Virus record (IMG/VR): IMGVR_UViG_2721755647_000001
DNA from: a virus
Taxonomy: Monodnaviria; Loebvirae; Hofneiviricota; Faserviricetes; Tubulavirales; Inoviridae
Length of the DNA: 10,010 nt
Reading direction: 5' to 3' (one strand)
Under the pieces are notes generated by a model. The model saw only the letters and a list, made by a program, of their open reading frames with translations, was not told the DNA's origin and did not search any database. This document shows, piece by piece, positions 1 to 10,010 of this stretch. How positions within the stretch are numbered: position 1 is the first letter of the stretch; the number at the start of each line of letters is the position of its first letter. Both the position numbers and the translations under genes were made by a program.

Positions 1-5
1 ACATA

Positions 6-146
6 TTACTTTCCTTGTGTTGGTTTAGTAGTGGATTGTTGAGCTTTTTCTAAAAGCCTTTTTGCTTTAGATGTGTCCAAACCATCTTGGGCAAAGCCTT
101 GTTGCTTATCATTCTGTTTTTGTTCACTTTTTTTTGGCGTATTCAT
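6..146 (-). CDS. Hypothetical small Lys/Gln-rich protein (about 46 aa, MNTPKKSEQKQNDKQQGF...) in the non-repeated left flank
   Basis: In-frame ATG at 146-144 on the - strand within the 6..320 ORF; weak RBS; sits behind a leader homologous to the one upstream of the 140-aa membrane-protein gene in copy 2. Low-complexity sequence, so it may not be a real gene. Confidence 0.2.
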   Translation of the reverse strand: MNTPKKSEQKQNDKQQGFAQDGLDTSKAKRLLEKAQQSTTKPTQGK

Positions 147-215
147 CAGTATATACTTTGACTCGTTTTGTTTATCTCGATGACTTACTTTTTGTTTAAG
201 TTTTGCACAAACTAG

Positions 216-261
216 AACGTGCAGTGTTGGTAATACTGCACGTTTGTACCATTCGTGGTAC
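216..261 (-). terminator. Twin stem-loops: AACGTGCAGT-9nt-ACTGCACGTT (216-244) and GTACCA-ttcg-TGGTAC (246-261); a terminator or attenuator after the RHH gene, or possibly (-) strand-origin-like hairpins
   Basis: Perfect inverted repeats read directly from the sequence, immediately after the stop codon (262-264) of the - strand RHH ORF; a U-rich tract follows on the - strand in copy 2. Confidence 0.4.
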
Positions 262-444
262 TTAATCCTTTTGTTTGGCAGACATGAGATCTTCTGCTGC
301 ATCTTTAGAGTAGTTATCAATCAGATAACCTAAAATCTCTGTCCATGTAATTGTTTTTCCTAGTTTTACACTGGCATTTATAGCCAGTCGTTCTAGTTTC
401 ATTTTTCTTTCTTCCGTCACGTTATAAGTCGTGCGCTTTGCCAT
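262..444 (-). CDS. Ribbon-helix-helix (CopG/Arc/MetJ-like) putative transcriptional repressor, 60 aa
   Basis: MAKRTTYNVTEERKMKLERLAINASVKLGKTITWTEILGYLIDNY has the beta-strand then two helices pattern of CopG (recalled RLTITLSESVLENLEKMAREMGLSKSAMISVALENY); divergent from gII; present in both repeat copies. RBS is weak. Confidence 0.5.
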   Translation of the reverse strand: MAKRTTYNVTEERKMKLERLAINASVKLGKTITWTEILGYLIDNYSKDAAEDLMSAKQKD

Positions 445-571
445 TTTTTACGCTCGTTCAATGCAATATTTGAAGTGAGTATACATGCTCATGAACTCAT
501 ATCATCCAAGCCTCTTGAACTCACTAGCTCACTGATGTAATGTTAAAACACTAATGAACTACTGAACTCAT
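445..571. promoter_or_regulatory. Divergent control region between the RHH gene and gII, with four TGAACTCA/TGAACTAC repeats, a CTCACT direct repeat and a candidate gII promoter (TTGAAC-17nt-TAATGT, 515-543); possible (+) origin or operator
   Basis: Repeats at 492-499, 516-523, 555-562 and 563-570 read from the sequence; -35/-10-like hexamers with 17-nt spacing. The canonical M13 nick motif was not found by eye. Confidence 0.4.
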
Positions 572-613
572 GTGTTAGTAAGTCGTCATTTTTGCAATTT
601 TGAGGATTTATTC

Positions 614-1666
614 GTGATCGATTGGCTTACCGGGATTTTCCCTTGCACACACAAACCGCTTCCGGCGGGGAGTGTTGTCAGCGTTGATGCTGACGGTGCA
701 ATTGAGTGGGAAACCGTTAAGCGACTGACTGTTCGCGGCTCGCATGAAGCAACGATGAAAGTACGATCGATAGGATCTAATGGCGAAGGTAAAGCGACAC
801 ATTTGTACATTGATGGTAATCCGTCCAAGTTTTTGCAGGGGCATTCTGTTGTTGGGTCGGATGATATACAAGGGCTCATGTTGACGGTCTATGCCAGGAT
901 TTTATCCTTATTGAATATTCCTCATGATTTAGCGTCTTATAAAGCTGTTATAGCAGGTCAGTATAAAATTTCACGTGTTGACATTAATTACATGTATTCA
1001 TTATCTACGCTAGAAAATGTCAGATCATGGCTTTATGCCGCCGAATTTAAAGCTAAAACACGCCATGGTCGCGCATGTGGGAAAGGCGGTACAGTTTATT
1101 TAGGTAAAAACTCCCGTCGATGGAGTCTGAAATTTTATTCAAAATATGATGAACACGTTTCGGGTAAAAAAGGGCACCAGATAGCCGAAGATTTTGTACG
1201 AGCCGGGTTACTGGACTGGACGAAAGATAAATTACGTATTGAATTAACATTAAGAACAACTGAGCTTATTGATTTAAATTTAACGCTTGGCGCTAACTGG
1301 AATATGAAAACACCACGTCAATTATTCTCTGAATATGTAGGGAGAATAGAAATGAATCAGAATGCTATTTTAAGTGATGAAAAAATAACGAAACTGCCAA
1401 GAAAAATACAGTCAACTTATTTACTTTGGAAACAAGGGGCTAACATGAAAGAAATGTTACCTCATAACACTTTTTATCGCCATAGAAGAGAATTGCTTTC
1501 GTTCGGTATCGATATTAATTTCTATTGTGATTCACCAGACTCTAATAACGTTGTTCCGCTAATAAGAACGCTGGAAGCCAAGCCAGTGGAAATCCCCTTA
1601 TGGATTTATGAGAAAGGTTTTATTTTCGATTACAACCGTATTTCGCACGCCAGTAGCTGGCATTAA
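614..1666 (+). CDS. gII: Gene II replication initiation (nicking-closing) protein; likely GTG start at 614 preceded by GAGGA (the ORF track begins at an upstream GTG at 572)
   Basis: From 614 the product begins (M)IDWL..., like M13 pII MIDML...; internal NPSKFLQGHSVVGSDD resembles M13 pII SPAKVLQGHNVFGTTD; first gene of the Ff order. Confidence 0.8.
   Translation: MIDWLTGIFPCTHKPLPAGSVVSVDADGAIEWETVKRLTVRGSHEATMKVRSIGSNGEGKATHLYIDGNPSKFLQGHSVVGSDDIQGLMLTVYARILSLLNIPHDLASYKAVIAGQYKISRVDINYMYSLSTLENVRSWLYAAEFKAKTRHGRACGKGGTVYLGKNSRRWSLKFYSKYDEHVSGKKGHQIAEDFVRAGLLDWTKDKLRIELTLRTTELIDLNLTLGANWNMKTPRQLFSEYVGRIEMNQNAILSDEKITKLPRKIQSTYLLWKQGANMKEMLPHNTFYRHRRELLSFGIDINFYCDSPDSNNVVPLIRTLEAKPVEIPLWIYEKGFIFDYNRISHASSWH
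1352..1666 (+). CDS. gX: Gene X protein, an in-frame internal restart within gII (104 aa)
   Basis: In-frame ATG at 1352 preceded by GGAG at 7-nt spacing; analogous to M13 pX (the C-terminal third of pII). An alternative in-frame ATG at 1304 has no SD. Confidence 0.45.
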   Translation: MNQNAILSDEKITKLPRKIQSTYLLWKQGANMKEMLPHNTFYRHRRELLSFGIDINFYCDSPDSNNVVPLIRTLEAKPVEIPLWIYEKGFIFDYNRISHASSWH

Positions 1667-1677
1667 AGGAAAGTAAT

Positions 1678-1995
1678 ATGTCTAATTATGGTCTTTTCGT
1701 TAAGGGTAAAATGTTGGGAGCCCGCCAACGTAATAAAGTTAATGGTCAGGGCTATTATAATGAAATTGGTATTGGCCTTGAAATACCTGATGGTTTTGGT
1801 GGTACAAAGCAGGATCAAATTATTATTCGAGTTTCTCAGACTCTCGTTAACGCAGGTCTAATGAACCAGGCGAATGCTTTCATTGGGAAATTAGTTCAAA
1901 TTCCTGTCTATGTCCGTGCGTGGTCAATGGAGGGTAGGGAAGGTGTAACTTATAATGTTTCTTCCGATGGTGGCATCGCAGAGATCAAAGGTTAA
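1678..1995 (+). CDS. gV: Gene V-position protein, putative ssDNA-binding protein (105 aa; sequence diverged from M13 pV)
   Basis: Strong RBS AAGGAAAG; sits between gII and gVII as in Ff. Assigned by position only; no similarity to recalled M13 gVp was seen. Confidence 0.55.
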   Translation: MSNYGLFVKGKMLGARQRNKVNGQGYYNEIGIGLEIPDGFGGTKQDQIIIRVSQTLVNAGLMNQANAFIGKLVQIPVYVRAWSMEGREGVTYNVSSDGGIAEIKG

Positions 1996-1997
1996 AT

Positions 1998-2084
1998 ATG
2001 GACGATGTTATTCAAATTTTGATAGCGTCTGGCATCGTTATTTCTTTTGGCCTCGGCGCGATTACTGCGGGGGTCTTTCGTTAA
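1998..2084 (+). CDS. gVII: Gene VII minor coat protein (28 aa, MDDVIQILIASGIVISFGLGAITAGVFR)
   Basis: Small hydrophobic ORF right after gV; resembles M13 pVII (...ALGIIAGGQR); RBS AAAGG. Confidence 0.6.
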   Translation: MDDVIQILIASGIVISFGLGAITAGVFR

Positions 2085-2179
2085 TGTATATCGTTTATTT
2101 CTTCGGGGCTTATACCTTTGGTTTTGCCCTTTTCTATGCGGTCGGTTCATTTAAATCATTTTCTGACCGATTAATGTAA
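2084..2179 (+). CDS. gIX: Gene IX minor coat protein (31 aa, MYIVYFFGAYTFGFALFYAVGSFKSFSDRLM)
   Basis: Start overlaps the gVII stop (TAATG); small hydrophobic protein at the expected position. Confidence 0.6.
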   Translation: MYIVYFFGAYTFGFALFYAVGSFKSFSDRLM

Positions 2180-2198
2180 CCTTAATGGAGTTATTCCT

Positions 2199-2441
2199 AT
2201 GAAAATTCTGTCTACTGTTAAATATAAAGTTGCTCTGGCTTCAACTGCGCTTTTTGTTTCTGCAAGTTCTTTTGCGGCTGAAGGCGCTACAGGTGGTACT
2301 GATTATGCAGGTCAGGCAATGGATGCTTTGTTGACTCAGGCAAATGATCTCATTGGTAAAGTATGGCCTGTTGTTGTGGCTGTGGTTGGCGCTGGGCTTG
2401 CCATTCGTATTTTCAAAAAATTCTCTTCAAAAGCGGTTTGA
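2199..2441 (+). CDS. gVIII: Gene VIII major coat protein precursor (80 aa, signal peptide plus mature coat)
   Basis: Signal peptide ...[13 protein letters not shown], then an acidic N-terminus, hydrophobic core and basic C-terminus ...[11 protein letters not shown], close to recalled IKe g8p ...[11 protein letters not shown]; RBS GGAG. Confidence 0.9.
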
Positions 2442-2450
2442 ATTTCACTC

Positions 2451-2475
2451 AGGGGCACTCGTTGCCCCTTTATTA
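2451..2475 (+). terminator. Rho-independent terminator after gVIII (AGGGGCA-ctcgt-TGCCCCT then TTTATT)
   Basis: 7-bp GC-rich stem with a 5-nt loop and T-rich tail read from the sequence; Ff phages have a strong terminator at this position. Confidence 0.6.
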
Positions 2476-2487
2476 AAGCGGGTTACT

Positions 2488-3738
2488 ATGAAAAGGAAAA
2501 TATTAATTCTTTCCGCTGTCCTCATTTCTCCTTTTTCACATGCTGAGTCATGGGAAAGCATTACTAAATCCACTTATCAAAGCTCTGCCTACGCTGAAAG
2601 TAAGCAAATAACCAATCAGGATGGCTCTAAGTCAACGGTTTACTATATTGATGCTGCTATGCAGGCCTCCGCTTGTCAGGGTGCTAAATCCAGTGCTCAG
2701 AGTGTATTTACTCAGGTTAAACCAACTTATGAGGGTATCTGGCCTGATTCTGAATTCCGTCTTGTTTTTACTGGTGATTGTACTTACAGCGATTCACCAG
2801 GGCAGAAGGATAAATATTGGTCTTTAACGGCTTATATTGTTGGTGATATTCAGCGTTCTGTTCCTGATGAAAAACCTACTGACCCGACACCAGAAGAAAT
2901 TTGTGAAGCGAAGCCGCCAGAAGAAGGTGTATTTAATAATGTTGATTCATATGATGGTGGTCGTTATATCTACTATAACGGCTGTGAATATGAGGCTACT
3001 GGTGTCATTGTTTGTCAGGGTGATGGTACTGTTTGCGCTGCAACATGGAAGCCTACAGGTACTGTAGCTGACCCCTCTGATAAACCCTCAACCCCCCAAA
3101 ATGGTGGTGGTGAGTCTGGCGGTGGTGAGTCTGGCGGTGGTGAGTCCGGTGGCGGTAGTTCTGGCGGTGGTGAGTCCGGTGGCGGTAGTTCTGGCGGTGG
3201 CTTTAGTGGTTCCAGTCTTTCTAAAGGTGATATTCAGTCTGCTATCGAAGGTGCTTCACCCAAAATAGCCAGCGATATTCATGATAAATTAACGGAGAAA
3301 GACACTTCATCAGATGATAAAAAAAATGCCGATGAACAAACTAGGAATAATATAAATCGTCTTGACGATTCCATTAACAATCTTACGCGGGGGGCTGGCC
3401 GTTTTGCTGACCCTTCAGGTGGTGATTCTCGTTATGGAAAGGGCGACTCTGAATTAGATGGCGCTTCTACTTTGGCTGATTCTGAATTGGGAATTGAAAA
3501 GGATTCTCACGGTGCTTTATGGGAAGCATTTTTAAATAAAGGTGCTATGCTGCCTAATTTACCCAATGGTAACGGCTGCTCTGATTTTATTATTTTTCCC
3601 GGAGAGGTTTATCAGATTGATATTGGTTGCGATAAATTACTGACTATTAAAGATGTTCTTTCATGGGTTTTTTATTGCCTTACGTTCTGGTATGTCTTTA
3701 CTTCTTTAACTTCATTGCTTCGCAAAGGGGGTGAGTGA
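2488..3738 (+). CDS. gIII: Gene III adsorption protein (416 aa) with signal peptide, Gly-rich linker and C-terminal membrane anchor; true start 2488, not the ORF-track 2344
   Basis: [19 protein letters not shown] signal; [10 protein letters not shown] repeats; hydrophobic C-terminus like M13 pIII; starts just after the gVIII terminator. Confidence 0.85.
3103..3204 (+). repeat. Tandem 15-bp (GGxGGxGAGTCy) repeats encoding the pIII glycine-rich linker, including a perfect 30-bp duplication (3133-3162 = 3163-3192)
   Basis: Read directly from the sequence; encodes [33 protein letters not shown]. Confidence 0.85.
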
Positions 3739-4079
3739 TGCCTTTATTATTAGGTATTCCTGCATTGTTGCGTTTTCTTATTGGTCTTGTTCCTTTGTTT
3801 ATTGGCTATGTGGCGAGTTTTTTAGCTCGACTTGCTACCAGAACAGGATTAATCGCCTTTGCATTGGTCGCATTAATTACAACAACTGTTACGCTTTTAA
3901 TGCAGTACCTTGCTGAGGTCATGTATAACGGTTTACCTGCTGATTTCTCCCATTTAATGGCGTCTGTATTGCCTGACCATTTTCAGGCGTGTGTTAACGT
4001 TATTATGGTTACTCGTATCAGTGTTTTTGTTTTCGATTTAAAACAAAAATTTCTTGATTATGCAAACAGGGTGATTTAA
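3738..4079 (+). CDS. gVI: Gene VI minor coat protein (113 aa); ATG at 3738 overlaps the gIII stop (TGATG)
   Basis: [14 protein letters not shown]... matches recalled M13 pVI MPVLLGIPLLLRFL...; C-terminal FVFDLKQK resembles M13 FIFDVKQK. Confidence 0.85.
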   Translation: MPLLLGIPALLRFLIGLVPLFIGYVASFLARLATRTGLIAFALVALITTTVTLLMQYLAEVMYNGLPADFSHLMASVLPDHFQACVNVIMVTRISVFVFDLKQKFLDYANRVI

Positions 4080-5174
4080 ATGGCGGTTCATGTAGTAACA
4101 GGCAAATTAGGCTCAGGCAAGACACTTGTTAGTGTTTCCAGAATACAGGAAAGACTTGCTAAGGGTTGTCCTGTTGCCACTAATCTTGATCTTAAATTGC
4201 ATAATATGCCTATGGTTGGGCGTTATGCGAAAAAAACGCGCGTTATTCGCATTCCTGACAAGCCTTCATTAAATGATTTACTTGCTATTGGTATTGGGAA
4301 TACATCTTACGATGAATCCCGTAATGGCCTCCTTGTACTTGATGAATGTGGTACTTGGTTTAATTCCCGCTCATGGGGTGATAAAGACAGACAACCTGTT
4401 ATTGACTGGTTTTTACATGCCAGAAAATTAGGCTGGGATATTATATTTTTGATTCAGGATATTTCGATAATGGATAAGCAAGCTCGTCTGGCGCTTGCTG
4501 AGCATGTTGTTTATTGTCGCCGTTCAGATAAATTAAACATTCCTTTTGTTGGCTCCATTATGAATTTGGTTTCAGGGGCGCGATTTTCTTTACCAAAGGT
4601 ACACTTTGGCATTGTCAAATATGGTGATAACGTTAATTCAATTACTGTTGATAAATGGATATACACCGGAAAATCATTATATTCCGCCTACAATACAAAA
4701 CAGGTTTTTACTGATAACTATCCGCATGGTGCTTATTCGCTTTTGCCACCATTTATCACGCACGGTCAATTTTCTGTTCACAGAGGATTTAATTATTATA
4801 TGCGCCTCACGAAAATTTATTTTCGCAAATCGAACCGTCTTATATTAATGCTTTCTTTTTTGGCGCTGGGGCTTGCGCTTGGTTTCTGGCTCCAGTCTGG
4901 AAAGAATGTTGATGAAATCTCCGCTATTAAATCTGCTTATGCTGAACAGGCGAGGGCGGTAACGCCTGATTCGTCCAGTGACTTACCCCGACTTTCTATT
5001 AATTCTTTTTCACAACTTGGCTTTGACGTTTCCGTTACGTTTGTTGATGCAAAAGGTACGAAATATCAGTATTTTGATTTGATTAAAGATGGTTATTCCG
5101 TTGATATTAAAGATGCCTGTCGTGTTGTTATTAGAAAAGGCCGTTATTTACAGACTGTTATCTGTCAGGAGTAA
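4080..5174 (+). CDS. gI: Gene I assembly ATPase (Zot-family, 364 aa) with Walker A GKLGSGKT
   Basis: MAVHVVTGKLGSGKTLVSV... closely matches recalled M13 pI MAVYFVTGKLGSGKTLVSV...; also LLVLDECGTWFN and DWFLHARKLGWDIIFL. Confidence 0.9.
   Translation: MAVHVVTGKLGSGKTLVSVSRIQERLAKGCPVATNLDLKLHNMPMVGRYAKKTRVIRIPDKPSLNDLLAIGIGNTSYDESRNGLLVLDECGTWFNSRSWGDKDRQPVIDWFLHARKLGWDIIFLIQDISIMDKQARLALAEHVVYCRRSDKLNIPFVGSIMNLVSGARFSLPKVHFGIVKYGDNVNSITVDKWIYTGKSLYSAYNTKQVFTDNYPHGAYSLLPPFITHGQFSVHRGFNYYMRLTKIYFRKSNRLILMLSFLALGLALGFWLQSGKNVDEISAIKSAYAEQARAVTPDSSSDLPRLSINSFSQLGFDVSVTFVDAKGTKYQYFDLIKDGYSVDIKDACRVVIRKGRYLQTVICQE
4800..5174 (+). CDS. gXI: Gene XI protein, an in-frame internal restart within gI (124 aa)
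   Basis: Internal Met gives MRLTKIYFRKSNRLILMLSFLALG, resembling M13 pXI MKLTKIYLKKFSRVL... Confidence 0.5.
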   Translation: MRLTKIYFRKSNRLILMLSFLALGLALGFWLQSGKNVDEISAIKSAYAEQARAVTPDSSSDLPRLSINSFSQLGFDVSVTFVDAKGTKYQYFDLIKDGYSVDIKDACRVVIRKGRYLQTVICQE

Positions 5175-5181
5175 TATTATT

Positions 5182-6447
5182 ATGCGCTCTGTTATTGTTG
5201 CTTTTTTATTTGCCTGTTCATTCTGCGTTTCTGCTGAAACTGTTAATTTAAACAATTCATCTGTTCGCTCATTTGTTCAGTGGTATTCTTCAAAAACTGG
5301 CAAGCCTGTTATTGTTAATCCTGATATTAAAGGAAACGTAACCGTATTTAATGCTGATGTTAATCCAACAAATATTGATGATTTCTTTAAGTCTGTTCTG
5401 AATGCTAACGGTTTTGTCATGCTTTCTGGCAATCCTGCGGTAGTCTCTTTGCCGTCTAAATTACCTTCACAGATGGTTTCGGATTCCGATGATTCTGATA
5501 ACCAGTCTTATGATACTTTTCCTTCTGAGCCATCTTACCAGCCAGTACCTGTGGCGCTTACGGTCAGAAATTTTAAGCTGACAAAAGTTAGATCGTCCGA
5601 TGTTCAGCAACTGATTAAAATTTATCTTGATTCTAATGGTGGTGGTAATGTCGTGGATTATCCAGGCAATAACTCGCTGATTGTTTCTGCGCCTGACGAG
5701 CTGCTGCCGGTTCTGTCCGATTTTATCAATTCTGTGGATGTTGCCCGCGATCAGGTTCTCATTCAGTCGCTGATGTTTGAAACCAGCTTGTCTGATGGCG
5801 TTGATTTATCGTTTGCGGCAGGTTCTGCATCCGGTCATAAGGTTGCGGGGGGCTTTAATACTTCTGCACTGGGTAGCGCTCTTTCTACGGCGGGCGGTTC
5901 TTTTGGTATTTTTGATGGTAACGTGTTGGCGCTGTCTCTGCGTGCTGTCCAGAGTAATTCACGCTCTAAGGTGATTTCAACGCCGCGTATTCTTACTCAG
6001 TCTGGTCAGACTGGTTACATTTCCGTAGGTAAGAATGTGCCGTTTATCACCGGAAAGGTAACGGGCGAATCTGCCGGGGTAAATAATCCGTTTCAGACTA
6101 TCGAGCGTCATGATGTTGGCGTTTCTCTCAAGGTAACGCCTGTTGTCATGGGTAACGGGCAACTAGTTCTGACTATCGACACTCGCGCTGATTCAATCAG
6201 CAATGATGATCAGGCATCCGATATTATTACTAATCAGCGCCAGATTCAGACGACAGTCCAGATTAAGGATGGTCAGACGTTGTTATTGGGGGGGCTTATC
6301 GATTCATCGTTTAGCAATGCTGAGCGTTCAGTTCCAGTTATAAGTAAAATTCCTCTTATAGGCTGGATTTTCAGTAGCAAGGCAGACAGCAATGAACAGC
6401 GTATTATGTATATTTTGCTTACAGCACATATCATTCGTCCACTTTGA
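5182..6447 (+). CDS. gIV: Gene IV secretin (outer-membrane export channel, 421 aa); true start 5182 (MRSVIVAFLF...), not the ORF-track 5089
   Basis: Signal peptide, then extended similarity to recalled M13 pIV (NNSSVRSFVQWYS vs NNSPLRDFVTWYS; VPFITGKVTGESAGVNNPFQTIER conserved); RBS AGGAG. Confidence 0.9.
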   Translation: MRSVIVAFLFACSFCVSAETVNLNNSSVRSFVQWYSSKTGKPVIVNPDIKGNVTVFNADVNPTNIDDFFKSVLNANGFVMLSGNPAVVSLPSKLPSQMVSDSDDSDNQSYDTFPSEPSYQPVPVALTVRNFKLTKVRSSDVQQLIKIYLDSNGGGNVVDYPGNNSLIVSAPDELLPVLSDFINSVDVARDQVLIQSLMFETSLSDGVDLSFAAGSASGHKVAGGFNTSALGSALSTAGGSFGIFDGNVLALSLRAVQSNSRSKVISTPRILTQSGQTGYISVGKNVPFITGKVTGESAGVNNPFQTIERHDVGVSLKVTPVVMGNGQLVLTIDTRADSISNDDQASDIITNQRQIQTTVQIKDGQTLLLGGLIDSSFSNAERSVPVISKIPLIGWIFSSKADSNEQRIMYILLTAHIIRPL

Positions 6448-6490
6448 TGGATAGCGGGTAGGTGCGTGAGCCCTGCTCGCTATCCATCAA
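6444..6490 (+). other. Long hairpin (13-bp perfect stem TTGATGGATAGCG / CGCTATCCATCAA with a structured interior) overlapping the gIV stop; packaging-signal-like and/or terminator
   Basis: Inverted repeat read directly; in Ff phages the packaging-signal hairpin lies immediately downstream of gIV. Confidence 0.55.
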
Positions 6491-6516
6491 ATGGACATTA
6501 TTGATTGGGGTAACTA

Positions 6517-6825
6517 ATGGATTCTTATGGGATTTTATCTGCTCTGGCAGAACGAACGATTACAGCGGAAGAAGCAAAAACAATGACACTTGCAGCCAGA
6601 AGTTCTTCGGCTCAGGTAAATGAAGCATCACTTGCTCTGTTACTGATTGATAATACTCTGGATGCGATCAAAGCAGCTGCCAGTGAAGGGAAAGGATACA
6701 CTTTACTTCCTTCTTATGAGATTTCTTTAAAAGCCATTGATTTAGCAGAAGAATTTTTAAGGAAACAATGCGGCTATGTTATTGATAACCAGAATGGCGT
6801 AAGGACGGTCTATTGGTTTATATGA
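6517..6825 (+). CDS. Hypothetical protein (102 aa), first cargo gene after the packaging hairpin
   Basis: ORF with a GGGG-containing RBS 6 nt upstream; no recognisable family; followed by a stem-loop. Confidence 0.45.
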   Translation: MDSYGILSALAERTITAEEAKTMTLAARSSSAQVNEASLALLLIDNTLDAIKAAASEGKGYTLLPSYEISLKAIDLAEEFLRKQCGYVIDNQNGVRTVYWFI

Positions 6826-6828
6826 TAA

Positions 6829-6869
6829 CCCCGGACAGTGACAAAACTTGCTTTTGTTAGTGTCCGGGG
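6829..6869 (+). terminator. Extended imperfect stem-loop (CCCCGGACA...TGTCCGGGG with inner ACAAAA/TTTTGT pairing) between the two + strand cargo genes; a T7 run lies about 22 nt downstream
   Basis: Read from the sequence; the spacing to the T-run is not typical of an intrinsic terminator, so it could be an attenuator or structured RNA. Confidence 0.3.
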
Positions 6870-6942
6870 TTGGCCAAGCCGAACAATTCTGTTTTTTTAG
6901 CGTTATTGCTGATTCGGCGCGGCAGCATTACGAGGAGATAAA

Positions 6943-7176
6943 ATGCAATTTTTCACATCCAGCGATACTGTAATGTTATGTGCGAAGACCTGCGATCGCT
7001 GTGGTCGCCATGCGAAGACGGTGGTAGATGACATTGAGTTCAATGAGTTTCTGTCTGTTAATCACTTAGCTGGATACGGTTCAATTTTTGGTGACAGTAA
7101 TCGCTTAAAACTGGATTTATGCCAACATTGCCTGAAAGACGTCCTGGGCCAGTGGATTACGGTCTGTGACCAATGA
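6943..7176 (+). CDS. Hypothetical Zn-ribbon protein (77 aa; Cys17-x2-Cys20 ... Cys60-x2-Cys63)
   Basis: Strong RBS GAGGAG 5 nt upstream; paired CxxC motifs; no family recognised. Confidence 0.55.
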   Translation: MQFFTSSDTVMLCAKTCDRCGRHAKTVVDDIEFNEFLSVNHLAGYGSIFGDSNRLKLDLCQHCLKDVLGQWITVCDQ

Positions 7177-7214
7177 CGGCACCGGTAACGCCAGTTCCCA
7201 CCATCCTTACCATT

Positions 7215-7247
7215 GGTGCGCATAATGTACGACTCGTTATGTTGAAA
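7215..7247 (+). other. dif-like XerC/XerD recombination site, candidate attP of an integrative element exploiting Xer: perfect XerC arm GGTGCGCATAA, then TGTA, an atypical spacer, and a XerD-arm-like TTATGTTGAAA
   Basis: The first 15 nt (GGTGCGCATAATGTA) equal E. coli dif (GGTGCGCATAA-TGTATA-TTATGTTAAAT); the XerD-like arm matches 9 of 11 but is displaced 5 bp, giving an 11-bp rather than 6-bp central region. Confidence 0.55.
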
Positions 7248-7248
7248 A

Positions 7249-7285
7249 GGCCGCTGCGAAAATCGTATCCCGCAGCGGCCTCTTT
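7249..7285. terminator. Bidirectional rho-independent terminator (GGCCGCTGCG-12nt-CGCAGCGGCC) flanked by A-run and T-run, between the convergent cargo modules
   Basis: 10-bp GC-rich perfect stem; TCTTT downstream on +, TTTTC downstream on -; sits between the + ORF ending at 7176 and the - ORF ending at 7312. Confidence 0.7.
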
Positions 7286-7311
7286 AGCATAACGTCATTG
7301 TGCGAACCAAT

Positions 7312-7791
7312 TTATATAGAAATGAAAAACTCCTCTTCATTCCTTTTTTTATAATTGTCATCCCATATAAGTTTTATTCGGTATTTAGTTTTACTTCCAA
7401 AGCTTAGTCCCGCTAAAATTTCAATCCCATGTTGCGGGTGTAATACTTCATATGGAAATTTATCTTCTACATCATGCATGTAAAGATATTCATTGCCATC
7501 GTTATCAGGGAAATGAATTTCTATATTTTTAGCCTCAACTTTCCCTCTATTAAATATCTTGAGTCTATAGTTGTTTTTGGCTATTTTTACGAGGCGGGCA
7601 CCAAGCTCAGCCTTCATCTCATTAATTGCTGACTTTGTTTCTTTTTCTAGAAGCAACTTACGTAACCTGTCTTGCTCATCCTTTATAACCTTTTGTTCTC
7701 TATCACTTTTTCTCGACTTCACTTCTGATGATATGATAGTGTAAATCGATACTACAAGCGCAGCTAAAGCGATGGCATCACTCGTTGTCAT
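7312..7791 (-). CDS. Hypothetical membrane-anchored protein (159 aa): N-terminal TM helix, charged coiled-coil-like segment, C-terminal globular domain
   Basis: Start overlaps the stop of the upstream Zn-ribbon gene (TAATG), RBS AAGGA; hydrophobic AIALAALVVSIYTIISS then KSRKSDREQKVIKDEQDRLRKLLLEKE; about 30% GC by eye. Confidence 0.6.
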   Translation of the reverse strand: MTTSDAIALAALVVSIYTIISSEVKSRKSDREQKVIKDEQDRLRKLLLEKETKSAINEMKAELGARLVKIAKNNYRLKIFNRGKVEAKNIEIHFPDNDGNEYLYMHDVEDKFPYEVLHPQHGIEILAGLSFGSKTKYRIKLIWDDNYKKRNEEEFFISI

Positions 7792-8066
7792 TATTTAATC
7801 CTTATATTTTTACTTCCTTTAAATGCCTTTTTGAGCATATCATTAAACTGTTTTTGAATATCTTTTGTTAACTCTTCTTTTATCTCATCCACATGGGCGT
7901 CAATACTCACCCCGTTTTCTTGGATTAAATCATCATTAGTGAATTCTTTCCCGCAGCCTACACATCTGACGACTTCAGACTCTTCCTCGTGTTCCATCTC
8001 TGTATTTCCGCACACAGGACATAGCAGGGTGATATTTCTATTGTATTTCTCAGGATTCAGTTTCAT
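7791..8066 (-). CDS. Hypothetical Zn-ribbon protein (91 aa; CPVCG-x15-CVGCG) with an acidic/basic helical tail
   Basis: Good RBS GAGAGGAA; classic C-x2-C-x15-C-x2-C; translationally coupled to the downstream membrane-protein gene. Confidence 0.6.
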   Translation of the reverse strand: MKLNPEKYNRNITLLCPVCGNTEMEHEEESEVVRCVGCGKEFTNDDLIQENGVSIDAHVDEIKEELTKDIQKQFNDMLKKAFKGSKNIRIK

Positions 8067-8094
8067 ATATTTCCTCTCTTCTACGTTTTATTGA

Positions 8095-8517
8095 TTACCA
8101 GTAATATGAATTTCTTCTGTGCCACCAATAAAGCAGCCCGTATCCGATGATAAGAATTCCGAAAAACATCAACGACATTCCCCAGCCAGTTCCATACCAC
8201 GAAACCATATCATCGAAAACCAATCCACCCGTTTCACGTACTCCGGCAGCTTCCTTAAGGATTGGTTTGAATACCGGAATCAGAAGGGCAATCGCCAGTG
8301 GAGCACCCCAGCGAACAAGACCTGTTTCCATTTTGATCCCGAAAAAGATCCCCGCCCCGACAACAAGCAGCCAGACTATCAGGCCAGGCGCAGTTTCCAG
8401 TGCTGTTTGCCATTCAACATCGAAAGTTTTCATTAGCCAGGCAACAACTGCCAGACAGAAAGCAAATACGCCGACGACAACCAGTTCAACGCCGCTTGTT
8501 TCGTTGTTTCTACTCAT
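8095..8517 (-). CDS. Hypothetical integral membrane protein (140 aa, about 4 predicted TM helices)
   Basis: Four hydrophobic stretches of about 20 aa; Trp/Tyr-rich C-terminus; the antisense + ORFs are low-complexity artefacts; about 48% GC by eye, unlike its neighbours. Confidence 0.6.
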   Translation of the reverse strand: MSRNNETSGVELVVVGVFAFCLAVVAWLMKTFDVEWQTALETAPGLIVWLLVVGAGIFFGIKMETGLVRWGAPLAIALLIPVFKPILKEAAGVRETGGLVFDDMVSWYGTGWGMSLMFFGILIIGYGLLYWWHRRNSYYW

Positions 8518-8559
8518 CCTTTTGATCCTTTTTCACTGTTCAAAATTCGCACAATAAAG

Positions 8560-8605
8560 AACGTGCAGTGTTGGTAATACTGCACGTTTGTACCATTCGT
8601 GGTAC
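8560..8605 (-). terminator. Twin stem-loops, copy 2 (same as 216-261)
   Basis: Same sequence at +8344 offset; lies between the RHH gene and the 140-aa membrane-protein gene on the - strand. Confidence 0.4.
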
Positions 8606-8788
8606 TTAATCCTTTTGTTTGGCAGACATGAGATCTTCTGCTGCATCTTTAGAGTAGTTATCAATCAGATAACCTAAAATCTCTGTCCATGTAATTGTTT
8701 TTCCTAGTTTTACACTGGCATTTATAGCCAGTCGTTCTAGTTTCATTTTTCTTTCTTCCGTCACGTTATAAGTCGTGCGCTTTGCCAT
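8606..8788 (-). CDS. Ribbon-helix-helix putative repressor, copy 2
   Basis: Same 60-aa product as 262..444. Confidence 0.5.
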   Translation of the reverse strand: MAKRTTYNVTEERKMKLERLAINASVKLGKTITWTEILGYLIDNYSKDAAEDLMSAKQKD

Positions 8789-8915
8789 TTTTTACGCTCG
8801 TTCAATGCAATATTTGAAGTGAGTATACATGCTCATGAACTCATATCATCCAAGCCTCTTGAACTCACTAGCTCACTGATGTAATGTTAAAACACTAATG
8901 AACTACTGAACTCAT
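8789..8915. promoter_or_regulatory. Divergent control region with TGAACTCA repeats, copy 2
   Basis: Same as 445-571. Confidence 0.4.
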
Positions 8916-8957
8916 GTGTTAGTAAGTCGTCATTTTTGCAATTTTGAGGATTTATTC

Positions 8958-10010
8958 GTGATCGATTGGCTTACCGGGATTTTCCCTTGCACACACAAAC
9001 CGCTTCCGGCGGGGAGTGTTGTCAGCGTTGATGCTGACGGTGCAATTGAGTGGGAAACCGTTAAGCGACTGACTGTTCGCGGCTCGCATGAAGCAACGAT
9101 GAAAGTACGATCGATAGGATCTAATGGCGAAGGTAAAGCGACACATTTGTACATTGATGGTAATCCGTCCAAGTTTTTGCAGGGGCATTCTGTTGTTGGG
9201 TCGGATGATATACAAGGGCTCATGTTGACGGTCTATGCCAGGATTTTATCCTTATTGAATATTCCTCATGATTTAGCGTCTTATAAAGCTGTTATAGCAG
9301 GTCAGTATAAAATTTCACGTGTTGACATTAATTACATGTATTCATTATCTACGCTAGAAAATGTCAGATCATGGCTTTATGCCGCCGAATTTAAAGCTAA
9401 AACACGCCATGGTCGCGCATGTGGGAAAGGCGGTACAGTTTATTTAGGTAAAAACTCCCGTCGATGGAGTCTGAAATTTTATTCAAAATATGATGAACAC
9501 GTTTCGGGTAAAAAAGGGCACCAGATAGCCGAAGATTTTGTACGAGCCGGGTTACTGGACTGGACGAAAGATAAATTACGTATTGAATTAACATTAAGAA
9601 CAACTGAGCTTATTGATTTAAATTTAACGCTTGGCGCTAACTGGAATATGAAAACACCACGTCAATTATTCTCTGAATATGTAGGGAGAATAGAAATGAA
9701 TCAGAATGCTATTTTAAGTGATGAAAAAATAACGAAACTGCCAAGAAAAATACAGTCAACTTATTTACTTTGGAAACAAGGGGCTAACATGAAAGAAATG
9801 TTACCTCATAACACTTTTTATCGCCATAGAAGAGAATTGCTTTCGTTCGGTATCGATATTAATTTCTATTGTGATTCACCAGACTCTAATAACGTTGTTC
9901 CGCTAATAAGAACGCTGGAAGCCAAGCCAGTGGAAATCCCCTTATGGATTTATGAGAAAGGTTTTATTTTCGATTACAACCGTATTTCGCACGCCAGTAG
10001 CTGGCATTAA
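8958..10010 (+). CDS. gII: Gene II replication initiation protein, copy 2 (ORF track starts at 8916)
   Basis: Same product as the first-copy gII. Confidence 0.8.
   Translation: MIDWLTGIFPCTHKPLPAGSVVSVDADGAIEWETVKRLTVRGSHEATMKVRSIGSNGEGKATHLYIDGNPSKFLQGHSVVGSDDIQGLMLTVYARILSLLNIPHDLASYKAVIAGQYKISRVDINYMYSLSTLENVRSWLYAAEFKAKTRHGRACGKGGTVYLGKNSRRWSLKFYSKYDEHVSGKKGHQIAEDFVRAGLLDWTKDKLRIELTLRTTELIDLNLTLGANWNMKTPRQLFSEYVGRIEMNQNAILSDEKITKLPRKIQSTYLLWKQGANMKEMLPHNTFYRHRRELLSFGIDINFYCDSPDSNNVVPLIRTLEAKPVEIPLWIYEKGFIFDYNRISHASSWH
9696..10010 (+). CDS. gX: Gene X in-frame restart, copy 2
   Basis: Same as 1352..1666. Confidence 0.45.
   Translation: MNQNAILSDEKITKLPRKIQSTYLLWKQGANMKEMLPHNTFYRHRRELLSFGIDINFYCDSPDSNNVVPLIRTLEAKPVEIPLWIYEKGFIFDYNRISHASSWH

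Follow-up and report, generated by a model that had tools for sequence, protein, structure and literature searches.

The window, by which we mean the whole stretch of 10,010 nucleotides analyzed here, matches E. coli chromosomes over its whole length with 98 to 99.9% identity, and in strain 16843 the same sequence directly follows hipBA. Self-comparison showed that positions 214 to 1666 are duplicated exactly at 8558 to 10010, with a period of 8,344 bp, so that the window contains a complete prophage copy followed by the beginning of another. The genes are arranged as an RHH-like open reading frame (ORF), gII, gV, a gVII-like gene, gVIII, gIII, gVI, gI (Zot), gIV (secretin), and two small ORFs. 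This gene order, together with the tandem integration at dif and the variable ORFs found at both ends, matches the published description of CUS-1, a phage of E. coli O18:K1:H7, and Ypfφ, a phage of Yersinia pestis (PMC4266046; PMC7307601), the cores of which were reported to be 99% identical (PMC4266046). The window is an E. coli filamentous prophage of the CUS-1/Ypfφ type, in tandem at dif. Table 1 lists its relevant features.

Table 1 Features of the window and, where indicated, of locus L001
Feature	Position	Strand	Description
Hairpin pair following the RHH gene	216-244 and 246-261	.	Core/cargo boundary
60-aa RHH repressor-like gene, copy 1	262-444	-	ATG ORF; YPO2273/small RstR homologue; phrog_2503
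Inferred RHH gene promoter	478-505	-	-35 ATGATA (505-500), 16-nt spacer, -10 TATACT (483-478)
Operator O1 (predicted)	484-499	.	Two abutting units, CATGCTCA and TGAACTCA; within the spacer of the RHH gene promoter
Inferred gII promoter	515-543	+	-35 TTGAAC (515-520), 17-nt spacer, -10 TAATGT (538-543)
Operator O2 (predicted)	516-531	.	Two abutting units, TGAACTCA and CTAGCTCA; extends over the -35 box inferred for gII
Operator O3 (predicted)	555-578	.	Three abutting units, TGAACTAC, TGAACTCA, and TGTGTTAG; ca. +5 to +28 if gII is transcribed from its inferred promoter
gII replication initiator, presumed target of repression	614-1666	+	Phage_CRI (E value, 3.2e-70) and G2P_X_C (E value, 4.8e-29) in Pfam
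dif-like junction between the two prophage copies	7215-7248	+	GGTGCGCATAATGTACGACTCGTTATGTTGAAAA; same as the left end beside hipA
Cargo ORFs	7312-7791, 7791-8066, 8095-8517	-	One module
60-aa RHH repressor-like gene, copy 2	8606-8788	-	Sequence identical to copy 1
Operators O1 to O3, copy 2	8828-8922	.	First-copy coordinates + 8344
gII, copy 2	8958-10010	+	From the ORF list; exact repeat
dif sites in L001	11995-12030 and 28695-28724		Left end imperfect, right end perfect dif
Cargo in L001	12100-13221

Organization of the tandem prophage

The right end of the prophage is a canonical dif site, GGTGCGCATAATGTATATTATGTTAAAT, while imperfect dif sites with a long central region, made up of GGTGCGCATAA, an 11-nt spacer, and TTATGTTGAAA, are found at the left end and where the two copies meet. 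This agrees with Ypfφ, whose junction between copies was published as an imperfect dif site. The initial annotation had suggested a temperate, integrative lifestyle, and two tandem copies beside hipBA, with a canonical dif on the right and a dif-like hybrid both on the left and between copies, bear it out. Strong inverted repeats were also read from the sequence in the segment running from gIV to dif (6447-6516, 6826-6875, and 7249-7290): GATGGATAGCG...CGCTATCCATC, located just after gIV, is a candidate packaging signal or terminator, CCCCGGACA...TGTCCGGGG follows a 102-aa ORF, and GGCCGCTGCG...CGCAGCGGCC lies beside the dif-like site.

The tandem copies carry different cargo between the dif-like site and the RHH gene (1-213 versus 8345-8557), the core being otherwise identical. 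Cargo products are 159, 91, and 140 aa long in one copy and 230, 91, and 46 aa in the other, and other E. coli strains have at this spot a PD-(D/E)XK nuclease, STM4504 family. Comparison of the cargo with PADLOC and NCBIfam yielded nothing beyond the name of a zinc-ribbon family, ECs_2282, and a weak candidate match to PDC-S64. Since all cargo genes are codirectional with the RHH gene, they may be expressed in the lysogen. That the RHH protein serves as an antitoxin or regulator of this same-strand downstream cargo, with no role at gII, is nevertheless extremely improbable: the downstream gene encodes 46 aa in one copy and 140 aa in the other within a single window and is different again in each of the other loci, whereas neither the RHH gene nor its sites change; hairpins and a gap of 40 to 90 nt separate the RHH gene from the cargo; and no cargo protein matches a known toxin family.

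The predicted DNA folding energy of the hairpin region is -18.4 kcal/mol, with a z score of -4.96 for the strong first hairpin, whose stem is 13 bp long. The boundary between core and cargo is found at 193 to 213, just past the hairpins (the equivalent region of copy 2 is 8537-8605), with the 20 to 30 nt past it still partly similar between the two copies. In phage If1 and the loci L006, L008, and L010, which have the other gII type, the same spot is occupied by a different conserved element, CGCGAAGCGGTTCGGGG...CCCGAAC / CGCGAAGCGGTTCGGGGTTCTGTGACACCCGAAC. The hairpin region may be a plus-strand origin that covaries with gII, as ig-1 of CTXφ does, as well as a hot spot of module exchange, or it may simply be the terminator of the RHH gene.

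A family of small proteins encoded opposite the replication gene

The 60-aa ORF that the initial annotation had placed divergent from gII was confirmed as an ATG ORF on the minus strand. In comparisons with its counterparts in L006 and L008 over 44 codons, pS was ca. 0.73, which is near saturation, with pN of 0.04 to 0.06 and dN/dS of 0.013 to 0.023. The conservation with a synonymous-site pattern that had been set as a check on this ORF was thus strong (dN/dS of 0.01 to 0.02 versus relatives), and the 60-aa ORF is a real gene. We also considered a 104-aa TTG ORF (6-320, minus strand), which shares DNA with the 3' end of the RHH gene but is read in a different frame, and discarded it as an overextended call. 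This ORF matches phrog_6875 (E value, 4.8e-67), and its first 36 codons, the N-terminal third, belong to the conserved core. The corresponding frame of copy 2, however, meets a stop after 43 aa, and PGAP annotates no more than the final 46 aa. The long version probably reflects overextended gene calling and was taken into the PHROG family as such.

The phrog_2503 profile covers residues 1 to 60 of the 60-aa protein (E value, 3.6e-34), which by full-length homology belongs to the inovirus small repressor family (phrog_2503, the small RstR alleles, and YPO2273). Close relatives numbered 72 across Enterobacterales, a search of genome contigs with an alignment of close homologues returned only 4 near-identical loci, and an exhaustive search with clustering at 50% gave 65 family representatives at E values of ≤1e-3. 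In all complete inovirus loci examined except L017, the gene diverges from the Rep gene; L017 lies at a prophage end, and no Rep gene was called adjoining the homologue there. Divergence with a repeat-bearing spacer in between was found in the window, L003, L004, L006 to L010, L015, L016, L018, and L019. The Rep genes opposite family members themselves span several families (Phage_CRI, G2P_X_C only, and REP_ORF2-G2P). Hence, phrog_2503 is an inovirus-wide family, divergent from the replication gene in almost every locus examined.

The monomer model of the 60-aa protein (pLDDT, 79) consists of a coil at residues 1 to 10, an N-terminal segment that is extended in the model, and two helices at residues 11 to 28 and 34 to 59. 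The turn between them reads G-K-T, as in Arc and Mnt. Within the family there are natural tandem duplications (P0077, P0088, P0122, and P0132), of which P0077 (37% identity to the 60-aa protein; E value, 3.9e-12) was modeled with a pLDDT of 82 and a pTM of 0.73 as β-α-α twice, with strands at 14 to 20 and 76 to 82 and helices at 21 to 38, 44 to 65, 83 to 100, and 106 to 128. The two models together provide the β-strand/helix/helix succession in ca. 45 residues that characterizes RHH proteins, and we also accepted an intertwined antiparallel β-ribbon with a fold like that of solved RHH dimers as probably present.

Sequence comparisons gave no significant match to a curated RHH profile. Weak matches to ParG (RHH) in Pfam appeared in 6 of 46 family members (best E value, 0.019), the 60-aa protein had no match in Pfam, NCBIfam, or PADLOC, a profile search of PDB sequences retrieved only a chance match to uS17, and alignment of the family profile with Arc and Mnt by hhalign was negative. 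Foldseek of the monomer model against the PDB had no significant hit, the best RHH entry being Reg576 (E value, 7); a lone RHH chain is a poor query. Such failures of profile matching are common in short RHH proteins, so they lower, but do not exclude, RHH membership. As the initial annotation had expected, an RHH fold is predicted for the family, an assignment drawn from the model of the 37%-identical relative. With MetJ, Arc, CopG, and ω, the 60-aa protein would share the β-α-α topology and the G-x-S/T turn, although there is no detectable sequence similarity to any of them and both its loop (by one residue) and its helix 2 are longer.

A gene at this position has precedents. In Ypfφ, YPO2273 was described as "homologous to RstR," located at the rstR position, and possibly regulating replication, and resident Ypfφ gives partial protection against superinfection (PMC4266046). 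Like the window gene, YPO2273 diverges from the replication gene (YPO2274), and from the published description, we infer that the two genes are equivalent. In the literature searched, no structure or mechanism is reported for YPO2273; the predicted RHH fold, the operator units built on TGAACTCA, and their overlap with the promoters (see below) are products of the present analysis. A further homologue is present in the classical coliphage If1 (L002, NC_001954), where an intact 67-aa protein with 58.5% identity to the 60-aa protein is encoded at 5119-5322 on the minus strand; it is unannotated, and the record labels 4834-6039 as "major intergenic region." The notion in the initial annotation that a repressor is unusual for an Ff-like phage was therefore overstated, given that the Ypfφ review already includes an RstR homologue and that If1 carries one as well. 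In If1, an IS-like insertion separates the RHH homologue from gII; a 147-aa ORF (5388-5831, minus strand) and "ORF348" (6031-7086, plus strand) look by eye like TnpA and TnpB of an IS200/IS605-family element, and the gII frame appears split (7316-7537 and 7461-8432).

The family also reaches the cholera phages and their relatives. A 64-aa "RstR-like" protein of CTXφ/pre-CTXφ (non-O1/non-O139 type) is 41% identical to the 60-aa protein (E value, 4e-14), and the "RstR-like" proteins of Vibrio phages VAI1 and VAI2 are homologues too. The small RstR alleles (rstR-6 and the 64-aa RstR-like) diverge from rstA and thus hold the same position as the window gene, but they have other β-strand residues and repeats (ATTGCATGC in pre-CTX) and a Vibrio host, and their phages use RstA as the rep gene and lack a secretin gene, unlike the window phage. 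The rstR6 allele measures 192 bp, and its ends, derived from primers, are MKKKYTSLRV... and ...KTDLKR. By blastn against phage records, the forward primer had a 93.5% match to a family member in Vibrio cyclitrophicus phages, while an exact search of viral contigs with the primer found no match. Judging by the primer sequences and the 93.5% match, rstR6 appears to be a member of the family. In a lux assay, RstR6 lowered the activity of its own ig-2 promoter from 2.18e5 to 1.94e4, ca. 11-fold (PMC11509585, Table 2); most of the other seven ig-2 promoters tested were unrepressed, those of ET, class, ZJ, and ZHJ among them (PMC11509585). With RstR6, the RHH class would have one member with experimental support as a repressor.

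The canonical RstR of El Tor and classical CTXφ does the same job at the same position, with operators in the spacer and allele-specific immunity. However, RstR-ET is a 112-aa HTH_3/XRE protein (Pfam E value, 4.9e-16) in which BLASTP detected no similarity to the 60-aa protein (E value, 3.1), so that the latter falls outside the canonical RstR family and is only its functional analogue. As the small RstR is homologous to a predicted RHH protein and RstR-ET is an HTH protein, "RstR" would be a positional name applied to two unrelated folds.

Octamer repeats in the spacer and the two inferred promoters

The start of gII is most likely GTG 614 and not GTG 572, because it is preceded by an SD-like GAGGA, Phage_CRI aligns from residue 1, and PGAP agrees. 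The spacer between the divergent genes is therefore 169 bp (445-613) rather than the 127 bp given in the initial annotation, whose four repeats, in contrast, are all there: exact copies of TGAACTCA at 492-499, 516-523, and 563-570 and TGAACTAC at 555-562. Over the whole window and both strands, TGAACTCA has 7 exact copies against 0.32 expected, a number reached in none of 200 shuffles, although 6 of the 7 are the same three sites counted twice, owing to the recurrence of 214-1666 at 8558-10010. By our own estimate, made before any correction for the post hoc choice of motif, the chance of three copies in the 127-bp stretch is ca. 1e-8. The repeat unit can be stretched to ca. 12 nt (CTNNTGAACTCA), and each site is a run of two or three abutting 8-bp units. 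The unit, TGA-NN-TCA, is itself near-palindromic. The CTCACT direct repeat reported earlier does exist (520-525 and 528-533, 8 bp apart), but as a by-product of the abutting TGAACTCA and CTAGCTCA and not as a separate element.

Both promoters in Table 1 are candidates read from the spacer. That of the RHH gene has 9 of 12 consensus matches in a promoter scan, and the position of its -10 is kept in L006, L008, and L010. The putative gII promoter resembles the consensus only weakly and is absent from the output of the scan; TTGAAC followed by the 17-nt spacer is also found in L006 (-10 TATCTT), L008 (TAGTAT), and L010 (TATATT). In CTXφ, PrstA is also under LexA control. By contrast, no LexA box (CTGT-N8-ACAG, allowing one mismatch) was found in the window spacer, and the total for the window was at chance level, so a CTXφ-like SOS input is not supported.

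The most informative comparison is with L006, L008, and L010, whose RHH proteins are ca. 60 to 86% identical to that of the window and keep the β-strand TYN[VI]T, while their gII products have no significant similarity to the window gII. These loci have 3 or 4 exact TGAACTCA/TGAGTTCA octamers within ca. 90 bp upstream of the RHH start and almost none elsewhere in 6 kb. The position and motif of O1 are kept in all three, the window and L006 share octamer spacings of 24 and 47 bp, and in L008 and L010, the octamers are flipped in orientation but fixed in position; the counterpart of O2 in L008 forms a palindrome of 16 bp without mismatch, TGAACTCATGAGTTCA. Around the octamers, the spacer sequence has drifted to a mean column identity of 59%. 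The homologue in L010 (Providencia sp. PROV175, 3001-3240) departs fully after residue ca. 40 (…TYKLIIIQKNYQK…) and runs to 79 aa, which looks like a frameshifted copy with the upstream octamers intact.

The motif is also present in two metagenomic loci that encode more distant TYN proteins (L015 and L019). When the β-strand is different, a different repeat is found in the equivalent place: TGAGTAAC with TVSVTE in L016, TTTTTTAGTTAAATAG with TTFNIK in L018, and ATTGCATGC with TTVRINE in pre-CTX.

These patterns bear on whether the TGAACTCA repeats could instead be origin iterons bound by pII, as in the core of the f1 origin, with the small ORF being incidental. Ff origins do contain short pII-binding repeats, the octamers are a short distance upstream of gII, and this phage has no origin mapped elsewhere. 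Yet, the same octamers at the same positions accompany a gII without significant similarity in L006, L008, and L010, the repeats switch when the RHH β-strand switches, and the part of the locus that does vary with the gII type is the hairpin segment past the 3' end of the RHH gene. Moreover, the CTXφ origin is located in ig-1, beyond rstR, and not in ig-2. A comparison by eye of the spacer and the 190-262 region with the plus-strand origin of IKe found nothing convincing. We consider the origin reading highly improbable. Of the two possibilities left side by side by the initial annotation, operators and/or pII-binding repeats, the first is favored, since the repeats are kept with unrelated gII genes and change with the β-strand, covarying with the small protein and not with gII. 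The octamers thus fit putative operators of the small protein, at the level of sequence. Some of the motif conservation could reflect linkage, since the spacer is coinherited with the repressor gene, although the sequence around the motif has diverged.

The arrangement of the putative operators recalls known RHH systems. MetJ binds tandem metboxes, which the abutting 8-bp units resemble, and the tolerance of the octamers to either orientation is reminiscent of the heptads of ω. As a point of difference, no corepressor is known for the 60-aa protein.

Proposed control of replication and immunity

We consider it probable that the 60-aa protein is an RHH repressor acting at the octamer operators in the immunity and replication control of a CUS-1/Ypfφ-type prophage. 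In this model, the N-terminal β-strands (KRTTYNVTE) of a dimer would enter the major groove at the near-palindromic 8-bp units TGA(AC/GT)TCA, which are arranged head to tail with an 8-bp period in three clusters, much as MetJ does on its tandem sites. Occupancy of O2 would cover the -35 of the gII promoter and that of O3 the early transcribed region, while a repressor bound at O1 would sit between the -35 and -10 of its own divergent promoter. As the sites overlap both inferred promoters, binding should repress gII and autoregulate the repressor gene. Occupied operators would silence gII together with the gII-gV-structural operon downstream, so that the phage stays quiet whether integrated or episomal, and the repressor would make the lysogen resistant to phages with the same operators while limiting its own synthesis.

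The same binding could serve a different end, the protein being a copy number or homeostasis brake on gII during chronic infection rather than an on/off lysogeny switch. CopG, which brakes repB of the rolling-circle plasmid pMV158, is the model for this, as it likewise controls a rolling-circle Rep gene, and gII is an HUH rolling-circle initiator like RepB. No dif-like arm was found in If1, and this nonintegrating phage keeps an intact homologue, so the protein is not tied to integration and, by analogy with CopG and RepB, may serve as a gII brake in episomal, chronic infection. The spacer also lacks a LexA box or other evident induction input, and Ypfφ is an unstable episome in most Y. pestis lineages (PMC4266046). 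Against a brake alone, the window phage is integrated in tandem at dif, and homologous small RstR alleles occur in CTXφ-type prophages, with RstR alleles giving allele-specific immunity. We regard the brake reading as rather unlikely, and the roles of brake and switch are not exclusive.

A role of this gene as an RstR-like regulator had already been proposed in the Ypfφ literature. What the present analysis adds to that repressor is the assignment of the predicted RHH fold, the operator unit and its layout on the two inferred promoters, the case against the octamers being origin iterons, the connection with the small RstR alleles, and the unannotated homologue in If1. A broader proposal, which we put forward tentatively and at somewhat less than even probability, is that phrog_2503 comprises pan-inovirus RHH immunity repressors that act, in a MetJ-like architecture, on rows of adjoining 8-bp units, their specificity being determined by three or four residues of the β-strand. 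As part of this proposal, the intact copy in the "major intergenic region" of If1 suggests that even those Ff-like phages considered purely productive may be repressor controlled, with a low-expression state and homoimmunity.

The general picture of temperate filamentous phages is unchanged by these findings. CUS-1 and Ypfφ have been tied to the host fitness of extraintestinal E. coli and the plague bacillus (PMC4266046). The predicted fold explains why the "RstR" alleles of cholera phages form two unrelated structural classes, HTH and RHH, and the operator code, in which β-strand variants correspond to octamer variants, could predict mutual immunity among filamentous prophages.

Follow-up and report, generated by a model that had tools for sequence, protein, structure and literature searches.

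Attachment site and accessory genes of a UPΦ-type filamentous prophage in Escherichia coli: exchangeable cargo slots and a candidate defence cassette

The DNA analyzed here (10,010 nucleotides, hereafter the window) matches the genome of Escherichia coli ECONIH2 at 100%. It comes from a tandem triple of filamentous prophages at the E. coli dif, in which three units adjoin hipBA and occupy the space between hipA and a canonical dif. Positions 6491-8558 are the attachment-site and accessory-gene region of a UPΦ-type prophage, with two plus-strand genes (h1 and h2) and three minus-strand genes (h3, Zn91 and p159) arranged as two convergent modules that flank a dif-like site and a hairpin (Table 1). 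A sequence-only reading had described this arrangement in an IKe-type inovirus that carries five additional genes in the space left as an intergenic region in IKe, and the five open reading frames (ORFs), the dif-like site and the hairpin were all found where it had placed them. Membership of UPΦ is indicated by gene order and annotation, the core inovirus genes following the IKe/I2-2 order, by gII and gV close to those of Ypfφ and CUS-1 (85% and 93% identical, respectively, to the CUS-1-lineage prophage of UTI89), and by the presence of h1 and h2 between gIV and the dif site (6517-7176). The ECONIH2 prophage joins IKe-like morphogenesis genes with a CUS-1/Ypfφ-like gII-gV module. Its h1-h2 block recurs in 49 E. 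coli genomes with an identity of at least 99%; a nucleotide search of positions 6400-8700 against 50,697 phage records returned no match, and nucleotide matches to IKe and the PEar phages lie inside gIV only. Assignment to the CUS-1/Ypfφ group itself (~99% nucleotide identity over a 7.1-kb core with the structural genes included) was rejected, as only gII, gV and h3 are similar to UTI89 and gVIII, gIII, gVI and gI have no matches there.

Table 1. Features in and around the accessory region (positions in the window)
Feature	Position	Strand	Basis or remark
End of a different cassette (A47 and the start of A92; A231 further left)	1-192	-	belongs to the first prophage copy
Hairpin with 20-bp stem, overlapping the gIV stop codon	6443-6491	+	inverted repeat I5, 90% complementary
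h1 (p102), slot 1, soluble, 102 aa, without Zn motif	6517-6825	+	ORF
Conserved double hairpin dividing slot 1 from slot 2	6826-6923	+	covariation
h2 (Zn77), slot 2, 77-aa CxxC...CxxC zinc-ribbon protein, last gene before attP	6943-7176	+	phrog_5435; dN/dS 0.075
attP	7212-7311	+	ssDNA fold; contains the dif-like site
p159, 159 aa	7312-7791	-	modelled N-terminal transmembrane anchor, ~55-residue coiled-coil helix and C-terminal Ig-like β-sandwich
Zn91, 91 aa, Zn-ribbon (C16, C19, C35, C38) and C-terminal helix	7791-8066	-	NF047912
h3 (TM140), 140 aa, four predicted transmembrane segments	8095-8517	-	ORF; hydropathy
Start of the sequence common to all prophage copies	8537-8605		repeat D1 begins 193/8537
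Putative repressor, 60 aa, heading the leftward string RHH-h3-Zn91-p159	8606-8788	-	ORF, annotation; phrog_2503

The five genes, the element and the exact strain have been known since 2020, and their detection here is a rediscovery. Shapiro & Putonti (2020; Virus Evol 6:veaa030, PMC7307601) named the genes h1 and h2 (plus strand) and h3-h5 (minus strand), left their function unassigned, suggested an interaction between h1 and h2, and explicitly described the ECONIH2 array (CP014667) as a tandem triple in their section 4.2. The gene set taken as new by the sequence-only reading is therefore the published h1-h5 of UPΦ901, Zn91 and p159 being the h4/h5 pair. Among the prophages counted in that paper, h3 was present in 221 of 229 and h4 and h5 in 56-57, with which our own counts agree (h3 in 128 of 5,426 complete E. 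coli genomes, the full trio in 28). What is added here beyond PMC7307601 is the occurrence of h4-h5 as a mobile pair outside inoviruses, the exact boundaries of the slot that holds it, the defence-type alternatives to the pair and the folded attP. UPΦ prophages are common in urinary E. coli and also occur in Klebsiella, Citrobacter and Salmonella.

RefSeq annotates all five genes as CDS in ECONIH2, and each protein matches a PHROG family of its own over its full length. Small size, the absence of Pfam domains and the non-coding nature of the region in IKe and M13 might suggest spurious ORFs in a long intergenic region, a reading to which we give practically no credence. Pairwise dN/dS was 0.03-0.13 for all five in comparisons with diverged orthologues down to 36-60% identity, at which dS is saturated; because the frames are intact as well, the five ORFs are genuine genes under strong purifying selection, and the spurious-ORF reading is ruled out by this analysis. 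Protein lengths and Cys ligands are also conserved, and the folded models are confident. A lack of coding signal, which the sequence-only reading had named as a possible objection, was thus found in none of the five. Its view of both plus-strand proteins as Zn-ribbons stood for the 77-aa protein and not for the 102-aa one, the CxxC...CxxC pattern occurring in the 77-aa and 91-aa proteins only. Likewise, its statement that no family could be recognised is correct in that none of the five has a known function, but the 91-aa protein belongs to the curated family NF047912 of NCBIfam.

The region is not a single 2.1-kb insertion, as had been proposed, but comprises three independently exchangeable cargo slots between conserved ssDNA elements: the gIV-stop hairpin, a double hairpin with covarying pairs and a folded attP of the CTXφ type. 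Positions 193-1666 are repeated at 8537-10010 (repeat D1) because the window is part of a tandem prophage array, and 6491-8558 spans the boundary between neighbouring copies. All five genes lie side by side in the circular form of the phage genome. The chromosomal array divides them: h1 and h2 close one copy at its right end, h3-h5 open the following copy at its left end, and attP joins the halves. A different cassette takes the place of h3-h5 in the first copy (11025-12146 versus 19312-20517 of locus L001). Two further elements of the original description changed: what had been taken for a dif-like site and a separate terminator is a single folded attP, and the supposedly self-contained three-gene operon consists of the semi-core gene h3 and a mobile two-gene cassette, which follow the 60-aa repressor gene in the same orientation.

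Relatives in Salmonella and Izhakiella keep the hairpin at the gIV stop codon, the Salmonella one with an A:T pair changed to C:G by compensation; the hairpin may serve as a packaging signal or terminator. The double hairpin is conserved in UPΦ, the Salmonella relative, Izhakiella and CUS-1/UTI89 despite different flanking genes; six of the 32 pairs in its consensus fold show pair-preserving changes on both sides, and it is a candidate minus-strand origin or packaging element. At the other end, where h3 too is replaced, the exchangeable region extends rightward as far as the sequence common to all prophage copies. This sequence contains a 29-nt palindrome (I1, 8560-8588), kept in the Salmonella relative without h3, which could be a terminator between the repressor gene and h3.

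The dif-like site proved real, with GGTGCGCATAA at 7215-7225 and the TTATGTTGAAA arm at 7237-7247, and so did the GC-rich inverted repeat at 7235-7294. As plus-strand ssDNA, attP consists of two inverted dif-like half-sites that fold into a forked hairpin. The XerC arm forms its outer stem (7215-7225 paired with 7296-7306), a bulge lies at the centre, and the inner part is made of the XerD-like arm and the GC-rich stem. The fold of 7205-7320 has an energy of -31.2 kcal/mol (z = -7.6), which none of 200 shuffled sequences equalled; as dsDNA or RNA the same sequence gives a bidirectional terminator-like hairpin. A CTX-like hairpin has been proposed earlier for Ypfφ (PMC4266046). The attL site adjoining hipA (GGTGCGCATAA|TGTACGACTCG...) is a hybrid site with the same sequence as attP, while an intact canonical dif, GGTGCGCATAATGTATATTATGTTAAAT, is restored as attR at the end of the array and likewise at the end of single prophages. 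This anatomy points to a CTXφ-type site in which a bulged centre separates the XerC arm from the XerD-like arm, and XerC-side exchange of the folded ssDNA attP with dif would give the hybrid attL and the intact dif at attR. A CTXφ-type element would, in addition, integrate through single strand exchange catalysed by XerC on ssDNA, would not be excised and would yield virions from its tandem copies; of these traits, tandem arrays were observed. Rolling-circle copying of virion DNA would run from one copy's origin to that of the following copy; therefore a mixed tandem array, as in ECONIH2, would re-pair the attP-proximal cassette with a new backbone. Such reshuffling has a precedent in CTXφ, for which Davis and Waldor reportedly described, in 2000, virions whose hybrid genomes arose from mixed arrays, work that PMC7307601 also cites.

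Hypervariable cargo occupies the slot between attP and h3. All 10 cassette variants begin directly after ...TGTGCGAACCAA, the end of the hairpin, and end at the h3 stop; unrelated cassettes thus occupy a fixed position with conserved flanks in phages whose backbones are 98.4-98.7% identical. Recognised defence-type domains were found in two of the ~10 phage cassettes, one with AbiJ_NTD4 and DUF7014 (PDC-S32) and the other with a DpnII-MboI REase domain (Aga_Helical-REase; PDC-S35), and seven of the ~10 alternatives are unannotated; these are raw counts. On plasmids, the same hairpin adjoins an AbiJ-like gene or PDC-M50A with a ThsB-like TIR. Defence-rich variable loci have already been published for dif-integrating Vibrio inoviruses (PMC11630473, PMC12715192).

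To h1, h2 and h3 no mechanism can be assigned; the leads are the fold of h1, the attP-adjacent position of h2, and the transmembrane segments and near-constant repressor linkage of h3. The 65 C-terminal residues of h1 are highly conserved and its model has a weak winged-helix-like fold, which might indicate DNA binding; the gene is absent from relatives whose gIV is 92% identical. Homologues of h2 (54-64% identity) are the last plus-strand gene before dif in two other inovirus backbones, others (42-46%) occur twice in a Serratia defence island, and one (71%) lies on a plasmid-like contig. An unrelated 65-aa gene replaces h2 in CUS-1/Izhakiella, and the Salmonella relative lacks it. A role as a XafT-type Xer activation factor was considered, but the resemblance is positional only: a Pfam scan of h2 (E up to 1) gave no DUF3653/XafT match and only weak zinc-finger matches. 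PADLOC-DB v2.0 gave nothing significant for h2 (best Cas8b, E 0.023, 11.8 bits). In other elements h1 and h2 occur separately.

The semi-core gene h3 lies between the repressor gene and the variable cassette and is kept alongside different repressors and, in UTI89, different structural modules. It belongs to an orphan family with 32 representatives in 1.84 billion proteins, and its dN/dS is 0.07-0.12. The putative repressor appears RHH-like from the β-α-α pattern of its sequence, and its gene occupies the position of rstR/YPO2273 (PMC4266046). A weak σ70-like -35/-10 match lies on the minus strand at 8849-8822, in a scan that gave fewer promoter-like sites than shuffled sequence. From this match, the common orientation and the short gaps, the cassette would be co-transcribed with the repressor.

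Zn91 lies directly upstream of p159 homologues in every context, down to 46%/36% identity, and its stop overlaps the p159 start by 1 nt. It matches ECs_2282_CxxC (NF047912), a putative zinc-binding family without known function whose name is used by RefSeq, with 65.5 bits against a cutoff of 37, and its dN/dS is 0.03-0.12. Outside inoviruses, the neighbours of the pair include SIR2-STAND with type I R-M; AIPR, HNH and CBASS; BrxR; and TacAT/ParDE, with no obvious defence neighbours in three of seven contexts. The hosts include the plant-, insect-associated and environmental Enterobacterales Lonsdalea, Pantoea, Izhakiella and Pragia. The Klebsiella copies still have the attP arm motif next to them, and the Serratia island lies close to dif; some island contexts probably represent Xer-integrated elements in decay and not independent acquisitions, which weakens guilt by association. 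The pair does not correspond to components of a known defence system in PADLOC-DB v2.0, where only the zinc-ribbon of Zn91 matches part of the candidates PDC-S64 (E 4.8e-7) and HEC-08. Searches with p159, h3 and h1 found no match in PADLOC v2 and at best ≤14.4 bits in Pfam, where gathering cut-offs are ≥27, and both Zn91 and p159 lack enzymatic domains and known effector domains.

Taken together, we lean, by a modest degree, toward an explanation that combines UPΦ identity, a folded attP, exchangeable slots and a lysogen-expressed defence cassette. Its most specific part, that Zn91 and p159 form a cargo superinfection-exclusion or abortive-infection module expressed in the lysogen, has in our view a little less than an even chance. 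The pair would be an autonomous two-gene module, probably expressed in the lysogen because it follows the repressor gene in the same direction, and probably acting at the inner membrane face against other phages, with p159 as membrane-anchored scaffold or effector and Zn91 as translationally coupled partner or sensor. The genes might instead serve the life cycle of the phage, h3 and/or h4-h5 controlling lysogeny, virion production or immunity to related inoviruses like KKP and PfiAT of Pf phages, h2 acting as a Xer accessory factor at attP in a position analogous to that of XafT, and h1 as a DNA-binding regulator. We regard this as unlikely, although h3 is almost always linked to the repressor (221/229 in PMC7307601), the gene closest to attR is an h2 homologue in three divergent inovirus backbones, the att-proximal gene of Vibrio CTX-I phages is xafT, the h1 model resembles winged-helix DNA binders, and Pf accessory modules are reported to have dual roles in lysogeny and defence. 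Zn91-p159 is present without any inovirus genes in several genomes and so cannot depend on the phage; h2, besides lacking the XafT domain and occurring on the plasmid-like contig and in the defence island, is missing from close relatives that still integrate at dif, and h1 is dispensed with at 92% gIV identity.

Lysogenic conversion, in which att-proximal genes would alter host behaviour in the urinary tract or gut like ctxAB of CTXφ, seems quite improbable. The position is equivalent to that of ctxAB (PMC4266046; PMC7307601 section 4.3), UPΦ is enriched in urine and UTI isolates (PMC7307601), and Ypfφ and CUS-1 bring modest fitness gains in vivo (PMC4266046), but signal peptide, toxin, adhesin or secreted-effector features were found in none of the five proteins (p159 and h3 are predicted small inner-membrane proteins, and h1, h2 and Zn91 cytoplasmic), the pair is spread over the plant- and insect-associated and environmental genera named above, and sister cassettes in the same slot are Abi- or nuclease-like. 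A toxin-antitoxin-like addiction module, in which a membrane toxin (p159) and its antitoxin (Zn91) would stabilize the prophage or island, is highly doubtful. It would fit two small overlapping genes, the weak resemblance of the p159 N-terminus to a holin PHROG (E 0.006), the location of the pair among TacAT and ParDE in Klebsiella islands, and the prevalence of toxin-antitoxin pairs, the commonest content of Vibrio inovirus variable loci. Zn91 is also weakly similar to MqsA/YgiT-type zinc-finger antitoxin models (E 0.0013-0.022), but this similarity is confined to the zinc-ribbon motif and below every family cut-off (18.5 bits versus 61.8), and no significant match of Zn91 or p159 to any toxin or antitoxin family was found. 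This reading is partly a sub-case of the defence explanation, because toxin-antitoxin action and abortive infection are not mutually exclusive.

A bolder joint proposal, which we also consider unlikely, is that Zn91 and p159 form an unrecognised two-gene membrane-anchored anti-phage system without enzymatic domain and that the folded attP hairpin is a portable Xer-dependent cassette end. An ssDNA stage is common to UPΦ-type inoviruses, dif-proximal chromosomal islands and conjugative IncF plasmids, which could therefore exchange defence cassettes at the hairpin, in a manner reminiscent of integron attC sites and the pdif modules of Acinetobacter. The analysis sets the semi-core membrane gene h3 apart from the mobile cassette, and the attP-adjacent slot behaves, in its fixed position and exchanged contents, like the defence hot spots of Vibrio inoviruses. 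Since Zn91-p159 lies beside CBASS, SIR2-STAND, R-M and BrxR in unrelated genomes, it is a candidate that could be screened for phage resistance at low cost. Should the pair protect against phage, clinical isolates would carry phage resistance on their UPΦ prophages, which would be relevant to phage therapy.

Among known systems, UPΦ901 belongs to the same phage group and strain, with the IKe/I2-2-like core order, gII and gV >85% like those of Ypfφ, a dif site and tandem triples; it has h1 and h2 on the plus strand where IKe has its intergenic region and three reverse ORFs by dif, of which h3 is common and h4/h5 are present in roughly a quarter of the prophages, and shows no structural difference. 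CUS-1 of E. coli O18:K1:H7 and Ypfφ of Yersinia pestis also form dif-integrated tandem arrays, with an opposite-strand repressor followed on the attL side by variable ORFs, and with uncharacterised ORFs towards attR (PMC4266046). The UTI89 prophage shares h3 (98%), gV, gII, the double hairpin and the attP sequence, whereas its structural and assembly genes are unrelated or distant (gIV 27%), its repressor is of the HTH type, its attR-side ORFs encode 82 and 65 aa, and its attL cassette is a 369-aa membrane protein. IKe and I2-2 (Lineavirus) and the Erwinia PEar phages have a like morphogenesis module, with 79-88% nucleotide identity in gIV over short stretches and about 70% amino acid identity according to PMC7307601, but they are non-integrating and lack dif/attP, the repressor and the five genes.

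CTXφ of Vibrio cholerae is alike in its forked-hairpin attP of two inverted dif-like half sites, one-sided dif regeneration, tandem arrays and att-adjacent cargo; it differs in that its cargo and repressor have no sequence homology to those of UPΦ, whose cargo is not a toxin and whose use of Xer is read from anatomy. For λ cI-rexAB and other exclusion genes in repressor operons, which encode small membrane-associated proteins downstream of the repressor and expressed in the lysogen, the likeness is a working analogy, with no homology and with co-transcription in UPΦ inferred. In the hot spots of dif-integrating Vibrio inoviruses, a fixed short locus (~1-2 kb) beside the lysogeny/att module is likewise quickly exchanged (PMC11630473; PMC12715192); it is enriched in Abi, toxin-antitoxin, R-M and CBASS-type genes, includes many unannotated transmembrane genes, and its cargo is retained in degraded relics. 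The CTX-I hot spot sits between zot and xafT, whereas the UPΦ slot lies on the opposite strand between attP and h3/repressor, without xafT, in another host clade (Enterobacterales) and with another gene repertoire.

The window was found to be 100% identical to positions 1589605-1599614 (reverse strand) of the E. coli ECONIH2 chromosome (NZ_CP014667.1), where a filamentous prophage unit of 8,344 bp is present in three copies. Together with 12-kb flanks, the locus reads hipB-hipA, a dif-like site, the three head-to-tail prophage copies, the canonical dif GGTGCGCATAATGTATATTATGTTAAAT and host genes; because the copies stand head-to-tail, a segment near the start of the window recurs at its end (see the table for all positions). 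Within each copy, the minus strand encodes a 60-aa putative repressor, and gII, gV, gVII, gVIII, gIII, gVI, gI and gIV come next on the plus strand; gIV is the only gene with a nucleotide-level match to the IKe and Erwinia PEar phages. All testable features place the prophage among the UPΦ viruses, which were named after UPΦ901 from urinary E. coli and have IKe/I2-2-like core genes, gII and gV more than 85% identical to those of Ypfφ, and a dif site (Shapiro and Putonti, Virus Evolution 2020, PMC7307601). It does not belong to the CUS-1/Ypfφ group, as the structural genes differ. ECONIH2 (CP014667) itself has been described as a tandem triple with heterogeneous copies (PMC7307601), and unknown ORFs at both prophage ends form the same layout in the older CUS-1/Ypfφ literature (PMC4266046).

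Positions of the features discussed (window coordinates)
Feature	Position	Strand	Description
First-copy left-end cassette	1-192	-	L001 (ECONIH2 locus) 11025-12192
16-nt inverted match	1-16; 1666-1681		AAGGAAAGTAATATGT
Repeated segment	193-1666; 8537-10010		
gIII linker repeats	3088-3207		15-nt tandem repeats
Hairpin at gIV stop	6443-6491		Element 1
p102 (h1)	6517-6825	+	Slot 1
Double hairpin	6826-6923		Element 2
Zn77 (h2)	6943-7176	+	Slot 2
Segment folded as ssDNA	7205-7320	+	
attP	7212-7311		Element 3
XerC arm	7215-7225		
GC-rich inverted repeat	7235-7294		
XerD-like arm	7237-7247		
Inner attP hairpin	7238-7309		72 nt
p159 (h4/h5 cassette)	7312-7791	-	Slot 3
Zn91 (h4/h5 cassette)	7791-8066	-	Slot 3
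TM140 (h3)	8095-8517	-	140 aa
Divergence of two cassette variants	8537		
Palindrome	8560-8588		29 nt, AACGTGCAGTGTTGGTAATACTGCACGTT
Putative repressor gene	8606-8788	-	60 aa

The five accessory ORFs lie exactly where the sequence-only reading had placed them according to ORF calls; all are annotated in RefSeq and each has a full-length match to its own PHROG family. Among orthologues at 47-95% amino acid identity, using only pairs with estimable dS, dN/dS was 0.03-0.13 (dS near or beyond saturation) and all frames were intact, so that an absence of coding signal is refuted. Annotation, PHROG matches, dN/dS and intact frames together thus identify them as real protein-coding genes. They are also the published h1 (p102), h2 (Zn77), h3 (TM140) and h4/h5 (Zn91/p159) of UPΦ, since description and genome counts agree: among 5,426 complete E. 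coli genomes, 128 have h3 and 28 the whole three-gene block, consistent with the earlier study (PMC7307601), and 49 have the h1-h2 block, with identity always at least 99%. The five-gene finding is therefore real and its outline right, but the supposed novelty falls away, as these genes were published for UPΦ, ECONIH2 included, in 2020 (PMC7307601). A nucleotide search of 50,697 phage records with 6400-8700 gave no match, which is uninformative on novelty because UPΦ are not deposited there as phage. Literature searches found no papers on ECs_2282 and no functional follow-up on UPΦ h1-h5. The claim that none of the five proteins belongs to a recognised family held except for Zn91, whose match to NF047912 was the only one in Pfam, NCBIfam and PADLOC scans; sequence searches of solved structures with h1, h2 and a p159 profile gave nothing significant.

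In single prophages (loci L004, L025 and L002), the integrated order is attL, then cassette, h3 and repressor on the minus strand, then gII to gIV, h1, h2 and attR. The presumed single island (6491-8558) therefore forms one block only where the phage genome is circular or where two tandem copies meet; within the window, h1 and h2 lie on copy 1 and h3-h5 on copy 2. The region consists of three slots divided by three conserved structured elements. The hairpin at the gIV stop, confirmed here, persists in the relatives from Salmonella and Izhakiella, the Salmonella copy showing a compensatory change. The double hairpin is conserved across UPΦ, the Salmonella and Izhakiella relatives and the UTI89 prophage of the CUS-1 lineage, although the genes on both sides differ; its consensus fold has 32 pairs, six with double-sided compensatory changes, and the analogy with hairpins of the Ff intergenic region makes it a candidate packaging signal or minus-strand origin. 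The third element is attP. The slots vary independently among relatives: slot 1 holds h1 in UPΦ, h1 at 60% identity in Salmonella and an unrelated 82-aa ORF in UTI89, and is empty in Izhakiella, while slot 2 holds h2 in the window and an unrelated 65-aa ORF in UTI89 and Izhakiella, and is empty in Salmonella. Slot 3, from attP to h3, is hypervariable. A palindrome also separates the repressor gene from h3, at a distance of 23 nt from the position at which two cassette variants diverge. It is kept in the Salmonella relative that lacks h3 and could serve as an attenuator or operator, or belong to the plus-strand origin.

The dif-like site and the GC-rich inverted repeat were both recovered at attP. 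As plus-strand ssDNA, this segment folds into a forked hairpin (-31.2 kcal/mol, z = -7.6, 0 of 200 shuffles as good), in which GGTGCGCATAATG pairs with CATTGTGCGAACC as an outer duplex forming the XerC arm, an internal bulge replaces the central region, and an inner stem (TTATGTTGAAA... paired with ...TTTAGCATAA) is lengthened by a GC-rich stem. By sequence and structure, this architecture is that of a CTXφ-type attP, and a CTXφ-type hairpin was earlier suggested for Ypfφ (PMC4266046). The attL junction joins the host XerC arm to the phage centre, and attR joins the phage XerC arm to the host centre and XerD arm, giving an intact dif; these junctions fit XerC-side exchange. From this geometry it follows that the dif-like site and the bidirectional terminator, previously taken as separate features, are a single element. 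A terminator role of its stem is plausible given the short T-tracts that follow it on both strands. Separately, one UPΦ copy in IMGVR_UViG_3300032124_000004 ends at position 8266 in GGTGCGCATAATGTAATAACGTCATC... and not in dif or the usual attP, which suggests integration into, or recombination with, another Xer-type site.

Ten slot 3 variants were compared, all starting at the hairpin end (...TGTGCGAACCAA), give or take a few bases, and ending at the h3 stop codon, on phage backbones that are 98.4-98.7% identical despite this variation. The contents are Zn91 and p159 in the window; a 46-, 91- and 230-aa set in ECONIH2 copy 1, where h3 is replaced too; a 369-aa membrane protein in UTI89, whose homologue is split in strain 1434; an AbiJ_NTD4 and DUF7014 protein (STM4504 family, PADLOC candidate PDC-S32) in strain Res13; a DpnII/MboI-type REase-domain protein (matching Aga_Helical-REase and PDC-S35) with DUF6953 in strain 1368KP; and other unannotated sets in Phytobacter, Rosenbergiella and Salmonella. 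Since the three minus-strand ORFs at the left end of the first copy stand in place of h3-h5, the ECONIH2 array comprises two cassette variants on identical backbones. Their 230-aa product has C-terminal TM helices, and a distant 230-aa homologue (29%) comes after h3 in Klebsiella spallanzanii. The 91-aa gene of this set (cassette A) has the same ribosome-binding site and start as gV, giving a perfect inverted match of 16 nt (about 0.05 expected by chance in 10 kb) that may be a borrowed translation-initiation sequence or coincidence. The 369-aa UTI89 protein (L002 8785-9894) and its strain 1434 homologue (L032 3600-4196) share a β-strand motif, NKGKxKEKNV, whose p159 counterpart is NRGKVEAKNI. 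p159 and the UTI89 protein share the strand motif NKGKxxxKNV, but homology was not claimed, because the hhalign probability was only 20%; several cassettes may encode membrane proteins with a related β-sandwich.

Hybrid virion genomes from mixed arrays are reportedly known for CTXφ. A mixed array of the ECONIH2 type would likewise offer a ready route for cassette shuffling: rolling-circle replication from the origin of one copy to the next would give a virion genome with the upstream backbone and the downstream att-proximal cassette, an extension to UPΦ that we infer by analogy. The CTXφ work of Davis and Waldor (2000) is cited for array-derived hybrids in the UPΦ study (PMC7307601). Other arrays and isolates were also noted. 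The EC5502 assembly (E. coli, NZ_CP092647.1) shows 16-17 tandem UPΦ copies, in which many genes carry frameshifts specific to one copy or another, a pattern that resembles uncorrected long-read errors; the length of the array may be genuine or may have arisen in assembly, e.g. from replicative-form reads. JARKOR010000214.1, a MAG contig labelled 'Candidatus Nanosynbacter', contains a complete UPΦ prophage with h1-h5 (97-100% amino acid identity to the window) flanked by an E. coli-type dif and attL, and is almost certainly a mis-binned Enterobacteriaceae contig. In gIII, tandem repeats encode a Gly-rich linker, whose repeat number differs among UPΦ isolates (PMC7307601).

The Zn91-p159 pair also occurs outside UPΦ. 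We found 72 p159 homologues, nearly all of 155-160 aa and the named ones all from Enterobacterales. In every context examined, an ORF of 64-99 aa (84-93 aa in all but two) lies directly upstream, and in most cases its stop overlaps the next start by 1 nt. All such ORFs checked by alignment or tblastn are Zn91 homologues, down to 46%/36% identity, and the four Zn91 Cys residues are invariant in five aligned sequences. The pair occupies inovirus slots in E. coli, Izhakiella and S. diarizonae. Outside inoviruses it lies beside SIR2-STAND and a type I R-M system, beside AIPR, an HNH protein and a CBASS operon in Serratia, beside BrxR in a Citrobacter island, and beside TacAT and ParDE in Klebsiella; three further contexts were uninformative. 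Zn91 is a cytoplasmic zinc-ribbon protein with a C-terminal helix (NF047912), and searching the viral models of BFVD with the p159 fold gave uncharacterised TM proteins; neither protein showed a catalytic domain or a PADLOC system match. The cassette genes lie 3' of h3 and the repressor gene in the same orientation; the gaps are short, the ribosome-binding sites are good, and a candidate σ70-like promoter precedes the repressor gene. Architecture and neighbourhood tentatively point to a lysogen-expressed, membrane-associated exclusion or abortive-infection module, a reading that we hold at slightly below an even chance.

On the other hand, several of these seemingly independent neighbourhoods may be decayed Xer-integrated elements. 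In Serratia proteamaculans (L023 4633-16200), a defence island begins at canonical dif and contains the HNH protein, Zn91-p159, and AIPR and CBASS operons that each end in an h2-like gene of 67-74 aa; an array of such decayed elements would fit this arrangement. Neither further dif-like sites in this island nor a conserved attP site between p159 and the h2-like gene were found. The inner attP hairpin also occurs on most of 438 window-matching plasmid records, mostly conjugative IncF, at 90-96% identity including the 3' arm and with the upstream XerC arm absent. There it lies directly beside an AbiJ-like (STM4504 family) gene, 60% identical to that of the phage cassette (hairpin 93% identical), or beside PDC-M50A and ThsB-like TIR genes, the latter pair being abutted by the hairpin in pECO-816c. 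These plasmid copies may have been left by phage integration, or may represent a portable unit of hairpin and cassette. Cassettes flanked by the arm motif were further seen in Klebsiella islands and on small contigs. What remains of interest is the functions that have yet to be assigned, chiefly that of the Zn91-p159 pair, a defence candidate open to testing.

For the other genes, h3 has four predicted TM segments and belongs to an orphan family (32 representatives in 1.84 billion proteins); it stays with the repressor even where the type of repressor or the structural module changes. The contexts of its distant homologues were uninformative or probable dif-region relics, and h3 may serve in inovirus immunity or exclusion, or be a cargo member. 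h1 has few relatives, with its place after gIV kept in the Salmonella relative. An interaction of h1 and h2 has been suggested (PMC7307601); each was found without the other, which argues against an obligate pair. Homology of h1/h2 to YPO2280a/YPO2281 was also rejected, the two attR-side ORFs (82 and 65 aa) of the CUS-1-lineage prophage in UTI89 having no tblastn match to either.

h2, a CxxC...CxxC protein, is dispensable in close relatives. In two other inovirus backbones, the final gene ahead of attR is a homologue of 54-64% identity; more distant homologues are those of the dif-proximal Serratia island and one on a plasmid-like contig. This att-proximal position mirrors that of xafT in Vibrio CTX-I phages, although h2 lacks the XafT domain. 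A defence-enriched accessory hot spot in dif-integrating filamentous prophages has been published for Vibrio (PMC11630473, PMC12715192), and the UPΦ slot would be a new instance of this known pattern.

Follow-up and report, generated by a model that had tools for sequence, protein, structure and literature searches.

Results

The 33-nt dif-like site at positions 7215-7247 of the DNA analysed here, a stretch of 10,010 nucleotides called the window below, is in all likelihood one half (attP1) of a bipartite attachment site of the CTXφ type belonging to the filamentous phage UPΦ, the folded (+) strand of which would be recombined by the host enzymes XerC and XerD. The phage in the window is UPΦ, which has already been published, and the triple array in Escherichia coli ECONIH2 that carries it has also been described. 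Hence, the attachment site is real and already known, being one of CTXφ type in a published phage and genome. Its apparent anomaly, an 11-bp spacer that is impossible for dif, is resolved as a textbook CTXφ-type attachment site. What we add are explicit coordinates for its second half, attP2, and for the hairpin in UPΦ, the use of one attachment module by many inoviruses, and the variation of its bulge and loop.

Anatomy of the dif-like site

Positions 7215-7247 read GGTGCGCATAATGTACGACTCGTTATGTTGAAA on the + strand, and can be divided into a XerC-binding arm, GGTGCGCATAA (7215-7225; binding predicted), which is the same as that of E. coli dif, a spacer of 11 nt, TGTACGACTCG (7226-7236), and a XerD-like arm, TTATGTTGAAA (7237-7247), which agrees with TTATGTTAAAT at 9 of 11 positions. 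An earlier note, made from the letters of the window, had described a dif-like site with a perfect XerC arm and an 11-bp centre lying inside the cargo, and this description holds: the pattern GGTGCGCATAA-N5-12-TTATGTTRAAW has a single match in the window and no match in 200 dinucleotide-preserving shuffles, and accessory ORFs flank the site on both sides (+ strand ORFs 6517-6825 and 6943-7176 to its left, - strand ORFs spanning 7312-8517 to its right). A looser half-site scan of the window recovered attP1, its inverted partner and one weak match, and nothing else; the expectation for such a scan is about 0-0.08 per shuffled related plasmid locus of 6-8 kb. Searching the window for canonical dif with up to 3 mismatches allowed gave no match, indicating that attP1 is not a plain dif site.

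Alignment with the host dif, GGTGCGCATAATGTATATTATGTTAAAT, likewise agrees with the note, in that the initial 15 nt are shared, comprising the XerC arm plus 4 bases of the centre, with the TGTA that opens the spacer matching the TGTA of the dif central region TGTATA, and the XerD arms agree at 9 of 11 positions. The two sites part company thereafter, since TTATGTTGAAA begins 11 nt past the XerC arm whereas the XerD arm of dif begins 6 nt past it, and the XerD side of the central region reads CG in attP1 as against TA in dif. Homology with the central region of the host site is thus confined to the XerC side (TGT(A)). E. coli dif further differs in that its 6-bp centre belongs to a duplex substrate for FtsK-activated, XerD-first dimer resolution.

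The phage and its genes

The window is 100% identical to positions 1589605-1599614 of the chromosome of E. coli ECONIH2 (NZ_CP014667.1), and the phage was identified through this genome match together with the literature. UPΦ is reported to integrate in tandem at dif and to have structural genes like those of IKe/I2-2 together with genes II and V resembling those of YpfΦ, and the ECONIH2 tandem triple with its heterogeneous accessory ORFs was described by Shapiro and Turner in 2020 (PMC7307601). These traits are all present here (core genes of the IKe/I2-2 kind, genes II and V of the YpfΦ kind, a tandem array at dif), in the same genome and from the same phage group (UPΦ901/UPΦ). A megablast search against a phage collection returned only short gene IV matches to IKe and to Erwinia PEar phages, and UPΦ, YpfΦ and CUS-1 were absent among these matches. 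The possibility that the phage is CUS-1/YpfΦ itself was ruled out, as the resemblance to the Yersinia pestis prophage is limited to attP, genes II and V and two short elements; in this our own comparison agrees with the published one (PMC7307601). Judged by these similarities, UPΦ is a mosaic of a replication module and attP like those of YpfΦ/CUS-1 and morphogenesis genes like those of IKe/I2-2.

The gene content is of the Ff/IKe type, with G2P, G5P, the major coat protein, a G3P with a pilus-binding domain, a DUF5455 protein, a Zot-like pI and a secretin. From left to right the window holds the tail of cargo block A (1-213), the regulator ORF of copy 1 (262-444, - strand), its gene II (614-1666, + strand), genes V, VII, VIII, III, VI, I and IV (+ strand, to 6447), the two + strand accessory ORFs, the attachment region, the cargo ORFs of copy 2 (7312-7791, 7791-8066 and 8095-8517, all - strand), the regulator ORF of copy 2 (8606-8788, - strand) and its gene II (+ strand, from 8958). 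Genes II to IV thus lie in Ff order on the + strand of the window, which, from established inovirus biology, we take to be the packaged (+) strand; it is collinear with the top strand of dif. Pfam recovered inovirus core domains only: among the regulator, the products of genes II, V, VIII, III, VI, I and IV and the five accessory ORFs it detected no integrase or recombinase, and no DUF3653 (XafT-like) domain in that same set, the 28-aa gene VII lying outside the scan. The five accessory ORFs received no Pfam, NCBIfam or PADLOC assignment, with the exception of a 91-aa ORF, a member of the ECs_2282 CxxC zinc-binding family, for which PADLOC gave a weak PDC-S64 match (E = 5e-7).

Several smaller elements of the phage deserve mention. 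The variable cargo extends from attP2 (about 7312) to about 8537/193, and in the same slot a Salmonella circular record carries a Doc-like toxin and other E. coli copies an AbiJ-like or PD-(D/E)XK gene. At its right boundary, just downstream of the regulator ORF, lies a conserved element of ~80 nt (193-272 and 8537-8616) with a near-perfect palindrome, AACGTGCAGT...ACTGCACGTT (216-244/8560-8588), that is 84-89% identical in YpfΦ despite different flanking genes; a terminator and a minus-strand origin are both possibilities for it. A second non-coding element, of 106 nt (6824-6929), contains a hairpin with 20-nt arms (6827-6871), is 88% identical in YpfΦ amid unrelated surroundings, and is a candidate packaging signal or origin hairpin. 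In gene III a tandem 15-nt repeat (3088-3207) encodes the linker of the attachment protein; the copy number of the linker motif differs between strains according to the UPΦ paper (PMC7307601).

A tandem array precisely at dif

In its 40-kb chromosomal context (L001) the window lies in an array of three head-to-tail filamentous prophages of 8287, 8344 and 8344 bp, preceded by marRA ... hipBA, followed by host genes and situated exactly at dif beside hipA. The XerC arm GGTGCGCATAA occurs four times in this context, at 13928 (attL), at 22215 and 30559 (internal junctions) and at 38903 (attR), with 22215 corresponding to position 7215 of the window. At attL the complete 33-nt site comes directly after host DNA from the hipA side, and at attR the left flank of the phage, ending in ccttaccatt, is followed by the exact 28-bp dif (L001 38903-38930) and then host DNA. 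Thus, the proposal of the earlier note that the site serves as an attP for XerCD-mediated integration of the kind used by CTXφ, CUS-1 and YpfΦ is upheld by an array at dif in which attL and both internal junctions carry the site and attR carries an intact dif; the wider context thereby supplies both the repeat site and the host dif that one would look for. The same context supports the idea that the cargo comes to lie at the prophage ends after integration.

When the empty site is reconstructed by joining dif to the host flanks on its left and right, E. coli 536 contains it 100% contiguous, and 894 genomes cover at least 80% of this query, implying that the array is a precise insertion at dif. 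Identical attL and attR junctions are found in E. coli UM146, the left junction of which (L054 2460-2508) is full of N in the RefSeq record; this run of N may be a tandem array collapsed in assembly. Copies 2 and 3 are identical through GGTGCGCATAATGTA and differ from the very next base, which places the crossover within the 15 shared nucleotides (7215-7229). Accordingly, the window comprises 7.2 kb from the right-hand side of prophage copy 1 (variant A; 1-7225, + strand) and the left-hand part of copy 2 (variant B; 7226-10010, + strand), the latter beginning with the rest of attP. The stretch 214-1666 equals 8558-10010, and 1-213 differs from 8345-8557, because copy 1 carries another cargo block than copies 2 and 3. 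That the period of 8344 nt reflects a circular wrap-around was ruled out by this difference and by the three real copies in the context.

The cores of the three copies are 100% identical. The hairpin loop discussed below reads AAAATAGAATCC at attL and AAAATCGTATCC at the internal junctions, so that the bases to the right of each crossover, the loop included, travel with the downstream prophage; such a heterogeneous array fits integration at a regenerated right-hand dif. We also observed that, besides its different loop, copy 1 has a different minus-strand cargo block (L001 14025-15146 as against 22312-23517).

The same site is found in a free form of the phage. A circular Salmonella record of 7,938 bp is 98-99% identical to the window phage, the cargo excepted. 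Its attP1 (33 nt) and attP2 are unchanged, and between them there are 3 stem substitutions and 1 loop substitution. This indicates that the 33-nt site belongs to the phage as its own attachment site, and is no decayed scar. As an alternative to an attP, the earlier note had considered a decayed junction of a tandem array: a junction it is, but not a decayed one, as attP1 and attP2 are the same in the free circle and are kept in more than 20 variants.

An inverted partner and a forked hairpin

A repeat finder detected an inverted repeat pairing 7235-7258 with 7271-7294, and the right-hand part of this repeat enters a second dif-like site, attP2, on the - strand (7282-7308; GGTTCGCACAA TGACG TTATGCTAAAG). 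attP2 consists of a XerC-like arm (9/11), a spacer of 5 nt and a XerD-like arm (9/11), and lies in opposite orientation to attP1, 35 bases away. Neither spacer would be workable in a duplex, one being 11 nt (10 in some variants) and the other 5 nt. In single-stranded DNA the 100 nt from 7212 to 7311 (+) are predicted to fold into a forked hairpin of -31.2 kcal/mol (z = -7.58), with none of 200 shuffles equally stable, and we propose this whole structure as attP(+), the substrate of XerC and XerD. In the predicted fold the two XerC arms pair together, as do the two XerD arms, and a GC-rich stem-loop (7248-7281) forms the tip, its stem consisting of 7248-7258/7271-7281 and its loop of the 12 nt 7259-7270. 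The central region is asymmetric, with a 7-nt bulge, TACGACT, on the attP1 side and 1 unpaired nt on the attP2 side, and is bordered by pairing of the spacer TG with CA of attP2 and of the spacer CG with CG of attP2. Hence, the inverted attP2 and the hairpin, neither of which the earlier note had seen, together account for the 11-nt spacer of attP1.

The position of the GC-rich stem-loop, exactly between the ends of the convergent ORFs 6943-7176 (+) and 7312-7791 (-), could also suggest that the inverted repeat is nothing more than a bidirectional terminator with coincidental attP2 arms, or else that the site is a decayed integration scar. We regard this as very unlikely, for the predicted pairing spans 37 bp, reaching well past the GC stem, and takes in two arms of 11 nt, each agreeing with the XerC or XerD consensus in 9 of 11 bases; moreover, the 33-nt site and attP2 are unchanged in the free circle, in YpfΦ and in many unrelated inoviruses, in which only the stem-loop between the sites differs, at one to four positions. 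The stem-loop probably does double as a bidirectional terminator between the convergent transcription units, a role that is compatible with the attP function and no replacement for it. A terminator scan with a loop limit of 8 nt did not flag this hairpin with its 12-nt loop, and Rfam gave no match for the element.

Conservation of the attachment module

Exact-pattern scans of species-representative genomes and of IMG/VR yielded 48 loci, of which about 40 share the attP1/attP2 architecture, including loci from Y. pestis, Lelliottia, Phytobacter, Erwinia tracheiphila, Rosenbergiella and Kluyvera. At the Y. pestis locus (L011) attP1 is identical at 33 of 33 positions and the phage-side flank is the same, identifying it as a junction of YpfΦ copies; the host-specific left flanks at other loci mark these as attL junctions in other hosts. 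In an alignment of 22 distinct variants RNAalifold independently recovered the hairpin with 35 of the 37 pairs. Standard pairs occupy 96.2% of cells in these 22 variants, a share that falls to 30-54% if the 3' partner is displaced by 1-3 columns, and compensatory changes are seen at 3 pairs; for instance, in Rosenbergiella a change from CG to CA at the XerD-side border of the central region is matched by a change from CG to TG. attP2 is kept in all aligned variants, and its arms have a per-column entropy of 0.25-0.35 bits, compared with 0.05-0.06 for the GC stem, 0.71 for the loop and 1.24 for the bulge; the conservation of the top-strand arms of attP1 was preset by the search pattern and is thus subject to ascertainment bias. 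The TGT beside the XerC arm is invariant (22/22), the bottom spacer is constant at 5 nt, and the top spacer is 10 or 11 nt long with 13 different sequences among the 22 variants.

Since compensatory changes are few, the support for the hairpin comes mainly from conservation, which could also reflect a protein that binds two separate duplex sites. The variation of bulge and loop, along with the varying length of the bulge, argues for a folded single-strand substrate. This bears on a reading modelled on VGJφ, according to which attP1 in the duplex replicative form would recombine with dif through XerC and replication, attP2 being irrelevant or part of a terminator. Such a route would leave an identical integrated product, with which the observed attL and attR are equally compatible, and the reported insertion of YpfΦ between resident copies hints that a duplex junction can recombine (PMC4266046). 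It nevertheless appears quite improbable to us: natural Xer spacers are 6-8 bp and the 12-bp attP1 of CTXφ is reported to be unsuitable as a duplex (PMC4246890), a spacer of 10 or 11 nt with a hypervariable interior suits a bulge better than a fixed duplex geometry, and attP2 with its pairing to attP1 is kept across phages with unrelated cores.

The column-wise variation also weighs against a reading in the manner of TLCφ, foreshadowed by the "degenerate XerD arm" that the earlier note had entertained, in which the site is used in canonical register with the centre TGTACG and the arm ACTCGTTATGT (7232-7242), and is recombined XerD-first with the help of an element-encoded factor. It would accommodate the perfect XerC arm and the match of 4 of 6 central bases to dif, but the arm shares no more than 5 of 11 bases with the XerD consensus and falls partly in those columns that vary most across the element; it is therefore no conserved binding arm. 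Furthermore, a well-conserved XerD-like arm lies 5 nt further on, an inverted partner is present, and there is no DUF3653/XafT-like protein among the ORFs scanned by Pfam. We accordingly rejected this register, the likelihood of which we consider negligible, and retain the CTXφ-type reading with two inverted sites.

The module extends beyond close relatives of UPΦ. We noticed that ~100 nt around attP (7211-7312) are 83-99% identical among inoviruses with cores that are unrelated at the nucleotide level, and often distant in protein sequence, and with other genes of little or no similarity (amino-acid identity 33-100% for pI and 25-100% for pIV). The comparison shows that many enterobacterial inoviruses with unrelated cores use one attP module. 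In one IMG/VR contig (L048 4419-4500) attP1 and the 5' half of the GC stem are kept, with the 3' half and attP2 replaced by unrelated sequence; this variant appears to be a naturally broken hairpin.

A proposed route of integration

The preferred CTXφ-type reading implies the following course of events. In the packaged (+) single strand attP1 (7215-7247) would pair with the inverted attP2 (7282-7308) to give the modelled forked hairpin, its XerC arms forming one duplex, its XerD arms another, and its centre asymmetric at 11/5 nt; this structure would mimic dif. The host XerC and XerD would bind this folded site and bring it into synapsis with the chromosomal dif, whereupon XerC, by analogy with CTXφ, would cut after GGTGCGCATAA and exchange one pair of strands. 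The exchange would be stabilised by the TGT(A) in common with the dif central region, and a second exchange would be blocked because there is no homology on the XerD side. Replication might then turn the pseudo-Holliday junction into an integrated prophage, as it does for CTXφ. At the left end attP1 and attP2 would persist as duplex sites without activity, and the right end would regain an intact dif; attP1/attP2 on one side and a rebuilt dif on the other are indeed what the empty site and the junctions in ECONIH2 and UM146 show. The rebuilt right-end dif could serve as the entry for the next phage and so give rise to tandem arrays, with the site in the window as a phage-phage junction of such an array.

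From such a junction, rolling-circle replication running from origin to origin, again as in CTXφ, could package the junction as the attP of the progeny, thereby joining the upstream core genes with the downstream cargo; if so, the progeny would carry cargo B only. We infer from CTXφ that the substrate would be ssDNA, that XerC alone would provide the catalysis, and that resolution by replication and progeny by rolling circle would follow. At the level of sequence, each prediction of the CTXφ model holds at the UPΦ site. A point that the simple model does not predict is the behaviour of YpfΦ in superinfection, where insertion occurs preferentially between resident copies; the mechanism of YpfΦ is itself only "proposed" (PMC4266046).

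Relationship to other Xer-dependent phages

In CTXφ, attP1 is AGTGCGTATTA TGTGGCGCGGCA TTATGTTGAGG, with a spacer of 12 nt, and attP2, in inverted orientation and with a spacer of 7 nt, is AATGCGTATTA TACGCCA TTATGTTACGG; the two fold in the (+) ssDNA, XerC alone swaps one pair of strands, the specificity for the target is set by pairing beside the XerC arm, the pseudo-Holliday junction is resolved by replication, and one functional dif is regenerated with inactive attP1 and attP2 staying in the chromosome (PMC3089051, PMC4246890). The UPΦ site has the same hallmarks: two inverted dif-like sites with spacers unworkable as duplexes (11 and 5 nt, compared with 12 and 5-7 nt in CTXφ), a predicted fold, a TGT after the XerC arm that matches the host dif with no homology on the XerD side, no recombinase among the phage ORFs scanned, and a dif rebuilt on one side. 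The two differ in that the arms match E. coli dif in UPΦ and Vibrio dif in CTXφ, and in that the sites lie ~35 nt apart within a hairpin of ~100 nt, as against ~90 nt and ~150 nt in CTXφ. Further, it is for CTXφ only that the mechanism, with its irreversible integration, was tested experimentally, and it is extended to UPΦ by analogy.

YpfΦ and CUS-1 are listed among the CTX-type elements (PMC4246890) and are reported to have the same features as the CTXφ attachment site (PMC3089051, PMC4246890). A review of YpfΦ describes an inverted pair of XerC/XerD sites, a dif reconstituted at the 3' end, and tandem arrays of 2-4 copies with an "imperfect dif site" at the copy junctions (PMC4266046). UPΦ shares with YpfΦ the same attP2 and hairpin (96% identity over 124 nt) and genes II and V (80% identical in nucleotides), and with both YpfΦ and CUS-1 the integration at dif, the regenerated 3' dif, the tandem arrays and accessory ORFs at both prophage ends. 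YpfΦ/CUS-1 differ in the cargo beside attP2 and in their morphogenesis genes, which are non-homologous at the nucleotide level to the IKe/I2-2-like ones of UPΦ.

VGJφ resembles UPΦ in being a Xer-dependent filamentous phage with XerC-side homology (PMC4246890), but uses a single duplex site of 29 bp with a 7-bp centre in a reversible reaction, in contrast to the two inverted sites with centres of 10-11 and 5 nt in UPΦ. The UPΦ site thus lacks the single duplex site with a roughly 7-bp centre typical of the VGJ type, as well as the combination of a dif-like centre, a degenerate XerD arm and XafT/DUF3653 typical of the TLC type, its centre agreeing at 4 of 6 positions and the scanned ORFs containing no DUF3653. 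As for UPΦ itself, the junction repeats were previously reported to match only the initial 15 bases of dif, and the terms attP, hairpin and central region are absent from the main text of that paper (PMC7307601); spelling out a CTX-type reading for UPΦ thus adds a little and is no discovery.

Plasmid islands carrying parts of the module

A side observation that may be new, and the sole part of this work possibly leading somewhere new, concerns conjugative plasmids. About 430 of these, mostly IncF, contain a stretch 90-96% identical to 7238-7309, which covers the hairpin tip and attP2 along with part of the XerD arm. These copies adjoin a minus-strand AbiJ_NTD4/DUF7014 (STM4504/CBY_0614) gene and lack the phage core genes; the plasmid gene is ~69% identical to its phage-borne homologue, and the hairpin 93%. 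The IncF copies have a decayed attP1 half and can no longer fold the long hairpin, so that they do not represent intact attP sites. The 3 plasmids examined (islands at L004 2940-5785, L005 2940-4735 and L002 4001-6902) each have, 1.6-2.8 kb further to the right and in the same orientation, a dif-like site of 28 bp with the canonical 6-bp spacer, ahead of which come a conserved flank and an HTH_28/HTH_32 gene. In layout these islands resemble a miniature CTX-type prophage, and could be decayed prophages or Xer-mobilised cargo cassettes.

A further, rather doubtful suggestion is that the attP hairpin and the cargo gene beside attP2 constitute a portable module that passes between conjugative plasmids and otherwise unrelated enterobacterial inoviruses, and that the islands, of 2-3 kb, are phage cargo captured by Xer recombination (mini-IMEX) and not just decayed prophages. 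If true, they would be an enterobacterial counterpart of the pdif modules of Acinetobacter, by which defence genes could pass from phages to plasmids and back. In the Klebsiella pneumoniae plasmid pINF078-VP (L002 3990-4020) the phage spacer TGTACGACTCG directly adjoins a XerC-like arm of foreign origin, ACTTCGCTTAA, and leads on to the XerD arm, the hairpin and attP2; this attL-like junction is the product that would be expected if XerC had carried out an exchange with a plasmid Xer site.

Follow-up and report, generated by a model that had tools for sequence, protein, structure and literature searches.

The three small minus-strand genes at positions 7312–8517 of the window, the whole 10,010-nucleotide stretch of viral DNA that was analysed, are a swappable accessory cargo of an E. 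coli filamentous prophage. They appear to make up a composite block and not one functional system. Two of them, encoding a 91-residue zinc-ribbon protein and a 159-residue membrane-anchored protein, are a self-contained and autonomous module. This pair is most likely a toxin–antitoxin-like (TA-like) abortive-infection or defence module, a candidate role that we assign with moderate confidence. The third gene encodes a 140-residue protein with four transmembrane segments (the 4-TM protein). In enterobacterial inoviruses it is an accessory gene that stays put as the cargo downstream of it is swapped, and its product is probably functionally separate from those of the two downstream genes.

An exchangeable cargo slot beside attP

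The window represents an Ff/IKe-like E. coli inovirus integrated in tandem at dif, in which the core genes gII, gV, gVIII, gIII, gVI, gI/Zot and the gIV secretin were found. Compared with 50,697 phage records, it matched the IKe and PEar phages in gIV only, and neither the three-gene block (megablast) nor the 159-residue and zinc-ribbon proteins (tblastn) had a match in the same records. The attP core is a dif-like XerC/D site at 7215–7242 on the plus strand (GGTGCGCATAATGTACGACTCGTTATGT); it is identical to E. coli dif at 20 of 28 positions and throughout the XerC arm (11/11). In ECONIH2, the tandem array ends at about window position 7229 and is followed by a perfect 28/28 dif. The cargo block directly adjoins the attL junction in the prophage, and hipA abuts the left prophage junction at two loci (L004 and L006).

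The slot that the block occupies is bounded by the repressor-side gene and attP. Five cargo sets are present in this slot among E. coli relatives of the phage, and the flanks are about 96% conserved between siblings while the middle is replaced. One sibling cargo is AbiJ_NTD4 plus DUF7014 (AbiJ/HEPN-like; STM4504/CBY_0614 family, PDC-S32), another is a DpnII-MboI restriction endonuclease (REase)-domain protein with DUF6953 (Aga_Helical-REase, 1e-34), and the others are further small membrane-protein sets. The two tandem prophage copies in the window themselves bear different cargo, the other set coding for proteins of 46, 91 and 230 residues; the identity of the copies picks up again at 214/8558, and the swappable cassette ends on its right side at about 8557. 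The slot has the features of a prophage cargo hotspot, namely conserved flanks, unrelated gene sets, and cargo that is dispensable for the phage. The initial annotation of this DNA had viewed the genes as accessory cargo, which is borne out by a sibling prophage (L005) whose backbone proteins are identical and from which the three genes are missing. It had also raised homology to housekeeping or phage-morphogenesis proteins as a possibility that would count against its proposal. The block proteins have no Pfam homology to the inovirus morphogenesis and replication proteins (gI–gIX), and the genes are also missing from the IKe and PEar phages.

Accessory-gene hotspots have recently been proposed for Vibrio inoviruses (PMC11630473). 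As here, the variable locus of such a small dif-integrating phage borders on its transcriptional regulator, close relatives have swapped the cargo, and defence and TA genes are enriched in it (PMC11630473). The published hotspot work concerns Vibrio (PMC11630473), whereas the attL-adjacent ORFs of CUS-1 and YpfPhi, which are relatives of the prophages described here, have been called 'unknown' for twenty years and are noted only as such (PMC4266046).

Layout and transcription of the block

In the ORF list, the 4-TM gene (phrog_4174) lies at 8095–8517, the zinc-ribbon gene (NCBIfam ECs_2282_CxxC) at 7791–8066, and the gene of the 159-residue protein (phrog_6723) at 7312–7791, all on the minus strand. 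The layout was confirmed as initially described. A 28-nt gap (8067–8094) separates the 4-TM stop from the zinc-ribbon start, the zinc-ribbon stop and the start of the 159-residue gene have one base in common within TAATG (AAATAATGACA), and a strong hairpin closes the block. Each gene has its own ribosome-binding-site-like motif ahead of the ATG: AAGGA at 9 nt for the 4-TM gene, GAGG at 7 nt for the zinc-ribbon gene, and AAGGA at 8 nt for the 159-residue gene. All three ORFs are real genes, since homologues of equal length number in the dozens to hundreds for each product. Their GC content is 47.8% for the 4-TM gene and 35–36% for the downstream pair, with the phage core at 41%.

The idea of a three-gene operon fared less well. 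Between 7100 and 9000 on the minus strand, no promoter specific to the three genes was found, and the sole sigma-70-like site lies at 8849–8822. This is upstream of a gene for a 60-residue basic protein in the phage repressor position (phrog_2503; 8606–8788, minus strand). Because the only promoter-like site precedes the 60-residue gene, the transcription unit may have four genes, with this gene probably co-transcribed with the cargo block. The 60-residue protein has no Pfam match; sibling phages have an HTH 'transcriptional regulator' in the same position, and a regulatory role for it is putative. The intergenic region between the 60-residue and 4-TM genes (8518–8605, minus strand) folds into two hairpins with a U-rich stretch (-26.4 kcal/mol, z -3.9) and is possibly a leaky terminator. 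No sigma-70-like promoter was found within it.

In phage lambda, the exclusion genes of cI-rexA-rexB are co-transcribed with the repressor, and RexB is a polytopic membrane protein. The arrangement here is similar in that accessory genes, including one for a 4-TM protein, lie just downstream of the putative lysogeny regulator and are probably expressed in the lysogen. However, there is no detectable homology to the Rex proteins, and PADLOC, which has Rex-type models, gave no match for the 4-TM or 159-residue protein.

The hairpin at the end of the block is an intrinsic terminator. It spans 7229–7298, with an inner stem at 7246–7284 and outer pairs that reach 7229/7298, and the RNA fold of 7225–7320 has a free energy of -39.8 kcal/mol with 17 paired positions (z = -7.5 against shuffles). 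The hairpin is the centre of an imperfect palindrome of about 100 nt (7212–7311; 70% match to its own reverse complement). Since this palindrome is flanked by dif-like sites, the hairpin may in addition belong to a folded single-strand attP and serve integration. The hairpin region is 88–98% conserved in sibling prophages with different cargo. A simple terminator scan with a loop limit of 3–8 did not call it, as the scan pairs the perfect 11-bp core only, which leaves a loop over the limit, and because the T-run is short. Over 400 matches on plasmids were considered as copies of the module and rejected; all that they cover is the 70-nt hairpin region that follows an AbiJ/HEPN-like gene.

The 4-TM gene is separable from the downstream pair

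Hydropathy analysis of the 140-residue protein gave TM-like segments at 10–28, 43–61, 65–83, and 111–129, in agreement with the four-TM topology first suggested for it. No match was found in Pfam, NCBIfam, PADLOC or the PDB. The protein does not group with Kiwa KwaA or lambda RexB, with no PADLOC match and with the KwaB and RexA partners missing. All 49 homologue clusters with a source name come from Enterobacterales, and the gene is confined to enterobacterial inoviruses or remnants of them. It stands beside other downstream cargo at five loci (L002–L004, L018 and L020) and alone at another (L016). A 159-residue ORF beside the 4-TM gene of Lonsdalea (L020) was considered as a homologue of the 159-residue family and found not to be one.

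The initial annotation had treated the three genes as a single system. Their separate distributions speak against this. The pair is found without the 4-TM gene at about 100 loci, which include all those outside Enterobacterales and about half of those within the order, and intact pairs sit behind truncated 4-TM remnants. Conversely, the 4-TM gene has four other, unrelated cargo sets as partners: a near-identical (98%) copy precedes AbiJ-like or REase plus DUF6953 cargo, and still other genes follow it in Yersinia and Lonsdalea. Together with the 12-point gap in GC content, these observations argue against the three genes being one system, and they make it very unlikely that the block is a true three-component system in which the 4-TM protein would act as a membrane effector or channel under regulation by the other two. 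Such a system would fit the enterobacterial trio, whose order and spacing are kept in about 20 loci at identities of 39–100% (4-TM), 52–100% (zinc ribbon) and 64–97% (159-residue protein). It would also fit the comparison with the closest sibling phage, in which all three genes have been swapped as a single cassette with boundaries at about 7311 and about 8557. Since the 4-TM gene and the pair have diverged together across a wide range of identities, some functional link between them may exist in Enterobacterales.

A conserved zinc-ribbon and membrane-anchor pair

The 91-residue protein is a member of NCBIfam family NF047912, the ECs_2282 family putative zinc-binding proteins (65.5 bits against a curated cut-off of 37 bits, E 2.9e-18, residues 12–65), and carries the same assignment in RefSeq. 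The family name holds no functional information. The C4 zinc ribbon noted in the initial annotation is well founded, with C16, C19, C35 and C38 (CPxCG...CxxC) invariant in 22 homologues and the motif kept in 98 of 99 unique family members. The protein, which has a pI of 5.2, ends in a C-terminal tail, AFKGSKNIRIK, that is near-invariant in the consensus of the 99 unique sequences. AlphaFold2 predicts an N-terminal ribbon and a long helix at 52–83 (pLDDT 81) and assigns low confidence to the tail. Searches of the PDB returned generic zinc-ribbon matches only, and the ribbon weakly resembles those of eS27, TFIIB, TFIIE, RPA12 and Cas12f, with matches below every family threshold. In PADLOC, internal parts of the candidate defence proteins PDC-S64 (E 4.8e-7), HEC-08 (2.8e-4) and PDC-M14A (2.1e-3) weakly match the ribbon region. 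These matches span just 50–80 or so residues of proteins with 150–360 residues, and the 159-residue partner matches nothing. Judged by sequence, they reflect one small domain in common, not membership.

The 159-residue protein has one N-terminal TM-like segment at about 5–23, and AlphaFold2 predicts a helix at 3–59 followed by a beta-sandwich at 63–158 (pLDDT 84). The predicted architecture is that of a single-pass protein with a C-terminal globular domain, as had been thought: a TM anchor leads into a long, charged helix, which is followed by a generic beta-sandwich. The pI of the protein is 8.6. Its family is large, with about 1,300 clusters in Proteobacteria when grouped at 50% identity, and is not covered by any Pfam or PADLOC model. 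No catalytic motif or pore-like domain was found. A weak match to the holin family phrog_1350 (E 0.0059, residues 1–63) does not make it a holin, as the match is not significant and no endolysin gene is nearby; to our knowledge, filamentous phages have no lysis cassette.

Across Proteobacteria, the zinc-ribbon gene is adjacent to a 159-family gene at 120 of 121 evaluable loci. It lies immediately upstream at 40 of 41 genome loci and at all 80 evaluable metagenome or viral loci. The two genes overlap in 32 of the 40 genome loci, by 4 nt in 25 and by 1 nt in 7. At the sole exception (L057), a DUF4238 protein is encoded 6 nt upstream of a 158-residue member of the 159-residue family. Two further loci (L136 and L141) were considered as pairs without a zinc ribbon and rejected, being over-long ORF calls in GC-rich DNA. 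The resulting layout is TA-like, with two small, co-oriented, adjacent genes that usually overlap and are kept as a pair. When mutual information between the two proteins was computed over 99 unique pairs (Neff 57), no coherent signal emerged.

Alpha-, beta- and gammaproteobacteria all harbour the pair, in many types of element. It is located on plasmids, in mobile elements and in defence islands, with many chromosomal copies, and 85 of its 93 plasmid matches are conjugative. A 36%-identical pair is adjoined by SIR2-STAND, type I restriction–modification (RM) and AAA_13 genes, and on plasmids the neighbours of the pair include TacAT, ParDE, NACHT, an S-4TM effector, UvrD and TrlF. We sampled 279 neighbouring ORFs from 33 independent loci. 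Read as an ORF count and not as a calibrated enrichment score, this sample contains Gabija GajA and GajB (2 each), type I REases (2), type II methyltransferases (2), OLD/AriA/PtuA-like ATPases, SLATT_4, 7 integrases and 3 resolvases. Many other neighbours are ordinary genes (LysR, MFS, chemotaxis). Clustering of the 279 ORFs revealed no universal third partner of the pair; the recurrent neighbours are an ISNCY transposase (4 loci), recombinases, and a 123–127-residue ORF in two plasmid lineages.

As the initial annotation had stated, none of the three block proteins matches a described system in Pfam, NCBIfam, PADLOC or the PDB. In PADLOC-DB v2.0.0, the 4-TM and 159-residue proteins match 0 families at E <= 1 and the zinc-ribbon matches are partial, weak and sub-threshold. 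Neither protein of the pair matches a known toxin or antitoxin family above cut-off in Pfam, NCBIfam or PADLOC, and a literature search with five protein accessions and the family name ECs_2282 found nothing.

A candidate defence module and its alternatives

The pair is a good candidate for a new defence or TA-like system because it is widespread and found among anti-phage defence genes and mobile elements. The proposal of a defence or TA-like module stands in part: adjacency, overlap, neighbourhood and sibling cargo provide a genomic signature for the downstream pair, but not for all three genes together. We propose that the 159-residue protein is the effector of the module and that the zinc-ribbon protein is its partner, neutraliser or sensor. 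The block would be read leftward in the lysogen, probably with the 60-residue regulator, and translation of the cytoplasmic zinc-ribbon protein would be coupled to that of the 159-residue protein. The latter would sit in the inner membrane by its N-terminal helix, with the coiled helix and beta-sandwich predicted to face the cytoplasm. It might oligomerise through its TM segment and long helix and disturb the membrane or a membrane-bound process. The zinc-ribbon protein would restrain or trigger it, the invariant tail may dock onto the beta-sandwich, and the ribbon would perhaps sense nucleic acid or a phage product. The effector role, the docking of the tail, and any toxicity or anti-phage activity are put forward as proposals. 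The small acidic upstream protein and larger basic downstream protein give a TA-like contrast in pI. A point for docking is that the tail is near-invariant despite its low pLDDT, and a point against the effector role is that the beta-sandwich is a binding fold and not an obvious killing domain.

The lack of a catalytic or pore-like domain would also suit a non-lethal exclusion mechanism, in which the 159-residue protein would tether the zinc-ribbon protein under the inner membrane and the complex would block incoming DNA. This DNA could belong to other phages, including related inoviruses, or to plasmids, and would be stopped at entry or early establishment. Superinfection-exclusion genes are usually found as prophage cargo beside a repressor-side gene, most plasmids with the pair are conjugative, and the ribbons that the zinc-ribbon protein faintly resembles contact nucleic acids. 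We nevertheless consider exclusion unlikely. The ribbon matches lie under every family threshold, known exclusion proteins tend to act against a single phage group whereas the pair is spread over three classes of Proteobacteria, and the antitoxin–toxin-like layout and defence-island context fit an abortive-infection or TA module at least as well.

In gene order and overlap the pair resembles a typical type II TA system, and the module could be purely addictive, stabilising mobile elements or the prophage array by post-segregational killing with no anti-phage role. YpfPhi-type prophages are unstable elements (PMC4266046). Next to the pair are parAB on a Cupriavidus plasmid, other TA pairs on Klebsiella plasmids, and, directly upstream in four enterobacterial loci, the ISNCY transposase. 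Pure addiction seems distinctly improbable, however, given the many chromosomal copies inside defence islands by RM, Gabija and SIR2-STAND, and given that the alternative cargos of the same inovirus slot are of Abi or nuclease type and not classical addiction modules. Addiction and defence roles are not mutually exclusive.

It is also very doubtful that the genes have no conflict role and instead alter host physiology, such as the envelope, stress or virulence-related fitness. The CUS-1 and YpfPhi prophages, with their attL-adjacent ORFs of unknown function, do give modest fitness effects in animals (PMC4266046), and ordinary metabolic or regulatory genes are numerous among the pair's neighbours. 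The strict coupling of the two genes, their patchy distribution on mobile elements of distant phyla and their defence neighbours are instead typical of conflict systems.

Relation to known systems

Among known systems, toxFtsL:PanA provides a precedent for a TA pair with a membrane-anchored toxin (PMC10440598). It has no sequence homology to the present pair. Its upstream protein is Panacea where ours is a zinc ribbon, its C-terminal domain is a GAF where ours is a beta-sandwich, and the predicted topology is opposite, with the C-terminus cytoplasmic here. MqsR/MqsA is similar in that the antitoxin has an N-terminal CxxC...CxxC zinc ribbon, like our upstream protein. The latter matches the MqsA family weakly (TIGR03830 E 0.0013, YgiT finger E 0.022; 3gn5 low in the Foldseek list), far below cut-offs (18.5 bits against 61.8), and is without an HTH. 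Moreover, the toxin gene comes first in mqsRA, and the partner here is not an MqsR-like RNase.

DUF4238 is known from a validated single-gene defence system, Rst_DUF4238 (Rousset et al. 2022; PMC9122126; PADLOC model DUF4238-Pers). At L057, a DUF4238 protein replaces the zinc-ribbon protein upstream of the 159-family member, and its C-terminal extension bears a tail, FKGESQNIRV, that resembles the zinc-ribbon tail. The proteins of the window lack a DUF4238 domain, the substitution is seen at a single locus, and the motif spacing is off by one residue. A tentative and broader possibility, which we hold with low confidence, is that the 159-residue family is a new membrane-anchored effector or adaptor with interchangeable inputs that dock by an AFKGSKNIRIK-like tail, that the attL slot of inoviruses is an E. 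coli defence reservoir, and that the 4-TM protein is a separate inovirus exclusion factor. The inputs would usually be a zinc-ribbon sensor and rarely a DUF4238 defence protein. This would be a previously undescribed two-component architecture for anti-phage defence or abortive infection.

If the pair is inactive, the block would be an ordinary prophage moron region. If it is active, it would represent a new defence or TA family of about 1,300 clusters whose main protein has no Pfam or PADLOC model. It would be a very small system, with 250 residues in total, no enzymatic domain and a simple interaction motif. Small dif-integrating filamentous prophages of E. coli would then carry an exchangeable defence slot, which could help explain the upkeep of such unstable prophages.

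Organization of the block

The three genes are encoded on the - strand at the positions reported in the initial annotation. The first (8517-8095) specifies a 140-aa protein with four transmembrane (TM) segments by hydropathy, the second (8066-7791) a 91-aa Zn-ribbon protein with four invariant cysteines, and the third (7791-7312) a 159-aa protein with one N-terminal TM segment by hydropathy. A 28-nt gap follows the first gene, a one-base TAATG overlap joins the other two, and AAGGA/GAGG motifs resembling ribosome-binding sites lie 7-9 nt ahead of each start, all as previously described. AlphaFold2 models the 159-aa protein (pLDDT 84) as a helix (residues 3-59) followed by a beta-sandwich (63-158), and the Zn-ribbon protein (pLDDT 81) as a three-stranded ribbon with a long helix (52-83) and a low-confidence tail. 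Hydropathy, the invariant cysteines and the predicted C-terminal beta-sandwich back the proposed 4-TM, C4 Zn-ribbon and single-pass architecture.

The tight packing behind the three-gene operon proposal is real, but the sole sigma-70-like promoter on the - strand (8849-8822) is located ahead of the 60-aa gene that precedes the block, so the transcription unit may begin there, one gene earlier. The 88-nt spacer between the 60-aa and 4-TM genes contains two hairpins. The 60-aa product (8606-8788, -) is a basic protein in the repressor position, belonging to phrog_2503 and with no Pfam match. Sibling inoviruses have unrelated HTH regulators of 148-150 aa at this position, and the regulator gene is therefore exchangeable too.

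A hairpin of very high stability (-39.8 kcal/mol, z -7.5) closes the block. This agrees with the strong terminator noted earlier, with one qualification: the hairpin forms the middle of a ~100-nt imperfect palindrome (7212-7311) flanked by dif-like sequences in inverted orientation, namely the attP site (7215-7242, +) and, opposite it across the hairpin, GGTTCGCACAATGACGTTATGCTAAAG (7311-7285, -). Given this position between inverted dif-like sites, the terminator hairpin may also serve XerCD integration. The arrangement recalls the folded single-strand attP of CTXphi.

A tandem inovirus array integrated at dif

The window contains a filamentous phage genome repeated head-to-tail with a period of 8,344 nt. 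Its rightward genes encode a G2P-type replication protein (Pfam domains Phage_CRI and G2P_X_C), gV, gVIII, gIII with Gly-rich linkers, gVI, gI/Zot, the gIV secretin and two small ORFs. Positions 7200-8600 match the E. coli ECONIH2 chromosome at 100% identity, and that chromosome has three tandem copies annotated with exactly the window's genes. The array is integrated at dif. The dif-like attP site matches at 20/28 positions, with 11/11 in the XerC arm, and the ECONIH2 array, which stops at approximately window position 7229, is succeeded by a perfect dif (28/28). In other strains, hipA adjoins the left array end.

Two small features accompany the phage genes. A 20-nt inverted repeat (6443-6491; 90% complementary, 9-nt loop) overlaps the very end of the gIV secretin gene and runs slightly past it; it could be a terminator, or a piece of the phage origin or packaging region. 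Just before attP, a 77-aa ORF (6943-7176, +; phrog_5435, function unknown) has CxxC pairs C17/C20 and C60/C63 and is also kept in the sibling prophage of strain RIVM_C036204. Its product is a putative second small zinc-binding protein, located across the attachment site from the Zn-ribbon gene.

The Zn-ribbon and 159-aa genes form a conserved pair

A scan of one genome per species yielded 41 loci, of which ~30 represent independent genome contexts. Their sources are alpha-, beta- and gammaproteobacteria, together with a few MAGs that carry other assignments. A Zn-ribbon ORF lies immediately upstream of the 159-family gene in 40 of the 41 loci, with an overlap of 4 nt in 25 and of 1 nt in 7. 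Metagenome and viral scans added 84 loci, and the pair was present in all 80 that could be evaluated. No further gene was consistently linked to the pair when neighbouring ORFs were compared across loci. Hydrogenophaga, Variovorax, Stutzerimonas stutzeri, a Rhizobiaceae MAG and a MAG with a Bacteroidetes label share near-identical copies of a mobile element (at least 10-20 kb; L030-L038, L062) that bears a pair with 43% identity to the window protein. A contig labelled as a Candidatus Nanosynbacter MAG contains an inovirus with 97-100% identity to that of E. coli, and a MAG labelled Methanoculleus contains a pair; both labels most likely reflect binning contamination rather than true hosts.

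Homologues of the 4-TM protein fall into 49 clusters, and every cluster with a named source belongs to Enterobacterales. Every context read was an inovirus or apparent remnant, with the gene downstream of a regulator gene and ahead of variable cargo: in E. coli (L002-L004), in Yersinia enterocolitica (followed by 54-, 105- and 257-aa ORFs), in Lonsdalea (followed by a 251-aa ORF) and, alone, in Mixta. It precedes the pair only in Enterobacterales, at about half of 40 loci there. GC content is 47.8% in the 4-TM gene and 35.9% and 34.6% in the pair, against 41% in the phage core. The initial view of the block as one three-gene system is not supported by these comparisons, since the pair occurs without the 4-TM gene outside Enterobacterales, the 4-TM gene occurs with other cargo, and their GC contents are unlike. 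The "operon" thus appears to be a composite of a separate inovirus accessory gene and an autonomous two-gene unit. A genuine system of three genes, in which the 4-TM protein would be the effector, would fit the co-divergence of the trio within Enterobacterales (4-TM 39-100%, Zn-ribbon 52-100%, 159-aa 64-97%), but the pair also stands intact behind a truncated 4-TM remnant (the last ~57 codons) at three loci (L026, L077, L078), and we consider such a system very unlikely. A lineage-specific functional link between the 4-TM protein and the pair is possible. At four enterobacterial loci (L008, L013, L015, L026) the immediate upstream neighbour of the pair, ~120-320 nt away, is an ISNCY-family transposase gene; together with the 4-TM remnants, this suggests that transposition moved the pair out of inoviruses.

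A cargo slot between the regulator gene and attP

Among 5,426 complete E. coli genomes, the whole block is present in 28, and many more have only its flanks (~96% identity) around a different middle. Five cargo sets were seen in this slot. Besides the window's own (4-TM, Zn-ribbon and 159-aa genes), these are a 4-TM gene with a 264-aa DpnII-MboI REase-domain protein (PF18742 7e-59; PADLOC Aga_Helical-REase 1e-34) and DUF6953 in strain P4; a 4-TM gene with a 309-aa AbiJ_NTD4/DUF7014 protein (STM4504/CBY_0614 family; PDC-S32) in strains JA0266 and AB_24_S34, annotated in one genome as an "abortive infection family protein"; ORFs of 46, 91 and 230 aa, without a 4-TM gene, in RIVM_C036204; and ORFs of 132 and 120 aa in strain 90-9280. 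Because the RIVM_C036204 phage carries other cargo on backbone proteins identical to the window's, the whole block is dispensable for the phage.

The window itself records an exchange of this kind. Positions 1-213 differ from 8345-8557, identity between the tandem copies resuming at 214/8558, and the first 230 bases match the RIVM_C036204 cargo (46/91/230 aa) at 100% identity. The source genome therefore contains two inoviruses in tandem whose cargo differs, which makes this a natural swap of cassettes inside a single array, with cassette boundaries at ~7311 and ~8557. Vibrio filamentous prophages likewise have a variable, defence-enriched locus beside the regulator (PMC11630473), and the attL-adjacent ORFs of YpfPhi and CUS-1, of unknown function, differ between phages (PMC4266046).

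A 70-nt hairpin region (window 7238-7309; 2501-2571 in locus L063) is ~93% identical to sequence on more than 400 plasmids, with 393 of 438 plasmid records conjugative. In the one IncFIB plasmid read, it immediately follows the 3' end of an STM4504/CBY_0614 (AbiJ/HEPN-like) gene, a family also found as cargo in sibling inoviruses. This suggests exchange of an STM4504/CBY_0614 Abi cassette between plasmids and dif-inoviruses.

Protein families and a conserved C-terminal tail

The 159-aa family comprises 1,294 clusters at 50% identity (E <= 1e-3), 482 of them with E <= 1e-10. Member length is uniform at ~150-160 aa, no fusions occur among these clusters, and the family has no model in Pfam, NCBIfam or PADLOC. 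With a pI of 5.2 the Zn-ribbon protein is acidic, and it scores above the cut-off of the NCBIfam ECs_2282 model. Across 99 unique sequences its tail is nearly invariant, with the consensus A-F-[KR]-G-[SN]-K-N-[IF]-[RK]-[IF]-K. Near-invariance combined with low AlphaFold confidence is as would be expected of a peptide whose folding depends on contact with a partner.

The one locus that lacks a Zn ribbon (L057, an Acidobacteriota MAG; 8930-10456) has, upstream of its 159-family gene, a gene for a 347-aa DUF4238 protein (Pfam 6.4e-33; PADLOC DUF4238-Pers) that ends 6 nt ahead of the family member. Beyond the domain, this protein bears the tail LFKGESQNIRVS (FKGESQNIRV), similar to the Zn-ribbon tail but with an additional residue. 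Although seen at one locus, the likeness is unlikely to have arisen by chance, and this single case suggests that the upstream partner may be exchanged while the docking peptide is retained. A defence role for DUF4238 as a single gene, found in P2/P4 hotspots, has been validated (Rousset et al. 2022, PMC9122126).

Genomic neighbourhood and proposed function

The pair's neighbours are the usual company of defence and toxin-antitoxin (TA) systems. A 36%-identical pair lies directly beside a SIR2-STAND NTPase, a type I restriction system and an AAA_13 ATPase. On plasmids of Klebsiella, E. coli, Serratia and Cupriavidus, one or another of the following is found near the pair: TacAT, ParDE, a NACHT protein, an S-4TM effector, a UvrD helicase, a TrlF ATPase or parAB. 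Among 279 ORFs at most 5 kb from the pair in 33 representative loci (raw ORF counts), AbiEii-type and OLD-type ATPases are among the most frequent (AAA_21 7, AAA_15 4, OLD TOPRIM 2), as are type I restriction subunits, DNA methylases, SLATT_4 and mobility genes (7 phage integrases, 3 resolvases and transposases). Within these ORFs, PADLOC identified GajA (2), GajB (2), a type I REase and MTase, type II MTases, and AriA, Old and PtuA-like proteins.

The best-supported reading, drawn from sequence and given an even chance, is that the pair is a TA-like abortive-infection or defence module. The membrane-anchored 159-aa protein would be the effector, and the Zn-ribbon protein, docked through its C-terminal tail, would neutralise it or act as its sensor. 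The TA system toxFtsL:PanA, whose membrane-anchored toxin has an FtsL-like helix (PMC10440598), is a precedent for such an effector. The same membrane anchor could instead tether a nucleic-acid binder that mediates non-lethal exclusion, which is unlikely, and a pair with TA neighbours might serve pure addiction, which is distinctly so. A non-conflict role in host physiology, set against this neighbourhood, is very unlikely.

The general kind is already known, whether as prophage hotspot cargo or as a TA/Abi-like two-gene module. The Zn-ribbon/159-aa family itself is described nowhere in the libraries and literature searched, and the original remark that the architecture matches no named system stands. 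As a proposed conflict module, the pair is one more candidate among many; its family is large, its proteins are very small and experimentally tractable, and it comes with a concrete interaction hypothesis.
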